Below the pieces are notes generated by a model. That model searched no databases. It saw nothing but the letters and a program-made list of their open reading frames with translations, and was not told where the DNA came from. This document shows positions 1 through 63,211 of a stretch of 63,211 nt of DNA, one piece after another. Location of the stretch: IMG/VR virus record IMGVR_UViG_3300047554_000382, positions 1 through 63,211 of that record; one strand, given 5' to 3'. Positions within the stretch are counted from its first letter, which is position 1. Every line of letters starts with the position of its first letter. The stretch comes from a virus. Taxonomy: Duplodnaviria; Caudoviricetes. The position numbers and the translations under genes were made by a program.

Positions 1-1
1 T

Positions 2-919
2 AAGTCTAGCCAAGTTGAGCAACTGGGCCGTTTATTTTGTAACGGAGCCATTCATCCCGGCGATCACTTTATCTTTACTGATGCTTGGCACCCTGGTATC
101 ATAAACTTAAAGTACATGAGTGAACTGCTGGACATCCCGGTAGTCACGCATGGATTATGGCATGCCGGTAGTTATGATCCACAAGACTTTTTAGGACGTC
201 TAATCGGACCTGCTCGCTGGGTTCGTCATGCAGAGAAAAGTTTCTTTCATTGCTTCGATCATAACTACTTTGCTACAGAATTTCACGTTAAGTTATTCTT
301 CGATGAACTTCTACACGACAGTGTTCCGTTCGACAATCCTTGGTACGAAGAAGAATGGCGAGATCGTTACACAGACAACAATGGTAAAATTGTTCGAAGT
401 GGATGGCCCATGGAGTATATGGAAGATACTCTAACTCCTTACAAGGGAATGACAAAAAGAAATCTTATTTTGTTTCCTCACCGGATCGCTCCTGAAAAGC
501 AGGTGGAAATCTTTAGAGATTTAAAGCACCATCTTCCACAATATGAATTTGCAGTTTGTCAAGACCAACAACTGACAAAGAATGAATATCATAATATGTT
601 AGGTGAAGCTAAACTAGTGTTTAGTGCTAACCTACAAGAAACACTCGGTATTAGTTGGTATGAGGGTGCTATCGTAGATGCTATCCCTATGGTACCAGAT
701 CGTTTAAGTTATTCGGAGATGGCATTTGATACATTTAAGTATCCCAGTGCCTGGACTGAAAGCTACGAAGCATATATCGCACACAGACCAGAAATATGTC
801 ATAAGATTATCCAGTACATGGAAAACTACGAAAAGTTTTTACCTCAATTAAAAAAACAAAAGGAGGCATTAAGTGACGAATTCTTCTCAGCCAAAGAACT
901 TATCAGAAGAATTAGCTAG
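2..919 (+). CDS. GT-B fold glycosyltransferase (5'-truncated)
   Basis: Frame is open from base 2 (KSSQVEQLG...). C-terminal GT4-like motifs: ILFPHRIAPEKQ, ANLQETLGISWYEG, PDRLSYSEM. Confidence 0.7.
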   Translation, partial: KSSQVEQLGRLFCNGAIHPGDHFIFTDAWHPGIINLKYMSELLDIPVVTHGLWHAGSYDPQDFLGRLIGPARWVRHAEKSFFHCFDHNYFATEFHVKLFFDELLHDSVPFDNPWYEEEWRDRYTDNNGKIVRSGWPMEYMEDTLTPYKGMTKRNLILFPHRIAPEKQVEIFRDLKHHLPQYEFAVCQDQQLTKNEYHNMLGEAKLVFSANLQETLGISWYEGAIVDAIPMVPDRLSYSEMAFDTFKYPSAWTESYEAYIAHRPEICHKIIQYMENYEKFLPQLKKQKEALSDEFFSAKELIRRIS

Positions 920-1265
920 TATAATCTCCGACGAGATTACGATTACTCTAGATAGTAATATGTCTTCTGGACAGTTTTCCTGTAGTGACACAATAACACT
1001 TGGGCCCTTTACGGCCGCTGGTGCTCAACCTACATACACATTTGCAAGTGGTGCATCATCTATGGTTGGGGTCAATTCAGTGTCTATAGATAATTCTTCG
1101 TTCATTTTTAACCTACCGGAAGAATGGGTTGATGCATTTCCTGATTGGGATCGAGTTCAAGATATGTGTAAACAGTATCCTGGGTTAGATGTTGCTCTTA
1201 GAAATTTTCAAACTGTTTATAACCTTGTGAAAGACGATTATGATAATCCAGTACCTAAAAGATAA
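873..1265 (+). CDS. hypothetical protein
   Basis: ORF tightly packed between neighbours; Ser/Thr-rich N-terminus; start uncertain. Confidence 0.55.
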   Translation: MTNSSQPKNLSEELASIISDEITITLDSNMSSGQFSCSDTITLGPFTAAGAQPTYTFASGASSMVGVNSVSIDNSSFIFNLPEEWVDAFPDWDRVQDMCKQYPGLDVALRNFQTVYNLVKDDYDNPVPKR

Positions 1266-1719
1266 ATTTTTCTCGTTTTTAGAACGCCATGACCGTAAAC
1301 GTGTTATTATGGATAGAGTAGACCATGAACCTTATTTGGAAAGGTATTATATTTTTCTTAAAGAGCGCAAGCACTTCCCCTTCAATGTATTCATACATAA
1401 ATTTCTTAAATCAGACCCCGATGATGTGCATGATCATCCATGGCCTTACGCTACCCTAATCCTTAAAGGCGGATACTATGAATGGATTCCTCAGTTTAAT
1501 GAACAAGGCCAAAAAATTGGTGAGATTGCAAAGTGGCGAGCTCCAGGTCATTTTCGTTTTTGTAGTGCTACTAGTTATCACCGGATTGAATTAGATCCCA
1601 GTGTTGAATGCTGGACATTGTTTATGCCAGGACCGCAACGTAGAGAATGGGGGTTTCTTGTAAAGAATAAATGGATTCACAATGAGCAATACCTTCACCA
1701 ACGCAAATCTAGTATCTAA
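1240..1719 (+). CDS. cupin-fold protein
   Basis: Cupin metal motif HDHPW...LKGGYYE...YHRIEL...WTLF. Confidence 0.65.
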   Translation: MIIQYLKDKFFSFLERHDRKRVIMDRVDHEPYLERYYIFLKERKHFPFNVFIHKFLKSDPDDVHDHPWPYATLILKGGYYEWIPQFNEQGQKIGEIAKWRAPGHFRFCSATSYHRIELDPSVECWTLFMPGPQRREWGFLVKNKWIHNEQYLHQRKSSI

Positions 1720-1996
1720 CGGAATCACTGCTAGTTGGGCTAACACTAGTATTACTGCTAACCCAGTATTAACTATACCTGCAGATGGGGCTTCTTTAGA
1801 AGTCAAAGGCAAAATGATATTGAACGGTGTAGATTTAGACGAAAGGTTAAAAAATATCGAGCAGGTCTTGATGATTCCTGAAAGAGATGTTATACTAGAA
1901 TCTAAGTATCCAAAACTTAAAAAAATGTATGACGAATACATCAAAGAATTATCCAAGGCAAGAATGTGGGAATCATTAAAAGGGGAAAATGCATGA
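1682..1996 (+). CDS. hypothetical protein
   Basis: Overlaps neighbours in operon fashion; stop overlaps the next ATG (ATGA). Confidence 0.6.
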   Translation: MSNTFTNANLVSNGITASWANTSITANPVLTIPADGASLEVKGKMILNGVDLDERLKNIEQVLMIPERDVILESKYPKLKKMYDEYIKELSKARMWESLKGENA

Positions 1997-2196
1997 AAGA
2001 ATTTATTATCAAAGACACACCTGGATTTCAACTGAAAATTAAAAAATGGGAATGTCTGGCTCCTCAAGGTCTTTATGCTGTGAACTTTATTCAAGCCACT
2101 AAAGACCAAGACGGAAATATAGACAACGAATCAACATATGAGTTTTTCTTAGACTATAAAGATCTAACTCAAATCGCTGGGGCTTTAATTGAATGA
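1993..2196 (+). CDS. hypothetical protein
   Basis: Start moved to ATG 1993 (ATGA overlap, purine-rich upstream); ATGA-coupled to the next gene. Confidence 0.6.
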   Translation: MKEFIIKDTPGFQLKIKKWECLAPQGLYAVNFIQATKDQDGNIDNESTYEFFLDYKDLTQIAGALIE

Positions 2197-2741
2197 AGAA
2201 AGTTTATTACAGCTGGAGTCAAGTCGAAGGAGCATGTCTAGACATTGCTCGCCAAATGTCAGCACACGATTGGAAGCCTGACTATATTGTAGGTATTACC
2301 CGCGGTGGACTGATTCCAGCTAACTTGCTAAGTCAATTCACTGGTATTAAGATGCACACGCTTAATGTCAGTCTTCGTGATGGCGACGGTGGTGAAAGCA
2401 ACTTATGGATGGCTGAAGATGCAATCGGTGTAGTTCCCACAGAACATAGTGCAGAGTTCGGCGGTCAAAAGCATATTGAGAAACTTAAAAAGAAAATCCT
2501 TATTGTTGACGACATAAACGATACAGGTGCTACTATTAACTGGATTAAGAAAGACTGGCCGAGTGGTTGCTTTCCTAGTTCCGACGAATGGAATCAAGTA
2601 TGGGGAGATAATGTTCGCTTTGCTACATTAACCCATAATCTCGGAAGTGAATTTAAAGATCCTGACTATCATGTATGGACTGTGGATAAACGCGAAGATG
2701 ATTGCTGGCTAGTTTATCCCTGGGAGGATTTTTGGCTATGA
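2193..2741 (+). CDS. type I phosphoribosyltransferase (xanthine/guanine PRT-like)
   Basis: IVGITRGGLIPA, PRPP loop ILIVDDINDTGAT, and C-terminal WLVYPWE, all typical of the Gpt family. Confidence 0.85.
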   Translation: MKKVYYSWSQVEGACLDIARQMSAHDWKPDYIVGITRGGLIPANLLSQFTGIKMHTLNVSLRDGDGGESNLWMAEDAIGVVPTEHSAEFGGQKHIEKLKKKILIVDDINDTGATINWIKKDWPSGCFPSSDEWNQVWGDNVRFATLTHNLGSEFKDPDYHVWTVDKREDDCWLVYPWEDFWL

Positions 2742-3139
2742 TTCCGTTACGTGACGATCTAATGGTTCAACAACAAATTAAAAATAGTTGGGAGCATATG
2801 GTCGGTGTAATCATGCTAAATCAAACTGGACGTAAGCCTGTAAAAACAGTTTTACCGAAGTTTCTTGAACGTTGGCCAACTCCAGAAGCTGTTCTAAGGA
2901 GTCGCCTAATTGACATAGAAGAAATCATCAAACCGTTGGGCATGTATAAAATCAGAGCAAGACGTTTATACAAGATGAGTCTAGACTATCTCAAATGGGA
3001 TGGGGTCGATGCCACAGACTTGTACGGTATTGGTAAGTACGGATCGGATAGTTATGAAATTTTCTTTAAGCAAAATTATTCTGTACAGCCTACAGATAAA
3101 GAATTAAAGAGATATTTGGAGGAAGAAATTGATTACTGA
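2738..3139 (+). CDS. HhH DNA glycosylase, MBD4-like
   Basis: IMLNQT...FLERWPTPE...IKPLGMY..RA...LYGIGKYGSDSY; start ATG 2738 with GGAGG upstream. Confidence 0.8.
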   Translation: MIPLRDDLMVQQQIKNSWEHMVGVIMLNQTGRKPVKTVLPKFLERWPTPEAVLRSRLIDIEEIIKPLGMYKIRARRLYKMSLDYLKWDGVDATDLYGIGKYGSDSYEIFFKQNYSVQPTDKELKRYLEEEIDY

Positions 3140-3509
3140 CTTAGAAAGGGCATTAGATGAAAAACGAGCACCATGGACAGAAATTGAATATCGAACCAAA
3201 GACTTCTGGGTCTTCAGAGACGCTTATCCAGTTTCGGAAGGACATTTGTTGTTTGTGCCAACCGAGGAACGCTTTGAAAACATCATGGAGTGCTACAAAT
3301 CTGCATACAAATTCGGATACGAAGGAGTCGTATCGGAAAAGTGGCATGCTTTTAACATCGGGCAAAACTGTGGCGAGGCTGCTGGCCAAACTATAATGTA
3401 TCCGCATATTCATATGATTCCTCGAAGAAGAGGAGATATGGATGATCCTAGAGGCGGTGTAAGGCACGTTATACCAGAAAAAGGCAATTACAGGAAAAAT
3501 AATGTATAA
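3129..3509 (+). CDS. HIT family nucleotide hydrolase
   Basis: DAYPVSEGHLLFVP; NIGQNCGEAAGQT; histidine triad variant YPHIHMIPR. Confidence 0.9.
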   Translation: MITDLERALDEKRAPWTEIEYRTKDFWVFRDAYPVSEGHLLFVPTEERFENIMECYKSAYKFGYEGVVSEKWHAFNIGQNCGEAAGQTIMYPHIHMIPRRRGDMDDPRGGVRHVIPEKGNYRKNNV

Positions 3510-3861
3510 TTTAATTTTTTTCTTACTGCTGTCATTGTTTATTAAACATTGGTATATCGACTTTGTTAATCAAAATGATGCTGAAGTACAATCAAAAGGC
3601 ATATATCTACACCCAACAGGATTAGGCCATAGTTTAAAGCACGGTGGTGCTACGTCTCTAATATTTTTTATATTTGGATTTAGTTTTATCTACAGCTTAG
3701 TTATAGGTATTTTAGATTTTTTAATTCATTATCATGTAGACTGGACGAAAATGAATTATGGCAACAGAGATATTAGAACTCCACAATTTTGGAATCACTT
3801 AGGTCTCGATCAGCTTGCTCACTATATAACATATTTGTGGATTGTTTGGATTTCTCTATGA
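3502..3861 (+). CDS. membrane protein, DUF3307-like
   Basis: Hydrophobic helices with KHWYIDF, HSLKH, HYHVDWTK and GLDQLAH motifs. Confidence 0.65.
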   Translation: MYNLIFFLLLSLFIKHWYIDFVNQNDAEVQSKGIYLHPTGLGHSLKHGGATSLIFFIFGFSFIYSLVIGILDFLIHYHVDWTKMNYGNRDIRTPQFWNHLGLDQLAHYITYLWIVWISL

Positions 3862-4658
3862 ATTTTTTTAGTCATGTTAGAATTGGCATTATTGGTTTAG
3901 GTTTTGTTGGTAATGCTATTCGAGACAATATCAGCTCATATGCAGACTTAGTCTGCATAGACACAGATTCAACTAAAGGGTATACTGGTACATACGATGA
4001 CCTAAAAGACTGTGATGGTGTTTTTATCTGCGTACCAAGTCCCTCAGACGATCAAGGCAACTGTGATACTTCAATATTAGAATCTGTTCTTAGGAAGCTA
4101 GAAGATTTTAAAGGTGTTATAATTTCAAAGGTAACTGCACCGCCCGATGCATATTCTAAATTATCTAAAGAATATGATAATCTAGTATATTCGCCAGAAT
4201 TCTTGACTGCTAGAAATGCGAGTCGAGACTATGCTCAACAAACATGGGTCATAATCGGTGGTGGAACTAAAGCATATCAACATGAAGCGGCTAGACTAAT
4301 TAAAGAAACTAAGAGCAACTTAGAAACAGTAACCTACTGTAGTATAGAAGAAGCCAGCCTTGTAAAATATCTAATAAATTCGTATTTGGCTACCAAAGTA
4401 GTCTTTATGAATGAACTAGCAGAACTAGCTCAACGAACGAACTGTGATTGGAAAATGATACAACAATGCATGTCATTGGATAATCGAATCGGACCTACGC
4501 ATACGGATGTTCCAGGACACGACGGTTTCAAAGGTTTTGGAGGGCATTGTTTTCCAAAGGATACATCTGCGTTGATACAGTTTGCAGAAAATAATGATGT
4601 TAGCTTAAACATCTTAAAAGAAGCTGTGAGAAAAAATCTACTGTTACGGTTGACCTAA
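3858..4658 (+). CDS. ugd: UDP-glucose/GDP-mannose 6-dehydrogenase family (short form)
   Basis: Rossmann GLGFVG, FICVPSP, YSPEFL, KYLINSYLATKV, catalytic GFGGHCFPKD; start at ATG 3858. Confidence 0.85.
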   Translation: MNFFSHVRIGIIGLGFVGNAIRDNISSYADLVCIDTDSTKGYTGTYDDLKDCDGVFICVPSPSDDQGNCDTSILESVLRKLEDFKGVIISKVTAPPDAYSKLSKEYDNLVYSPEFLTARNASRDYAQQTWVIIGGGTKAYQHEAARLIKETKSNLETVTYCSIEEASLVKYLINSYLATKVVFMNELAELAQRTNCDWKMIQQCMSLDNRIGPTHTDVPGHDGFKGFGGHCFPKDTSALIQFAENNDVSLNILKEAVRKNLLLRLT

Positions 4659-4678
4659 CCTAAATAAACCTATATAAT
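4650..4678 (+). promoter_or_regulatory. sigma70-type promoter with embedded TAAATA late box, upstream of folE
   Basis: TTGACC (4650-4655), 17 nt, TATAAT (4673-4678); TAAATA at 4661-4666. Confidence 0.7.
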
Positions 4679-4711
4679 AACTAATAGACATCCACGTCTA
4701 AAACTCGGAGA

Positions 4712-5467
4712 ATGAAATATATGTCAAATAAAAAAGAAACAGGCCTGGACGCAATGGCAGGCGATGGCGGATATCAAGAAGCGTATCTAGCAGACGTAAT
4801 CCGTTTCAAAATGAAACGTGATAACAAGCGTTTCTGGGCTGGTGATAATATCAGTGATTATGTCACTGAAGAAATGAAACACAAACTAATCGACGAAGCA
4901 ACAGAAGCATTTGAACTAGTGCTTGATCGTTTGCTGATTGATCGCGAAAACGATCCCAACTCGCACGGTACAGCGAAGCGTCTTGCTAAAATGTACTTCA
5001 ATGAAATAATGGCAGGAAGATATGACCCAGCACCAGACGCAACCGCATTTCCAAACGATTCGGAGGACCGCTACGAAGGTATGTTGGTTGTTCGCAGTGA
5101 GCTTCGCAGTATGTGTAGCCATCATCACCAACCCGTTAGTGGCGTTGCTTATATTGGCATTATTGCGGCTGAGAAACTTATCGGTCTTTCAAAGTACACA
5201 AGAATCGCACAGTGGTGTGCAAGACGTGGTACTCTCCAGGAGGAGCTTGCTAATGATATCGCCCGCGAAATACAAAAAGCCACAGGAGCCAAAGATGTAG
5301 GTGTTTACATCCAAGCCGTTCACGGATGTTGCGAAAACCGTGGCATCATGGCACATAGTAGTCTAACACAAACTACAGTCTTAAAAGGATCTTTCAAAGA
5401 CGATCCTGGCACAAAGAAGGAATTCTTTGACAATATCAAACTGCAACAGGATTTTGCACCTCGATGA
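4712..5467 (+). CDS. folE: GTP cyclohydrolase I
   Basis: SMCSHHHQP, IGLSKYTRIA, RRGTLQE, HGCCENRG; start may be 4721. Confidence 0.95.
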   Translation: MKYMSNKKETGLDAMAGDGGYQEAYLADVIRFKMKRDNKRFWAGDNISDYVTEEMKHKLIDEATEAFELVLDRLLIDRENDPNSHGTAKRLAKMYFNEIMAGRYDPAPDATAFPNDSEDRYEGMLVVRSELRSMCSHHHQPVSGVAYIGIIAAEKLIGLSKYTRIAQWCARRGTLQEELANDIAREIQKATGAKDVGVYIQAVHGCCENRGIMAHSSLTQTTVLKGSFKDDPGTKKEFFDNIKLQQDFAPR

Positions 5468-6135
5468 CACACTGTCTTAAACCTATGACTGTTGACGAAA
5501 TCAATACTTTGTTAGGCAAAGATTTCGTCAAGACTTTCCAAAAAGAAATGGATCTAATTATTAATCCTTTACGAAAGTATATTGCCAAAGGATATCCACT
5601 TGCTTTAGGTAAAGAACAATGGGAATACGTTGTTGCTGAAAGTATTCCCAAAGCAGTATGGTGCGGGGCTGGTAAAAGCATTATCGATGTCAAAGTAGGT
5701 AATAAAGGAATTGACGTCAAGGGTGTTAGCAAACAAGACAAATCAAAGTCAACGACTGAAGCTAGTATGTATCAAACGTTTCAAGAAGAGACCAAGGCCT
5801 ACTTCAATACTAAAGATACTAAAAAGATCTGGGGTTTGTTTGTGGACGGTTGGCTTGAAAAAGTCCGTAGCGTAAAAGAATACTATTTAATTGGTATTGT
5901 TCGAGAAAAGGAAACTTTAAACTGTTCTCTTTGTTGTTTCAAAGTTGATAATACTAATTTACTCTATGAAGACTCTGCTTGTAATTTTACCAACAAGTCT
6001 ATGAAAGTTTCGGGCATCGGTGATCCTGACTTCTTAGAAACAAGAGTGTATAGTAGCAAGACTCGACTCGAAATTAAATTTAAAGATGCTGTTTGGAAAA
6101 ATCCTAAATACTGTCTTCAAATTTACAAATATTAA
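5464..6135 (+). CDS. putative PD-(D/E)XK, restriction-endonuclease-like protein
   Basis: E..WE helix followed by IIDVKVGNKGIDVKG (D-x9-D-x-K arrangement); basic, 223 aa. Function inferred. Confidence 0.45.
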   Translation: MTHCLKPMTVDEINTLLGKDFVKTFQKEMDLIINPLRKYIAKGYPLALGKEQWEYVVAESIPKAVWCGAGKSIIDVKVGNKGIDVKGVSKQDKSKSTTEASMYQTFQEETKAYFNTKDTKKIWGLFVDGWLEKVRSVKEYYLIGIVREKETLNCSLCCFKVDNTNLLYEDSACNFTNKSMKVSGIGDPDFLETRVYSSKTRLEIKFKDAVWKNPKYCLQIYKY

Positions 6136-6143
6136 GGAATTAT

Positions 6144-6473
6144 ATGAATTGGTTTGATCGGTGGTTTTATAAGCAGGCTAAAAAGGCTTGGGAAAATAAA
6201 GACAGTTACGAAGAAGAACGCTACGTTAACAAAGCGAAATTGCAAGGGGGATTACAATTGGGAACAGCAATGGCAATTGAAAAGGGCCGAGCAGAAGGTG
6301 AGAATCGTATTACTTTTGAATTATCATCGGCGGTTGGTGGTAAAATCTTAAATGTAAGACACTACGATGAACGCAAAGACAGACACGAAAGCCAAACATA
6401 CGTTATTCCCAGCGGGGAAGACATTGGCGAACGTGTAGCAAAAATTATCAACTTGGAAATGTTTAAGCAATGA
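6144..6473 (+). CDS. hypothetical protein
   Basis: AAGGA ribosome-binding site; ATGA overlap with queE. Confidence 0.65.
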   Translation: MNWFDRWFYKQAKKAWENKDSYEEERYVNKAKLQGGLQLGTAMAIEKGRAEGENRITFELSSAVGGKILNVRHYDERKDRHESQTYVIPSGEDIGERVAKIINLEMFKQ

Positions 6474-7348
6474 GTAAAATTAAAATCGCAGAATTATTTT
6501 ATAGTATCCAAGGTGAAGGACGTTACATGGGTGTACCGTCTGTTTTCTTACGTACATTCGGCTGTAACTTCAAGTGTGCTGGCTTCGGTATGGAGAGAGG
6601 TATACTGAGTGCAGAAGCAGAACAGTTGGCGTTGGTACACGAAGTTACACCATTTAAACGTTACGAAGAACTTCCACTTGTTAGCACAGGCTGTGATAGT
6701 TATGCATCATGGCATCCTAGTTTTAAGGATCTAAGTCCAATGCTAACTACTGACGCTATTGTAGATCGCACTATGGAAATCCTTCCCTTTAACGAATGGC
6801 GTGACGAACACTTAGTTATCACAGGTGGTGAGCCGTTGTTAGGTTGGCAACGTGCTTATCCAGATCTACTGTCGCATGAGAAAATGAAAGGTCTTAAAGA
6901 AATTACCTTTGAAACTAACGGCACTCAAGAACTTTCAAAAGAATTTAGACATTACCTATTAGACTGGACACTCAATCCTAGAGGTACTCCTGGCGGCAAG
7001 AGAGGCTACGAGGCTCTAACATTTAGTGTTAGTGCTAAACTTCCTTGTAGCGGTGAAAAATGGGAAGATGCTATTAAACCAGAAGTAGTTTGTAGCTATG
7101 AGGAAATTGGTCATACATATCTTAAATTTGTTGTTGCTACAGAACAAGACTTTGCTGATGCAGAATGTGCTATCGGTGCATATCGTAAGGCCGGTTTCAG
7201 AGGCCATGTATACCTTATGCCAGTAGGCGGCGTTGAAAGCGTTTACGCTCTTAACAATCGTCGTGTAGCAGAACTAGCAATGAAGAACGGTCTTCGTTAT
7301 AGTGATAGACTGCAAGTGCCATTATTTAAAAATGAGTGGGGAACTTAA
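6470..7348 (+). CDS. queE: 7-carboxy-7-deazaguanine synthase (radical SAM)
   Basis: ELFYSIQGEG, VFLRTFGCNFKC...GCDS, VITGGEPL, FETNGT, LQVPLF. An insertion separates the 2nd and 3rd cysteines. Confidence 0.92.
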   Translation: MSKIKIAELFYSIQGEGRYMGVPSVFLRTFGCNFKCAGFGMERGILSAEAEQLALVHEVTPFKRYEELPLVSTGCDSYASWHPSFKDLSPMLTTDAIVDRTMEILPFNEWRDEHLVITGGEPLLGWQRAYPDLLSHEKMKGLKEITFETNGTQELSKEFRHYLLDWTLNPRGTPGGKRGYEALTFSVSAKLPCSGEKWEDAIKPEVVCSYEEIGHTYLKFVVATEQDFADAECAIGAYRKAGFRGHVYLMPVGGVESVYALNNRRVAELAMKNGLRYSDRLQVPLFKNEWGT

Positions 7349-7776
7349 TGAAAAAATTTATAGAAAAACTGTTTGGCTTTGACAAGATCAAGGAAGCGAA
7401 AGCTCAAGCGGAAAAATTAAAACAAGAAGCAATAGAAGCTGCCGAGGAAGCTAAACGTATTGCCGAGGAAGCTAAACTTTCACCCAAAGAGTTAGCTACA
7501 AAAAGAGGTCAGCCGTGGGTGGCAGTATTAGACACAAAAGTTAATCCAGAAAATCCAAGAAACGGTTTTTTTGAGTTAGACTGGAATGAGTATTTTGTAG
7601 AACAATTAATTAAGGCAGGCTACGGATTAGAAAACGATCCCCAAGAAGAAATAGTTGATCGTTGGTTTAGAGATCTTGCGAGAAATATCCTTGCCGAAGA
7701 AGGACAAGATGTAACAAGAGGCGCAGGATTTATTAATGTCGTACCAATCGCCAAAGGCAAATCAGAGGTAAGCTAA
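7348..7776 (+). CDS. conserved phage hypothetical protein
   Basis: TAATG overlap with queE; coiled coil followed by GFFELDWN. Confidence 0.65.
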   Translation: MKKFIEKLFGFDKIKEAKAQAEKLKQEAIEAAEEAKRIAEEAKLSPKELATKRGQPWVAVLDTKVNPENPRNGFFELDWNEYFVEQLIKAGYGLENDPQEEIVDRWFRDLARNILAEEGQDVTRGAGFINVVPIAKGKSEVS

Positions 7777-8465
7777 TGAGAATAGCAAGGATGAAGAGCA
7801 TGCATCCGTTGACAGAATATTCTCCTAGTTGGGATATTTCTTTCGGAGTAGGCCATTGGAAAGATGCTGAAAAAATTGACACTATAAGAGAATGGCTGAT
7901 CGAAAACGAAAGCCGAATCTTAGATACAGTTCCTTTACATCACGATGGTGGCACTGGTCTAGGAGAAAATAGTGTAACTAGCAGATTTGGCAGATATAAT
8001 CTTTTAAATTTTCAAGACGAGTTACCAGAATTAGCCGAACTACTAAAGTTTTTTAGGATTTCATATTTGGATTATGTTAGCCAAGATAACAGCGAAATTC
8101 GAGATGTGGATATCGTTTGTTGGTTTAATAAACTAAAAACGGGCGAACATATCAAAGAGCACTCCCATGGTGCAGGTAACGATGCGTATCTAAGTGGCAA
8201 CATCCATCTTGACAACTACGCTACAAACACGTATTATACTAATGTGTTTGATCGAAATGTCCAATTTGTGCCAGGCAACTATAAGGGCGGGCTGTCAATT
8301 TTTCCAAGTTGGGTTCCCCACCATACTGATGAACATAAAGAAGACAACTTTAGACTAAGCATAGCATTTGATCTAAGACTGAATGATAATGCAGAGAATA
8401 AGGAACTGCATGCCATTCCGTTTATGAATCATGAAATTTATGAAACCTTAATTAAAGGATTGTAA
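7776..8465 (+). CDS. 2OG-Fe(II) oxygenase (TIGR02466-like)
   Basis: CWFN...EHSHG...YLSGNIHL...IFPSWVPHHT...RLSIAFD. Confidence 0.75.
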   Translation: MRIARMKSMHPLTEYSPSWDISFGVGHWKDAEKIDTIREWLIENESRILDTVPLHHDGGTGLGENSVTSRFGRYNLLNFQDELPELAELLKFFRISYLDYVSQDNSEIRDVDIVCWFNKLKTGEHIKEHSHGAGNDAYLSGNIHLDNYATNTYYTNVFDRNVQFVPGNYKGGLSIFPSWVPHHTDEHKEDNFRLSIAFDLRLNDNAENKELHAIPFMNHEIYETLIKGL

Positions 8466-9463
8466 TGTCGTTTATTTTAGTTGATACTGCTAATACATTT
8501 TTTAGGGCAAGACATGTTGTCAGAGGAGATGCTGACATTAAACTTGGCATGGCGTTGCATATTACTTTCAACAGTATCAAAAAAGCATGGCAAGACTTCG
8601 GAGGCACTCATGTAGTGTTCTGCTTAGAAGGTCGGTCGTGGCGTAAGGATGTTTATAAGCCTTATAAGGCAAATCGCGCAGAAACCCGTGCGGCTATGAC
8701 TGTAAAAGAACAAGAAGAAGATAAACTCTTTTGGGAGACTTTTGATGCTTTCAAAGAGTTTATTGAAACTAAGACAAATTGTACAGTTTTGCGTCATCCA
8801 AATCTTGAAGCAGATGATCTTATCGCCGGCTTCATTCAAAGTCATCCCAACGATGATCATGTGATCATTTCGACAGACAGCGACTTCCATCAGTTGATTG
8901 CTCCAAATGTCAAACAGTATAACGGTGTAGCAGATACGCTAACTACACACGAAGGAGTCTTTGACAAAAAAGGTAAAGCAGTAATAGATAAGAAAACTAA
9001 AGAGGCTATTCCTGCGCCTGATACACAATGGATTCTGTTTGAAAAGTGTATGCGTGGCGACTCTAGCGATAATGTTTTTTCAGCATATCCCGGTGTGCGT
9101 ACTAAAGGTACAAAAAATAAAGTAGGTCTTCAAGAAGCATTTCAAGATAGAAATTCTAAAGGTTGGGCATGGAACAATCTCATGCTTCAGCGTTGGGTCG
9201 ACCACGAAGGTCAAGAACATCGTGTCCTAGACGACTACAATCGAAATGTTCAGTTAATCGACTTAACTGCACAACCCAATGATGTTAAACAAATGATTAA
9301 CGAAACTATCGAATCACAAACTAAGGAACCTAAAAATATCAGCCAGGTTGGTATTAGGTTATTAAAGTTCTGCAATCTTTACGATATGAAAAAAATCTCA
9401 GACTCAATACAGCAATATGCAGAACCATTCCAAGCAAGATATCCCAGCGGAGGAACAAAATGA
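8465..9463 (+). CDS. rnh: T4-type RNase H / 5'-3' flap exonuclease
   Basis: LVDTAN, WRKDVYKPYKANR, LEADDLIA, ISTDSDF, GDSSDNV. Confidence 0.9.
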   Translation: MSFILVDTANTFFRARHVVRGDADIKLGMALHITFNSIKKAWQDFGGTHVVFCLEGRSWRKDVYKPYKANRAETRAAMTVKEQEEDKLFWETFDAFKEFIETKTNCTVLRHPNLEADDLIAGFIQSHPNDDHVIISTDSDFHQLIAPNVKQYNGVADTLTTHEGVFDKKGKAVIDKKTKEAIPAPDTQWILFEKCMRGDSSDNVFSAYPGVRTKGTKNKVGLQEAFQDRNSKGWAWNNLMLQRWVDHEGQEHRVLDDYNRNVQLIDLTAQPNDVKQMINETIESQTKEPKNISQVGIRLLKFCNLYDMKKISDSIQQYAEPFQARYPSGGTK

Positions 9464-9939
9464 ATTTTAAAGCTAAACCAGTAGTTGACGGTAAATTTTG
9501 GATCGTTGAAGAAGACGGCGAGAAAATCGGCATCCTACATAAAAAAGAAAATAACAAATTTATGCTAAGTGCCAAAGGTGGCGAAAAGTATTTCAACAAA
9601 AAAGATGAGCTAACAAAACTATTTGGTAAAGACTTCTTTCAATCTAGTGTTAAGACTACGATTAGTTCTCAAGAAGACAATCGAGATGTTTATGGTTATC
9701 CAACTAGTTGCTATCCATATAATCCGCTATTCAATGTACAGAAGAAATTGCCACTTTTTACCAAAAGCTCTGCTAGCAAGAGCTTATATTGTGCAGGATA
9801 TTACACAATTAAATTTGACAAAGGATGGGTTAAGAGCTTTTGTCCTAAACTTATTACCTTAGAAAGATATCCGTTTAAAGGTCCTTTTAAAACTGAAATG
9901 GAAATGAAACAGGTGCTATCAAATGCCAAATCCGATTAA
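9460..9939 (+). CDS. conserved phage hypothetical protein
   Basis: ATGA overlap with rnh and GGAGG ribosome-binding site. Confidence 0.65.
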   Translation: MNFKAKPVVDGKFWIVEEDGEKIGILHKKENNKFMLSAKGGEKYFNKKDELTKLFGKDFFQSSVKTTISSQEDNRDVYGYPTSCYPYNPLFNVQKKLPLFTKSSASKSLYCAGYYTIKFDKGWVKSFCPKLITLERYPFKGPFKTEMEMKQVLSNAKSD

Positions 9940-10162
9940 TACCATACCTATCCAGCAATTTATACAGCAGGTTAAAGCCGCAGACCTAAGCCAGCAACGA
10001 GAAATTAAATTAGACATTAAAACTGCTAAAGCATTGGCTTTTTGTCTAGGGGAAGTATCTGCTAAACTTCTTGAAGATTACGATACAATTTTGCGTAAAC
10101 TAGAACAAAGTTCTGGCGGCTCAGTTACTATACAGATGGACGGTGGCGGTTTTTCATCATAA
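9923..10162 (+). CDS. hypothetical protein
   Basis: Operonic overlap with the upstream gene. Confidence 0.6.
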   Translation: MPNPINTIPIQQFIQQVKAADLSQQREIKLDIKTAKALAFCLGEVSAKLLEDYDTILRKLEQSSGGSVTIQMDGGGFSS

Positions 10163-10167
10163 AAAAG

Positions 10168-10188
10168 ATAAATATATGCGTACTTAAT
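10168..10188 (+). promoter_or_regulatory. late-promoter box plus recurrent ~18-bp motif
   Basis: ATAAATA (10168-10174) followed by TGCGTACTTAAT (10177-10188), which is identical to 48128-48139. Confidence 0.55.
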
Positions 10189-10201
10189 ATAGGACGTATA
10201 T

Positions 10202-10486
10202 ATGTCAAGACCGAAGCCGAAAGTATTACTAGAGCACATAAACAAAAAGAATTACAAAAGCGAGCAAGTACTCGAGGCCGATGCCATCTGGGCAGTGTTC
10301 TATAAAGGACAGCCATTTAATCTAAAATCGGCTAATAGTCTTACTAGCTATCCAGGGCCTAAGTATAAAAAAGTTAGTTTCTCTAATCCTGGCCATGCAC
10401 ACAATCTTGCTAAAAAGTTAAATCGTCTTTTCAACTGCGAGGATTTTGCAGTGGTTAAATTAACTTCTGGCGAGATTATTAAATGA
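10202..10486 (+). CDS. conserved phage hypothetical protein (basic)
   Basis: AGGA ribosome-binding site; MSRPKP...YPGPKYKK. Confidence 0.65.
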   Translation: MSRPKPKVLLEHINKKNYKSEQVLEADAIWAVFYKGQPFNLKSANSLTSYPGPKYKKVSFSNPGHAHNLAKKLNRLFNCEDFAVVKLTSGEIIK

Positions 10487-10887
10487 TTTCAAAAGAAACA
10501 TTTACAAAAATTTTTTTAAAACAAAAAGACTACAGTATAGATCCGGCTAATGTCAAGCTACATCTATACAAGTGGTGGCAAAGCCATCGCAGTAAAGACA
10601 GTGGTGGCCTAAGGCTAAGTGATGATGGTCTTAAATTTCTAATAGAAGAATTGGAATTGAAATCTTATGAAATTCCGTTTACTGAGCCAATCGATCTAAG
10701 TCCCCAAACTATCATATTCTTTGATAGAAATATGGACTATCCATATCATTTAACCAATCATTCCATAACCGTTTTTTCGGAAAAAAAGTCGTTTGAGCTT
10801 TATATGTTTTCGGATGACATTCGAAAATATGGGCTCGTTAAAGCTATGAATCGCCAAAAGAAAGATAGCCAAACGGACGAAGAATAA
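10483..10887 (+). CDS. hypothetical protein
   Basis: ATGA overlap with the upstream gene. Confidence 0.65.
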   Translation: MISKETFTKIFLKQKDYSIDPANVKLHLYKWWQSHRSKDSGGLRLSDDGLKFLIEELELKSYEIPFTEPIDLSPQTIIFFDRNMDYPYHLTNHSITVFSEKKSFELYMFSDDIRKYGLVKAMNRQKKDSQTDEE

Positions 10888-10899
10888 TTAAAAAATCCG

Positions 10900-10928
10900 T
10901 TGACTTCCTAGTTTCTTTCCCGTATAAT
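10900..10928 (+). promoter_or_regulatory. sigma70-type promoter
   Basis: TTGACT (10900-10905), 17 nt, TATAAT (10923-10928); A-rich upstream. Confidence 0.8.
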
Positions 10929-10976
10929 ACATACATAGACAGTTACTTCAACTTTTTCATCAACTAGGAGTTTTCA

Positions 10977-12068
10977 ATGAGCGAAGTCATTACCCGTCAA
11001 GTAGGCCCCAAATCTGCTAAGAAAAGCCTGCGCCGTGCTTTTAAAGCCCAACGTCCAGTATTCCTTTGGGGTCCTCCGGGCATTGGTAAATCCGATATCG
11101 TCAAGCAACTTGGCGAAGAGCTCGAAGCTCATGTTATTGATATCCGTTTGAGTCTTTGGGAACCAACTGACATTAAGGGTATCCCTTACTTTGATAGCAA
11201 TGCCAGCAAAATGGTTTGGGCACCCCCTGGTGAGTTGCCCGATGCCGAGTTGGCAGAGAAACATAGCAAAATCATTCTGTTCATGGATGAAATGAACTCT
11301 GCGGCTCCTGCCGTACAAGCGGCGGCTTATCAGTTAGTTCTTAACCGCAAGGTTGGTACTTATAAACTGCCAGACAACGTTCTGATTGTTGCGGCTGGTA
11401 ACCGTGAAAGCGACAAAGGCGTTACTTACCGTATGCCTGCTCCGTTGGCTAACCGCTTCGTTCACTTGGAAATGCGTGTAGACTGGGATGACTACTTTAG
11501 CTGGGCTACCGAAAATCGTATCCACAAAGACGTAGTTGGTTTCCTTACTTTCTCTAAGAAAGACTTATACGACTTTGATCCTAAATCCGCAAGTCGTGCC
11601 TTTGCAACTCCGCGTTCTTGGACCTTTGTGTCTGAGCTGTTGTTTGATGACGACGAAGACGAAGGCACTTTGACTGATTTGATTTCAGGTGCAGTTGGCG
11701 AAGGTCTTGCAGTTAAGTTCATGGCACACCGCAAGGTTGCAGGTCAGCTTCCTGATCCTCAAGATATCCTTAAGGGCAAAGTTAAAAAGATGGACACCAA
11801 AGAAATCTCTGCGATGTACTCATTGACTGTTAGTCTCTGCTATGAACTCAAAGATGCTTCAGATAAGAACGCTAAAGATTGGAACGACCAAGTAAACTGT
11901 TTCTTTGAGTTTATGATGAACAATTTTGAAACTGAATTGGTTGTTATGGGTACCAAACTTGCTCTTACTCAATATCAACTGCCGTTGGATCCAGACGAGA
12001 TCAAATGCTTTGATGACTTCCATGCCAAATATGGTAAGTATATTGCGGCCGCAACAGACCGCAATTAA
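10977..12068 (+). CDS. MoxR-like AAA+ ATPase
   Basis: Walker A GPPGIGKS, Walker B ILFMDE, sensor AAGNR, arginine finger PLANRF, TPRSW. Confidence 0.9.
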   Translation: MSEVITRQVGPKSAKKSLRRAFKAQRPVFLWGPPGIGKSDIVKQLGEELEAHVIDIRLSLWEPTDIKGIPYFDSNASKMVWAPPGELPDAELAEKHSKIILFMDEMNSAAPAVQAAAYQLVLNRKVGTYKLPDNVLIVAAGNRESDKGVTYRMPAPLANRFVHLEMRVDWDDYFSWATENRIHKDVVGFLTFSKKDLYDFDPKSASRAFATPRSWTFVSELLFDDDEDEGTLTDLISGAVGEGLAVKFMAHRKVAGQLPDPQDILKGKVKKMDTKEISAMYSLTVSLCYELKDASDKNAKDWNDQVNCFFEFMMNNFETELVVMGTKLALTQYQLPLDPDEIKCFDDFHAKYGKYIAAATDRN

Positions 12069-12082
12069 GAGTCCAAAACAAA

Positions 12083-12128
12083 TTGACAGGACCTTCGGGT
12101 CCTGTTATAATATATACATTAGTAAATA
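12083..12128 (+). promoter_or_regulatory. consensus sigma70 promoter whose spacer is a cUUCGg hairpin, with a TAAATA box downstream
   Basis: TTGACA (12083-12088), 17 nt, TATAAT (12106-12111) with extended TG; ACAGGACC-TTCG-GGTCCTGT (12086-12105); TAAATA 12123-12128. Confidence 0.8.
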
Positions 12129-12142
12129 CTTTGGAGCAGAAT

Positions 12143-13315
12143 ATGTCTAGTTACATGGACCCAATCGTAGATAAAATCGTAGTAGCCAGAGTTGGTCTAC
12201 TGCTTCGTCATCCATTCTTTGGTAACATGGCTACCCGTCTTAAAATTCAAGACGCTAGTGAGTGGTGCCAAACTGCCGCAACAGATGGGCGCCATCTTTA
12301 TTACAATCGAGACTTCTTTTCCGATCTAACTCCTAAACAAGTTGAGTTTGTTGTAGCACACGAAATTCTGCATAATGTTTTTGAACACATGCTACGCAAC
12401 GAAGGTCGAAATCGTAATATTTGGAACATCGCCGCAGACTATGCTGTTAACGGACAATTGGTTCGAGATCGTATTGGTGAAGTTCCCCCAAAGATTAAAA
12501 TTTTCCACGACGCTCAACACTACGGTAAAAGCACCGAGCAGATCTATGACGAGATCTACGAAGACATGGACGAACAAGAACTTGCCGCATTAGGTCAACT
12601 TCTTGACGATCACATTGACTGGGAGAAAGAAGGAAAAAATGGTCAGCCTTCTTATTCCAAAGAAGATCTTAAAAAGATTCGAGACGAGATTAAAGAAGCG
12701 ACTATGCAAGCGGCACAGGCCGCAGGTGCTGGTAATGTTCCTGCAAATATCGCTAGGATGATCAGAGAGCTCACTGAGCCTAAAATGAACTGGCGTGAAA
12801 TCCTGCGCCAGCAAATCCAAAGCACTATTAAGAACGACTATACATTTATTCGTCCTAACCGTAAGGCTTGGCATATGAATGCTATCTTGCCTGGTACTAA
12901 CTACGACGAAACAATTGATATCTGTGTTTCAATTGATATGTCGGGCTCCATTGGCGATGATCAGGCTAAAGATTTTATGAGCGAGATCAAAGGCATTATG
13001 GACGAGTACAAAGACTACAAAATTAAATTGTGGTGTTTTGACACGCGAGTCTATAACGAAGAAGACTTTGACGGCTATGGTAAAGATATCATGGAGTATG
13101 AAGTTGCCGGCGGCGGTGGAACCGATTTCATGTGTAACTGGGAATACATGAAAGAACACGACATCAATCCTAAGAAATTTATCATGTTCACAGATGGATA
13201 TCCTTGGGATTCTTGGGGTGATCCAGATTACTGCGATACGGTATTCATTATTCACGGTAATGATACTATTGTTCCACCGTTTGGTGCCCACGCATACTAC
13301 GAATTTAAAAAATAA
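12143..13315 (+). CDS. HExxH metallopeptidase-like + VWA domain protein (DUF2201-like)
   Basis: TAATDG, HEILH, WNIAADY; MIDAS motif IDMSGS, GGGTDF, MFTDG; GGAG ribosome-binding site before ATG 12143. Confidence 0.85.
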   Translation: MSSYMDPIVDKIVVARVGLLLRHPFFGNMATRLKIQDASEWCQTAATDGRHLYYNRDFFSDLTPKQVEFVVAHEILHNVFEHMLRNEGRNRNIWNIAADYAVNGQLVRDRIGEVPPKIKIFHDAQHYGKSTEQIYDEIYEDMDEQELAALGQLLDDHIDWEKEGKNGQPSYSKEDLKKIRDEIKEATMQAAQAAGAGNVPANIARMIRELTEPKMNWREILRQQIQSTIKNDYTFIRPNRKAWHMNAILPGTNYDETIDICVSIDMSGSIGDDQAKDFMSEIKGIMDEYKDYKIKLWCFDTRVYNEEDFDGYGKDIMEYEVAGGGGTDFMCNWEYMKEHDINPKKFIMFTDGYPWDSWGDPDYCDTVFIIHGNDTIVPPFGAHAYYEFKK

Positions 13316-13320
13316 GGTCT

Positions 13321-13342
13321 AGGGGGCTTAGTCCCCCTTTTT
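13321..13342 (+). terminator. rho-independent terminator
   Basis: AGGGGG-CTTAGT-CCCCCT stem-loop followed by a T run, just after the VWA gene stop. Confidence 0.75.
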
Positions 13343-13345
13343 ATT

Positions 13346-13624
13346 ATGGCTATTAAAAACGGTACAGTAAATCCTTTAAACGTATTAGAAATAAGAAAAT
13401 CTAAATTTCCTGCTAGGCATTTTCATTATACGAAAGTCTTTAGGTATTCCCCATCGCTAGTCCAACAAATAGATAATTGGATTTATAACAATCTAAACAG
13501 TAGATACTACGTCGGGCAAGGACTAGATCTGGTAGATAACACTATTATCTACGTTACTAAAATCGGCTTTGAAAGCGAAAAAGAACTCAGCTTCTTCAGA
13601 CTTGCCTGTCCACATTTAGCCTGA
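13346..13624 (+). CDS. hypothetical protein
   Basis: ORF fills the gap; GFESEKELSFF C-terminus. Confidence 0.6.
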   Translation: MAIKNGTVNPLNVLEIRKSKFPARHFHYTKVFRYSPSLVQQIDNWIYNNLNSRYYVGQGLDLVDNTIIYVTKIGFESEKELSFFRLACPHLA

Positions 13625-13666
13625 CTGATAAATTATATGCATATATAACTCATATAAGGAGGCCTT

Positions 13667-13897
13667 ATGACCGAAGAAACTAAACAACCCGAAACAGCGG
13701 CACAAACCGCACCCGCACAAGAACCGCAATCTGAAGCGGATTTAACAATCAGCGATCTTAATGCTATGAAAATGATCATCGATGTTGCTAGCCAGCGCGG
13801 CGCATTTAAACCAAGTGAAATGGTAGTAGTTGGTCAAACATACAATAAACTATCTGCATTTTTAGCAGCCGCTGGTAAACCACAACAAGGAGCCTAA
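13667..13897 (+). CDS. conserved phage hypothetical protein
   Basis: Strong AAGGAGG ribosome-binding site; IIDVASQRGAFK. Confidence 0.7.
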   Translation: MTEETKQPETAAQTAPAQEPQSEADLTISDLNAMKMIIDVASQRGAFKPSEMVVVGQTYNKLSAFLAAAGKPQQGA

Positions 13898-13898
13898 T

Positions 13899-14525
13899 AT
13901 GGCGAACGATCTAAAACACGTAGGTAGAGTAGTAAACACTGGAAGAAAATGTCTAGTAGCATTTAGAACACTACCGGGTGATGCTTTTAATTGTCTAGTA
14001 GTACAGACTGAATTATTAGATCCATCACAACATGATGCAATCATTAGCTTGGTTGAATCTAATGCTTCACAGACTGCGTTTGAGTTTGGCGAAGTTCTAG
14101 GAAGATCATATTTCCCAGACGGAAGTCCAATGCTAGCATCTTTACACGTTAAAGGTCTATTAGGAAAGTTTCCTACAGATCAAATCGAAATGATGCCAAA
14201 TATGCATGCTACAATTTTGTTGTCCGAACTTAATCAACTAATTGCAGAGCAACAAGGTGTAAGCGTTCAAGACCTCGCTATCAAAGCAACTGTTAAAGAA
14301 AATACAGAAGTACAAGAATTAGCACAGGTCAGAGACATTACTCCGCCGCAGGGAAACACAGATCCGATCGCAGATCAACCGGTAGTGAACAAAAATCTAA
14401 GTCCCGAAGATCAAGCTAAAGAATATAGATCAAAAGCTGATAAACTATCTAAAGAAGCCGCTCAGTTTAGAAGAATGGCTGAAGATCTTGCACCTACAAA
14501 GAAAAAGGTCGTTAAAGAAGCGTGA
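13899..14525 (+). CDS. hypothetical protein
   Basis: AAGGAG ribosome-binding site; C-terminal coiled coil. Confidence 0.7.
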   Translation: MANDLKHVGRVVNTGRKCLVAFRTLPGDAFNCLVVQTELLDPSQHDAIISLVESNASQTAFEFGEVLGRSYFPDGSPMLASLHVKGLLGKFPTDQIEMMPNMHATILLSELNQLIAEQQGVSVQDLAIKATVKENTEVQELAQVRDITPPQGNTDPIADQPVVNKNLSPEDQAKEYRSKADKLSKEAAQFRRMAEDLAPTKKKVVKEA

Positions 14526-14842
14526 CTACAGGGAAAACATTTCCCAAAGATATAATTGAAAGATGGCCTGAAGTTTTTGGAGAGATCACATTAAACGTGA
14601 TTCCGTTAAGGTATTTGGAATCCGTTACTGTGACCTTCAAAAACAAAAAGATTTGGGAAATTAACATGGCTAGTAGGCGTGTACGAGAAGACTGGGATTC
14701 TTTCGAATCTAGTCTTAAAGAAATGCTGGCCGCATACGAAAGCGAAATTGAAAATGTTGACTTTAAGCTCGACACTGAACGAGTAAAAAAAGACATGATA
14801 AAAAACACAAATAAGTTTTTAAAGAGAAAAAAATTAAGATGA
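14522..14842 (+). CDS. hypothetical protein
   Basis: GTGA and ATGA overlaps on both sides. Confidence 0.6.
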   Translation: MTTGKTFPKDIIERWPEVFGEITLNVIPLRYLESVTVTFKNKKIWEINMASRRVREDWDSFESSLKEMLAAYESEIENVDFKLDTERVKKDMIKNTNKFLKRKKLR

Positions 14843-15498
14843 AAGTTAAATTAGTTTCTTATAGCCAACCCACAGAAGAATTTAAAAACGAAGGCATTGA
14901 CGATGTCCAAGAACTCATCGCGTATTGCGCCCGTGTGTCCAATCCAGCCAACCAATACAACACAGAAACATCCGAAAAACTCATCAGATACTTGGTCAGA
15001 CACCAACACTGGAGCCCACTCGAAATGGCCTCAGCCTGCATCGAAATCGAAACTACCCGAGACATCGCAAGACAAATCTTGCGACACAGAAGTTTTAGCT
15101 TCCAAGAGTTCAGTCAGCGATATGCTGACCCTACTCAAGACCTCGATTTCGTTCTTAGAGAAGCAAGGCTACAAGACAATAAAAACAGACAAAACTCAAT
15201 AGAAACTAGTGATGTAGAGTTAAAAGCATGGTGGGATGCTCAACAAAAATTTATCATCGAAAGTGTTCGAAGAATCTATTCTGAAGCGATCGGAAAAGGC
15301 ATTGCTAAAGAACAAGCCCGTGCTATTTTGCCTGAAGGTAATACTGTAAGTCGCTTGTATATGAACGGGACGCTACGTTCATGGATTCACTTTATTGAAC
15401 TTCGATCCGGTAACGGCACACAACTAGAACATCAAGAAATAGCCAAAGCATGTGCTAGTGTTATTTCTAAAATCTATCCTATGGCTGTGAGTCAATGA
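14839..15498 (+). CDS. thyX: flavin-dependent thymidylate synthase
   Basis: ThyX motif RHRSFSFQEFSQRY; HWSPLE; EQARAILP. Confidence 0.95.
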   Translation: MKVKLVSYSQPTEEFKNEGIDDVQELIAYCARVSNPANQYNTETSEKLIRYLVRHQHWSPLEMASACIEIETTRDIARQILRHRSFSFQEFSQRYADPTQDLDFVLREARLQDNKNRQNSIETSDVELKAWWDAQQKFIIESVRRIYSEAIGKGIAKEQARAILPEGNTVSRLYMNGTLRSWIHFIELRSGNGTQLEHQEIAKACASVISKIYPMAVSQ

Positions 15499-16364
15499 AA
15501 TTCTATGTTGAATTTAAGAATGATCAGCATGAGCTAACTCTTGAATTCGAAACTTACGAAACGCCCATTGCAAAAAAATGGGCGGCTGAACTAGAATCTC
15601 AACTGATTAGAAATTCCACGCTTAAAGAAAATAATAGGCTGTATCAATTTCCTAATCAAAATTCTCTAACTGATATTGTACAAGAATTAAAAAATAGAGC
15701 TGATAAGATCAATTCTTATCAGTTTTATATTCCCGACACAATCGACGATTCTATAAATCAAGACACGCTTAATCAATTACACAAATATTTTGAGGAGATG
15801 CGTGGTGGTATACTGAGCCCAGGTGAATACTATACGAGTGCGCCAGAAGATATTAAAACTGCCATCGAAGACTATAATGTCTTGATTCACAAAATTGAAG
15901 ACAAGCTAAACGCAGATCGTAGAGGAATCTCAAGACCTCGAATAGTAATGACCTTTAAAGATAGACAAAGACACGAACTGCAAGACGAAGACTATGATCA
16001 GTTTAGCTTAGATATAAAATTTGGAGAGGTATATGTTAATTACTGCGAAGTTGGAAAACCTCTTTGGGACGTATTTAAAGATCAAGATCAAGTAGTTGGA
16101 GATCAAAATATTCGTCCCTTAAAATGGTATTCTGCGGATATGATGATTTATTTTTTTAACGGCGGTTATCGAAATAGATTAAATGAATTTTGGTCGTGGT
16201 GGGATCGTAATAGCAATCATCTTTCAACTTTAGGTTTTGAAAAATATAATAAAAAATTATCAATTGGTCATATTCCTGTAGCAAAATTAAATACTACAAT
16301 GTCGCCTAGAGACGTAATCAACGAAATATCTAAATTTAATTCAATCAATAGAGTGTACATATGA
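15495..16364 (+). CDS. hypothetical protein (radical SAM-associated)
   Basis: 289-aa ORF, ATGA-coupled to thyX and to the radical SAM gene. Confidence 0.65.
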   Translation: MKFYVEFKNDQHELTLEFETYETPIAKKWAAELESQLIRNSTLKENNRLYQFPNQNSLTDIVQELKNRADKINSYQFYIPDTIDDSINQDTLNQLHKYFEEMRGGILSPGEYYTSAPEDIKTAIEDYNVLIHKIEDKLNADRRGISRPRIVMTFKDRQRHELQDEDYDQFSLDIKFGEVYVNYCEVGKPLWDVFKDQDQVVGDQNIRPLKWYSADMMIYFFNGGYRNRLNEFWSWWDRNSNHLSTLGFEKYNKKLSIGHIPVAKLNTTMSPRDVINEISKFNSINRVYI

Positions 16365-17338
16365 AATTTAAAGGTATTGATATTATTAATATTAAAAATA
16401 CAGGACACACTACTATTGACTGGATCTTAGGAAATTACTGTAATTTTAAATGTTCTTATTGTTTTGGTGATCTAAATACAGGCACGTTTAGAGTGCCAAA
16501 AATAAATTCTGTCATCGAGAATAATATTAAACACCTAGTATCTGAATTGCATTCTATAGGCAAGAAAAAAATATCGTTCACGCTCGCCGGCGGCGAACCG
16601 ACTATGTATCACGATTTTAATCAGCTAACTACATTATTACAATCGTTTGGACCTGTTGCAATAATTACTAACGGTGCTAGGACTTTAGATTGGTGGAAAA
16701 ATAATCACAAGACATTAGATAAAGTCAGTATATCATATCATGTAGAATTTGCTGATTTATCGCATACATTAGATCTAATAGAACTGCTCTTAAATAGCTC
16801 CGATCTTTTTGTGTCTGTACATGTCATGATGCACGATAAAATGTTTGAAAAATCTATCGAGGCTGCTGAAACTTTTTCTCAAAAATTTCAAAATAGAGAT
16901 AACGTAAAAATAGAATTAAAATTACTTAGAAAATCTGATGGTTCAGTTGTTGACTATACATCCGAACAATTAGAAAAAATTAATTCTTTTAAGTTTCTTT
17001 CTGGAATAAAAACAACTCCCCATCACGGACATATCTCAACTTATCTTTTAGAAGACAATACAACACATAGACTTTCTCCTAGAGATATTAAAGATCTTTC
17101 TGGCTCTTTTAAAGGCTATGATTGCTTTGCACCACAAGAGTTTTTACAGATAAATCAATATGGTAATATCGGCGAGATGTCCTGCGGTCAATCATATAAT
17201 ACAACATGCAATATATATTCTGAAGACTTTTTAGAAAAGTTTAAAATTCCTAAAAATTCAGTAGTTTGCGAAAAAGATATTTGTGGATGTTTAGGATTAC
17301 TGTATTCGTCAAAGAATAAAACTACCAATAAGGTTTAA
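16361..17338 (+). CDS. radical SAM protein
   Basis: CNFKCSYC, AGGEPT, ITNG; C-terminal Cys cluster (C..C..CEKDICGC). Confidence 0.85.
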   Translation: MKFKGIDIINIKNTGHTTIDWILGNYCNFKCSYCFGDLNTGTFRVPKINSVIENNIKHLVSELHSIGKKKISFTLAGGEPTMYHDFNQLTTLLQSFGPVAIITNGARTLDWWKNNHKTLDKVSISYHVEFADLSHTLDLIELLLNSSDLFVSVHVMMHDKMFEKSIEAAETFSQKFQNRDNVKIELKLLRKSDGSVVDYTSEQLEKINSFKFLSGIKTTPHHGHISTYLLEDNTTHRLSPRDIKDLSGSFKGYDCFAPQEFLQINQYGNIGEMSCGQSYNTTCNIYSEDFLEKFKIPKNSVVCEKDICGCLGLLYSSKNKTTNKV

Positions 17339-18539
17339 ATTCTGGCAATATATCTAAAACGTTTGAATTAAAATGATTGTCCATTGACGTAATATAATTT
17401 TGAAATAGAACCCATTCTGTATCAAATAAATTTTTAGAATTCATAAAATTTATAATTTTCGATCCTTCGGTTATATCTGTAATATACGCAGGATCTGATC
17501 TATGTTTATTTTCAAAGGCATTCCATTTTTCTGTGATCTGTTCTTTAATAGCTTTAGGTAATAGCTGGCAATTCATTGGTCTAGGATATTGAACTATCGC
17601 CGGCTGAAATCTATTAAAATCAAATTGATGAAAATATTCTAATATTTCTGGTAGATAAAGAATATTTAAAATACTCACAGTTACATTAGAATTTAGCGTA
17701 ATGTTTGGATAACTTTTTAATCTTAGGATATTCTTTTCGACGTCTTTGAGATTTCCAGTTGTTCTTACATATTGATATAATTCAGGAGTGTGACCGTCAA
17801 TACTAGCACGTAACTCAATTCTTTTAAATTTCTTCCAGATGTCTAATAGATCATTGCCCTTATAATCTAACATGGTTAGGTTGGTAGCATAAAAAATAGT
17901 GATATGGTCTGCTTCCGGAAGTAATCGTGTTAAAAAATCATAGTGCTTAGGGCTGTACATCGGCTCTCCTCCGGAGATCCATAATCTTTTTATATTCGGA
18001 CTAAGCCTAACTATCTCGTCTAGCATTTTATCCGAAACTGATCCTCTGCCGGTAGTTAGATCAATTTTGTTGGCTGCACCATACAATTTCATTTCATTGT
18101 ACAGAGATTCGTCTTTCTTAACCGCATGTGCCCACTTATGACTAGAATGTGCTCCGCACATCTTGCAGGCTAGATTACAAATAGTATCGAACCTTATTTC
18201 AAGAAATTCTAAGTTTTCAATTGATAATTTTTTATGTTCTTTGTAAAAATTAACTATTTGATATAGTTCTTGTTTATCAGTGTTAGCAAGCTCTCGAATT
18301 CTAAGACTACTTGCACCACTAGATTCAAAATCCCAGCACTTCTTGCATCTAGGTGGTTGCTCACCGTTAATCAACGAATCTCTCAGTTTATTAACTTCCT
18401 CAGAATTCCAAATTTCTTCTAAACTCTTATTTCTATCGTTTGAATAAAAATCAACATCCATACAACATGCAGAAACTTTTCCTGCTGATTTTAAATTTAA
18501 GTGTTTAAAAGGTAGTGGACAAAAACTATTTGAGATCAT
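17322..18539 (-). CDS. radical SAM protein with N-terminal twitch/SPASM-like domain
   Basis: N-terminal CPLPF...ACC...CKKC; CNLACKMC; SGGEPM; ATNLT; ASIDG. Confidence 0.85.
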   Translation of the reverse strand: MISNSFCPLPFKHLNLKSAGKVSACCMDVDFYSNDRNKSLEEIWNSEEVNKLRDSLINGEQPPRCKKCWDFESSGASSLRIRELANTDKQELYQIVNFYKEHKKLSIENLEFLEIRFDTICNLACKMCGAHSSHKWAHAVKKDESLYNEMKLYGAANKIDLTTGRGSVSDKMLDEIVRLSPNIKRLWISGGEPMYSPKHYDFLTRLLPEADHITIFYATNLTMLDYKGNDLLDIWKKFKRIELRASIDGHTPELYQYVRTTGNLKDVEKNILRLKSYPNITLNSNVTVSILNILYLPEILEYFHQFDFNRFQPAIVQYPRPMNCQLLPKAIKEQITEKWNAFENKHRSDPAYITDITEGSKIINFMNSKNLFDTEWVLFQNYITSMDNHFNSNVLDILPEFKPYW

Positions 18540-19219
18540 TTTATTCCAATTCGCATGAATCTCTTATACTTAACAAGGTCTAATTCTCCTTCGTATATAA
18601 TCCTCGACATAGGAGTTTGTTGAGCAAACTCGCTTAAAGAGTTAGAACAGTTGATATGTGTGTTATGTGAAAAATAATCATTTGTCTGTAGAACTATAGT
18701 TTTTCCCGATGGTAGTTGATCATACCATCTATTGAAGTCAATTATATGCTCACAGCTAGTGTTAATAATCGTGTCAGGTATCTCTTTAATTTCTTTAATA
18801 GTTCCGTCAGATTTAAAAGTTTTAAATTTTGTTGGGTACTGCATATTCAAGATATCCATTGTTGCGGCTTTAAATTTCCAATTGTCGATAACATAGGATC
18901 TGTTTAATTCGTCTGCAACAAATTCGCATAAGGGGTCTATATCAAAACTACGTATGTTTTTAAATTTTTCAGGACACTTTTCAAACATTAAATTTGCTAA
19001 TGTTCCGTACCAGCCAGCACAAATAAAAATTTTTCCCAGATTATTCGGTAGATGTTCAATTAACCATAGTTTACTCTTAACTTGACCGAGGCTATATGCA
19101 TCAAATAATTGCTCTTCGATCTCCGGAAATTTTTGTATTACTTTGGTAATATCTGAAGTCACTGGATTCTTAGGATATATTAAATCTAAACTAGAAAAAA
19201 CACTACGAAGTTTGCTCAT
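18536..19219 (-). CDS. class I SAM-dependent methyltransferase-like protein
   Basis: SKLWL, ICAGWYG (motif I-like), SFDIDP, IINTSCEH. Confidence 0.6.
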   Translation of the reverse strand: MSKLRSVFSSLDLIYPKNPVTSDITKVIQKFPEIEEQLFDAYSLGQVKSKLWLIEHLPNNLGKIFICAGWYGTLANLMFEKCPEKFKNIRSFDIDPLCEFVADELNRSYVIDNWKFKAATMDILNMQYPTKFKTFKSDGTIKEIKEIPDTIINTSCEHIIDFNRWYDQLPSGKTIVLQTNDYFSHNTHINCSNSLSEFAQQTPMSRIIYEGELDLVKYKRFMRIGIK

Positions 19220-20229
19220 TTAATTTTTCTCCTTCGTAGTAACCAATAGGCCTTGAGCCAATTAAAATTGTTTATTTTAGCTAGTTTGGATCTGTCACTA
19301 GCGTGTTTTATTCCATAGGCTTTGCCGGCCAGTGCTCCATCGAGAACAAACTTACCATAGGCAATATCGTTAGTAACTGTACACCAAGTGTTCAGCCTAT
19401 CTTCTGTTTCTTGAATATTTTGATTATTAATAATCTTACTCGATAACTTCACGCACTCTCTAAACGCCGAGCGCCATGCACTATACGGATCAGTGTTAAA
19501 TGCAGTGATGTTGCTCACTTGCTCCATCGCTTTAAACTTAGGACTTATGCTAGTGGTCATATCGGGGCTAGATTCATCTAAGTTCAAAGTTAATGTGGTT
19601 GGAAGTAATTTAACACCACCATAACCATATTCTAAATTGTTAATAGGATTACGACTACGCCATACATGAACTACATCTAGGTCCCACAAGTTCGTTTCAA
19701 AATCAAAATTAAAATCTTCTAATATTTCAGCATCAGCATCTACTACCCATAGCATGTCAGTGGTTGATTTAGAAGCCGCAGTTTTATGTGCTCGATGGAT
19801 TCCTTTGATATTTTTTACCCACTGTGCTCTAGGAAATCTACTTTTTAATTTATCGAAATTAGCTTCAGCACAGGGCTCATGATAGGATATAAAAAAGATA
19901 TCGTGAGTTAATTTTTCTCCAAACACAATATCAATATTTTTATAACCTTCATAGGTGCAGTCTTTTGTAATTTGATATATGTCATGTTCAAACTTGTGAA
20001 CATATTTAGAATCCCAAGATGGAATATCGTAGTCTAAATCTCTTACAAGATCAACCGGAGATTTAATGATCCAGAAACTTTTGGTTAAAGCCTTTGTTCT
20101 AGCAAATTTAAAAACAATTTCATTTTTTTTACTAGGAACAGATAACGCCCTTGCGTGAGGGTATCTTTCTTTTATCTTTTTAAAAGTTAAAGGAAACAGT
20201 TCCGGGTTTACTACAAAGATGTCTTTCAT
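19216..20229 (-). CDS. GT-A glycosyltransferase-like protein
   Basis: DIFFISYHE, WVVDADA (DxD), GYGGVKL, AWRSAFRE; paralogue of the adjacent gene. Confidence 0.65.
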   Translation of the reverse strand: MKDIFVVNPELFPLTFKKIKERYPHARALSVPSKKNEIVFKFARTKALTKSFWIIKSPVDLVRDLDYDIPSWDSKYVHKFEHDIYQITKDCTYEGYKNIDIVFGEKLTHDIFFISYHEPCAEANFDKLKSRFPRAQWVKNIKGIHRAHKTAASKSTTDMLWVVDADAEILEDFNFDFETNLWDLDVVHVWRSRNPINNLEYGYGGVKLLPTTLTLNLDESSPDMTTSISPKFKAMEQVSNITAFNTDPYSAWRSAFRECVKLSSKIINNQNIQETEDRLNTWCTVTNDIAYGKFVLDGALAGKAYGIKHASDRSKLAKINNFNWLKAYWLLRRRKIK

Positions 20230-21131
20230 TTTTTAATTGATCGATATGTTCTCGGAGTATTTTGATAGACTGATTTAAAAAATTTTGATCCGCTAGAATC
20301 TAATTCTGCTATGTCTAACTTTAACTCATGCCGTAAAGTTTCTCCTAGTCCCATGATTTCATATGGTAGCATATCATCAGAAATTTTACTGTAGTGGTTC
20401 TCCCATTCTGATGTTAACCAATCAAAATCCCTAACCTGACTATAGTCCCAATCTGTACAGTTAGTTCTATAACACCCCTCTCTGGCGCCGTAGATACTCC
20501 ATAGGCCATTTTTAACATCTGCACCCACTGAACACCATATTAAAAGCCTCTGATGATTTTGCCACCAGATTGATTTGATATCTGATGTTTTCGCTCCCTG
20601 ATTTAGGCTCATTTTTACACCTTCTCTAAAGCCAGCTCTCCAGGCTTGAAAGGGAGTTTCATTAGTGTAACTAACAGAAAAATTATCGTTTAATTGTACA
20701 TATTTGTCGTCAAAGCAAAACTCTACTTTACTGCGTTCATCGCTTCCGTCTGAGTTTTCGTGTGTTTTCATATTATGAACAAAATCTCTAGTCCATAACT
20801 TTAATCCGCCATTGCCGTACATCAATCCATTAACATGAACCTTTCCGCACCAACTAAAAACATAGCTATGATCTAAGCCCATCTCGTCAAGATTTAATTC
20901 AACTTCAAGAAATTTTGGATCAACGATATTATCAGCATCTACCGTTACAAAGTGTTCGGTGTCACTTAGATCTGCACAGGCCTTGTGTGCCGCATCACTA
21001 CCTTTAACTCCGTGTACTCGTTTAGCCCACGGAATGCTTTTACACAGGTCAGCATAATTTTTTTCAGCATTTGGTTCATCATAACTTAAAAAGATTATGT
21101 CTTGATCAACTATTTTTAATATATTACTCAT
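20226..21131 (-). CDS. GT-A glycosyltransferase-like protein
   Basis: DIIFLSYDE, VTVDADN (DxD), GNGGLKLW, AWRAGFRE. Confidence 0.65.
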   Translation of the reverse strand: MSNILKIVDQDIIFLSYDEPNAEKNYADLCKSIPWAKRVHGVKGSDAAHKACADLSDTEHFVTVDADNIVDPKFLEVELNLDEMGLDHSYVFSWCGKVHVNGLMYGNGGLKLWTRDFVHNMKTHENSDGSDERSKVEFCFDDKYVQLNDNFSVSYTNETPFQAWRAGFREGVKMSLNQGAKTSDIKSIWWQNHQRLLIWCSVGADVKNGLWSIYGAREGCYRTNCTDWDYSQVRDFDWLTSEWENHYSKISDDMLPYEIMGLGETLRHELKLDIAELDSSGSKFFKSVYQNTPRTYRSIKK

Positions 21132-21751
21132 AAAATGATTAATCCTGAAGATGTAAAAAATCGTTTCATATATACCTTTATTTTCTCAGGTGAAGATTCT
21201 ACTCGATGCTCATGCGGAACAATAAATTTTTCGTTGAGTGTTAAATTTTTCATCTTAATAGGAATTTGCCTAATAAGACTGTTGTCAGATTTTTTGTCAA
21301 CAATAAACATATTGATTGTGTAATCTAAATTAAATGGTTGCAAAATACTTTTGTAGTCAGGTTGAACTTGGAAGACCCACTGTTTATAATATAAATGATT
21401 CTCTACCATGAACACGCTTTTCCAATCTTTAACTAATGGTATCTCAACTAGTGCATTAGGAATTATCTTGTCGTCGGATAGTTTAGAAACAATAACAGGT
21501 TTATTTTGATTAGACAAACTAATCCTGTATCTATTGATATTTTTAAAACCGTTTAAAAAATCCGATACATCTGATAGGTCAAACTCAACTACATTCTTAC
21601 TGTTATTAACATACTCATTACTCACTGAGAGTATATTACCGGTTTCTTCCTCAAAATATACAAAATATTTTTGATTTAGATCGCTAAGAGCCAGGGCTTG
21701 CCTGATCAGTTCTTCAGGGACGATATCTTCTTGATCAACCGACATACTCAA
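21128..21751 (-). CDS. hypothetical protein
   Basis: Operonic overlaps within the glycosyltransferase island. Confidence 0.6.
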   Translation of the reverse strand: MSMSVDQEDIVPEELIRQALALSDLNQKYFVYFEEETGNILSVSNEYVNNSKNVVEFDLSDVSDFLNGFKNINRYRISLSNQNKPVIVSKLSDDKIIPNALVEIPLVKDWKSVFMVENHLYYKQWVFQVQPDYKSILQPFNLDYTINMFIVDKKSDNSLIRQIPIKMKNLTLNEKFIVPHEHRVESSPEKIKVYMKRFFTSSGLIIL

Positions 21752-22559
21752 TTACCTTATCTGTTAGGAAAGCATCGTCAATGTAATGCAAAATTCCCGT
21801 TTGTTTAAAGTTATTCAACCATAGGCCCGACGAAGTAGATACCAATAAATTATCTAAACTCGTTTCTGGAATAGGTTCCCAATTTTGGATTCCAGGTTTA
21901 AGGTGAGTAAATGTAAATCTAGAATTTTTATTTACTACTTGATCTTCTATACCCATTAGCATAACTGCTATCGCCGCAGATACATCAACGCTATAAAATT
22001 TTTGCGAAGATTCTGGAGCTACCTCATAATAACATCGTTGCCAATTAAAAGTTATAAACTTTAGTACATTAAAAAATAACGAGGACATTTCAGATTTTTT
22101 AAAATAATAAAGCCCTGTGTAAATGTTAGGCAAATTATTTTCTACAAACATCTTTCTATAAAATGTATCCTTGAGCACACGCTCGCCTCTAAAATCTTTT
22201 ACGTGTGATGTAAAAAATAGATCTCTATCTTTAGCAAAGTCCCATAGATATTCGATATCGTCTAGGACCAACATATCGCTGTCTAATACTATTGTTTCAT
22301 GATAAGGACTAGCATGATAAACTTTCCAACGATTTTCAATCTTCCACTGACTTGATTCTGCATGATCTCGAAATGGAATCGGAATTATTTTGTCAAATGC
22401 TGAAATATATTCTTCCGGAATAACATCATTAGTTACGATGCTAAATTTGTTGTAAGTTGGTTGTGTTTTCTTAATCGACATCGCTAGAACATACGCTTGC
22501 CTAACGTAATCAATATTTTCACTATTCTGCGCTACTACAATAAATCCTCGATTATGCAT
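21735..22559 (-). CDS. GT8-like glycosyltransferase
   Basis: RGFIVVAQN, SPYHETIVLDSDML (DxD), YTGLYYFKK, FTHLK. Confidence 0.7.
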   Translation of the reverse strand: MHNRGFIVVAQNSENIDYVRQAYVLAMSIKKTQPTYNKFSIVTNDVIPEEYISAFDKIIPIPFRDHAESSQWKIENRWKVYHASPYHETIVLDSDMLVLDDIEYLWDFAKDRDLFFTSHVKDFRGERVLKDTFYRKMFVENNLPNIYTGLYYFKKSEMSSLFFNVLKFITFNWQRCYYEVAPESSQKFYSVDVSAAIAVMLMGIEDQVVNKNSRFTFTHLKPGIQNWEPIPETSLDNLLVSTSSGLWLNNFKQTGILHYIDDAFLTDKVIEYVG

Positions 22560-23394
22560 TATCTAAACTTCCCTCGATGATTCTCATCAAACTATATTTG
22601 TTCATAACGTGTACATCAAGTCCTGAAGTTTTTATCAAAGTAAATTCGCCTGCGTAATTTTCTTTCTCAATAAGAAACTTCATAGACACATCGTTAGTTT
22701 CAAGTAACACATCTCTATCAAGAATATAATTTAACTTTCCGGGAAGAGTAGTAAAAAAATCCTCACCAAACGCATGTAAGGCTATGCTAAAAGCAAAATC
22801 ATTCCTGTATATCGACGAATCTATGCAATACAAATTTTTATAATACAACCAATTTTGTTTAATGTGTTCTACAAATCTAAAAAACGAATCTGTGGTCTGT
22901 GTCTTTTTAAAATAAAATGCCGTAGCCCAATAAAAGGGTATCGAAAACTGATTAATAAATTTAAAACTAGAATCGTCTCTCCAGCCTGCTAGATCATTAC
23001 CGATCTTATAAATTAAGAATTCTGTATCTGATCCCCATGCTGAACTAAGGATATCCGAATTGATAATATAGTCGCTGTCTATCACAATCGTCTCGTCATA
23101 TGGTGATAGTTCGTAACATTTGGATCTACTAAAATTTTTCCATTCTAGTTGCTTAGATGATAGTGTGCCGTCGTGAAACGTTTTATACTGATGCTCAGGT
23201 GTCCAAATGGAAATTATTTGATCAAAAACTTCCTTGGCATCGGGCTGACTGGTTAATAACCATTCTGTGCTATCAGTGATTAACGACACTGGAACATCTA
23301 AAAACTTTTTTGCACGTTTTGCGGCAAAGATACTCATCCTCGCATAGTCTATATCAGAATTGTTCTGTGCAAAAATTACTATACCTCGACTCAT
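22552..23394 (-). CDS. GT8-like glycosyltransferase
   Basis: RGIVIFAQN, SPYDETIVIDSDY (DxD), WATAFYFKK, RNDFAFSIA, VHVMNK; paralogue of 21735-22559. Confidence 0.7.
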   Translation of the reverse strand: MSRGIVIFAQNNSDIDYARMSIFAAKRAKKFLDVPVSLITDSTEWLLTSQPDAKEVFDQIISIWTPEHQYKTFHDGTLSSKQLEWKNFSRSKCYELSPYDETIVIDSDYIINSDILSSAWGSDTEFLIYKIGNDLAGWRDDSSFKFINQFSIPFYWATAFYFKKTQTTDSFFRFVEHIKQNWLYYKNLYCIDSSIYRNDFAFSIALHAFGEDFFTTLPGKLNYILDRDVLLETNDVSMKFLIEKENYAGEFTLIKTSGLDVHVMNKYSLMRIIEGSLDNA

Positions 23395-23738
23395 AGATCA
23401 ACTAAATCCTGAATTTTTCTTTTCTTTTTAATTTCTGCAATCTTAGTCATATATGCATTTGAAGATTCAAAATAGATTGCTAGGATATCATCTAAAAATA
23501 ATTTTAAATCTTTAACTTCAAATGGTATTGAGTTATCATCTAACAATACGATAGTATCAACTTTGAGGTCGATAAGATTTTTAACGAATGATATTAATTC
23601 TCTATTAACTGAGAAAGAACATCCGTTAGTATAAAAAATACACGATTGTGTATATTCTTCTAGGGCTAATCGCTTCTGATTAGCCAATGTTGTCATTAAA
23701 TTAACTGTTTGAAACGCTTTTTCTAATCGTTCGTCCAT
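23391..23738 (-). CDS. conserved phage hypothetical protein
   Basis: GGAGG ribosome-binding site; first gene of the glycosyltransferase operon. Confidence 0.65.
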   Translation of the reverse strand: MDERLEKAFQTVNLMTTLANQKRLALEEYTQSCIFYTNGCSFSVNRELISFVKNLIDLKVDTIVLLDDNSIPFEVKDLKLFLDDILAIYFESSNAYMTKIAEIKKKRKIQDLVDL

Positions 23739-23755
23739 AGAGGGCCTCCAGCATT

Positions 23756-23784
23756 ACTATACTGTATAGTAATTAGCTTGTCAA
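23756..23784 (-). promoter_or_regulatory. sigma70-type promoter for the glycosyltransferase/radical SAM operon
   Basis: Minus strand: TTGACA (23784-23779), 17 nt, TATAGT (23761-23756). Confidence 0.7.
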
Positions 23785-23796
23785 GAGGCTTTGGAG

Positions 23797-24711
23797 TTAT
23801 AGTCCTGACTGACCAGCAGTAGGAGTAGGAATTGATACGTTTGAGCCCGAAGGTCTATATTGACTAATTTGACTAGTCAATGTACCGTCAACGTTTTCGT
23901 CAACGTTTGGATCACCTGCATCATTGTCAACAAATTGAATAGTAAAGATCAACTGTGACGAGTCTGAAGATTTTCTAGCATAAATGTAATATCTATTTTC
24001 TGCATAAGAACCAGACGGTGAATTTTTCTGGAATATTAGTTGATCACTAGTAGTGATATCATACCAACCATAAGATGAACCAATACCTGAAGATCCAGTG
24101 TAAGTTGTTGAGTCGTAGTCAAACACGATTTCGCCCATTTGACTGAACATTAGATCCCATGTGGTGTTTTTAGAACTCGAAGATCCTCCAGCTCTACTAG
24201 CGGCAATCCTAAATTTTCCGCCCGAATTGAAGAAAAATCTCATGTTTTCTGCTGAACCTGCACCACTAGTTGCACCAGTAATGGTCACTATGTGTTGTAA
24301 TGTTCCATTCCAAGAAGTGGTTCTAGTACCTGTGATTAAAATTTCATTCGATAGTTGACTAGAAGCTACTAGATATTTGTCTGTAGTAATAGTATTTGCA
24401 AAAGTATTAAACTGATTTCTTAATTCCTCAGTGATCGAGCTACCGCTTGCTGGCACTAATAAATTTTGTCCATCTAGCGAGTTACTTGTACTCACCGAAA
24501 CACCAGTTTGGTGTTGACGAACTTTGACCATATCGCTTCTTAAACTTAGCCATTGAGCGGCTGTAATAGTAGATCCAGTAGCAACGGCAGGTGAAGTAAC
24601 TGTTTGGCCGTAGCCGTTACCTGCCGCGCCGGTGCCAAAAATTAAATCTACTTTTGCTTTAATGGTAGTGTAATCACTAGCCTCAATTGTTGACCCTACG
24701 CCAGCTGCCAT
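23797..24711 (-). CDS. virion structural protein (tail or baseplate associated)
   Basis: Ser/Thr/Gly-rich; GYGQ, RFFFNSGG; last gene of the structural operon. Confidence 0.6.
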   Translation of the reverse strand: MAAGVGSTIEASDYTTIKAKVDLIFGTGAAGNGYGQTVTSPAVATGSTITAAQWLSLRSDMVKVRQHQTGVSVSTSNSLDGQNLLVPASGSSITEELRNQFNTFANTITTDKYLVASSQLSNEILITGTRTTSWNGTLQHIVTITGATSGAGSAENMRFFFNSGGKFRIAASRAGGSSSSKNTTWDLMFSQMGEIVFDYDSTTYTGSSGIGSSYGWYDITTSDQLIFQKNSPSGSYAENRYYIYARKSSDSSQLIFTIQFVDNDAGDPNVDENVDGTLTSQISQYRPSGSNVSIPTPTAGQSGL

Positions 24712-24725
24712 TTGATTCCCTTACT

Positions 24726-26186
24726 TTATAGTATAACTGATTCAACTAATTTAACGCCAGTATCGGCGTTAGTTTCTAATGCGATAGCAAAAACATCTGG
24801 GTGCTGATGGAATGTTGCGGCTACCGCAGTTCCGTTTTGTGATGCAACCAAACGATCACCTTTCTTAACTGAACCAACTACCTTGACAGGAACTCGGCCC
24901 TTTAATGCTATATATGTTCCGCCATCTTGATCTTTGTTCATCATGAACGCAGGATTAGCTGAAACTGCGCCAAGTGCTCGATCTCCAAATTTACAAGCAG
25001 TAACTTCTCGATCGCCGCCAACTGAAACAACTGTTCCTACTTCGTATTCTGCATCTGTAAGATATTTTTCAGCTAAGTCAGCATATCTAGCACTAGTAGC
25101 AGTACCCTGGAATAGATTTGCATATAGGTCACCGCTGGAATCTCTAGCGGCTATAGTGTTTACACCAGCTGTTGCACTAGCTGATCGATAAGTTCCACCA
25201 ACGTTTAATGTGTCTGCTTGAGTAGCAGTACCATTAAATGAACCTGCATAAATTGTAGCATACTTATAAGTTGACGAACCAATGTTTGAAATACCATCAG
25301 TTCCTGGTAAAATATCGTCACCGACTAGTTTCATCGGTGTTTTAACTGTTGAAGAAACTGTTGTTTGGAAAGTAATAGTGTTGCTGATAGCGTTTCTGAT
25401 AACAGGATCTGTTCCACTGTTAATAAAAACCGCTAGATCATTATCATCGCCCACAGTATAGCCGTCATCGGCAAATCGTACCACACCAGTAAATGAAGGA
25501 GATGTGGATGAAATAAAATCTGATGCGCCAAGACCTTCTAACTTTAATGCGTTACTAGCTGTTCCCCAATATCTGTGAGAAGTTGACGTAACTCCTGTGT
25601 CCCCAGTATAAGTTAAAGTTAGCCCTTGCTTAATTTTACTAAATCCAGTAATAGCATTAACTGAATTATCTAGAGTAAATTCGTCTGGGGAAATAATGTA
25701 GATAGCTTCACCATCTACTAGGGCTTCAATAATAGCGTGTGATGATCCTGATGTATCTCTTACACTTCTCGATCTCATCTGTGTAGTACCAGATCCAGCA
25801 ACACCCTGTGGACCAACTAGTACATATTCTGTTCCAGTCCATGCATACAATTGATTGTTTGCATTATCAAACCAAAAATCACCAATAGTTAAACCTGTAG
25901 GAGCAGTAACAGAAACTTCGGCGCCGCCGGTTGTGCGCCACTTGCTGTTGTCATAAAATTTTAATTTTTTGCTAGAGCTATCGTACCAAACTTGACCGCT
26001 AATAGGTCTCGGTGGCGCAGAAGTTCCAGAGAAATTTTCTAGAAGATGTACGAAATTTTCGTTCTGAACCTCGCCATAACCAGCATAATTCTTACCAATT
26101 AGCTTGATATCGAGGGAGCTGTCGATCGTGCCGTCTTCGACTACTGTTATTGTTGTACCGTTATATCTGTCAATGCTGTATGGCAT
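24726..26186 (-). CDS. tail fibre protein with C-terminal chaperone/peptidase-like domain
   Basis: N-terminal module GKNYAGYGE..NENFVHLLENF shared with the two upstream fibres; C-terminal ARYADLAEKY...ALKGRVPVKV. Confidence 0.75.
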   Translation of the reverse strand: MPYSIDRYNGTTITVVEDGTIDSSLDIKLIGKNYAGYGEVQNENFVHLLENFSGTSAPPRPISGQVWYDSSSKKLKFYDNSKWRTTGGAEVSVTAPTGLTIGDFWFDNANNQLYAWTGTEYVLVGPQGVAGSGTTQMRSRSVRDTSGSSHAIIEALVDGEAIYIISPDEFTLDNSVNAITGFSKIKQGLTLTYTGDTGVTSTSHRYWGTASNALKLEGLGASDFISSTSPSFTGVVRFADDGYTVGDDNDLAVFINSGTDPVIRNAISNTITFQTTVSSTVKTPMKLVGDDILPGTDGISNIGSSTYKYATIYAGSFNGTATQADTLNVGGTYRSASATAGVNTIAARDSSGDLYANLFQGTATSARYADLAEKYLTDAEYEVGTVVSVGGDREVTACKFGDRALGAVSANPAFMMNKDQDGGTYIALKGRVPVKVVGSVKKGDRLVASQNGTAVAATFHQHPDVFAIALETNADTGVKLVESVIL

Positions 26187-26209
26187 TTAGTCTACCCCTT
26201 AACTCTATG

Positions 26210-26215
26210 TATTTA
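26210..26215 (-). promoter_or_regulatory. late-promoter box TAAATA
   Basis: TAAATA about 23 nt upstream of the ATG at 26186. Confidence 0.55.
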
Positions 26216-26218
26216 GCT

Positions 26219-28066
26219 TCAAACGCTACTTGTTAAATTCTCAACCCAGCCCCAAACACCACTAGTAATTCTAAAACGCTTTAGCGATCTCTGTACAGTT
26301 ACAGTTGCGTTTCCAAAATCTAATGTGTTAATGTCAAAATCTTCTAAAACGGGTTGATTTTCAGTGCCAGCGGCTTTGTTTACTGATACATAATGTTTGA
26401 CAAAATCGCCTGAAACATCTGGGCTTGTTGAATTAGTTAACGAAACACTAGGATATGTAATTACTTGTTCAGTACAATGTACAAGTGCTTCAGTTCCTTG
26501 ATCTGTAGAACTGTCATAATATTCAGCCGCAGGAGCAATATCTTCTAAAACTAACGCGATATCGGCATCGCTTAACCCTGTGATATCAAGGCTCAGCGGA
26601 ATAGTTCTACGTTTAACAAATGTTTCTGTGTAGAGTTTAGTTGACGCATCTTGGTCATCTGTTGGATCTGCTAGATTTGATATTCTAGCACTACTTAGGT
26701 CAACTGTACCTGTTCCGTCAGGATCTAAAACTATATTGCCGTTGGTGTCTGTACTGCTAATTGTGTTGCCGTCTAAGTATAGATTGTCAACAGTAATGTT
26801 ATTTTGAGGGCCAAAACTAGTTAAGCCTGGCGCACTGGTTACTGAGCTAGCTAATGTTGTTTCAGATAAAATCTGATTTCCGCCGATATAAAATGATTTT
26901 CCTGCGGCTAGATTAACATTTTCACTAACGTCAAAACTAGTATAAGTTGTATGGTCACTCCATACTATTGTTTTATCGGACCCGCCCTTAATTGTTATAC
27001 CTGCACCTTCTGCTGTGATGTCAGTCGGTGCTTCAACGTTTGCAAGGATAATATTTTTATCCTCAATGGTCATTTGCGTTGTAGAAATAGTAGTATGTGT
27101 ACCTTCTACAGTTAGATCACCAGTGATTCGAACATCTCCGCCAACGTCTAGAGTGTACTCAGGCGACACATTAAAGATACCAACACGCTGATTAATACTC
27201 TTGATTGTTAGGGCATCAACTAATCCCGAAGAATTCTTAACCTTAAACAGATAATCCTGTCCAGAAATATTGCTCACTACCTGCATCGATTCTGTGCTGA
27301 CACGAACTTCGTTATTTTGATTCGCGCCGAGGATAAGCGGAAGTTCATTCTGTATAGTAACCGTACCAACTGTGCTGGTATTTTCTTCCGAACTCATAAA
27401 ACTTTCAGTTGTTTTTGCAGTGCCTGTAGGATCGATTAAAGTGTCAGCCGCAGAAGCAGTTACATTAAATTTAATCCCACTAAGAGTTCCAGCATTGAAG
27501 CCAGGTTTAATTTCACCTGTATAGCCTGCAACTGCATCCCTAGGTGTAAAAGGCACAGATTCTTTGCTAAAAATTCCTAAAAGAGTTTGTGCTACCCATA
27601 GTTTTACTATAACCCTCGATACAGAATTAGTATCAAAAATATTTTCAACAGTAAAGCCAGATATACCTTGAGTATTTTTATAGATAGGTCCAGCTAGCTG
27701 TAAGTCTGTACCGTCATAAAAGTATAATTGATTTTCTGCAGAGTCAATCCATATATCACCTTGTACTAGATCTAAAGGTTGTGTTCCGCGAACAACTGGA
27801 CCTGAACCATTTTTAAATCCAGTGCCGTCATAGACTTTTAATCTATTCTCTGCGGTGTCAAACCAAACTTGTCCGATTATCGGGTTGTTAGGCTGACTAG
27901 TATTGGCAAAATTTTCAAGGATCTTAACGAAGTTTTCGTTAATATATTCACCGTAACCAGCAACGTTTTTACCAATTAAAGTAATATCAGTTGCTGTTTG
28001 ATCTATAGCACTGTCAATTACTTCTGCTAGTAGAGTACCGTCTGTTTTATTGATCTTATAAGTCAT
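26219..28066 (-). CDS. tail fibre protein
   Basis: Same N-terminal module (GKNVAGYGEYINENFVKILENF); beta-rich fibre segments; ADPTDDQDASTKLY. Confidence 0.75.
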   Translation of the reverse strand: MTYKINKTDGTLLAEVIDSAIDQTATDITLIGKNVAGYGEYINENFVKILENFANTSQPNNPIIGQVWFDTAENRLKVYDGTGFKNGSGPVVRGTQPLDLVQGDIWIDSAENQLYFYDGTDLQLAGPIYKNTQGISGFTVENIFDTNSVSRVIVKLWVAQTLLGIFSKESVPFTPRDAVAGYTGEIKPGFNAGTLSGIKFNVTASAADTLIDPTGTAKTTESFMSSEENTSTVGTVTIQNELPLILGANQNNEVRVSTESMQVVSNISGQDYLFKVKNSSGLVDALTIKSINQRVGIFNVSPEYTLDVGGDVRITGDLTVEGTHTTISTTQMTIEDKNIILANVEAPTDITAEGAGITIKGGSDKTIVWSDHTTYTSFDVSENVNLAAGKSFYIGGNQILSETTLASSVTSAPGLTSFGPQNNITVDNLYLDGNTISSTDTNGNIVLDPDGTGTVDLSSARISNLADPTDDQDASTKLYTETFVKRRTIPLSLDITGLSDADIALVLEDIAPAAEYYDSSTDQGTEALVHCTEQVITYPSVSLTNSTSPDVSGDFVKHYVSVNKAAGTENQPVLEDFDINTLDFGNATVTVQRSLKRFRITSGVWGWVENLTSSV

Positions 28067-30162
28067 TACACAATCCTACCAGTAAAAATAATATAATTAA
28101 TTGTTAAGTAAGGGTTCATAACATTAATCGGAAGTCCGAGACTACTTGTTGTGTCGATTCCACCTGAATTAGATAGATACTGCCCTGTGGCAGCTCCTGA
28201 AGGACCGTTTCCACCGATAGCATCTGTATCTGCTGGTTCTCCCGGAACGTTTCTAAATGCATAATATTGATTTCCGGCATTGCCCTTTAAATCATGTGTA
28301 TGGTCAGGTAAATTATTAACTGCCACATCAACTTCTTCTTGACCGTTACCCAATCCTACCGTATCGGCTGTAACGTCAGTGACTCTGTCAGCTGATGAAG
28401 AAATTGTTGTTATTAAAGAACCATCTGCTATACTTGTAACAAACGTTCCCATGTTCATTGAATCTCTGCCTAGAGGGAATCGTCCTCTAAGATCAGGTAA
28501 GGCAAAAGTTGAAACACCTTGTAAAAGTCCAAGTGCTTTGTACGTATATTGAATAACTGCAAATAATTCTGGATAGTTTGCAATTAATTGTTCGCTTCCG
28601 TCACATAACAAATATCCATTTGGCACAGTTGTTCCAGCAAACGGAAAAATTGCTCCTGCTGGCACAGTGGCAACGTTGGCTAATAAGTTAGTTTTGTTAA
28701 TTCTTCTAAGGCCAGAACCAATACGATTAATAATAAATTCGTCTGTAGGATATGAATCAGTTACATTTGACTTATTACTAATAAAATCTGTACTCAGGAT
28801 AGTAGTAAATGTAGCTAGTCCGTCTACTTGCTGACCATTAAAGTCAACAGCATTACTAGCAACGTCTCCAGTTAACTGAAATCTAGTAGGACTAGTTAAT
28901 CTGCTTGCAGAACCTGTTACTGAACCAACTAGTTGTCCAGAAAATGTTCCAAAAAATGTATCGGCTGTGACTTGGTTAGCATAAACGTTTCTCCAAGATA
29001 ATTCCGAAGAACCTAAATCGTTAGTGCTGTCAACTTTAGGAAGTATAGTTCCAACTTCTAAGGATCCGCCAACTACTAAATTTTCTCCTACTTGAAGATT
29101 TTTTGTAACACTTGCACCGCCAGCAGTTTTAAAACTACCAGTGTTTAAGTCTGTAGCATTTGCAGTTCCTGTGATTGTCAACGACGTATCAGTATAAATT
29201 TGACCAACTACATCTAATGCTTGTGTTGGATTTGTTTTATTAATACCGATATTGGTTCCGGATACTGTTAATACATCTTTCGCCGTGCCGCCTTGATTTA
29301 CTCTAACAAAAATACTCGAACCTTCGGTCTTATTATAAATTACTGCCTCGCCCGCTGAGGTATTTGTAATCGATGTAGCGAGATCGGTTCCTAGGGTAAT
29401 TCCAGAATTACTACGAACATTTAATCCATAGTTTGTTGTGCTGGCTTTATCGCCTCTTAAAAAGTTTGAGGCTGCAACTGTTTCGCTACCTACTATTAGA
29501 GCGTCTGCTTTTTCTGCGACTCCCCATATTTTGTTAAGCACAGTTCCGTCACCGTCAAAATCTTTAGTAGAAATATTAATGCCCTGACGAATAACTTCAA
29601 AGCCTTCAATTGCCAGCTTTGGTGTAAAAGTATCCTTGCTTATAATTGCAACAATTTGATCTTGAACCACTAGTTCAATAATCGAATGAGCCGCATTAAG
29701 TGTATCGTAGACTTGTTCAACTTTAGGGCCTGACTGAGAACCTTCGCTAAACTGCGGACCTACTAAGATCCAGTTTGAACCAGACCACAGATATAACTGC
29801 TGATTTGCTGTGTCAGTCCATAGATCGCCCGTGACTGCTCGGCTTGCATCCGGTCTGCTCGGAGCTTTATGTACATTACCAGACGGTACCCATGCGTTAC
29901 CGTCCCAAATTTTTAATTGTGGTTGTGCTGGATCGCTGGTAACATTAGTGTCGTACCATAGCTGTCCAATTACTGGAGAGCTAGGTGCAGTTGCTCTAGC
30001 AAAATTTTCCAGTAAGTGTAAAAAATTCTCAGCTAGTGTTTTAGCGTAACCTGTGTAGTTCTTTCCAACAAAACTTAAACTAGTTTCATTGTTAATAGTC
30101 TGATCTTCTACAGTAATACTACCGTAGTTTGCTCTGTCGGTATGATCAATTTGATATGACAT
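28066..30162 (-). CDS. tail fibre protein with phage tail collar domain
   Basis: Shared N-terminal module; collar motif PAGAIFPFAG..PNGYLLCDG...LPDLRGRFPLG; C-terminal NPYLTINYII. Confidence 0.85.
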   Translation of the reverse strand: MSYQIDHTDRANYGSITVEDQTINNETSLSFVGKNYTGYAKTLAENFLHLLENFARATAPSSPVIGQLWYDTNVTSDPAQPQLKIWDGNAWVPSGNVHKAPSRPDASRAVTGDLWTDTANQQLYLWSGSNWILVGPQFSEGSQSGPKVEQVYDTLNAAHSIIELVVQDQIVAIISKDTFTPKLAIEGFEVIRQGINISTKDFDGDGTVLNKIWGVAEKADALIVGSETVAASNFLRGDKASTTNYGLNVRSNSGITLGTDLATSITNTSAGEAVIYNKTEGSSIFVRVNQGGTAKDVLTVSGTNIGINKTNPTQALDVVGQIYTDTSLTITGTANATDLNTGSFKTAGGASVTKNLQVGENLVVGGSLEVGTILPKVDSTNDLGSSELSWRNVYANQVTADTFFGTFSGQLVGSVTGSASRLTSPTRFQLTGDVASNAVDFNGQQVDGLATFTTILSTDFISNKSNVTDSYPTDEFIINRIGSGLRRINKTNLLANVATVPAGAIFPFAGTTVPNGYLLCDGSEQLIANYPELFAVIQYTYKALGLLQGVSTFALPDLRGRFPLGRDSMNMGTFVTSIADGSLITTISSSADRVTDVTADTVGLGNGQEEVDVAVNNLPDHTHDLKGNAGNQYYAFRNVPGEPADTDAIGGNGPSGAATGQYLSNSGGIDTTSSLGLPINVMNPYLTINYIIFTGRIV

Positions 30163-30773
30163 TAGGCTACCTCGCTAAGACCAGTTAAACTTTGAATACG
30201 TACAGTATAGTCAATTTGAATCAAACGATTTAAACTTTTTTGTACAGGATGGAAAATTACGTGTGTTAATAACTTACCAGTACCATTAGGGCTATAAGAT
30301 CTTAATCCCAACTCATCAAACACATAGTCAGATTTATTATTAGAAGTATTATCAAACGCCAATTGATCACTTGGTTCACCGTAGTCTAATAAGCAGGTTA
30401 CAAATACATCAGTATAATTTGTTCCAGTTACGTGTCTAGTCTCAATCTTGTTTCTAGTAGGATCTAAGTTAGTCACTGAACGATCGTCAACTACTTTAGA
30501 ATAAGTTTCAGAATACAAGCTAGCATTTGTGCCAGTGCTGTTTGGGGTTAAGTAGGTGATAATCCCGGTAGGATCTATAGTAGTTCCGCCGTTGCCAAAC
30601 GCCATTTCGTAGATAAATCCCTGTCCGGAATTAGCGATACTCTCTGCTAGAGCAACGCTCATATTTTCGTAATGAATGGCATTACGTTTATTAATCGCAA
30701 TTTCACCTGTTTCTGGGTACCATATTTTAATATGTCCCTCAACATGAATTCCTGAAAAGTCTTTACCTTGCAT
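30162..30773 (-). CDS. baseplate/tail-fibre attachment structural protein
   Basis: MAFGNGG, FDELGL, HVIFHPVQKSLNR; lies between the giant baseplate gene and the fibres. Confidence 0.6.
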   Translation of the reverse strand: MQGKDFSGIHVEGHIKIWYPETGEIAINKRNAIHYENMSVALAESIANSGQGFIYEMAFGNGGTTIDPTGIITYLTPNSTGTNASLYSETYSKVVDDRSVTNLDPTRNKIETRHVTGTNYTDVFVTCLLDYGEPSDQLAFDNTSNNKSDYVFDELGLRSYSPNGTGKLLTHVIFHPVQKSLNRLIQIDYTVRIQSLTGLSEVA

Positions 30774-30793
30774 ATTGATCTCTCTTTGTTCAG

Positions 30794-30826
30794 TATTTAT
30801 CCGTACTCATTAAGTGCTAGTTTAAT
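30794..30826 (-). promoter_or_regulatory. late promoter TAAATA with upstream ~18-bp motif
   Basis: Minus strand: ATTAAACTAGCA, 15 nt, TAAATA. Confidence 0.6.
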
Positions 30827-30833
30827 CGTCCGC

Positions 30834-33800
30834 TCACGGTATGTAATCTTCAACTACAGGAGCTGATTTTAAGAAGTTAGCTATTTGGTTATCCGAATCT
30901 ATCAGTCTTTCCTCAAATGGACTCCAAAGTTTTCCTATCTTTTTAATCACAACAATTTTAACGTTTTCGGGAACTATGTCTCTTAGCGTTAAAGTAGTTG
31001 TTCCAGTATTTACTGTAAACTCAGCTTCAAAAGTTGAGTCACCTTCTGGACTATAAGGATAACCGTTAGACTCTAAGAATAAACTGTAATCAGCTTTCTT
31101 TAATCTATAGCCGCCAACAAATACATCGACCTCGTTCTGACTGCTGAGTGTATAGTTAAGTGAGATAGTCTTGGTGCTTCCGTCGCTGATGAATGTTTCA
31201 ACTACGTGTTGATCTTGATAAGGAATAGTTTCTGTTACTCCGATATCTTGAACTACTGTTCCCGATGAGTGAACCACAGGAATACCAGTTCCTAGCGTTC
31301 CTCTTCTTAGTTGGCCTAATCTATTTCCATTCTTAGTAAAGAACTCAATACGCTCACCGTTTATTTCGATAATGCCGGGTAAGTTCTTGCTACGATTCGG
31401 ATTAGTAATCGTGTTAGGATTTTCAACTACAATTTCTATATCTGATTGAGTTAGATCAGTTAATAGGATGGTAGATTTGTTAGTGTGAATTCTCTTATAA
31501 TGAACACGATTTAACATGTCTTTAAACTGCATGAATCCAATCTTATCTTTTACGGAAGGGCTGGTAAACGCTAAAACTTGTATTACATCAGAATCTACAA
31601 GACTGTCAGATAGTTTAACTGTTAGTTTGTCAGAGTCTAAGAAATAGTCAACGCTGTGTGTTAACAGCTGACCGTTCTTTAATATCCACACTCTGTCATC
31701 TGATTCTACTACCTTTCTTAAGGCAAATTTACTGCCTCGCTTGTTAGTAAACGCAAAATAATCAGAAGTATCTGCTGTTAGTGTCACCGCAGGAATCATC
31801 TTATCTGTTGTTCTATCCAATCCTAAAATCGAATGATTATAGAAAGTAATAACTTCTATTTCAGTACCTTCTGGATAACTAGTGTTCAATTCAATAGTAC
31901 CGCTGTCAGTTATAGTGTAGTCGTTTTCAACATCGGCTACGATAGCCAATACTGCGCCTTCTACATATTTTATTCTAGAAATTTCAACGGTCATTATTGC
32001 TAAATCAAGGACATATTCGCGTCCAGGTAGTAGCTGTTCGCCGTTGATAAACAATCTAATGTTATTAGAATCTATACCATATTCTGCAAATTTATGCAAC
32101 GGTATGCTATAACTTAGATTATCATTTTCTAATGTATAGTACATAACTGTTGGCGGTCTTAAGAATGTTTGATCTACACGAACTAAGACATTTGTTTCGT
32201 ATGGTTTTAAATTCACGCCCGGTAACATCGCTGATGTTAGGTTTTCTAATTGATGTGTTAGTGTTGAGCCGTCAGCAATGATAGTCTGTGATTGTACGAT
32301 ACTTGAAGTTTCATAGATCGACGAGTCACCGTATTGTAGATCAATAATATAATTAATCACTGATCCTTCAGCTATTGGTTCACCAAATCTTATGCCGACT
32401 TGATTTGCTGTACCATAGCTAGCATCTGTTCTAAATAATTCGTAATCTATAACTTCGCCATTAACTAGTACAGTTGATGATATCGCATCTTCGATCCAAG
32501 TAGCCTTAGTTAGATATTCAACTGTGCTACCATCAGATACAAAATAATCTAAATCAAGTATTGTTTCAGCGTTAAAGCTAAAACTAATAATACTCACTAT
32601 AGATTTCTCAGCTGGTGCAACTTCAAAAATTATTTGGTTATTTTGCCAATCAATAGTATATGCTGTCTGTTCGATAAACTGATCGTCAACCTTAACCATT
32701 ACAGATCTAGCTGTTGGAAAATTTTGACCTATTGTAAATGCAAGGTCGCTTCCTGATGCTACATAATTTTTAAATAAGATCTTAGGAGCACCACCAGTTG
32801 GACTGTGGAAGACTTTAATTGCCACTGTATCAACTACTTGACCAGGAACTACTTCTTCAGGGGCATGGCTAGTCATTGGAGTAACAAATCCATCACCGTC
32901 AATGTTGATATCATCTGGTGCTAGTCCTGTTGCAGAACTATAGGTTAAATCTCCGCCGCTAATTTGAGAATCATATTCATCAGCACGTGGTAAGAAACTA
33001 CCATCACTCGTACTCTTACGGAATATAACTTTGTCGCCTTCGTTGATGTCTAAAGGATATTCGCTAGTAAGATTTGGTAGAGTAACTGTGGCCAGCACAC
33101 CATCACCGATTATTGTATTCATTACAATACCGTCGGCAGGAATCGTTCGTCCGTTAGGTTGAACTGTTACTCCGTCGTATAAATCAAAGTATGGATCATC
33201 AATTCTTCGTCCGTTCACATAAACGTTAATCTCTTCACCAACTGCTGGCACGTATGGTAATTCAAATGTATAACTGCTGTCGCCAACAGTTACGATATAA
33301 TCATCGAATGCCGCATCGAATCCGTCCCATGCATCTGAGAACCAAGGCAAAGCGTCCCAACCGCCACTAACTCCAAATCCGAGTCCTGTGATATTGACAC
33401 CGCCGTAATCAACTCCGGTCATTAACTGAGATAAATCTTTACCTAATCTGCCTGTTCCTGAGTTATAGTAGAAATTGATTCTGTCAGTAGCAGACAGATG
33501 ATTGAAATCTTTTTCATATGTAATTTCTACAGTTGCGCCGGCTGCTGGAGCAGTTGCTAGTGTAAGAGTACCTGAATAGCTAACAAATCCTTTTGACGTA
33601 GATTTTTTAGTTGCTAATGTGTAATCGTCTCGTAAAACTTCAACACCGTCGACAGTTACCAATGATGATCCTGTTTTAATATTAGGACTCCATTTTAAAG
33701 GCCACTGAAGTCTAGAACCAGTTCCAGTAAATGTTTCTGTATCAGTTAATTCAGTAAGAATATAGTTTTTAGAAATTCTGTCAAATTTAACTGAAATTTT

Positions 33801-36800
33801 GTTTGATCTGATTAAAGATTCCTCAATAACCGCTATAGCAGTTGCAGGAGTTCCGCCATCAACAAGCCCACCTGATATAGTAACTATAGGCGCTTTAAGA
33901 TATCCAGATCCCTGGCTAACTAATTCAATTCTGTTAACCTTTCCGTTAGATATAAATGCCTTAGCCGATGCGCCAGAGCCAAATCCCCCGGTTATTGTAA
34001 CAACTGGGGTTCCAATGTAGCCGGCTCCGCCGTCGACTATGTCAATTAATGTAACCTTAAATCCAACATTGTCTTGCCAATGTTTCCATGGGTAATTATC
34101 AATACCGGCATAATCAGTTACGATAGAGCCATCTTCTGCTACTTCAGATGATATAGTCGAAACAACTCTATCTGACGAAACTATTGGCATTAGATCAAAA
34201 TCAGTTACTGAACTAGAAGCATTATCTAATTTAGAATAAGAGCTTACGTATTCTCTAACTTTTGTTCTATAAGGTTTGACTTCGTTTACATACGATTCAA
34301 AATCTTCTAAGTTGTCATTGTTATAAGTCACTTTCTGTGTTAAGTTTCCAGCATTATGAGTTGCTTTAACAAAACTAGTTTTAAAGATCCAATCAACAAA
34401 TGTTTGCTCGTGTAATGCGTATCTTGCACTAGCAAAGAATAATTTTAGATATTCTGTTCTTAAATTATCAACTAAGATATAGTCTCTTATTGTTTCTAAA
34501 ATAATTCTTAATTCCACTGATGCTGAGTTGTCATAAGTGTCAGCATCAAATAATGGGCCATCGAAACCTAAAACATTATTTTTAAAACTGTATAATTTAT
34601 TTGAAAATTGTATTGTTCCGTTTTGACGACCTACTACTTTAAAACTCTGTGTATAGTCGATAGAAGCAACATCGGCATATTTTTCTAATAACAGCCAACC
34701 GCCAGTACCAACGTTTTTAACCTGTACTATATTTCCAATTTGAGAATTTAAAACCACTAGCTGATATGTGTTATCAACCACATGATCAATTTTTGTAAAC
34801 TGATTATAGCCAGTTGCATACCAATCCTGATATTGCCAGAACTTGGTCACATCATACGCTTGGCTTCTTGTCCTTGACCAAGTTCTTGTAGGTTTATCCC
34901 AAGAATAGATGCTCCACTTGTCAAAAGTTGAAGAATCGCTTTTTACTAGGACTGCAAACGGCCTAATAGATATCGTAGTATCCTGATCTCGATAACCTGT
35001 GCCTGCTTCTAAAATATCAACTCCAACAATTTGTCCTTGATCATTAATTACTGATTTGATCACAGCACTGCTTCCGGCTCCTGCAATCTTTAGATAAGGA
35101 GCATTAACATAACCGTAACCAGAATCAACAATGTTAATATCAACGATCTGTCCTTCTTCGACTACTGCCGTTAATCGAGCCTGTCGTAACTGTGCAGTAC
35201 CAATGAAGCGTAATTCAGCTTCAGTATCAATTGATACGTCCCATATACCAGATACTAGTGTTGGTTCAGGATCGAATCTATCTAAACTACTTAGATTAAA
35301 ATCATCAACTATTAAGTTTTCAGCTAAGACACTGTTTGTTCTTTCAATAAATTGCTTCACTGCTTCAATACGATTAACAAACATGCTCTGTCTTGGTCTG
35401 AATTCGACTCCGTATCTAAGTTTAATTGGTAGATTTAAATCAGGAACAGTCCTGTCATTTATATCCTTTCCTACTAAACTATCAAACCATTTTTGTTCAA
35501 TTTTTGTAGGAATCACAGTGTTAGGATGTTCGCTGATAACCTTCCATTGACTATGAGCATTAATTTCTTGATCATCTATTAACCAATACTGTACATTTAG
35601 TTTTGTATTTTTACCAACAACGAGATTAGTTAAATTTACAAGGCTGAATGAATTAGATCCAGTTAATGCCAAGCACGGATATCCATAGGCGATTGGATCT
35701 GCTATTAATGAAGCAAGATTAGATGCAGAATTAATTCTACCCGGAACAGATGGAATAGTTGTTTTATCTTTTACCCAGTAGTAATATGTGTTAGTAAATG
35801 TTCTGCTGACAGAATCATACTTTTTCTTAACACTATATACAGCATCTCCGTATTTGCTCTTACCAGTTATACCCTGAGCGATACCCTTATCTGTAGTCGA
35901 TAGTTTATCCCATTCTGATGGAAGATACTTAGTTTCGACCCACTCGTATAAATCAATACTTGCAGACTCATATAATCTGTTCCAAGTTGTTGAACGATAA
36001 ACCACAGACCCAGCTTGGTTTTCTAAGAATTTAGCTCTTGTTAGATCCCACCATAAAGACCCAACTTGATTTTTGGTCCAGTTCATTCCCTCGTCAACTG
36101 TGACTGCGTCCGTTCCAACACTGTAGGTTGCGGGATCAAAGAATGTCTTATATTTGATTTCTTGATCTGCTGGTCCAGGAATTTTGCCTTGGACTGGATC
36201 AACTATATCTAAGTAACTGATTAGTTCGTTAGTTATAGAATCATATATAAAGGCTTTTTTAATTTTTTTCAAGTTAGGCTTTTCGGTCTTTTCGTACAGG
36301 ACTGTCCAAGATTTTTCACCGATAGGCTTAGAATAAGAATAAACTATTCCAACATCGATGTCTTCTGAAACAGTTGAATCATCTCGTCTTGGTGCTCCAA
36401 CTAGGATGGTTCTATTGCTGACTGCTATAGAATTTCCGTAGTTTTCGTAGATAGTTGCATCAGTGTCTAAACTTTCACCATATACAAATGTATTGCTGTA
36501 TCTATCAAAGATATCAATTCGACCAGCATCGATTGCTTTATCAATTACAGCCAATGTTTCATTATCAAAAGATGTTGTTAAATCATCAAATGTAGTTCTT
36601 CTAAAAATATCGCCGTTGGCTGAAAATACCGCTAGGCCCTCGTCGTTATCTAAGAAAAATACACTAGCACCAAAGTTTTCATTAATTTCATTCTTCGGAC
36701 TATAGATAGTCTGTAATGCTGAATAAGTACCCGAGTAAGATTCAAATATCGATACCTTGCCCTGGTCTACTTTCTTAGAATCACTTAAAATACTGCCGAT

Positions 36801-39800
36801 AGCAAGATAGGATCCGCTGTCTGAAAGATCCACGCTTTCACCAAAACGTTCTTGACTATCGATCAAGATATTTTGTGATCCTAGTGTATCCACTAAATCA
36901 TATCCTTCGCCATTAAAGCTGTAAACAAAAACTTTTCCGGTATTTGTAATTCTTGATTCAGACAATATTACCCAGTCACTATAATTAATTGGGCCTGGTG
37001 TAGTTTCTTCTACAGCACATTGACGATAAGCACCGTAGGCATAAACTACTTGTCCTCCTGAGTAAACAATATTCTCTCTGAAGCGACCTTTGTAATTGTT
37101 ATACGATGTTTGATCTGCGCCTGGCGCAGAAATAACTAGTGTAGATCCGTTCGATGTTAAGTCGAAGTCATATCCGAAATAATCTCCAGCAAACACAGAT
37201 TCAACAGACTGCGATGCTGTTGGAGAATAAGAAACATCTGCATCAACTTCGCTGGTCACAATGTCGTGTGGGAAGTAACCTAGAATATTCTGGTCATACA
37301 ATAATTCCCAACAACTAGTGTTTTCTTCAAACGTGCCTTGAACTTCCGATACGCATCTATGTAGATCTTGATTATAAAATACAATGTCTCCCGGGTAATA
37401 ATACGAGCCGGCATCGAACATTCCGAGATAATTTCTATTATAATCCATATGCCATGCGATGCCACTGTCGTCAACAGTTGCCCCATATCTAAACATATAA
37501 ACTCGACCTTGGTTTGAATCAAAACCTGCACTTGAAACTGCTAATACATATTCACTATCGTTCTTAGCAAATTTCATTTTAGATCCAAACTTCTCGTTAG
37601 AGGCTGGTAGAGGACTTACAAAAGATTCTACTAGTTCGTAGGCTCCGGTAATTTGTCTTTGATATATTTCTACAAGGCCTTGACTTTCGTACGTGCTAGC
37701 TACTGCGGTTTCATCTGTATTAATTAACGAAACACTTTCCCAATCTTGAGTAAATCTGTTTACTGTTGATCCGTCACCGAGGATATCTTTTGTTGGTTTC
37801 CAGTGGGTGGTTCCAACTTTAACTATCGAGCCCGAAGGGTATGTACTAGTAGGTTCGTAAATACCTTCCCAGCGAGTTTTAACATAGGACGCAGTAGGCG
37901 ATGCTATTGCTAGCCACACACCGTCTTCAGACACTGCTGTTGAAGTTCCGTACTCATCACTTTCGATCGTAGCAACATCTTGCTCTGAGAAAATTGTCTG
38001 GGTCTCAATCCATTCGTCCTTGTCGGCTCCTCTAGTATAAACTAAAACTGAACTATTAGTTGATACTAAGGCAGTCTTTCCGTCTTTACTAACAGATACT
38101 GCCTTTCCAAAATTTAAATTTTCTGTAATATTAGAAGATGCTAATTGATTTCTAGTATAAACTGGTAAGTTTTGATAAACAGACCATTTACCTTGACCGT
38201 TGTCATCAACCCATACTAGTTCGTTAGGCTTAATTTCTCTAGGAAGGATGCTGTTTAACGAATCAATATGAGAGACCCTAGCCTCGTTAAATTTGTAAGT
38301 TAATATCTCTGAGCTATCGCTAAATGGTTCCCAGTTAGTGATTTTCTTTTTAATATTGATTGTTCTTAGTGTAATAGAATCAATTACGTGGAACCCTTTG
38401 ATTAATTCTGAATTCTCAATACCAATGATATCCCCAGCACGAAGCTCCGGAAGAGCACTACAAGTTAATGATAGTGTACCATTAGAATATTCAACGTCTT
38501 CAATCTTAAAATCTGTTTTAGTAAATCTATAAACATTCCAATCTCTGCCCTCGAATGCACACCAAACATAGTCGCCTTCAACAAAAGTTGAGATGTCATA
38601 GTTTGCCGCATCAGCTAATACATCAACATTCAATTTAACATTTTCATATTTGACATAGCCGGGAGTTCTTAAGAATTCTGTTGTATCTGTTACAGACCAT
38701 GGATTATTATTATAACCCACTGGTTTAATATAGATATCCGACGGACGCTGTCTATAAACAAAGTCTACTACATTAGGATCGATAGTTGATGTTAGTTCTA
38801 CAGGCTGAGGATTAATCTTAAATTGTGACTCATCTAAACTAAATTCTATTTCATTAAATGCATCCACTGATCCGTACTGGCCAACACGTACTGCCCACTC
38901 TTCATTAAATGTCAAACTTTCTTGATTGTCGGCACTTAGTACATCAAATAACTTGTTAAAGACGTTTTGTGTACCTTTTTCAATAATCATACCTTGATAA
39001 AATTTGTATTGGCTTACATCGTCTTTAACGATATTCTCAAGGTACTGTCTCTTTTGATATCCGATTAAGTGTTGAGCTAATCTTTGCTGTTCAGCATCAA
39101 AATTATCTGTATCTAGATCGTAGAAGTCAGTAAATTGTTCTGCTCTATAATCCCAGTTTGAATATAATGTTGGCACTGGTTTATCAGTTTGGATGATCCA
39201 GTCGTCACTGTTAAATTCGGCCGCGCCTGGAAGGAACTTAGACGCTGTATAATAAAACTCTTTGTATTTTACAATATCGCCGAGATTATAATCAGTCCAT
39301 GATGTCCAGTCAACTATCCTAGCTTGGTCAAAGATAAATCCTGGAATGTTAAAACCGCCAGACCAATCTTTAGACATGTAACCTAATACTTTTACTCTAT
39401 CTTGTCTGTATCCTGGCTCAACATCATAGATTGTGTCATTAAACAATGTTGTGTTGTCAAGCAATAATACATGTTCTTTCTGAATTAGATATAAAGTAGC
39501 TCCGTATATACCGTGATTACTGTTAGTTACAGATAGAGAGAAGGACCCTTGATCTCTAAACAAGTTTGTAAAGTCGGGCTCTAATTTTTGTCCGTCTACT
39601 CTAAAAATTTTGTATCCGTAAAACGTATCCAATATATTATCCACAACTTCATTGTTGAGGTTTGCTACTAGGGTGCTTGCGGCTGGGCTCAATGATAGAA
39701 CGGATCCTTCGGCCCAGTTTTGAGTCGTCCAGAATAAAAATTCTTTAATTGAAGTTTCCCAGTTGTTGACAGTTTTAGTATTAGTATTAAACTCATCAAA

Positions 39801-42800
39801 AACAAATCCTTGCTTTTCTAAATAAGTCCCGTACCCTTGTAAGAAATCAACAACCTCTTGAATCTTTTCAAATTTAGTGCCGTACCCAATGGTGATTTCT
39901 GTGTTTAGGTCCCACTGCTTTCTTAATTCTGCTTCTCTTCCGCCGATAACCGGTAGTTCGGGTAATCTAGTAAAGAGATCAGAATCAAATGTTGCGCCGC
40001 TCTGATGGCTTACTTTGACTCTAAAATATTGATTGTTAACGCTGACTACTTTGCCAACAACATAATATCTATCAGGCGTCCATTCAACAAACGTTTCAGA
40101 GATTCCTCCAATACGAATCGTTCTGCCTGTTAGAACCCAGGGGTAGTAAGTAAAGAACGGCTCATCAAGATTGTAGCCTCTAACTTCAAAGCCGTCGGCA
40201 AACTTTGTAATCATAACACCACTGTAAACTAATTTTCTAGTTGGCGATGATGTGTTTAAGAAAATATTATAGTTTTCTTCAGGTACAAATACTCCTCCAG
40301 AGCTTGTCGGAGATTTACTGTCGAGTAAAATTTTAAATTTTGCCTTAGATGTAAACCCACCTAGTTTAGAACCGATACGATTTGTTAAAGTAGCTAGTTC
40401 TTCTTTGTACTGGTCTATTAAAGCAGTTGTATCTGATGTTAAGTATTCAACTACGTAGTTGATCAATCCAGCAGTCTGGACTCTAGTGTCACTAAGTGCA
40501 GTCGACGGTACTGCTAAATCTTTAAGTTTTAATCTTAACCCAGTGTCACTATAAACTAGCTGATTGGTTAGATTCTTTACGATTCTACTTCTGTCAAGAC
40601 ATGTACCTAAAACCATATTTGGTTTTAATAACAATGCAGTTTGAATTAATGCAAATGGGTAATAGCTAGAACGTCTCCAAGCTGTTTCGACAGGTGCTTG
40701 GTCCCCGAACACATAATAGCCGCCTTCGGTGGGTCTAATATAACCGTTGACTGCATTTGCATATACTGGATCTAATAAATTTCCATCTTCATCAACAGGA
40801 ATCGATTTTTCTAAGATCGGTCTTATAAATTGTTCTAGAGTCCTGGCTGGCTTTCCTGGTTCTTTTAACAGCCCTTTAGAAAGATCTTCCCATAAAATTT
40901 TATTATCACTAGTGTACGGAGCAGGTCCGTAGACATCTTGCCACCACGACGGTTCAATACTTAGACCCAGGCATTCCCAAGGTCTTAAATGAGGTTGGTC
41001 AGTATCGAATAGCCACTTGTAGATGCCCCTCCAGTATGCAGGAACTGCGCTGCCATCATCTGCATAATTTCCTCTATAGTTAAAGGTAAACGGATTTAAT
41101 CTGTCATATCCTGTTTGTTTTGTAAAATCTTGATTGATCGTTGCGGTCCACTGATAGAAGAACCTTCCTAAAATTTGATCTGTTTCTTCTTTTGAAAAAT
41201 CTGTAGATCTATTATATCCAGTAATAAAATTAAAAATATCAAAAATATCTTTATTGTATTCTACTTTAATGTTATTAAAAATACGCTTCTCTAGATCAAG
41301 AATAAGGTCGTCTCTAAAGTCTCCAAATGCCACAGTTATGCTACCGTCGTGCCCTAGTATAACATTGGTCGGTTCCTGGTAACTAGTGTCTAGATAAATC
41401 GCAGGTTCAAACTTAGGATATAGGCCCAACTTAGTCGGTGTTGGTGGACAGAAAGATCCATCAGTAGATTTATATTCATATACTTCAATTAAGTCATCTA
41501 CTGTTAGGTCTGTTAAAATTTCAAAGAAGATATCGTCACCGAACACATAATCTTTACCATGTACAAGTTGTGTACCATTTAGGTAGACATTTATTGCCTT
41601 GTTAGACAACGATGCTAAAGTAAAGGAGTCGGATAACGGATATGTTTTAATTCTAGAATCTAATACAGTATATTCTAATCTGTCGTATCCAGTATATCCA
41701 AACATGTCCGAAAGATAGTAGGGTGTTGTTTTAGGTTTGTCTTTAGACATTTCTTTTAAAACAAAATCTACGTGTTCTTTTGTGTCAGCATCAATACCTA
41801 ATGACGCGGCAGTTACTAAGAACGCTCTCTTAAATTTACCGTAATCTTCTCTAGCTTTATCAAGTGCTTTAAACACATTAGATGTTTTAGATCCAAGATG
41901 ATATAAACTTAGATTTAATGAGCCGCTGTGTTGAACAAACTTAACACCGTAAGGAGTTACATTACCTAAATCTCGAAGATTTCCAGTTCCTGGAAAAACT
42001 CCATTAAAATCATTTAAATTATCAATAATACTATCAACATGATCAATTACTTGACCTAGAGTAAATTCTGTTAGATTATCGTTCAACGGATTATTTTGGA
42101 AATTAATAGGTAGCTCATAATGTCCGTTGTTATTTTTTTCCTGAGCAGTGTATAATTTTAAAGTAACTACATCTGTTGTTGCGGCTGGTGTAGCTAGCAC
42201 TACTTTCATCTTAGATGATGTAGTCACTATAGAATATTTAGATTTGTCTACTCTTAGGCCATTGATATAAACTTTAACTACTAGGTCTGTTAGATCTGTT
42301 ATATTATCAAAACAATCAATTACAAAATTATTTGTTGTTTCTGTTCCGTTAAAGATCCTAATAACTGGTTGATAATTTTCAACCAGTGAAGTTTTCCACC
42401 CGTTCTCATAGCTGAATACATTTAAATCACTAATTTTTCTAACATACCCAACGTCTGTGGTTTCACTTTTCACTAGAGTGATTTCTTTGTATTCAAATGT
42501 GTCGTTTAATAAATTAAACTCAAAAGTGATATCACCTATGTTATTGATATTTTTATAGGTTAAAGGAAATTTTAATTCGGTGTCGGCTGTTCCAGTTCCC
42601 CTCTTATAAGAAAATATTTTATTTCCTTTAAAAGTTGAGCTATCGTATGCAGTACTATCAGAGAAACTTAATTCGTCTGAATTAAAAAGATCAAAAAGAG
42701 GCTCTTGATTAACTTCAGTCTTAGTCTGTCCTAGTATCCAATCTGATCCATTATACCAGTACATCAACCCCTGGTTAATTAATCCTTGATTAATTAATAC

Positions 42801-44636
42801 GGTTTCAAATTCTAAAGGAGTTGTGTCGGCTTCTTCTGTTAAATTTATTTGACGGCGAATTCCAGAAAATACTTCTAGCTTATGTACTCCCGAGCCTATT
42901 TCAAAAATTTCTGTTTCAACGTAGAAGTTTTTATCATTGAATAATTTAATTGTAACGTCATCAATTACAGAAACATAATATGCTTTACGATTTATTAGGC
43001 CGTTTACATTTAAGTTTCCGTTGTTAAGATATAAGACTTGGTTACCAGTTGTTAATCCGTGATTAGTTTCAAATCTAATAGTATTGTTTTCTACATCAAT
43101 ATTAGTTAGAGCTAAAAATTCTAACTGTCTACCTGGATTAATTACATCAATAAAATTAACTTTAAAAATTTTACCGTTCACTAATCTGTCTTTGTCTGCA
43201 ACAAACAACACTCTCATTCCGTTGGCTAGATCAATGCCGTCAACGTTATAGCCAAGGCTTCCTTCAATTGTCGAGAATACATCTGTAGTAAAGGTGTCAA
43301 TTAAATCAACATTAGCTTTAGCCTTGTGGCCAAAATTAAATAATTTTAAATTTGGTTTAAATTCGATGATCGGTCTAATTGCTCGCTGTGCTTGATCGAG
43401 TTCAAGAGATTGACCGCTTAACTCGGCTGAAGCCGTAATAACATCTTGATGGAACCAACGATTATATCGACTCCATTGGTTTCTATCAATACTTCCTCTG
43501 CTGATTAAAACATAATCTTTATCTCGAGGAAATGCTGTTGCTGTACTAAAAGGATTTTGATCAAACGGCTCATCGTCAAATAACAGATTTTGTTCTTGAC
43601 TGTATCCACTGATAATTTCAAGATCGCTTTCAGAAATTAGCTTGATCGAATCTCCTACTCCTTCGACATACCAATAGCCAGTACTATAAACTTCAGGAGT
43701 TATGTTTCCTGAAAAATATAGCTTCATGCCGTTTGAAAGAGCAACACCGTTGCTCATTGTGTAAGTTTTCTTACCTAAAATTTCAGTTTCTACATCTAGA
43801 TATGTGTTTTCATCTATGTCTAAAATGTGAAATACACCGCCGGTGTTTGCATCTGTTTCACTGACATAGAACAGCACATCGGGCGTATTAACACCGACTG
43901 TAAAGGTAATCGTTCCGGATTGTACTGACGATGCTGACACTCCGTCAGAGTACTTTTCTAAATCTCCTGCTACTCTAGAAGTTTTAATTGTAAATGGATT
44001 ATTCGGCGAGTTAATTTCAAACTCGTAGGTTTGTCCTCTGTACAATGTCAATGTTGGGTTTCTGGTCAATCCATCTGGACTGAATAAAAATGCATAGTTG
44101 TCTACTTCGTCAACTACAGAAACTGTGTATCTACTAACAACATCTTGCTGTTGCCCTAAGACTTCTATCGGTGCCGGGCCGTAGGGTAACCAATAGTAAT
44201 TTTGGTAGTTTACAAACTTATCCCATTCAATGTGTGGGTCCCAAGAATAAAATTCTTGCGAGTTTAATTTTTGATGATTTTTAGTCGTACCACCAAGGAC
44301 ACTAATTTGATTAATATGATCGATGTAATCTTTGTAAAAATTTACATTACCTAAGTAGTCAATTACTACTGCTGAAGGTTCTAGCTGATAATCTTGTCTG
44401 GTTTTGTCAGATGCTTGCAAGAAAATATCTGAAGACGTAACAGCCTTGGCATTCTTTCTACCAATGTATCCGTTTACTTTTTTAACAGTACCCGGCTGAG
44501 TAAGTTGATCTAATGTTGAACCTAAGAACTTTTTGTTACCATCTGTTCTATAAAATCTTGGTAATAGGTCGGATGTAGACCTTTTTTCATTTTTTGAGAT
44601 TGGTAGATTTGGCTCTGATTGATTTTTGTTTGCCAT
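30834..44636 (-). CDS. giant (4600 aa) baseplate wedge / virion structural protein
   Basis: Uninterrupted 13.8-kb ORF, TAATG-coupled to gp6. FG-GAP-like repeats, G.GY...P.V.I.G repeats, W..Y..GD.V modules and Ig-like V.VNG repeats. Confidence 0.8.
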   Translation of the reverse strand: MANKNQSEPNLPISKNEKRSTSDLLPRFYRTDGNKKFLGSTLDQLTQPGTVKKVNGYIGRKNAKAVTSSDIFLQASDKTRQDYQLEPSAVVIDYLGNVNFYKDYIDHINQISVLGGTTKNHQKLNSQEFYSWDPHIEWDKFVNYQNYYWLPYGPAPIEVLGQQQDVVSRYTVSVVDEVDNYAFLFSPDGLTRNPTLTLYRGQTYEFEINSPNNPFTIKTSRVAGDLEKYSDGVSASSVQSGTITFTVGVNTPDVLFYVSETDANTGGVFHILDIDENTYLDVETEILGKKTYTMSNGVALSNGMKLYFSGNITPEVYSTGYWYVEGVGDSIKLISESDLEIISGYSQEQNLLFDDEPFDQNPFSTATAFPRDKDYVLISRGSIDRNQWSRYNRWFHQDVITASAELSGQSLELDQAQRAIRPIIEFKPNLKLFNFGHKAKANVDLIDTFTTDVFSTIEGSLGYNVDGIDLANGMRVLFVADKDRLVNGKIFKVNFIDVINPGRQLEFLALTNIDVENNTIRFETNHGLTTGNQVLYLNNGNLNVNGLINRKAYYVSVIDDVTIKLFNDKNFYVETEIFEIGSGVHKLEVFSGIRRQINLTEEADTTPLEFETVLINQGLINQGLMYWYNGSDWILGQTKTEVNQEPLFDLFNSDELSFSDSTAYDSSTFKGNKIFSYKRGTGTADTELKFPLTYKNINNIGDITFEFNLLNDTFEYKEITLVKSETTDVGYVRKISDLNVFSYENGWKTSLVENYQPVIRIFNGTETTNNFVIDCFDNITDLTDLVVKVYINGLRVDKSKYSIVTTSSKMKVVLATPAATTDVVTLKLYTAQEKNNNGHYELPINFQNNPLNDNLTEFTLGQVIDHVDSIIDNLNDFNGVFPGTGNLRDLGNVTPYGVKFVQHSGSLNLSLYHLGSKTSNVFKALDKAREDYGKFKRAFLVTAASLGIDADTKEHVDFVLKEMSKDKPKTTPYYLSDMFGYTGYDRLEYTVLDSRIKTYPLSDSFTLASLSNKAINVYLNGTQLVHGKDYVFGDDIFFEILTDLTVDDLIEVYEYKSTDGSFCPPTPTKLGLYPKFEPAIYLDTSYQEPTNVILGHDGSITVAFGDFRDDLILDLEKRIFNNIKVEYNKDIFDIFNFITGYNRSTDFSKEETDQILGRFFYQWTATINQDFTKQTGYDRLNPFTFNYRGNYADDGSAVPAYWRGIYKWLFDTDQPHLRPWECLGLSIEPSWWQDVYGPAPYTSDNKILWEDLSKGLLKEPGKPARTLEQFIRPILEKSIPVDEDGNLLDPVYANAVNGYIRPTEGGYYVFGDQAPVETAWRRSSYYPFALIQTALLLKPNMVLGTCLDRSRIVKNLTNQLVYSDTGLRLKLKDLAVPSTALSDTRVQTAGLINYVVEYLTSDTTALIDQYKEELATLTNRIGSKLGGFTSKAKFKILLDSKSPTSSGGVFVPEENYNIFLNTSSPTRKLVYSGVMITKFADGFEVRGYNLDEPFFTYYPWVLTGRTIRIGGISETFVEWTPDRYYVVGKVVSVNNQYFRVKVSHQSGATFDSDLFTRLPELPVIGGREAELRKQWDLNTEITIGYGTKFEKIQEVVDFLQGYGTYLEKQGFVFDEFNTNTKTVNNWETSIKEFLFWTTQNWAEGSVLSLSPAASTLVANLNNEVVDNILDTFYGYKIFRVDGQKLEPDFTNLFRDQGSFSLSVTNSNHGIYGATLYLIQKEHVLLLDNTTLFNDTIYDVEPGYRQDRVKVLGYMSKDWSGGFNIPGFIFDQARIVDWTSWTDYNLGDIVKYKEFYYTASKFLPGAAEFNSDDWIIQTDKPVPTLYSNWDYRAEQFTDFYDLDTDNFDAEQQRLAQHLIGYQKRQYLENIVKDDVSQYKFYQGMIIEKGTQNVFNKLFDVLSADNQESLTFNEEWAVRVGQYGSVDAFNEIEFSLDESQFKINPQPVELTSTIDPNVVDFVYRQRPSDIYIKPVGYNNNPWSVTDTTEFLRTPGYVKYENVKLNVDVLADAANYDISTFVEGDYVWCAFEGRDWNVYRFTKTDFKIEDVEYSNGTLSLTCSALPELRAGDIIGIENSELIKGFHVIDSITLRTINIKKKITNWEPFSDSSEILTYKFNEARVSHIDSLNSILPREIKPNELVWVDDNGQGKWSVYQNLPVYTRNQLASSNITENLNFGKAVSVSKDGKTALVSTNSSVLVYTRGADKDEWIETQTIFSEQDVATIESDEYGTSTAVSEDGVWLAIASPTASYVKTRWEGIYEPTSTYPSGSIVKVGTTHWKPTKDILGDGSTVNRFTQDWESVSLINTDETAVASTYESQGLVEIYQRQITGAYELVESFVSPLPASNEKFGSKMKFAKNDSEYVLAVSSAGFDSNQGRVYMFRYGATVDDSGIAWHMDYNRNYLGMFDAGSYYYPGDIVFYNQDLHRCVSEVQGTFEENTSCWELLYDQNILGYFPHDIVTSEVDADVSYSPTASQSVESVFAGDYFGYDFDLTSNGSTLVISAPGADQTSYNNYKGRFRENIVYSGGQVVYAYGAYRQCAVEETTPGPINYSDWVILSESRITNTGKVFVYSFNGEGYDLVDTLGSQNILIDSQERFGESVDLSDSGSYLAIGSILSDSKKVDQGKVSIFESYSGTYSALQTIYSPKNEINENFGASVFFLDNDEGLAVFSANGDIFRRTTFDDLTTSFDNETLAVIDKAIDAGRIDIFDRYSNTFVYGESLDTDATIYENYGNSIAVSNRTILVGAPRRDDSTVSEDIDVGIVYSYSKPIGEKSWTVLYEKTEKPNLKKIKKAFIYDSITNELISYLDIVDPVQGKIPGPADQEIKYKTFFDPATYSVGTDAVTVDEGMNWTKNQVGSLWWDLTRAKFLENQAGSVVYRSTTWNRLYESASIDLYEWVETKYLPSEWDKLSTTDKGIAQGITGKSKYGDAVYSVKKKYDSVSRTFTNTYYYWVKDKTTIPSVPGRINSASNLASLIADPIAYGYPCLALTGSNSFSLVNLTNLVVGKNTKLNVQYWLIDDQEINAHSQWKVISEHPNTVIPTKIEQKWFDSLVGKDINDRTVPDLNLPIKLRYGVEFRPRQSMFVNRIEAVKQFIERTNSVLAENLIVDDFNLSSLDRFDPEPTLVSGIWDVSIDTEAELRFIGTAQLRQARLTAVVEEGQIVDINIVDSGYGYVNAPYLKIAGAGSSAVIKSVINDQGQIVGVDILEAGTGYRDQDTTISIRPFAVLVKSDSSTFDKWSIYSWDKPTRTWSRTRSQAYDVTKFWQYQDWYATGYNQFTKIDHVVDNTYQLVVLNSQIGNIVQVKNVGTGGWLLLEKYADVASIDYTQSFKVVGRQNGTIQFSNKLYSFKNNVLGFDGPLFDADTYDNSASVELRIILETIRDYILVDNLRTEYLKLFFASARYALHEQTFVDWIFKTSFVKATHNAGNLTQKVTYNNDNLEDFESYVNEVKPYRTKVREYVSSYSKLDNASSSVTDFDLMPIVSSDRVVSTISSEVAEDGSIVTDYAGIDNYPWKHWQDNVGFKVTLIDIVDGGAGYIGTPVVTITGGFGSGASAKAFISNGKVNRIELVSQGSGYLKAPIVTISGGLVDGGTPATAIAVIEESLIRSNKISVKFDRISKNYILTELTDTETFTGTGSRLQWPLKWSPNIKTGSSLVTVDGVEVLRDDYTLATKKSTSKGFVSYSGTLTLATAPAAGATVEITYEKDFNHLSATDRINFYYNSGTGRLGKDLSQLMTGVDYGGVNITGLGFGVSGGWDALPWFSDAWDGFDAAFDDYIVTVGDSSYTFELPYVPAVGEEINVYVNGRRIDDPYFDLYDGVTVQPNGRTIPADGIVMNTIIGDGVLATVTLPNLTSEYPLDINEGDKVIFRKSTSDGSFLPRADEYDSQISGGDLTYSSATGLAPDDINIDGDGFVTPMTSHAPEEVVPGQVVDTVAIKVFHSPTGGAPKILFKNYVASGSDLAFTIGQNFPTARSVMVKVDDQFIEQTAYTIDWQNNQIIFEVAPAEKSIVSIISFSFNAETILDLDYFVSDGSTVEYLTKATWIEDAISSTVLVNGEVIDYELFRTDASYGTANQVGIRFGEPIAEGSVINYIIDLQYGDSSIYETSSIVQSQTIIADGSTLTHQLENLTSAMLPGVNLKPYETNVLVRVDQTFLRPPTVMYYTLENDNLSYSIPLHKFAEYGIDSNNIRLFINGEQLLPGREYVLDLAIMTVEISRIKYVEGAVLAIVADVENDYTITDSGTIELNTSYPEGTEIEVITFYNHSILGLDRTTDKMIPAVTLTADTSDYFAFTNKRGSKFALRKVVESDDRVWILKNGQLLTHSVDYFLDSDKLTVKLSDSLVDSDVIQVLAFTSPSVKDKIGFMQFKDMLNRVHYKRIHTNKSTILLTDLTQSDIEIVVENPNTITNPNRSKNLPGIIEINGERIEFFTKNGNRLGQLRRGTLGTGIPVVHSSGTVVQDIGVTETIPYQDQHVVETFISDGSTKTISLNYTLSSQNEVDVFVGGYRLKKADYSLFLESNGYPYSPEGDSTFEAEFTVNTGTTTLTLRDIVPENVKIVVIKKIGKLWSPFEERLIDSDNQIANFLKSAPVVEDYIP

Positions 44637-47600
44637 TAACTATTCCCCGAACTTGTTACATCTTGCTGGCTTATAACTGTGATTTCTGCTTCGATCGCAC
44701 CGGCACTTTTAATTTTGCTAGCAGTGATAGCAGAAATTATTTCAACGTCATCGATGCTTGCACCGTTGATAAAAATTTGATCTTTTTCAGCTCTAATTTC
44801 ATACAGACTACCGAATGTTAAATTATTTTGTTTAGGAACTATGATAAAGTTAACGATGTTCGGTGCTAGTCTATTCATAACATACGTAGATAGCTCACTA
44901 AAATAAAAGCTATCACCAAAGTCCCAATTTTCTAAACTAAAAAATTCATTGATTGCTGAAAGAACTCTAGACTTTACATCGTTATCACTGATTACAACTT
45001 CATCATTTTTAATAACTTTAAACGTGGCCTGTACATCTGAACTTGCTTTTTCTCCGAACAGCACTTTATATTTTACTGGATGATATATGATCTCATCGCT
45101 GATAGATTTAATCTTATTAAGCTGACCCGACATAAGATTATACAAATAATCAGTGCTTGGAGGCAGTGGCTCAGTCGCTAACGATCCTTTGATCCATTGT
45201 CTAAAAGTTCTATCGTATTGCTTAGTCAATAAAAATACATCGATTAAATTTGTAAGACCTGGGTCAATTCTTGATTCGTAATCAGCGTTATGTATGTACT
45301 GAAATTTTAAATTTTGTCTACCAACATATACTTTATAATCTAACGAAACAGTTAGTTCAGCAGTAGTTGTGTTCAACTGTTTAACAGTATCTGTATCGAC
45401 AAAATAAAAATATTGTCCGTTAGTATATAAAGATAGTGCCGATAAATCGCTTTCAGAATTTAATATTAAAACAGTTTGTGCTGAGTTACTAACCCATCGA
45501 TAATCTTCTTGTCCTGTCTGTACTTCATATCTTTCAAGTATCACATACTTGTTAAGTGGATCAGTAATAGGGTCAACAATGTCTTCAAATAAATTTGGAT
45601 CATCGACTATGCTGTCGTCATCTGTGTCGCTAAATGTAATTTGAATTTTCTTAGTATCTACATAGCCGTCAAGGCCTTTAAATTCTTCAGTAATTTCCCA
45701 ATCACGATCAAAGGTAAAGGGGCTTGTAGAATCAGGCTGTGTATTAATATTTAAAATTTTAATTTTGTCTTTTACCACAGTGTTAGTTCTTGTATCATAG
45801 ATTTTATCACTAGCATCATAGAAGAATCTAATCTGTGCATCACTTTCAAAAATATATCTTAATCGTCTTGATTTAACAGTATAAAACTCAGTATCAGTTG
45901 TAAACAAAACTAACCAGCTTGAATCAAGCTGTTGATTAGAGTTGTCGCCCTGTTTACCTAAACTAAAATTATTTGAAGTGTTTAGATTCACTTCAAATAT
46001 AATTTTCCATGTTTTAGTTTCAATGTCGTAGCGTAGACCAAATGGCTTATTTGCAAAAATTAAATCAACCATTGTTGCTATGGTATTTGATTCAATAGTT
46101 GTTCTCCAGACCGGGATAATTTGAGACAGTAGTGCAGAACTAGGAATAATATCATTAAGTACAACCGGTCCTGATCCGTCACTTAGAATACCTGTACCGC
46201 TGTTTGTTCCGTCGCCGGCTACTGACACAACCTTACACCATAGTGTTTTTGTAGAATGCTTTTCAGTTGGTGTTCCTGTGACTAACTGATTATTGTTTCT
46301 CTTATCAAAATATTTTCCTTCTGGTGCAACAAATTTTAATAAGGCACCGGCGGTAATAAATCGAAGATTTGTTCCAGTGTTAGACCCAGTTTTATAAGGC
46401 GTGGCATCTAAAGTATCACCAATATATCCAGTCGACATATTTGTCTCGGATGTCCTTGCATACCAACTTACATTTAAAGAATCTGTTGCAATTTTAAAGA
46501 ATTTTGAATAATAAAAATCTCTAAGACTATTTGATTCTAACACCTCTGATAACTGATTATAGATCACTGCTTCAATATCAGATCTAGATAGGTACTGAAA
46601 TCTAAAACTGTCAAAAAATTCTTCTCTGTAAAGGGCACCGTCATCACCAAATAAGTTTGTCTTTGAATATTTGCCTGTTGGATCGACTAGATCGAAATAT
46701 CTACTAATTCCACTTGAAGATCTATTAATCGCTTTTACCTTAACTATTTCTTGATTTACTGCTAGCGGACTAATATTATAATCCTCTCCAGTAATCATTC
46801 TATTTTGTGTGTAATAGGTTGCAGGAGCATTTGCCTTAATGCTAGTATTACTTTCTGTTTCGCTGGCATTTGCTACAGAACTCTGCAGAGCTAGAGAAAC
46901 AGTAAGTGTTTGTGCTTGACCTGTATTAGAAACATACGGTATCTCTAACGAAACGTTTCTAATATCTCTAGGATTAATCACATAAGAGATACCATTACTG
47001 GTTCTATAATAAACTCTAAACGAACCTTTTGGTAAATTTCCAAATGTGCCGTCACTGAAGATAAGGCTTATTCTATCACCGGCTCTGGTAATCACTCCGT
47101 AGATATTTCTAATGGTTTTCTTAAGGCTGTTATAGATAACATTGTTACCTTCCAATGCAGGCACTTTATCCCAATATTCAGTTTCTAATCCGTTTTGATC
47201 TAAACGATACAACCATACGTCGTCGTTGTTAATATTAATTGCATCAATGTCTATTGATTCATTAGTAGCTGGTTGGTCAATAGTGAACACGCCTTGGTTT
47301 AAAAGGCCTTGTCTAAAGTGAAGGAAGAATCCTGTATTGCTAGAACCGTTGCCTTTACCGTCGTTTCTATATAAGAATGCCAAACGGTTACCGACCAATG
47401 GAGGTTCTTCTACTATTGTTCCATCGCTCAATCCAGTCGAAACAACCTCAAAGGTCATATTTCGTCCGTCAACTGTCTTGCTAAATCCATATACTGGAAC
47501 GTCAGTGTTGTTTGACTGAAAACGATATTGTTCGGTAGGAATTCCATAGACGGTATCTTTGTCGTCTGGATTTCCAAATTGTCTGCTTGACGGTAGGGCC

Positions 47601-48085
47601 GCATTGACAACTTTAATAAATTGATCGTACCAGTTTGAATTAGCAGGATCGTTCCACCCTACTACTTGCCCTGATAGATTTCTGCCGTTAGAGTCATAGA
47701 CATTTTCTGTAGTGGATACTGTGGTAAATTTTAAAAGTCCCGATCCTGCTATGTTTCGTTTAGCGTTGTAACTTAGAAGTCTTGCAAGACGAAGAATGCT
47801 TTCTCGTCTTTCTGATAATTCTAAAAAGTTATCTCTAGCATTTAGGTCAGTTCTAAAAGCTAGACTCTGTCCAAGGAAGGCAATTAAATCAATTAAGGCT
47901 AGATATTCAGAGCTCTCAATGTAATCATTAAAGTCTTCTGGGTAATTTTCTCTAATATATTGGATCATTACCCTACGTAAATTTTCAAAGTCGTAGCTTT
48001 GGAAATCCGCATTTCTGAAACTTTGATATATGCGTTTCCAATCTTCTGCTACGAGTAATCTATTTTGTCTATCAGTTGCTGACAT
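44636..48085 (-). CDS. gp6: baseplate wedge subunit, T4 gp6-like
   Basis: DFENLR...EDFNDYIESS..LIDLIA...ENFL-like DNFL..RESILRLARLLSY; QNRMITGEDY; follows gp25. Confidence 0.85.
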   Translation of the reverse strand: MSATDRQNRLLVAEDWKRIYQSFRNADFQSYDFENLRRVMIQYIRENYPEDFNDYIESSEYLALIDLIAFLGQSLAFRTDLNARDNFLELSERRESILRLARLLSYNAKRNIAGSGLLKFTTVSTTENVYDSNGRNLSGQVVGWNDPANSNWYDQFIKVVNAALPSSRQFGNPDDKDTVYGIPTEQYRFQSNNTDVPVYGFSKTVDGRNMTFEVVSTGLSDGTIVEEPPLVGNRLAFLYRNDGKGNGSSNTGFFLHFRQGLLNQGVFTIDQPATNESIDIDAININNDDVWLYRLDQNGLETEYWDKVPALEGNNVIYNSLKKTIRNIYGVITRAGDRISLIFSDGTFGNLPKGSFRVYYRTSNGISYVINPRDIRNVSLEIPYVSNTGQAQTLTVSLALQSSVANASETESNTSIKANAPATYYTQNRMITGEDYNISPLAVNQEIVKVKAINRSSSGISRYFDLVDPTGKYSKTNLFGDDGALYREEFFDSFRFQYLSRSDIEAVIYNQLSEVLESNSLRDFYYSKFFKIATDSLNVSWYARTSETNMSTGYIGDTLDATPYKTGSNTGTNLRFITAGALLKFVAPEGKYFDKRNNNQLVTGTPTEKHSTKTLWCKVVSVAGDGTNSGTGILSDGSGPVVLNDIIPSSALLSQIIPVWRTTIESNTIATMVDLIFANKPFGLRYDIETKTWKIIFEVNLNTSNNFSLGKQGDNSNQQLDSSWLVLFTTDTEFYTVKSRRLRYIFESDAQIRFFYDASDKIYDTRTNTVVKDKIKILNINTQPDSTSPFTFDRDWEITEEFKGLDGYVDTKKIQITFSDTDDDSIVDDPNLFEDIVDPITDPLNKYVILERYEVQTGQEDYRWVSNSAQTVLILNSESDLSALSLYTNGQYFYFVDTDTVKQLNTTTAELTVSLDYKVYVGRQNLKFQYIHNADYESRIDPGLTNLIDVFLLTKQYDRTFRQWIKGSLATEPLPPSTDYLYNLMSGQLNKIKSISDEIIYHPVKYKVLFGEKASSDVQATFKVIKNDEVVISDNDVKSRVLSAINEFFSLENWDFGDSFYFSELSTYVMNRLAPNIVNFIIVPKQNNLTFGSLYEIRAEKDQIFINGASIDDVEIISAITASKIKSAGAIEAEITVISQQDVTSSGNS

Positions 48086-48106
48086 ACGCTCTTCCCGTTT
48101 ATATGG

Positions 48107-48139
48107 TATTTAGCGTAATTTATTATGTGCGTACTTAAT
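48107..48139 (-). promoter_or_regulatory. late promoter TAAATA with upstream ~18-bp motif
   Basis: Minus strand: ATTAAGTACGCA, 15 nt, TAAATA. Confidence 0.6.
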
Positions 48140-48578
48140 TTAATAAGCCGTTAGCTTGATCGAATTTAAATTGCAGTGCTTCTTGTATGTTGTAGGGCAA
48201 GTAAGTTAACACACATTCTACTTGGATTCCGCTTTCGTAGGTTGTTATAATAATCTGATCAACTTTAACCCTAGGGTCGTAATTGATGATCGTTTCTACG
48301 TTCTGTTTAACAAGATTTTTAAGTTCTTCGGTTAGTGGTTCAAACAAAATATCCCAGATTATTGTACCAAATGTGGGATTTTCTAGTCGCTCGCCTTGTC
48401 TAATGTGAAAGTGATTAATAATGTCCTGCTTAATTAATGCAAGATCATACAAAGAAAAACTTTCCGAATCAGCAGAAACTGTGCTAAAACCTTTATATGT
48501 TTTAGTCCCGGGCATAGTTTGAGCCTGAGAAGGACCCTTCACAGTAATTTTATCGTATAGTTTTGAATTAGCTGACAT
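48135..48578 (-). CDS. gp25: baseplate wedge subunit, gp25-like
   Basis: IRQGERLENPTFGTIIWDILFEP...YDPRV, the gp25/GPW signature. Confidence 0.9.
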   Translation of the reverse strand: MSANSKLYDKITVKGPSQAQTMPGTKTYKGFSTVSADSESFSLYDLALIKQDIINHFHIRQGERLENPTFGTIIWDILFEPLTEELKNLVKQNVETIINYDPRVKVDQIIITTYESGIQVECVLTYLPYNIQEALQFKFDQANGLLN

Positions 48579-48588
48579 AGTATAGTAT

Positions 48589-50169
48589 TTACTCTTGCTG
48601 TTCTTCCTCTTCTGGGCCCTTTAATTTTTCGAAGGTATCAGTGTTAGTAGTATAGAACGCCCAGTAATCAGGTACTGCTATTGCTTCCGACGTTTCTCTA
48701 TCTGTTTTTTCTGGTTTTACTGCCAACGGATCTAGGTTTTCATGGTGTGGCCAAGGTTCGTGAGTTGGCATGCGTTTTACTATTGTTTTAATAGGTTCTT
48801 CTGCAATTATATAAGAAAGTGTTTCTGATTCTGCATCTTCTACAATATCTTCAAGATCGTGTGTGGATAAGAAAACAGCAGGCGTTGCAGTGGCTGCGGC
48901 AGGCCCATTCATGTCAATCCTAGAAGCTGTTTCAACATGATTACCACCACTCTTAATGTTAGTGTCGCCGCCGGCAGTTAGGTTATTATCACCTCCAGTT
49001 GCAACATCAAGGTCTCCGACTGTGGTTATTTTTCCGTCGCCTTTAACTACTAGATTATAATCTGCGCCAACGTCAGTTTGAAATCTTTCTGCTGATTTTA
49101 AGTTGATATTTCTGCCGGCTTCAAAATTAATATCTCTATCAGCATAAAAATTAAAATCTTGTTTAGTTCTTATGCTTATACTATCTTCGGCATAGATATC
49201 AATTTTTCCATCGCTGGATAATTCAATCCAAGACGTTCCTCGGCTGTTTCCAATATAGATCAAATCTTCGCTGTTATGTAACAGTATTTGATGGCCAGTC
49301 CTTGTTCTTAAACGAATCAATTCGTTATGTGGAATAGTAACATCGCCGTCATCTTGATCTTGCTCAACTGCCGCATAATCTGGCGGGCCTTCAGTAGCGG
49401 GTGTTTTTCTTAAGAATTTGTCATCACCGTCATCCATGACGAAACTAGATCCACCTAGTCTACTTACAAAAGCATTAGCAATTTTATGTTCTGATTTACC
49501 GATCTTACCTTTTTTAGATTCAGGTTGTTTATCTACCGGTCCGGGAGTACTAATTCCAAATACTGCACTAGGAACTTCTCGCCTTGCGCTTGAGCTAGTA
49601 ATCCCTCTAATATCATCTTCTAATAATCCTTGCTGATCTAGGACTTTAGTGAACGGATGTTCTGGCTTAGGCAGCTTGGTAGGATCAAGAGCAACGTCTT
49701 GTATAACTTTATTATATTCCCCTACAGGAATACGTTCTTTTAAAGATTCTTTTGTATCTTCAACTACAAATTTTGTTGCCGCATACCCGGGCATCATAAA
49801 ATTCATATTTGTGTCAGGAACGCAGCCTATCCAGTATCCTTTCTTAGGATCACCGTCGACAAATAAACAAAGAACAATAGTTCCTACATCAGGTGGTACC
49901 ATCCACATGCCGTATGATTTTTGTGTATTATTATAATCGTCAGTTTCTGAGCCGACATAGTCAACACTGGTTACACCGTAGAATGGACTAAGGTATTTTA
50001 CAACACGTAACTGCCCTTCTTTGTCTTCGTCATTACCTACTTCACGTAGTAGTTGAACTTCTAAAGAACCCATGTATGTAGGGTCGAGGTGGCTTACTAC
50101 TTTTGCTAGGAATGGACCAGGGCGGCTATCGCCCGCGGCATCTGCTGATAATCTTTGTTCTACTGGCAT
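48589..50169 (-). CDS. gp5: baseplate hub spike, gp5/VgrG-like (no lysozyme domain)
   Basis: OB-fold (SYGMWMVPPDVG...GYWIGC), RTRTGHQI, beta-helix repeats, IDMNGP; start moved to ATG 50169. Confidence 0.75.
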   Translation of the reverse strand: MPVEQRLSADAAGDSRPGPFLAKVVSHLDPTYMGSLEVQLLREVGNDEDKEGQLRVVKYLSPFYGVTSVDYVGSETDDYNNTQKSYGMWMVPPDVGTIVLCLFVDGDPKKGYWIGCVPDTNMNFMMPGYAATKFVVEDTKESLKERIPVGEYNKVIQDVALDPTKLPKPEHPFTKVLDQQGLLEDDIRGITSSSARREVPSAVFGISTPGPVDKQPESKKGKIGKSEHKIANAFVSRLGGSSFVMDDGDDKFLRKTPATEGPPDYAAVEQDQDDGDVTIPHNELIRLRTRTGHQILLHNSEDLIYIGNSRGTSWIELSSDGKIDIYAEDSISIRTKQDFNFYADRDINFEAGRNINLKSAERFQTDVGADYNLVVKGDGKITTVGDLDVATGGDNNLTAGGDTNIKSGGNHVETASRIDMNGPAAATATPAVFLSTHDLEDIVEDAESETLSYIIAEEPIKTIVKRMPTHEPWPHHENLDPLAVKPEKTDRETSEAIAVPDYWAFYTTNTDTFEKLKGPEEEEQQE

Positions 50170-50170
50170 A

Positions 50171-52576
50171 TTATATGTCCGACCAATATGTATCGCCGGT
50201 TTCGTCATTGATCTTCCAACCTGGCATTAGATTACCTTCATCGTCGTAGGCTACACCGAATCCTGCTGGTGCTTCAACCGGCGCGGCAAATGTTGGCTGT
50301 GCTTCGGCGTCTGGATTATCCTGTCCCGGTATTCTAACTAGACTTAGCGTCTGTTTGAATGTTCCCTTATTGAAAATGCTTTCGATTTGAAGGACTCTAA
50401 ATAGACCGCTGAATTGCTGTACAGGTCGTGTGTCTCCAAAATTATAAAATCCAGTTTGTTGATTAATATCTATTGGTGTTCTAAAATTAACCGTGATATA
50501 AACTTCCCCGCTTTGATAATCAACTTCTCCGTCTGAAGTCATATTTTGAAAGTTAGTTGCAGTTGCAGAATAATTGCCCATACCGCTTGTAGCAATATAA
50601 TACGGGTCGCCAAGGATCGTTAAATTTAAATTAATCATGTCAACGCCGTTGGTTGCAAGATCGTGGAACTGTCTGGCTGCAATAGAGGCTGCATCGTCAT
50701 AGCCGCCGCCACCAAGACTATAGTTGCTAGATTCTATTTTATCTTTTCTAACCACTGACGGTGTTTGTTGAGTGTCTGGAGATTGTCCTTCAGGAGGTTC
50801 TTGATTAGCAGTTTCTCCTGAGGTTGCGGCAGCGCCAGTTTTTTTCTCAAGCTCTTTACCTTCGTTATTATCTCCGCTGTCAGCATGTAACGCTCTATAG
50901 AAACCCGCTTTAAATTCAATAGAAAAGTCAAGAATGTCTAAATTTTTTCCTGTATAGATATAATTGTATTCTTTTAAACTTTGTTTTTTAGCATTTTCTA
51001 AACCGGGTTTTGGTGCGTTAGGAGGTAAAAATATTGATGCATCAACTAGATAAGGTACTACCCTATACACAACAATTTTAGGTTTAAGACCGGTCTTTTT
51101 AAGATTTTCTTCAGTTGGAGTGTTGAACACCTGTGTTTCTACTCTCCACCAAACTACTTGTCCTTCTGGCGTTAACTGTGCTTCTTTAAGTGCATTTCTT
51201 CCATAGTCACTCATTAGAATGACCTGATTAATAACGTTAACTACGCTGACGCCTTGGTTAAATTTAAAATCGCTCTTGCTAGGATCGATAGTGATATTTC
51301 CACGTTTGTATGTTCCAGTTTTTTCATCGTAAGAAACATTATCCTTAGCGAACGGAGTGTCGCCTTTCCTGTACAAGTTGAAGCCCATGCTAGCAAGACC
51401 AATCGGGTTAACCTGAGATGCATCTGTTCCTTGTACTAATGTCGAATTTTTTCCGCGGCCTACTCCTAATTTTTGGTATACAGATGATGATTCTGCATCC
51501 CCTGGATTTACCGTAGCAGATTTGTCGTCTGATTCGCTTTCTGTATTTGTAGCAGGAGATGCACTGGACGCTAGATCAGTTGGAAATAGGATAATAATTT
51601 GATCAGCTACGTTAACATCTTTGCGTTTTACTTCTTGTTGTAATTTGTCGTTTAAAACTTTCTGAAGGCTCTTTTCTCCAGTTTGTAGCATATCTTGTAC
51701 ACTTGAGCCTGAAATGTTTACATCTGTTTTAAGCTGGGAGTATGATGTTGAAAATCCTTGCTCATTCCATGGATATGCTTCAACATCGTATTCACATCCT
51801 TTGCCAGTAACACGCATTCCGATCTCTCTTAATTTCAAAGGAATGTGCTTTGTAGTTTTATCTATCTGTACATTTTGCAATGCGGCGTCAACATGACCTT
51901 TAAATTCTATGGTTAGTAAAAGTGGTATGTCTAGATAATTTTGATGTCCTGCTACCAAGGCAGCGGTCTGCACTGATTGGAAGAACAATCCCATACTATA
52001 AGGTTCGGTTATTTTAAAAGATACACCTGTTGCGTTAGTGTTACCTGTAGATTTTTCTAATCCAACGCTTGAACTAATCTTAACGTTATCTAAGAAAAAG
52101 TCATACTTGCCATAGGCAGTAGGAACAAGGTCGCTAGTTGGTGCGCCGCCGGCCGATCTTAAAATTAACGGACCGTATTGACCTTGTTTATATGTTTCAT
52201 CTGGAAAATTTAAACTAACATCATCTAATACACTCAGGGTAAAGACATAGTTGTATGTAGAATAATTGTGTAAAATATTTGGAAATGGAGGTTCACCAGG
52301 AACGCTTACCTTGTTTTTAAAAGCATCTAAGGCTTTTAATAAATCTAAATCTTTTAATGCACTCAGAGCTTGTTGTGCCCCTGACAACACACCGGCTGGT
52401 GCGCCGGGAACTAGAGATCCAACGTTAGTCAATCCGCTGGCCGCGCTTTTTAAAACCGAATCTGCGCTACTGGCTAATGAGCTGATTCCTGACGCCGCTC
52501 CGATATCGGAAACAACTTTCCTAACCTGCGTAGTGGCGGTTGTGGCAGCAGAACTTATCTCGTCAAAAAACCCCAT
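50171..52576 (-). CDS. baseplate hub protein, gp27-like
   Basis: Located between gp53-like and gp5-like genes; LTILGDPYY and FSGLFRVLQIESIF..G.FKQTL. Confidence 0.6.
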   Translation of the reverse strand: MGFFDEISSAATTATTQVRKVVSDIGAASGISSLASSADSVLKSAASGLTNVGSLVPGAPAGVLSGAQQALSALKDLDLLKALDAFKNKVSVPGEPPFPNILHNYSTYNYVFTLSVLDDVSLNFPDETYKQGQYGPLILRSAGGAPTSDLVPTAYGKYDFFLDNVKISSSVGLEKSTGNTNATGVSFKITEPYSMGLFFQSVQTAALVAGHQNYLDIPLLLTIEFKGHVDAALQNVQIDKTTKHIPLKLREIGMRVTGKGCEYDVEAYPWNEQGFSTSYSQLKTDVNISGSSVQDMLQTGEKSLQKVLNDKLQQEVKRKDVNVADQIIILFPTDLASSASPATNTESESDDKSATVNPGDAESSSVYQKLGVGRGKNSTLVQGTDASQVNPIGLASMGFNLYRKGDTPFAKDNVSYDEKTGTYKRGNITIDPSKSDFKFNQGVSVVNVINQVILMSDYGRNALKEAQLTPEGQVVWWRVETQVFNTPTEENLKKTGLKPKIVVYRVVPYLVDASIFLPPNAPKPGLENAKKQSLKEYNYIYTGKNLDILDFSIEFKAGFYRALHADSGDNNEGKELEKKTGAAATSGETANQEPPEGQSPDTQQTPSVVRKDKIESSNYSLGGGGYDDAASIAARQFHDLATNGVDMINLNLTILGDPYYIATSGMGNYSATATNFQNMTSDGEVDYQSGEVYITVNFRTPIDINQQTGFYNFGDTRPVQQFSGLFRVLQIESIFNKGTFKQTLSLVRIPGQDNPDAEAQPTFAAPVEAPAGFGVAYDDEGNLMPGWKINDETGDTYWSDI

Positions 52577-52577
52577 T

Positions 52578-52877
52578 TTACAATCCTAACACTTTTTTAA
52601 GGCTATCGCCTTTAGGTATGTATATTTGCACACCTGGAACAAAATCATAAATTGGATCTTGTATAACATCTAGATTTCGCTGAGTGAATACCCACCAAAG
52701 TTTTGAATCTCCGTAAAGGTCAAATGCTAGCAGATCTGGTCTATAGGTATACTGCGATTCGATTGTATAAAGATAATCATCAGATTCGGCGCTGACAGGA
52801 CGGATCTTTAAAAACGATAGATAATCTTTTACTGTTTGTGTATTGGCCCAAGGACTAGAATTTTTATAGACTGCCAT
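52578..52877 (-). CDS. gp53: baseplate wedge protein, gp53/LysM-like
   Basis: YRPDLLAFDLYGDSKLWWVF..N...DP. Confidence 0.8.
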   Translation of the reverse strand: MAVYKNSSPWANTQTVKDYLSFLKIRPVSAESDDYLYTIESQYTYRPDLLAFDLYGDSKLWWVFTQRNLDVIQDPIYDFVPGVQIYIPKGDSLKKVLGL

Positions 52878-53941
52878 TATAGATATCCTACATTGTTGTT
52901 AAGATAACCGCCTTGAACGAATGTCTGTAGATTAAAATTACGCACACTTTCTCTACTGTAGACAGGCTGTACTGTTACTGATATCGTGCTCTTAGTTGGT
53001 ACATGGCTTGGTCCAGAAGTTACTGAACCAAAAATTCCTGATGTTCCTCCACCTAATAATGATGACACACCATTAATAACGCCCGATGCCGCAGAGATAG
53101 CCCCAAGTGTTTGTGCGGCTTTAGCTGATCCGATCGCTCCAGCGATTCCGGCCAATTGTCCAGCAGTAGAAGAAATCCCCGCCAGTGATATGCCGCCGCC
53201 AGTTCCGCCACCATATCCAGATAATGCTCCAGAACCTGCTGTGGTTGAAATATAATTTGCATCCTGGGGTAATTCAAGATCAAAGCTCTTTACTACTACA
53301 GGAATATTTTTAAACACATAATCACCGTAACCGTTCAATAAAACAATAGGAGGCGGGTTACCAGAAACTGCGTCGTCGCCAGTAAACATTTTAGTTATAG
53401 ATCTAAGATAATGAACTACACCTAACCAGTATTGTGCTTGAACTGCATCCTCTACGTGAAACGGACCGCTAATGGTTATCGAATCTACACGACTGTTCTG
53501 ATAGGCTAAAAATTGATAGTTTTGATGTGTAATTGGAATATCTTCATAACTAGCAGTACTGGCAATTCTCATCGAAGGAGTATAAGGGAAAACTAGTCCG
53601 CCAGCTTGTACCAATGGCTGAAGTACCGGGCTTGCTGAAAACGAAGAAATAGTAGGAATACTTAATCTAACTCTCCAATCATTGTTAGCATCAGCACCAA
53701 CAAACTGTGCTCCTGCACTGGCTATCTGGCTGGCTATGTTTCCGCCAGTGGGAAGGCTTGCGCTTCGTAATGCACTGATCAGTGCTCCAGGATTGGATAA
53801 ATTATTAAGTGCTCCAGCAACCCTACTTACTGTGCCGGCAACAGATCCAAAGGCACCTAAGGCCTGCCCGGCTGCAGAACCAACAGTTTTTGCGGCTGAA
53901 GCGATTGAACTTAATCCTGTACCAGCGTCAAATAATGCCAT
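52877..53941 (-). CDS. baseplate tail-tube cap/initiator, gp48/gp54-like
   Basis: LVFPYTP, NPPPIVLLNGYG..FKNIPVVV (tube-fold protein); Gly/Ala-rich insertions. Confidence 0.6.
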   Translation of the reverse strand: MALFDAGTGLSSIASAAKTVGSAAGQALGAFGSVAGTVSRVAGALNNLSNPGALISALRSASLPTGGNIASQIASAGAQFVGADANNDWRVRLSIPTISSFSASPVLQPLVQAGGLVFPYTPSMRIASTASYEDIPITHQNYQFLAYQNSRVDSITISGPFHVEDAVQAQYWLGVVHYLRSITKMFTGDDAVSGNPPPIVLLNGYGDYVFKNIPVVVKSFDLELPQDANYISTTAGSGALSGYGGGTGGGISLAGISSTAGQLAGIAGAIGSAKAAQTLGAISAASGVINGVSSLLGGGTSGIFGSVTSGPSHVPTKSTISVTVQPVYSRESVRNFNLQTFVQGGYLNNNVGYL

Positions 53942-53960
53942 ATGGACTCCTTAATATGTT

Positions 53961-53966
53961 TATTTA
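53961..53966 (-). promoter_or_regulatory. late-promoter box TAAATA for the baseplate operon
   Basis: TAAATA 19 nt upstream of the ATG at 53941; the ~18-bp motif has its GCA 15 nt further upstream. Confidence 0.65.
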
Positions 53967-53967
53967 G

Positions 53968-53996
53968 TTGACAAAATTAAGTGCATAGTTTATAAT
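53968..53996 (+). promoter_or_regulatory. perfect sigma70 consensus promoter of gp55
   Basis: TTGACA (53968-53973), 17 nt, TATAAT (53991-53996). Confidence 0.85.
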
Positions 53997-54016
53997 TCTG
54001 AAAAGAGGTTTGACTA

Positions 54017-54841
54017 ATGACAAAAACAAATTACCTAAACAACAAAGACTTACTAGACGAAATACACAAATCAAAGAACACTTACTGTTCATTTACTAAG
54101 CCCGAATATCATCAATACGATATTATCCTGCCAAACGTAGATAAAATCAATATTCGAACTATTGCAGAAGCCAAGAGAAATCAAGCAAAACGGCTTAGCC
54201 AAGCGGCCTACGAAGCAAGAAAAGCCGCAGGCGAAAAGGTAAAACAAGCCGATTGTGAAATCGATTACAAAAAAATTAATAAACAGGATCTAGTTTTTAG
54301 AATTATGACCTTTGATCATATTCCTCTAAATTCAACTAGAAAGAAAAATCCAAAGACCATAGCAGATGGTAGGGATAAAGTAAATTTCCCTCCTTTCCAA
54401 CATTGGAAATTTAACGACAACGACATCCTAGAGTGTGTAGGCAAGAGTCATTGGAAGGGTTCTATAGAAAAGGGAAAATTTTCCAAAGATCACGGGCAAA
54501 TTACAAATACCCTAGCTCGCATGTATATCAAATTATGTGAACGCTATGCTACCCGTGGTAACGTTCGTGGGTACACTTATAATGACGAAATGCGTGGACA
54601 AGCAATCTTACAGTTAACGCAGATTGGTCTTCAGTTCGACGAATCGAAATCTAATAATCCGTTTGCGTATTTTACTGCGGCCGTGACTAACAGCTTTGTT
54701 CGAATCATCAATCTAGAAAAGCGCAATCAGATCATTAGAGACGATCTACTAGAAATGAACGGAATGAATCCAAGTTACACTAGAACCAGCCAAGGCGAAT
54801 ACGAAGCGGCAGTCAAGAGATTTGAAAGCCAAGATGATTGA
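54017..54841 (+). CDS. gp55: late-transcription sigma factor, T4 gp55-like
   Basis: NYLNNKDLL, RGYTYNDEM, FDESKSNNPFAYFT..NSFVRII..EK; synteny with gp47-gp46. Confidence 0.88.
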   Translation: MTKTNYLNNKDLLDEIHKSKNTYCSFTKPEYHQYDIILPNVDKINIRTIAEAKRNQAKRLSQAAYEARKAAGEKVKQADCEIDYKKINKQDLVFRIMTFDHIPLNSTRKKNPKTIADGRDKVNFPPFQHWKFNDNDILECVGKSHWKGSIEKGKFSKDHGQITNTLARMYIKLCERYATRGNVRGYTYNDEMRGQAILQLTQIGLQFDESKSNNPFAYFTAAVTNSFVRIINLEKRNQIIRDDLLEMNGMNPSYTRTSQGEYEAAVKRFESQDD

Positions 54842-54866
54842 CCATTTTTGGTTTAATATCTATACT
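54838..54866 (+). promoter_or_regulatory. sigma70-type promoter of gp47-gp46
   Basis: TTGACC (54838-54843), 17 nt, TATACT (54861-54866). Confidence 0.7.
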
Positions 54867-54886
54867 GTAGAGATGGAGATTTATCA

Positions 54887-55900
54887 GTGAGTAATCTATT
54901 TAAAAAAGCCGCATGCTTCACGGACATACACTTTGGATTAAAATCCAACAGTTCTGTACACAACCAAGACTGCGAAGACTTTGTAGATTGGTATATTGCA
55001 AAAGCTAAGGAGGAAGGTTGTGACACAGGAATTTTTCTTGGGGATTGGCACCACAATCGTAATAGTCTTAACATCACTACTATGGACTATAGCCTTAGGG
55101 CCTTGGAAAAGCTCGGTAAGGCGTTTGATCAATTTTTCTTTTTCCCTGGCAATCATGATTTATATTACAAAGACAAACGAGACATTCACAGTGTTGAGTT
55201 TGGGAAGTATATTCCTGGTATTACTGTTGTACATCATCCGATTACAGAAGGAGATGTTACACTTTGCCCGTGGCTTGTCGGAGATGAATGGAAGCAAATA
55301 GGTAAGAAAAAGGCCAGATATATATTTGGCCACTTTGAACTTCCGCACTTCTATATGAACGCTATGGTACAAATGCCAGACCACGGCGAAATACAATTAG
55401 ATACATTCGATGGGTACGAGCTAGGATTTAGTGGGCATTTCCATAAACGCCAGCAAAAGAAAAACATGGTGTATATCGGCAATGCCTTTCCGCATAATTA
55501 CGCTGATGCATGGGACGACGACCGTGGCATGATGATTTTAGATTGGGGAGGAACTCCTCAATATCATGCATGGCCAAGTCAACCTACTTTTAGAACTGTT
55601 AAGCTGAGTCAACTAATTGATGAAGCTGACAAAATTATCAAACCTAAACAACATCTAAGAGTTACCTTAGATATCGATATTAGTTTTGAAGAAGCTAGTT
55701 TTATCAAAGAAAAATTTGTAGAAGACTACGACATTAGAGAACTAACTCTAATACCGCAACAAAAAGAAATAGAAATTAACACTGACATTGATGTCAAAGC
55801 ATTTGAGAGTGTTGATCAAATTGTATCTAATCAAATTGTCAACATACAAAGTGATACATTTGATCCAAAGGTGCTACTTTCAATTTATAATAACCTATGA
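54887..55900 (+). CDS. gp47: recombination endonuclease, Mre11/SbcD-like
   Basis: Metallophosphoesterase motifs DIHFG, LGDWH, GNHD, GHFE, SGHFH. Confidence 0.93.
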   Translation: MSNLFKKAACFTDIHFGLKSNSSVHNQDCEDFVDWYIAKAKEEGCDTGIFLGDWHHNRNSLNITTMDYSLRALEKLGKAFDQFFFFPGNHDLYYKDKRDIHSVEFGKYIPGITVVHHPITEGDVTLCPWLVGDEWKQIGKKKARYIFGHFELPHFYMNAMVQMPDHGEIQLDTFDGYELGFSGHFHKRQQKKNMVYIGNAFPHNYADAWDDDRGMMILDWGGTPQYHAWPSQPTFRTVKLSQLIDEADKIIKPKQHLRVTLDIDISFEEASFIKEKFVEDYDIRELTLIPQQKEIEINTDIDVKAFESVDQIVSNQIVNIQSDTFDPKVLLSIYNNL

Positions 55901-57675
55901 TAAAAATTAAGGATTTAACTGTAAAAAACTTTATGAGCGTGGGAAACCAAACTCAAGCTGTTGATTTTGAAAAAGAACAACTTACCCTTGTCTTAGGTGA
56001 AAACTTAGATCAAGGAGGTGATGATTCTGGTTCTCGCAACGGTACAGGTAAAACAACCATAGTAAATGCTCTTAGCTATGCCTTATACGGACAGGCATTA
56101 ACTAATATTAAGAAAGACAATCTTATCAACAAAATTAATGGTAAGAATATGTTAGTGACTCTTAGTTTTGAAAAAGACGGACAAGAGTATCGCATTGAGC
56201 GAGGCAGAAAACCCACTGTGATGAAGTTCTATATCAATGATGAAGAACAAGCATCGGGAGAATCTGATGATAGTCAAGGCGACATGCGTGAGACGCAGAA
56301 GGATCTAGACGACTTGCTGGGCATGAGTCATGAAATGTTTAAAAACATTGTAGCATTGAATACCTACACTGAACCGTTTCTAAGCATGAGGTCAAACGAA
56401 CAGAGAGAAATTATTGAGCAGTTGCTGGGTATTACTCTGTTAAGCGAAAAAGCAGAACTGCTTAAAGAACAGATCAGAGTTACTAAAGAACAAATTCAGC
56501 AGGAAAACGCTGATATTGAAGCGGCTAAAAAATCTAATGACAAAATTCAACAGAGTATCAACGGCTTGATTACAAGGCAAAAGGCATGGTCTAAGCAACA
56601 AGAAGAAGACTGTGAAAAACTTGCAAAAAGCATTATTGAACTCCAGGCTGTTGATATTGAAAAAGAACTAGAACAACACGCTAGGTTAAAAACTTATAAC
56701 GAGTTGTCTGCAAAGATTAAAAGCCTAAACAAAGAAAAGGCTACTTTAGAAACTGCTGTAACACAAGCCGACAAACAGGTTGCAAAATATACTAAAGAAG
56801 TTGAAGAACTTAAAAACAATACGTGTCCATCGTGTAAACAAGGATTACACACCCATACTCACGAAGAAATGACTACGATTGCAGAAAAGAATCTAGCTGA
56901 TGCTAACACATATCTTCAAAGCATCAGTGACAGTTATATCACAGTTATTACTGAATTAGAGTCAATCGGTGACATTAATGGCAGACCTAACACGTATTAC
57001 GAAACACTAGAAGAAGCTCTTAAACATCAAAACAATCTTACAGGCTTAGAGAATGCTCTAGCAGTTCGACAACAAGAAGTTGATCCGTATCAAGAGCAAA
57101 TTGATGAGCTACAACACACTGCTATTCAAGAAATATCCTGGGATAACGTTAACACACTTACCAGTCTAAAAGATCATCAAGAATTCTTACTCAAGTTGTT
57201 GACTAACAAAGATAGCTTTATTCGTAAAAAGATTATTGATCAGAATCTCGCATATCTCAATAACAGACTAACCTATTATTTAGATAAGATGGGCTTACCT
57301 CATCAGGTTGTATTCCAAAACGATCTAACTGTTGAAATTACACAGCTAGGTCAAGATCTCGATTTTGATAACTTATCTCGAGGAGAACGTAACAGATTGA
57401 TCCTAGGATTAAGTTGGGCATTCCGTGATGTGTGGGAAAGCCTATATCAGAACATTAATCTGTTGTTTATCGATGAGTTGATTGATAACGGTTTAGATTC
57501 TAACGGTGTCGAGAACGCACTGAGCGTTCTTAAAAAGATGAGCAGAGAAAGAAACAAAAATGTTTATCTGATCAGCCACAAAGACGAATTGATCGGTAGA
57601 GTTAATAACGTCCTTAAAGTTATTAAAGAAAACGGATTTACCAGTTACTCGACAGATTTAGAATTTATAGAATAA
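55897..57675 (+). CDS. gp46: recombination ATPase, Rad50/SbcC-like
   Basis: KNFMS, NGTGKTT, coiled coil with CPSC zinc hook, LSRGE, FIDE, ISH. Confidence 0.93.
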   Translation: MIKIKDLTVKNFMSVGNQTQAVDFEKEQLTLVLGENLDQGGDDSGSRNGTGKTTIVNALSYALYGQALTNIKKDNLINKINGKNMLVTLSFEKDGQEYRIERGRKPTVMKFYINDEEQASGESDDSQGDMRETQKDLDDLLGMSHEMFKNIVALNTYTEPFLSMRSNEQREIIEQLLGITLLSEKAELLKEQIRVTKEQIQQENADIEAAKKSNDKIQQSINGLITRQKAWSKQQEEDCEKLAKSIIELQAVDIEKELEQHARLKTYNELSAKIKSLNKEKATLETAVTQADKQVAKYTKEVEELKNNTCPSCKQGLHTHTHEEMTTIAEKNLADANTYLQSISDSYITVITELESIGDINGRPNTYYETLEEALKHQNNLTGLENALAVRQQEVDPYQEQIDELQHTAIQEISWDNVNTLTSLKDHQEFLLKLLTNKDSFIRKKIIDQNLAYLNNRLTYYLDKMGLPHQVVFQNDLTVEITQLGQDLDFDNLSRGERNRLILGLSWAFRDVWESLYQNINLLFIDELIDNGLDSNGVENALSVLKKMSRERNKNVYLISHKDELIGRVNNVLKVIKENGFTSYSTDLEFIE

Positions 57676-57941
57676 TGAGCGACATACATGAACAGCTGAT
57701 GACATTGTTTCGAAAATACTTCGAAGCTAATCAAGATTGGGAAATGCACAGGACCCATGCGGCTGGAAAAAGATGTCGTTCATATCTATTAGAAATTAGA
57801 AAAATAGCACATGATAGGCGAATTGAAATACAGGCAATTAGAGAAGAAAAACCAAAATTAAAATCACCAGCTTATAAACAGAAAAAATTACAAGAACTAG
57901 CTCAAAAGAAGAAGGCACAAGACGACCCCGACACTAATTAA
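57675..57941 (+). CDS. small basic protein, Hc1 (histone H1-like) family
   Basis: AAGKRCRSYLLEIRKIAHDRRIEIQ resembles the Hc1 helical hairpin; Lys-rich tail. Confidence 0.5.
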   Translation: MSDIHEQLMTLFRKYFEANQDWEMHRTHAAGKRCRSYLLEIRKIAHDRRIEIQAIREEKPKLKSPAYKQKKLQELAQKKKAQDDPDTN

Positions 57942-57945
57942 ATGC

Positions 57946-58380
57946 ATGTCGTGGACGTATCAAAATAAAATTGTAGAAGAAATACCCGAAGGCTATATCG
58001 GCTTTGTGTATCTCATTACTAATCTACAAACCGGGCAAAAATACATAGGCAAAAAACTAGCACAGTTTAAGAAAACTAAACCACCACTTAAAGGCAAAAA
58101 ACTTAAAAGAAGATCAGTAGTAGAAAGCGATTGGCGCGATTATTACGGTTCATCTGATAGGTTAAACGCAGACGTCCAGACACTAGGCCCGGAAAACTTC
58201 ACAAGAGAAATACTTTATCTTTGCAAATCCAAGGCAGAAATGTCTTACTTAGAGGCAAGAGAACAGTTTGAACGCAGAGTTTTAGAAACTGACGACTATT
58301 ATAATGGTATTATAAACGTCAGAGTAGGCGGATCAAACATACTAAGGCAACGTCTTTTAGAACAAAATCAGGCAAAATAA
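57946..58380 (+). CDS. stand-alone GIY-YIG endonuclease
   Basis: GFVYLITN...KYIGKK, YYGSS, FTREIL, YLEAREQ, YYN; no appended DNA-binding domain. Confidence 0.85.
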   Translation: MSWTYQNKIVEEIPEGYIGFVYLITNLQTGQKYIGKKLAQFKKTKPPLKGKKLKRRSVVESDWRDYYGSSDRLNADVQTLGPENFTREILYLCKSKAEMSYLEAREQFERRVLETDDYYNGIINVRVGGSNILRQRLLEQNQAK

Positions 58381-58825
58381 TGCGGTTTATGGCTAGCGCA
58401 GGCCTAAGTTCGTGCGCTCTATACCTGGTCAAACATGGTCACAGGGACGAAATTCCACGCCGCAGTGGTACTCAGCAACTACCCATTTGGATGATGATCG
58501 CTATCTAAGCCCTGCGATTTTGCTGTTTGAAAAGGATTTTAAAGGCGAAATGAGCAGAGAAAATCTGCACGTTAGTATGTGTGATAGCGTACATTTACTA
58601 ACCGCCGTCGTAATAAGACGTGGCTCGAGGTACCGGACGACCGCCTCTGTAATGCCATAACGCTGTGTGACTTGCCGTACTCGGATAATGCCATCTTTGC
58701 CCGGAAACGGGCTTAGTGTGACCATTAGTATCTGGATAATCTTAAAACTGCTTCGCAGTAATAAATTAAAAAAAGAAAATAAGTTTGAGCGATAGCGAAA
58801 AACTTAGTGAGCGCAAGCTCACTAA
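58381..58825 (+). ncRNA. putative structured non-coding element (large ncRNA and/or ssDNA-structured origin); strand uncertain
   Basis: Longest intergenic gap in the window and GC-richer than its flanks. At least 8 stem-loops, including GCCCG-GAAA-CGGGC (58699-58712) and TTAGTGAGC-GCAA-GCTCACTAA (58804-58825). Confidence 0.55.
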
Positions 58826-58830
58826 CTGAA

Positions 58831-58836
58831 TAAATA
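58831..58836 (+). promoter_or_regulatory. late-promoter box TAAATA
   Basis: TAAATA 21 nt upstream of the ATG at 58858. Confidence 0.55.
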
Positions 58837-58857
58837 AAATATCGAGAGCAAATACAA

Positions 58858-59898
58858 ATGAAAATCTACGAAATTATTTCCGAAGCACCATCATTGCCTC
58901 CTGGTTATACAACTACTCCCGGAGGTATTGCAGTTCCACAATCAGCTACTACACCTACTACAGCTAGTGCTAGTACACCGCCTTATACACCTTCTAACAG
59001 TATACCAAGTAAGAAAGTAGGCATATTCGGAAGAACCGCTCCTTCTAAACCATCAAAAACAACACCTACTAGTACTGGCTCATCTCCCGGTCAGGATATC
59101 GGAAAGTGGGTTAATGAGCGTCAGAAAAAATGGAGAGCTAATAAAACTAGAGCCCAGCGAGTTGAACGAGTCTGGATGGGCAAATACGGATTTTTCTTAA
59201 CATCATTAATGAAGGTTCTAGGAGTTGGTATAGCATTAACTGAGTTATATGTTGACCTCGAAGGACTTGATGAAGATTTTCAAAACAACCAGTTAAACAA
59301 GAAACAAGTAGAATCTGCAAGAGAATTTTTATTTGGTGTGTTCTCGGCACAAATTCTCGTACCTGCGGTTGCTAGACGTATAGCAGGTGCTAAAACAATT
59401 TTATTAATCGTTCGAATCATTAAAAATCTTGCTGGAGCAGCCGCTGGCGGGATTTCAGCAGGCGCTACTATAGCTGCCGCAGTTGCTTCTGAAGCATTCT
59501 TTATTTGGCTTCAAGCATGGTTAGGTAGTGATGCTGGTAAAGATTGGATAGCTAATACTTTCTTAATGGGTATTGTAAAAACAATGGGCAAGATTCCAGA
59601 AGGTGCATGGAGCTCTTTAACAAGCTATTACGAAAACTCCGAAGAAGCTAAAAAAACTAAAAAAGCTGAATTAGCTAAAAAAGACCCCGCCAAAGCCGCA
59701 CAGCGAGATGCAGAAGATCAAGCGGCCGCAGACAGAGAAAAACAAATTGCCGCAAACGAAAAATATATTGGCGGAGTTCGTGTTACCGATATTGAGGGAA
59801 ACTTAATACCCGGTATTGAAAACAATATTAGAGTTAAAGCCGCGATTGAAAGAGATCTAGCCGCAGGTAAGCCAAATCCGTTAGATGCTTTAAAGTAA
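58858..59898 (+). CDS. putative internal virion/ejected protein with hydrophobic helices
   Basis: N-terminal MKIYEIISE, Pro/Thr/Ser linker, several hydrophobic Ala/Gly-rich helices; late promoter upstream. Confidence 0.55.
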   Translation: MKIYEIISEAPSLPPGYTTTPGGIAVPQSATTPTTASASTPPYTPSNSIPSKKVGIFGRTAPSKPSKTTPTSTGSSPGQDIGKWVNERQKKWRANKTRAQRVERVWMGKYGFFLTSLMKVLGVGIALTELYVDLEGLDEDFQNNQLNKKQVESAREFLFGVFSAQILVPAVARRIAGAKTILLIVRIIKNLAGAAAGGISAGATIAAAVASEAFFIWLQAWLGSDAGKDWIANTFLMGIVKTMGKIPEGAWSSLTSYYENSEEAKKTKKAELAKKDPAKAAQRDAEDQAAADREKQIAANEKYIGGVRVTDIEGNLIPGIENNIRVKAAIERDLAAGKPNPLDALK

Positions 59899-60105
59899 AG
59901 ACAATCCGCTTTTCTTTGTAAGCTCTATATTATCTTTGATAATTTCGTTTAGGATAACTCTATCTTCATGAGAGTATCTGTGGAATAAATCTTCGCTAGA
60001 TACTCCGCCTCGCATATACCAAGACAATCTAAAAATTTCGTCTTTGATACCTTTAATCTCTTGCTCTAAAAAGTTAAGATAGGATTCGATGTCAGAGTTC
60101 GACAT
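59890..60105 (-). CDS. gp51-like baseplate hub assembly factor (possibly the frameshift extension of the gp26-like gene)
   Basis: EIFRLSWYMRGGVS..DL...S.EDR; lies in the -1 frame of the upstream gene, open back to the slippery site. Confidence 0.6.
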   Translation of the reverse strand: MSNSDIESYLNFLEQEIKGIKDEIFRLSWYMRGGVSSEDLFHRYSHEDRVILNEIIKDNIELTKKSGLSLL

Positions 60106-60116
60106 CCTTAAGAGTC

Positions 60117-60938
60117 TTATACGAAAAAATTTGATTGATCCATGGTTATTTGGATATCATCAGCTGTGCCACAGCTAGCACAATTTACATGCTGTTTTGG
60201 AATACTCCAAACTTCCTTGTTAGATTCTAGCTTGTCTTTGATCTGTTGATACACTTCACGATCAGCATTCTGTAACCATTCTCTTATCATATTCTTATCA
60301 GTGACTTGCTCACCGGGGATTTGAACAGCTTCAATGGTCATTAGATATAGTTCTAATTGTAGTTCAGCTAACTGAGCGTAGATTTGATCCATCTGCGTTT
60401 GCTTCTGATCGTCAGGCAACTCAATAGTCTGATACAACATCTTTTGTAGTTTAAAATTTTCTGTGGCTACTGCTGTCATTTCTTCGTAGCTTAGAGGACG
60501 GATTTTTAAAGATAACTCACTGTTAACCTGTACCTGTGTGCTAAAGGTTAGATCTTTAAAATAGTCTAATAAATTTGAAAGATTGATTTCATATTGATTT
60601 TCTTCGCCGCAGTTTTTACAGGCCTGCTCAATGGTCATTTTAGGACCAAATGTAGCGATCCTGATAGCTATCATTAGTGTGTCGATGTCTAAACTAGGGA
60701 CTTTTTTAGCATCAGAAATATACGGACAACAGCTTTCAACAACTTTAGTTACAGCTTCACCGTTGAATAAAGCGTCGGGTGTTTTAAAAATAATCTCATC
60801 CATGCCGGTCATTGCGAAAATGGGCACGTTGTTATAGTCACCTGCGAGCACACCGCGCTCGTAGAATAGACCCTTACTAGGTAAGCTAACAGAAATTTTT
60901 GGCTGTCTAAAATACTTCTGTAATGGATTATTTGCCAT
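60117..60938 (-). CDS. gp26: baseplate hub assembly chaperone, gp26-like
   Basis: LPSKG, MTGMDE, DIDTLMIAIRIATFG, two CxxC pairs, IRPLSY, and C-terminal NFF. Confidence 0.75.
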   Translation of the reverse strand: MANNPLQKYFRQPKISVSLPSKGLFYERGVLAGDYNNVPIFAMTGMDEIIFKTPDALFNGEAVTKVVESCCPYISDAKKVPSLDIDTLMIAIRIATFGPKMTIEQACKNCGEENQYEINLSNLLDYFKDLTFSTQVQVNSELSLKIRPLSYEEMTAVATENFKLQKMLYQTIELPDDQKQTQMDQIYAQLAELQLELYLMTIEAVQIPGEQVTDKNMIREWLQNADREVYQQIKDKLESNKEVWSIPKQHVNCASCGTADDIQITMDQSNFFV

Positions 60939-60950
60939 AGTTTTATCCCG

Positions 60951-60976
60951 ATAAATATATTGTATTGGTATTTATA
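60951..60976. promoter_or_regulatory. crossed divergent late promoters
   Basis: Plus strand ATAAATA (60951-60957) points to the tape measure gene; minus strand TATAAATA (60976-60969), the full T4 late consensus, points to gp26. Confidence 0.65.
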
Positions 60977-61001
60977 TACGCAGATTTCTGGGAAAATAAT
61001 A

Positions 61002-63211
61002 ATGGCAGATCCAAACGTTGCAATGTCACCCGAGCAGTTTAAACAACTGCTAAAAAGCCTTAACAATCAATCTGCACCGTCAGTGGCCGGTGCACCTAGC
61101 TCAATGGCATCATTTAATACTGCTCTAGGAGATGCGGCCAAGAGTGTTGATCCTTTAAAAATGGCCATGGGCGGTGCTGGAGAAGCATCTAAAAAAGCTC
61201 AAGAAGGATTTGACAAACTACAAAAAGGTGTAGAAGAAAATCTTGGCGTATTTAGAGATCTCAGCAAATCCGGTGCTAGCTTTTCAAATGACGTAGTTGG
61301 TATGAGTGTTGCGGCAGCAAACACTCGAATGAATCTTGGCGAGTTTGCTGATGTTATTAAAAACAATGCGGCAGACATGGCAGGCCTCGGTGGAAACGTT
61401 ACTCGAGGTGCAGAAGCTTTTGCTAAGTTCAGCAAAGAGATGTTTGATAGTCGAGCTACAGATTCTCTTAAACAAATAGGATACACTAACAAAGAATTAA
61501 ACGAAGTACTAGCTCTACAAATTGGATTCGGTCGTGCTAGTATCAGAGATGACGAAGCTAGTCGAGCAAGGACAATTCGATCTGCTACTGAATTAGCCAC
61601 TGAGATGGATATGATGGCCAAGCTCACTGGCAAGAGTCGAGAAGAGCAGATGGAAGCTTCAAAGAAAGCGCAAGCCGATATGGCTGTTGAAGCCAAGATG
61701 CGCTTAATAGGAATCAAAGAAGGACCTGAAGCTGAAGCTAGAGCTAGAGAAAATTTTGCTAAACAGTACAACGAAGCACAGCTACGTGGTCAAGGGCAGA
61801 TGTTTAAAGAAGTATTTGCTACTGGTAACATAATGAGTAAAGAAGCTGGTATGCAGGTTGCTCTACAAGGTAAAGCCGCATTGGCAACTATCGAACAAGG
61901 TAGAGCATTAGCTGCCGGAAATATAGAAAAGGCTAATCAAGCTAGCGTAAGAGCTCAAGAAGAAACGCTAAAAAATCAACGTAACGTAGCTCTTTTAAAT
62001 CTATCAACAGTTGCGGCAGCAGGTAGTGATGCATCTAAGGTAGTGCAAGAAAACATGACAGCTAACCGTACACTGTACGATGGTGTACAGAAACAACTGC
62101 AAGGCGGCGCCAAAGATACTAGTGAAGCATTAAAAAATATGAAGGCTGATGCTACACAAGCACAAGCAGGCCAACGTAAAGATGATAAAGGGCAATATCA
62201 AGAAGTAGATGGTGCTACTAAAGCAGTTATACAATTAGGTAATAGAGCAGGAGATGTAACATCTGCACTGGCTACACAATTAATAGATCCATTAAACAAA
62301 ACTATCGGTCCCAGTCTAGGAGAGTTCGCTAACAAATATCTTAGCGGAGTTATTACTACAAGAGACAAAGAAGGTAGAGTTTCTGGACAAGAAAATTTTG
62401 CCACTGCTCTAGAAAAAGAGTTGAAAAAAGGATATGAAAAAGGATCATCAGATGCTCCTGCCTCATCAGGAAAACCCTCAAGTTGGAAAGGCAAGGTCAC
62501 AGAAAACGAATCATTTAGCGGAGCACAAGCATTACAGTCTATAGGTGAAATAGCAGGTAACATTGGCAAGATTACAGCAACAACTATTGATTCTATCACA
62601 ATTGGTGGAACTCCAATTCCAGGAAGATCATCAGGATCCCTAGGTGAAACAGGAAGCCTATTAGAAAACTTTGGATCAGGAACACTAGCTATGTTACACG
62701 GTAAAGAAGCTGTGCTAACAGAAGATCAATTAAACAATCTAGCTCTAGGATCAAAAGCCAGCGGAGTTGAAAGTGCAGTTAATAATTTAAAATCATCAAT
62801 TGATCTATCCAAAGTTTCTAAAGATATTACAACCACAGTTAGTTCTGTGTCAGGCGGTGGCGAAACTGTTTCAAGAAGAACACAATCTAATGCTTCTAAA
62901 GAAGCTGAAGCAGAATTGGCAAAATTAAAAGAAAAATATCAACAAGATAGAAATGAAATTCGCGATAAGATTAAAGCAGAATTAGGACCAGATGCTAAGT
63001 TTGCCGACGTTATGAAAAAAATGCGCGAATCAGTTGACGCTCAAAATTTATCAGAAACTTACCATAAAAAACAAGAAGAACTACAGAAAGCAATCGACGA
63101 TGGTATTAACTACGAAATAGAATCAAAGAAATCCGTCGTAGAAGAAACAAAACAAATAGCACAAGAAGTAGCAGAAACATCTAAAGATATCATTGGCAAG
63201 TCTGTTATAGG
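61002..63211 (+). CDS. tape measure / long helical tail protein (3'-truncated)
   Basis: Frame runs from ATG 61002 (MADPNVAMSPEQFKQLL...) to the window end, which explains its absence from the ORF track. Ala/Lys/Glu/Gln-rich helical composition; adjacent to gp26/gp51-like genes. Confidence 0.7.
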   Translation, partial: MADPNVAMSPEQFKQLLKSLNNQSAPSVAGAPSSMASFNTALGDAAKSVDPLKMAMGGAGEASKKAQEGFDKLQKGVEENLGVFRDLSKSGASFSNDVVGMSVAAANTRMNLGEFADVIKNNAADMAGLGGNVTRGAEAFAKFSKEMFDSRATDSLKQIGYTNKELNEVLALQIGFGRASIRDDEASRARTIRSATELATEMDMMAKLTGKSREEQMEASKKAQADMAVEAKMRLIGIKEGPEAEARARENFAKQYNEAQLRGQGQMFKEVFATGNIMSKEAGMQVALQGKAALATIEQGRALAAGNIEKANQASVRAQEETLKNQRNVALLNLSTVAAAGSDASKVVQENMTANRTLYDGVQKQLQGGAKDTSEALKNMKADATQAQAGQRKDDKGQYQEVDGATKAVIQLGNRAGDVTSALATQLIDPLNKTIGPSLGEFANKYLSGVITTRDKEGRVSGQENFATALEKELKKGYEKGSSDAPASSGKPSSWKGKVTENESFSGAQALQSIGEIAGNIGKITATTIDSITIGGTPIPGRSSGSLGETGSLLENFGSGTLAMLHGKEAVLTEDQLNNLALGSKASGVESAVNNLKSSIDLSKVSKDITTTVSSVSGGGETVSRRTQSNASKEAEAELAKLKEKYQQDRNEIRDKIKAELGPDAKFADVMKKMRESVDAQNLSETYHKKQEELQKAIDDGINYEIESKKSVVEETKQIAQEVAETSKDIIGKSVI

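What the first reader, a model, noticed from the sequence alone, without database searches (positions are those of the whole stretch)
57946..58760. Candidate large structured ncRNA starting right after a minimal GIY-YIG nuclease: possible nuclease-RNA system
Seen: in an otherwise gap-free genome, about 475 nt without a credible gene begin at the nuclease stop, are GC-richer, and fold into consecutive helices. These are AGCGCA/TGCGCT (58395-58418), CCTG/CAGG, CCAC/GTGG, GCAGA/TCTGC (58554-58568), GTTAGTA/TACTAAC (58571-58602), CGTC/GACG (58606-58620), nested TGGC-GAGG-CGG/CCG-CCTC-GCCA (58621-58657) and GCCCG-GAAA-CGGGC (58699-58712). GGATAAT occurs twice. I see no tRNA, tmRNA, RNase P or group I/II signatures. 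The 144-aa nuclease has a basic loop but no separate DNA-recognition domain. Inference: an undescribed RNA that may scaffold, guide or inhibit the nuclease (by analogy to OMEGA/HEARO or type III antitoxin RNAs), or an independent phage ncRNA.
Basis: partly seen in the sequence, partly recalled or inferred. Interest (0 to 1): 0.8.

Follow-up and report, generated by a model that had tools for sequence, protein, structure and literature searches.

The report
Twin-box knotted RNA beside phage nuclease
The gene-free gap behind a small nuclease gene of this freshwater T4-like phage encodes a real, intricately knotted RNA of about 445 bases whose first third was catalogued in 2010, and the same RNA also sits in mobile islands of Polynucleobacter chromosomes that have no such nuclease, so it probably works on its own.

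Summary
Window 58381-58826 (+) is a non-coding, structured RNA gene of about 445 nt.

- **Known part:** its first 138 nt (58391-58528) match Rfam RF01718, Polynucleobacter-1, at 97 bits against a cut-off of 37.
- **New part:** the remaining ~300 nt are conserved in over 60 viral contigs and match no Rfam family.
- **Structure:** 99 tested pairs are 85.6% paired (36-46% when slid), with three pseudoknots.
- **Twin boxes:** two 7-nt boxes (GGAUAAU at 58683-58689 and 58734-58740) are identical in 51 of 51 distinct sequences, despite at least 20 changes of state on the tree.
- **Linkage in phages:** a 144-aa GIY-YIG gene lies just upstream in 63 of 64 informative loci.
- **Why the two are probably not partners:**
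  - All these loci come from one syntenic phage lineage.
  - The nuclease family occurs widely without the RNA.
  - The RNA occurs without the nuclease in integrase-bearing islands in all 12 Polynucleobacter chromosome loci that I fetched.

My best reading is an autonomous mobile-element RNA that presents one word twice to an unknown reader. The nuclease is a neighbour. Earlier runs of this scan reached the same reading on other genomes.

The parts
57946..58380 (+). 144-aa single-domain GIY-YIG protein gene (SegE-type). It is a conserved neighbour of the RNA and probably shares its transcript. It is not shown to be a partner.
   Evidence: PF19835 at 126.6 bits, cut-off 25. phrog_447 at 137.6 bits. 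AF2 pLDDT 87.5. The top PDB folds are the I-TevI catalytic domain, but weakly (E 0.087). Invariant residues include Y22, Y33, R87, E103, E106 and N120 in 34 sequences.
58381..58826 (+). Full-length structured non-coding RNA, about 445 nt (an extended form of Polynucleobacter-1).
   Evidence: Conserved end to end in 46-51 distinct relatives. Of 99 pairs, 85.6% are paired against 36-46% when slid; 66 pairs change on both sides; 0 of 500 shuffles reach this.
58381..58386 (+). Leader directly after the stop codon. It pairs with the loop of the third hairpin (58459-58464), forming pseudoknot 0.
   Evidence: Own leader-loop complementarity averages 4.2 bp against 3.3 bp for mismatched pairs; 0 of 2000 permutations reach it. 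The fixed-register count does not capture it (29% paired).
58391..58528 (+). 5' domain, which is Rfam RF01718 (Polynucleobacter-1).
   Evidence: 97 bits against a gathering score of 37; model positions 1-141 of 141; E = 1.1e-19.
58529..58826 (+). 3' domain, conserved but in no Rfam family.
   Evidence: No relevant Rfam match even at E up to 10. A pattern built on it recovers 55 of 120 loci.
58585..58590 (+). Loop strand of pseudoknot 1. It pairs with 58660-58665.
   Evidence: 6 pairs, 100% paired, all 6 with changes on both sides.
58608..58611 (+). 5' strand of pseudoknot 2. It pairs with 58637-58640, in the loop of the CGG/CCG hairpin.
   Evidence: 98.3% paired; 3 of 4 pairs change on both sides. 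By eye: GUCAG/CUGAC, GUCGA/UCGAC, GUCAU/AUGAC.
58666..58690 (+). Repeat module R1 (GUGUGAC-N-ACUC-box). Box 1 is GGAUAAU at 58683-58689.
58717..58741 (+). Repeat module R2 (GUGUGAC-N-AUCU-box). Box 2 is GGAUAAU at 58734-58740.
   Evidence: Identical to box 1 in 51 of 51 distinct sequences. There are 8 variants and at least 20 changes of state on the tree. At the first box position, 7 of 7 independent pairs change in step, p = 0.016.
58695..58716 (+). Hairpin between the two modules (GAAA loop in the window).
   Evidence: Compensatory variants are seen by eye in the alignment: CUUUGCCC/GGGCAAAG, CUUAGCCC/GGGCUAAG, UUCGCCC/GGGCGAAG. Only 66% paired in the fixed-register count.
58781..58805 (+). 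Hairpin with the conserved UGAGCG-NNA-GCGAA box (a small GC / GNRA-type cap flanked by G and A).
   Evidence: Cap pairs are 98.9% paired with changes on both sides (helix 22). The box is also kept in the chromosomal copies.
58804..58825 (+). Terminal 9-bp hairpin with a GCAA loop; the presumed 3' end of the RNA.
   Evidence: 98.1% paired; 6 of 7 counted pairs change on both sides (helix 23).
58829..58836 (+). AATAAATA, a word like the T4 late promoter (the consensus TATAAATA is recalled, not from a call). It lies ahead of the next gene (58858-59898).
   Evidence: ATAAATA follows the RNA in 7 of 10 loci that have a + strand gene next, and in 2 of 20 loci that do not. This is suggestive only.

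Best explanation
Window 58381-58826 (+) is the gene of a large, multiply pseudoknotted non-coding RNA. It is the full-length form of the Rfam family Polynucleobacter-1, whose model covers only its first 138 nt.

Shown:
- It is non-coding, and its fold is kept by compensatory change.
- The fold starts 1-5 nt after the stop codon of the GIY-YIG gene and ends in a GNRA-capped hairpin.
- The same RNA family occurs in two unrelated kinds of mobile element: one lineage of freshwater T4-like phages, and integrase-bearing islands of Polynucleobacter chromosomes. The two contexts share no flanking protein.

Inferred:
- In the phage, the RNA is made as the tail of the early or middle transcript that also carries the nuclease gene. 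The next gene has its own late-type promoter.
- It acts as an autonomous RNA. The knotted body holds two single-stranded copies of one 7-nt word (twin boxes) in a fixed geometry.
- One and the same partner reads that word twice. The partner could be a dimeric protein, or a nucleic acid with a repeated complement.
- The role lies in mobile-element or host-conflict biology.

The small GIY-YIG protein is a conserved neighbour from a widespread T4-like phage family. It is not the RNA's dedicated partner.
For: - **Rfam:** RF01718 at 97 bits, full model.
- **Non-coding:** one conserved block is read in three frames in relatives.
- **Structure:** 85.6% of 4357 cells are paired, against 36-46% when slid. 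66 of 99 pairs change on both sides. The covariation score is 0.385 against 0.06-0.10. 0 of 500 shuffles reach this. Nine helices pass a strict compensatory filter.
- **Leader pseudoknot:** 0 of 2000 permutations reach the observed complementarity.
- **Twin boxes:** identical in 51 of 51 sequences, with at least 20 changes of state.
- **RNA without the nuclease:**
  - RF01718 scores above its cut-off in 17 of 151 Polynucleobacter genomes.
  - In all 12 chromosomal loci I fetched, the flanks are DUF6641 and a 188-aa integrase, with no GIY-YIG or gp46.
  - Those copies keep the 5' domain, a twin-box arrangement, the UGAGCG..GCGAA box and the terminal hairpin.
  - Viral contig L035 has the RNA but no GIY-YIG in its 19.8 kb.
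- **Nuclease without the RNA:** the Melnitz phages, and S-SRM01, P-HM1, phiM12 and Moby. The family is matched in 690 phage records.
- **Downstream gene varies:** 15 clusters among the loci. A late-promoter-like word precedes it when it lies on the + strand.
Against: - Within the phage lineage the nuclease-RNA junction is very tight and almost never broken: 63 of 64 informative loci. The fold abuts the stop codon. A functional tie is therefore not excluded.
- No transcript ends were measured. The only RNA-library evidence is contigs of relatives over 58294-58405 and 58442-58595 in one riverine metatranscriptome, and these could be DNA carry-over.
No complementary partner was found within the loci.
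- The middle of the chromosomal RNAs is diverged. Homology there rests on nhmmer E-values of 1e-5 to 1e-3 and on shared architecture seen by eye. The twin boxes are exact in only 7 of the 12 chromosomal copies.
Confidence: 0.6

Rival explanations
1. Nuclease-RNA particle. The RNA binds the catalytic-domain-only GIY-YIG protein and guides, scaffolds or inhibits it.
For: - A GIY-YIG homologue lies directly upstream in 53 of 56 loci, with a gap of -7 to +44 nt.
- The protein is kept intact at 52-93% identity, similar to the core protein gp46.
- It has no DNA-binding domain.
- The fold begins at its stop codon.
- The twin boxes are a fast-changing, specificity-like element.
- Single-domain GIY-YIG proteins flanked by their own cognate hairpin repeats have a precedent in Ssn (PMC11893778; I read the abstract, section 10 and passages).
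Against: - All linked loci belong to one syntenic lineage, gp47-gp46-...-GIY-RNA-...-baseplate hub. The linkage may therefore be inheritance.
- The RNA occurs without the nuclease in 12 chromosomal loci and in L035.
- The nuclease occurs without the RNA in Melnitz and four other phages.
- In L042 and L050 an extra ORF separates the two.
- Box variants changed at least 20 times while the protein stayed conserved.
- Ssn does not bind or cut RNA (PMC11893778, passage in section 8).
Confidence: 0.12
2. Decoy or antidote RNA. The phage copy mimics an RNA of the host's mobile island, or the reverse. It would soak up or neutralise a factor of that element, as phage pseudo-ToxI does for ToxN (that precedent is recalled, not read here). 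The twin boxes would be the sites the factor recognises.
For: - The RNA is the only thing shared between the phages and the integrase-bearing islands of their likely host genus.
- The boxes change fast and in step, as expected in an arms race.
- Its position at the end of an early or middle transcription unit would give early expression (inferred).
Against: - No toxin or endoribonuclease family was found beside it in either context.
- The box words of phage copies (NNAUNAN) and chromosomal copies (for example AGCGAAAG) differ, so mimicry of these particular islands is not evident.
- There are only two partial repeats, not a tandem array.
Confidence: 0.1
3. Replication-origin element. The RNA is a structured pre-primer, or forms an R-loop, that starts DNA synthesis, in the manner of ColE1 RNA II or the T4 origin at uvsY (both recalled).
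For: - It lies at the junction of divergent early and late clusters, next to the baseplate-hub gene. T4 oriF lies in a similar place (recalled).
- An A-rich tract and AT-rich DNA sit at its 3' end.
- The islands carry a clamp-loader-like AAA ATPase nearby.
Against: - Nothing measured bears on replication.
- Intricate pseudoknots and twin boxes are not features of known phage R-loop origins (recalled).
- GC skew around it shows no turn.
Confidence: 0.08
4. Cis-regulatory leader or riboswitch of the downstream gene. This is the tentative label in Weinberg et al. 2010, where the table row reads RNA 'y', cis-regulatory 'y', switch '?'.
For: The table row in PMC2864571 (a passage seen). The 5' domain ends in a conserved UGUUUGAAAAGGA that looks like a ribosome-binding site.
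Against: - About 300 nt of further conserved RNA follow, not a start codon.
- The next gene differs among loci, falling into 15 clusters, and is often on the other strand.
- A late-promoter-like word lies between the RNA and the next gene.
Confidence: 0.03
5. DNA-level element. The covarying structure would be single-stranded DNA, or the twin boxes would be recombination or nuclease sites used by the neighbouring DNA enzymes.
For: Identical short cores in two sites are what site-specific recombination needs (recalled). DNA enzymes are neighbours in both contexts.
Against: - GNRA-type loops and G-U pairs lie on the + strand only, and the pseudoknots are long-range, which points to RNA.
- The boxes are direct repeats 51 nt apart.
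- No copy of the module occurs elsewhere in the 63-kb window or, for the boxes, at a consistent place in the islands.
Confidence: 0.04

Closest known systems
Polynucleobacter-1 RNA motif (Rfam RF01718; Weinberg et al. 2010, PMC2864571, table row seen)
   Same: The 5' domain 58391-58528 is a full-length, high-scoring member (97 bits). The habitat label is the same: Burkholderiales, fresh water/estuary.
   Different: The Rfam model covers 141 positions. Here it is only the first third of a 445-nt RNA, with two further pseudoknots, twin boxes and a terminal hairpin. It is not a 5' leader, and it is carried by phages and chromosomal islands.
Large 'ornate' RNAs GOLLD, ROOL and OLE (PMC12286853, listing and start of abstract seen)
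   Same: Large size (over 400 nt), intricate conserved fold, occurrence in phages and mobile elements, and unknown biochemical role.
   Different: No match to their Rfam models. It is smaller. Self-assembly is untested. Twin boxes are not a described feature of those RNAs, as far as I recall.
RNA-guided nucleases of mobile elements (HEARO/OMEGA: IscB, TnpB; review PMC13565253, listing only) and IS110 bridge RNAs (recalled)
   Same: A structured RNA of a few hundred nt sits beside a compact DNA enzyme and carries a short, fast-changing sequence element. Like a bridge RNA, it has two such elements.
   Different: The enzyme is GIY-YIG (in phages) or a small tyrosine recombinase (in islands), not RuvC/HNH or DEDD. 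Co-occurrence is not obligate. No target complementary to the boxes was found. The two boxes are identical rather than different.
Ssn single-domain GIY-YIG ssDNA nucleases with flanking NTS hairpin repeats (PMC11893778)
   Same: A GIY-YIG protein with no DNA-binding domain, and a structured repeat beside its gene.
   Different: Ssn belongs to another GIY-YIG subfamily (cd10448; 94 aa). Its sites are short DNA hairpins dispersed in hundreds of copies, and it does not act on RNA. Here there is one 445-nt RNA, and the module occurs nowhere else in the window.
T4 Seg free-standing GIY-YIG homing endonucleases, for example SegB in the tRNA gene cluster (recalled)
   Same: The same catalytic domain family (PF19835). 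A free-standing phage gene lies beside an RNA gene.
   Different: It lacks the C-terminal DNA-binding part of Seg proteins. It is as conserved as core genes and almost never missing in this lineage, unlike sporadic homing genes.

Membership tests
Rfam RF01718 Polynucleobacter-1 | Covariance-model score at or above the gathering score (37 bits) over the whole model | tested here: met
   97 bits, model positions 1-141 of 141, at 58391-58528 +.
Rfam RF01718 Polynucleobacter-1 | Model helices kept by compensatory change in relatives | tested here: met
   Helices 3, 4, 6, 8 and 10 are 99-100% paired. 4, 1, 2, 3 and 4 of their pairs respectively change on both sides.
Rfam RF01718 Polynucleobacter-1 | Tentative cis-regulatory placement in a 5' UTR (Weinberg 2010 table: 'y') | tested here: not met
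   300 nt of further conserved RNA follow. The downstream gene is not conserved.
GIY-YIG nuclease, SegE-type domain (PF19835; phrog_447) | Profile match above the curated cut-off | tested here: met
   PF19835 at 126.6 bits against 25, residues 3-123. phrog_447 E = 5.5e-40.
GIY-YIG nuclease, SegE-type domain (PF19835; phrog_447) | Catalytic Tyr-Tyr-Arg-Glu-Asn set conserved (the assignment to I-TevI residues is recalled) | tested here: met
   Y22, Y33, R87, E103/E106 and N120 are invariant in 34 sequences.
GIY-YIG nuclease, SegE-type domain (PF19835; phrog_447) | GIY-YIG fold | tested here: inconclusive
   The model has pLDDT 87.5. The top three PDB matches are the I-TevI catalytic domain, but E is 0.087-0.44 and TM is 0.50-0.65 on the target. 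phmmer against PDB sequences found nothing.
Seg / I-TevI-type homing endonuclease (two-domain) | C-terminal DNA-binding domain joined by a linker | tested here: not met
   144 aa in all. Only about 20 residues (one helix, 131-143) follow the catalytic domain.
OMEGA/HEARO-type RNA-guided nuclease system | Obligate co-occurrence of nuclease gene and RNA | tested here: not met
   The RNA occurs without the nuclease in 12 chromosomal loci and in L035. The nuclease occurs without the RNA in Melnitz and four other phages.
OMEGA/HEARO-type RNA-guided nuclease system | Variable guide segment complementary to a target | tested here: inconclusive
   The twin boxes vary (8 variants). No complementary site recurs at a consistent place within up to about 15 kb of the loci. 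Whole phage and host genomes were not searched.
Type III toxin-antitoxin RNA (ToxI-like) | Tandem array of near-identical repeats next to an endoribonuclease toxin gene | tested here: not met
   Only two partial modules lie inside a unique 445-nt fold. No toxin family appears among the neighbours.
GOLLD / ROOL / OLE ornate RNAs | Match to the family's covariance model | tested here: not met
   Only RF01718 was reported in the window, and nothing relevant at E up to 10.
GOLLD / ROOL / OLE ornate RNAs | Homo-oligomeric RNA-only assembly | not testable with these tools
   Needs native gels, SEC-MALS or cryo-EM.

The most novel reading that the evidence does not exclude
The RNA would be a two-site reader that supplies nucleic-acid recognition to catalytic-domain-only DNA enzymes. 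In phages it sits behind a GIY-YIG nuclease with no DNA-binding domain. In Polynucleobacter islands it sits 0.3-1.2 kb ahead of a 188-aa tyrosine recombinase that is little more than the catalytic domain. Its two identical, fast-changing boxes would hold two copies of one short DNA (or RNA) word together for cutting or strand exchange. That would be a bridge-RNA-like principle in enzyme families not known to use RNA.
Probability: 0.07. Interest if true: 0.95.

Novelty: new variant of a known kind. Interest (0 to 1): 0.58.

Why it matters
Polynucleobacter-1 has been listed since 2010 as a 141-position motif of unknown function, tentatively cis-regulatory. Here it turns out to be only the head of an RNA of 445-560 nt with several pseudoknots. 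That RNA is carried by abundant freshwater T4-like phages and by integrative islands of Polynucleobacter, a common lake bacterium.

This places it with the few large, ornate, unexplained RNAs of phages and mobile elements. It also offers a concrete handle for experiments. One 7-nt word is displayed twice, changes often and always in step, so it can be mutated singly or in step to find its reader.

The work also corrects two labels. The RNA is not a 5' leader. The neighbouring 'NAD synthetase' proteins of T4-like phages are small GIY-YIG proteins.

Tried and rejected
- **Small ORFs in the gap** (36-82 aa). Rejected because relatives read the same conserved block in three frames.
- **Rfam at E up to 10 on 57600-59100.** Apart from RF01718, the only hits were chance-level (Spy490380c, mir-374, sR5, U4).
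- **tRNA/tmRNA scan.** Nothing found.
- **Promoter and terminator scan.** No more sites than in shuffles. The one terminator-like site is the terminal hairpin read on the - strand.
- **A third, complementary partner for the twin boxes.** No column of the RNA pairs with them. No reverse complement recurs at a consistent place in the phage loci or the chromosomal loci.
- **Dispersed copies of the module in the window.** None beyond the two. The shorter word occurs at chance level.
Replaced by pseudoknot 2.
- **Fixed-register count of the leader pseudoknot.** It failed (29% paired). Support comes only from the register-free permutation test.
- **Read laying.**
  - Stretches without RNA-run cover tell nothing.
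  - X19 and X20 are probably DNA.
  - The joint 58664 to 58730 in one DNA contig (side 29) is unverified.
- **phmmer of the nuclease against PDB sequences.** No hit.
- **Foldseek.** No match at E <= 0.001.
- **Shared flanking proteins between the phage and chromosomal contexts.** None.
- **PADLOC and PHROGs on island proteins and inserted ORFs.** No informative names beyond integrase and a clamp-loader-like ATPase.
- **Literature.**
  - 'Polynucleobacter-1' occurs in 1 paper of the library.
  - I read only listings and abstract starts of the hits for 'GIY-YIG' with 'structured RNA' and 'phage' (8 papers) and with 'RNA-guided' (30 papers); in those none appeared to describe this RNA.
  - 'phrog_447' gave 0 papers.
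- **Not used:** own covariance model, the search for homologous proteins, complex prediction (it takes no RNA), and the metagenome-contig scan.
Full report
**Setting.** The window is a 63-kb fragment of an uncultured virus record. The genes around the finding mark it as T4-like.
- A calcineurin-type phosphoesterase (gp47-like) and a Rad50-like ATPase (gp46-like) lie at 54887-57675.
- A baseplate-hub protein is encoded on the other strand at 60117-60938.
- The nearest named phages are the Methylophilales phages Melnitz (Kyanoviridae).

**The observation.**
- 58381-58857 contains only short ORFs.
- It is richer in G+C than its flanks (0.445-0.465 against 0.33-0.40).
- It folds better than shuffled sequence (z = -2.68).
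- Infernal against Rfam 15 gives one hit in the whole window: RF01718, Polynucleobacter-1, at 58391-58528 on the + strand. It scores 97 bits against a gathering score of 37 and covers the model end to end.
- Nothing in Rfam matches the remaining 300 nt, even at E up to 10.
- No tRNA or tmRNA is present.

**Relatives.**
About 60 of them carry the motif.
- No conserved ORF follows the motif in these contigs. One conserved nucleotide block is read as ...RYRTTASV......ELEVPDNRLCNAL... or ...ARGTGQPPL... in different contigs, so it is non-coding.
- Alignments show conservation from the nuclease stop codon to a terminal hairpin.
- A pattern from the 3' domain recovers 55 of 120 loci.

**Structure.** I wrote a structure of 99 pairs in 23 helices and counted it on 46 distinct sequences.

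| Measure | Observed | Controls (3' partners slid by 1-3 columns) |
|---|---|---|
| Cells paired | 85.6% | 36-46% |
| Pairs with change on both sides | 66 of 99 | 26-37 |
| Covariation score | 0.385 | 0.06-0.10 |

In addition, 0 of 500 shuffles reached the observed values.

- A separate strict filter on 51 sequences leaves nine helices carried by compensatory double changes.
- Two of those nine are long-range pseudoknots:
  - 58585-58590 with 58660-58665 (100% paired, all six pairs compensatory).
  - 58607-58611 with 58637-58641.
- A third pseudoknot joins the leader right after the stop codon (58381-58386) to the loop of the third hairpin.
  - It shifts register among sequences and fails the fixed count (29%).
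  - A register-free test gives 4.2 bp for own pairs against 3.3 bp for mismatched pairs, with 0 of 2000 permutations as high.
- Mutual information is dominated by Watson-Crick pairs.
- GNRA-type loops, and G-U pairs on the + strand, point to RNA made from the + strand.

**Twin boxes.** Two modules, GUGUGAC-N-ACUC-box (58666-58690) and GUGUGAC-N-AUCU-box (58717-58741), carry the same 7-nt word.
- The word is identical in both boxes in 51 of 51 distinct sequences, although eight variants exist.
- On a tree built without the box columns, the word changed at least 20 times.
- Its first position changed at least 13 times. All 7 independent, well-supported contrasts moved in step (p = 0.016).
- The conserved ACUC/AUCU difference beside the boxes argues against simple homogenisation.
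- No complementary partner exists in the RNA or at a consistent place in the loci.
- The module occurs nowhere else in the window.

**The nuclease.** The 144-aa protein is a single SegE-type GIY-YIG domain.
- PF19835 scores 126.6 bits, and phrog_447 also matches.
- The catalytic-type residues are invariant in 34 sequences.
- The model is confident (pLDDT 87.5). Its best, though weak, structural matches are the I-TevI catalytic domain.

A homologue at 52-93% identity ends -7 to +44 nt from the approximate RNA start in 53 of 56 loci. Of the three exceptions:
- Two (L042 and L050) have an extra ORF of unknown family inserted between the nuclease gene and the RNA.
- One (L035) has no homologue in its whole 19.8-kb record.

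**Is the linkage functional?** All linked loci share one gene order: gp47, gp46, small genes, GIY-YIG, RNA, zero to two variable genes, then a 71-aa gene and the baseplate hub on the other strand. So they are one lineage, and the nuclease diverges about as much as gp46.

Outside this lineage the protein family is common, matched in 690 phage records and often labelled 'NAD synthetase'. There it stands without such an RNA.
- Melnitz has a 64%-identical copy and no RNA by Rfam or nhmmer.
- S-SRM01, P-HM1, phiM12 and Moby have 0-206 nt behind the gene.

**The RNA in bacterial chromosomes.**
- RF01718 scores above its cut-off in 17 of 151 sampled Polynucleobacter genomes, many on megabase contigs.
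- In a 151-genome sample of the family, the only genomes above the cut-off (2 of 151) carry handles already seen in the genus search.
- I fetched 12 loci from 11 genomes. The neighbours are the same in nearly all:

| Neighbour | Present in |
|---|---|
| DUF6641 protein, divergently upstream | 12 of 12 loci |
| 188-aa Phage_integrase-family protein, 0.8-1.8 kb from the RNA start | 12 of 12 loci |
| Clamp-loader-like AAA ATPase | 11 of 12 loci |
| 424-aa integrase | 9 loci |

- There is no GIY-YIG, no gp46, and no protein shared with the phage context.
- These copies are about 560 nt long. They keep the 5' domain, the UGAGCG..GCGAA box, the terminal hairpin and a twin-box arrangement. The boxes take the form ACUC-N8 and AUCU-N8 and are exact in 7 of 12.
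- The middle is diverged. Homology there rests on weak nhmmer matches and on architecture.
- The one genome-contig scan with the 3' pattern found only metagenome-assembled contigs that look like phage.

**Expression.**
- One riverine metatranscriptome holds contigs of relatives over 58294-58405, which bridges the stop codon into the RNA, and over 58442-58595.
- This is weak evidence, because DNA carry-over is not excluded and contigs show no ends.
- A late-promoter-like ATAAATA follows the RNA in 7 of 10 loci with a + strand gene next, and in 2 of 20 without. This fits a transcription unit that ends with the RNA.

**Reading.** The RNA is an autonomous, mobile-element-borne large RNA. The nuclease is a conserved neighbour and probably shares its transcript. 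The rival readings are a nuclease-RNA particle, a decoy, an origin primer, a cis leader and a DNA-level site. They are weighed in their own sections. The boldest reading still open is that the RNA gives sequence recognition to domain-only DNA enzymes in both contexts.

**Literature.** In the searchable library, 'Polynucleobacter-1' occurs only in Weinberg et al. 2010. I saw its table row there; the supplements were closed. In the listings and abstract starts that I read for the GIY-YIG searches, no paper appeared to describe this RNA. Earlier notes of this scan describe the same RNA family on other genomes with the same main reading. None that I found mentions the chromosomal islands.

Noticed in passing
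L154 and L155, compared with L156-L165 (Polynucleobacter chromosomes): The three-gene block beside the 188-aa integrase (a ~280-aa protein, a ~260-aa protein and the AAA ATPase) lies in the opposite orientation in two loci. This hints at an invertible segment served by the small recombinase.
   Followed up: no
G115:C1, near 401229 and 419563 (L155, L156): One chromosome carries two copies of the DUF6641-RNA-integrase unit 18 kb apart on the same strand. G024 also has two copies, far apart.
   Followed up: partly
L125, L128, L134, L135 (contigs of 148 and 183 kb in a MAG labelled Haliscomenobacter): These look like T4-like phage DNA binned into a bacterial MAG. They have the GIY-YIG gene, the 3'-domain pattern and the baseplate genes, but no RF01718 hit at the gathering score. 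Their 5' domain is presumably divergent.
   Followed up: partly
L042:243-926 (-), L050:532-1533 (-); also L007: In a few relatives an extra ORF (228 or 334 aa, with no Pfam or PHROG family) is inserted between the nuclease gene and the RNA. In L007 the gap is about 800 nt wider.
   Followed up: partly
window 58858-59898 and the same slot in relatives: The slot just downstream of the RNA is variable. It holds a 346-aa protein of no known family here, other unrelated genes elsewhere, or nothing. The space between the RNA and the integrase is variable in the chromosomal islands too.
   Followed up: partly
window 58614 and 58713: These two positions covary by identity (A-A 27, U-U 12, G-G 7, U-A 5). 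One lies in a joining strand and the other in the hairpin between the boxes. This may be a tertiary contact.
   Followed up: no
window 57675-57941: An 88-aa, very basic protein lies between gp46 and the nuclease. It has a sub-threshold match to histone-like Hc1 (19.8 bits against a cut-off of 23.5) and is found in only 14 of 73 loci.
   Followed up: no
phage records (for example NC_027204, NC_048802, NC_015280): Small GIY-YIG proteins of phrog_447 are widely labelled 'NAD synthetase'. Their own notes and Pfam point to a Seg-type GIY-YIG domain, so the label looks like an annotation error that has spread.
   Followed up: partly
window 58664 to 58730: One contig of DNA run X1 joins these two places, skipping 65 nt that hold module R1 and the hairpin. 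It may be a natural single-module variant or a mis-laid relative (shorter side 29 letters).
   Followed up: no
L035 (viral contig, 19.8 kb): This is a copy of the RNA with matched boxes but no GIY-YIG. Its neighbours are WYL_2 and HTH_39 proteins upstream, and a peptidase S11 and an Fe-S biosynthesis protein downstream. That makes it a third genomic context.
   Followed up: partly
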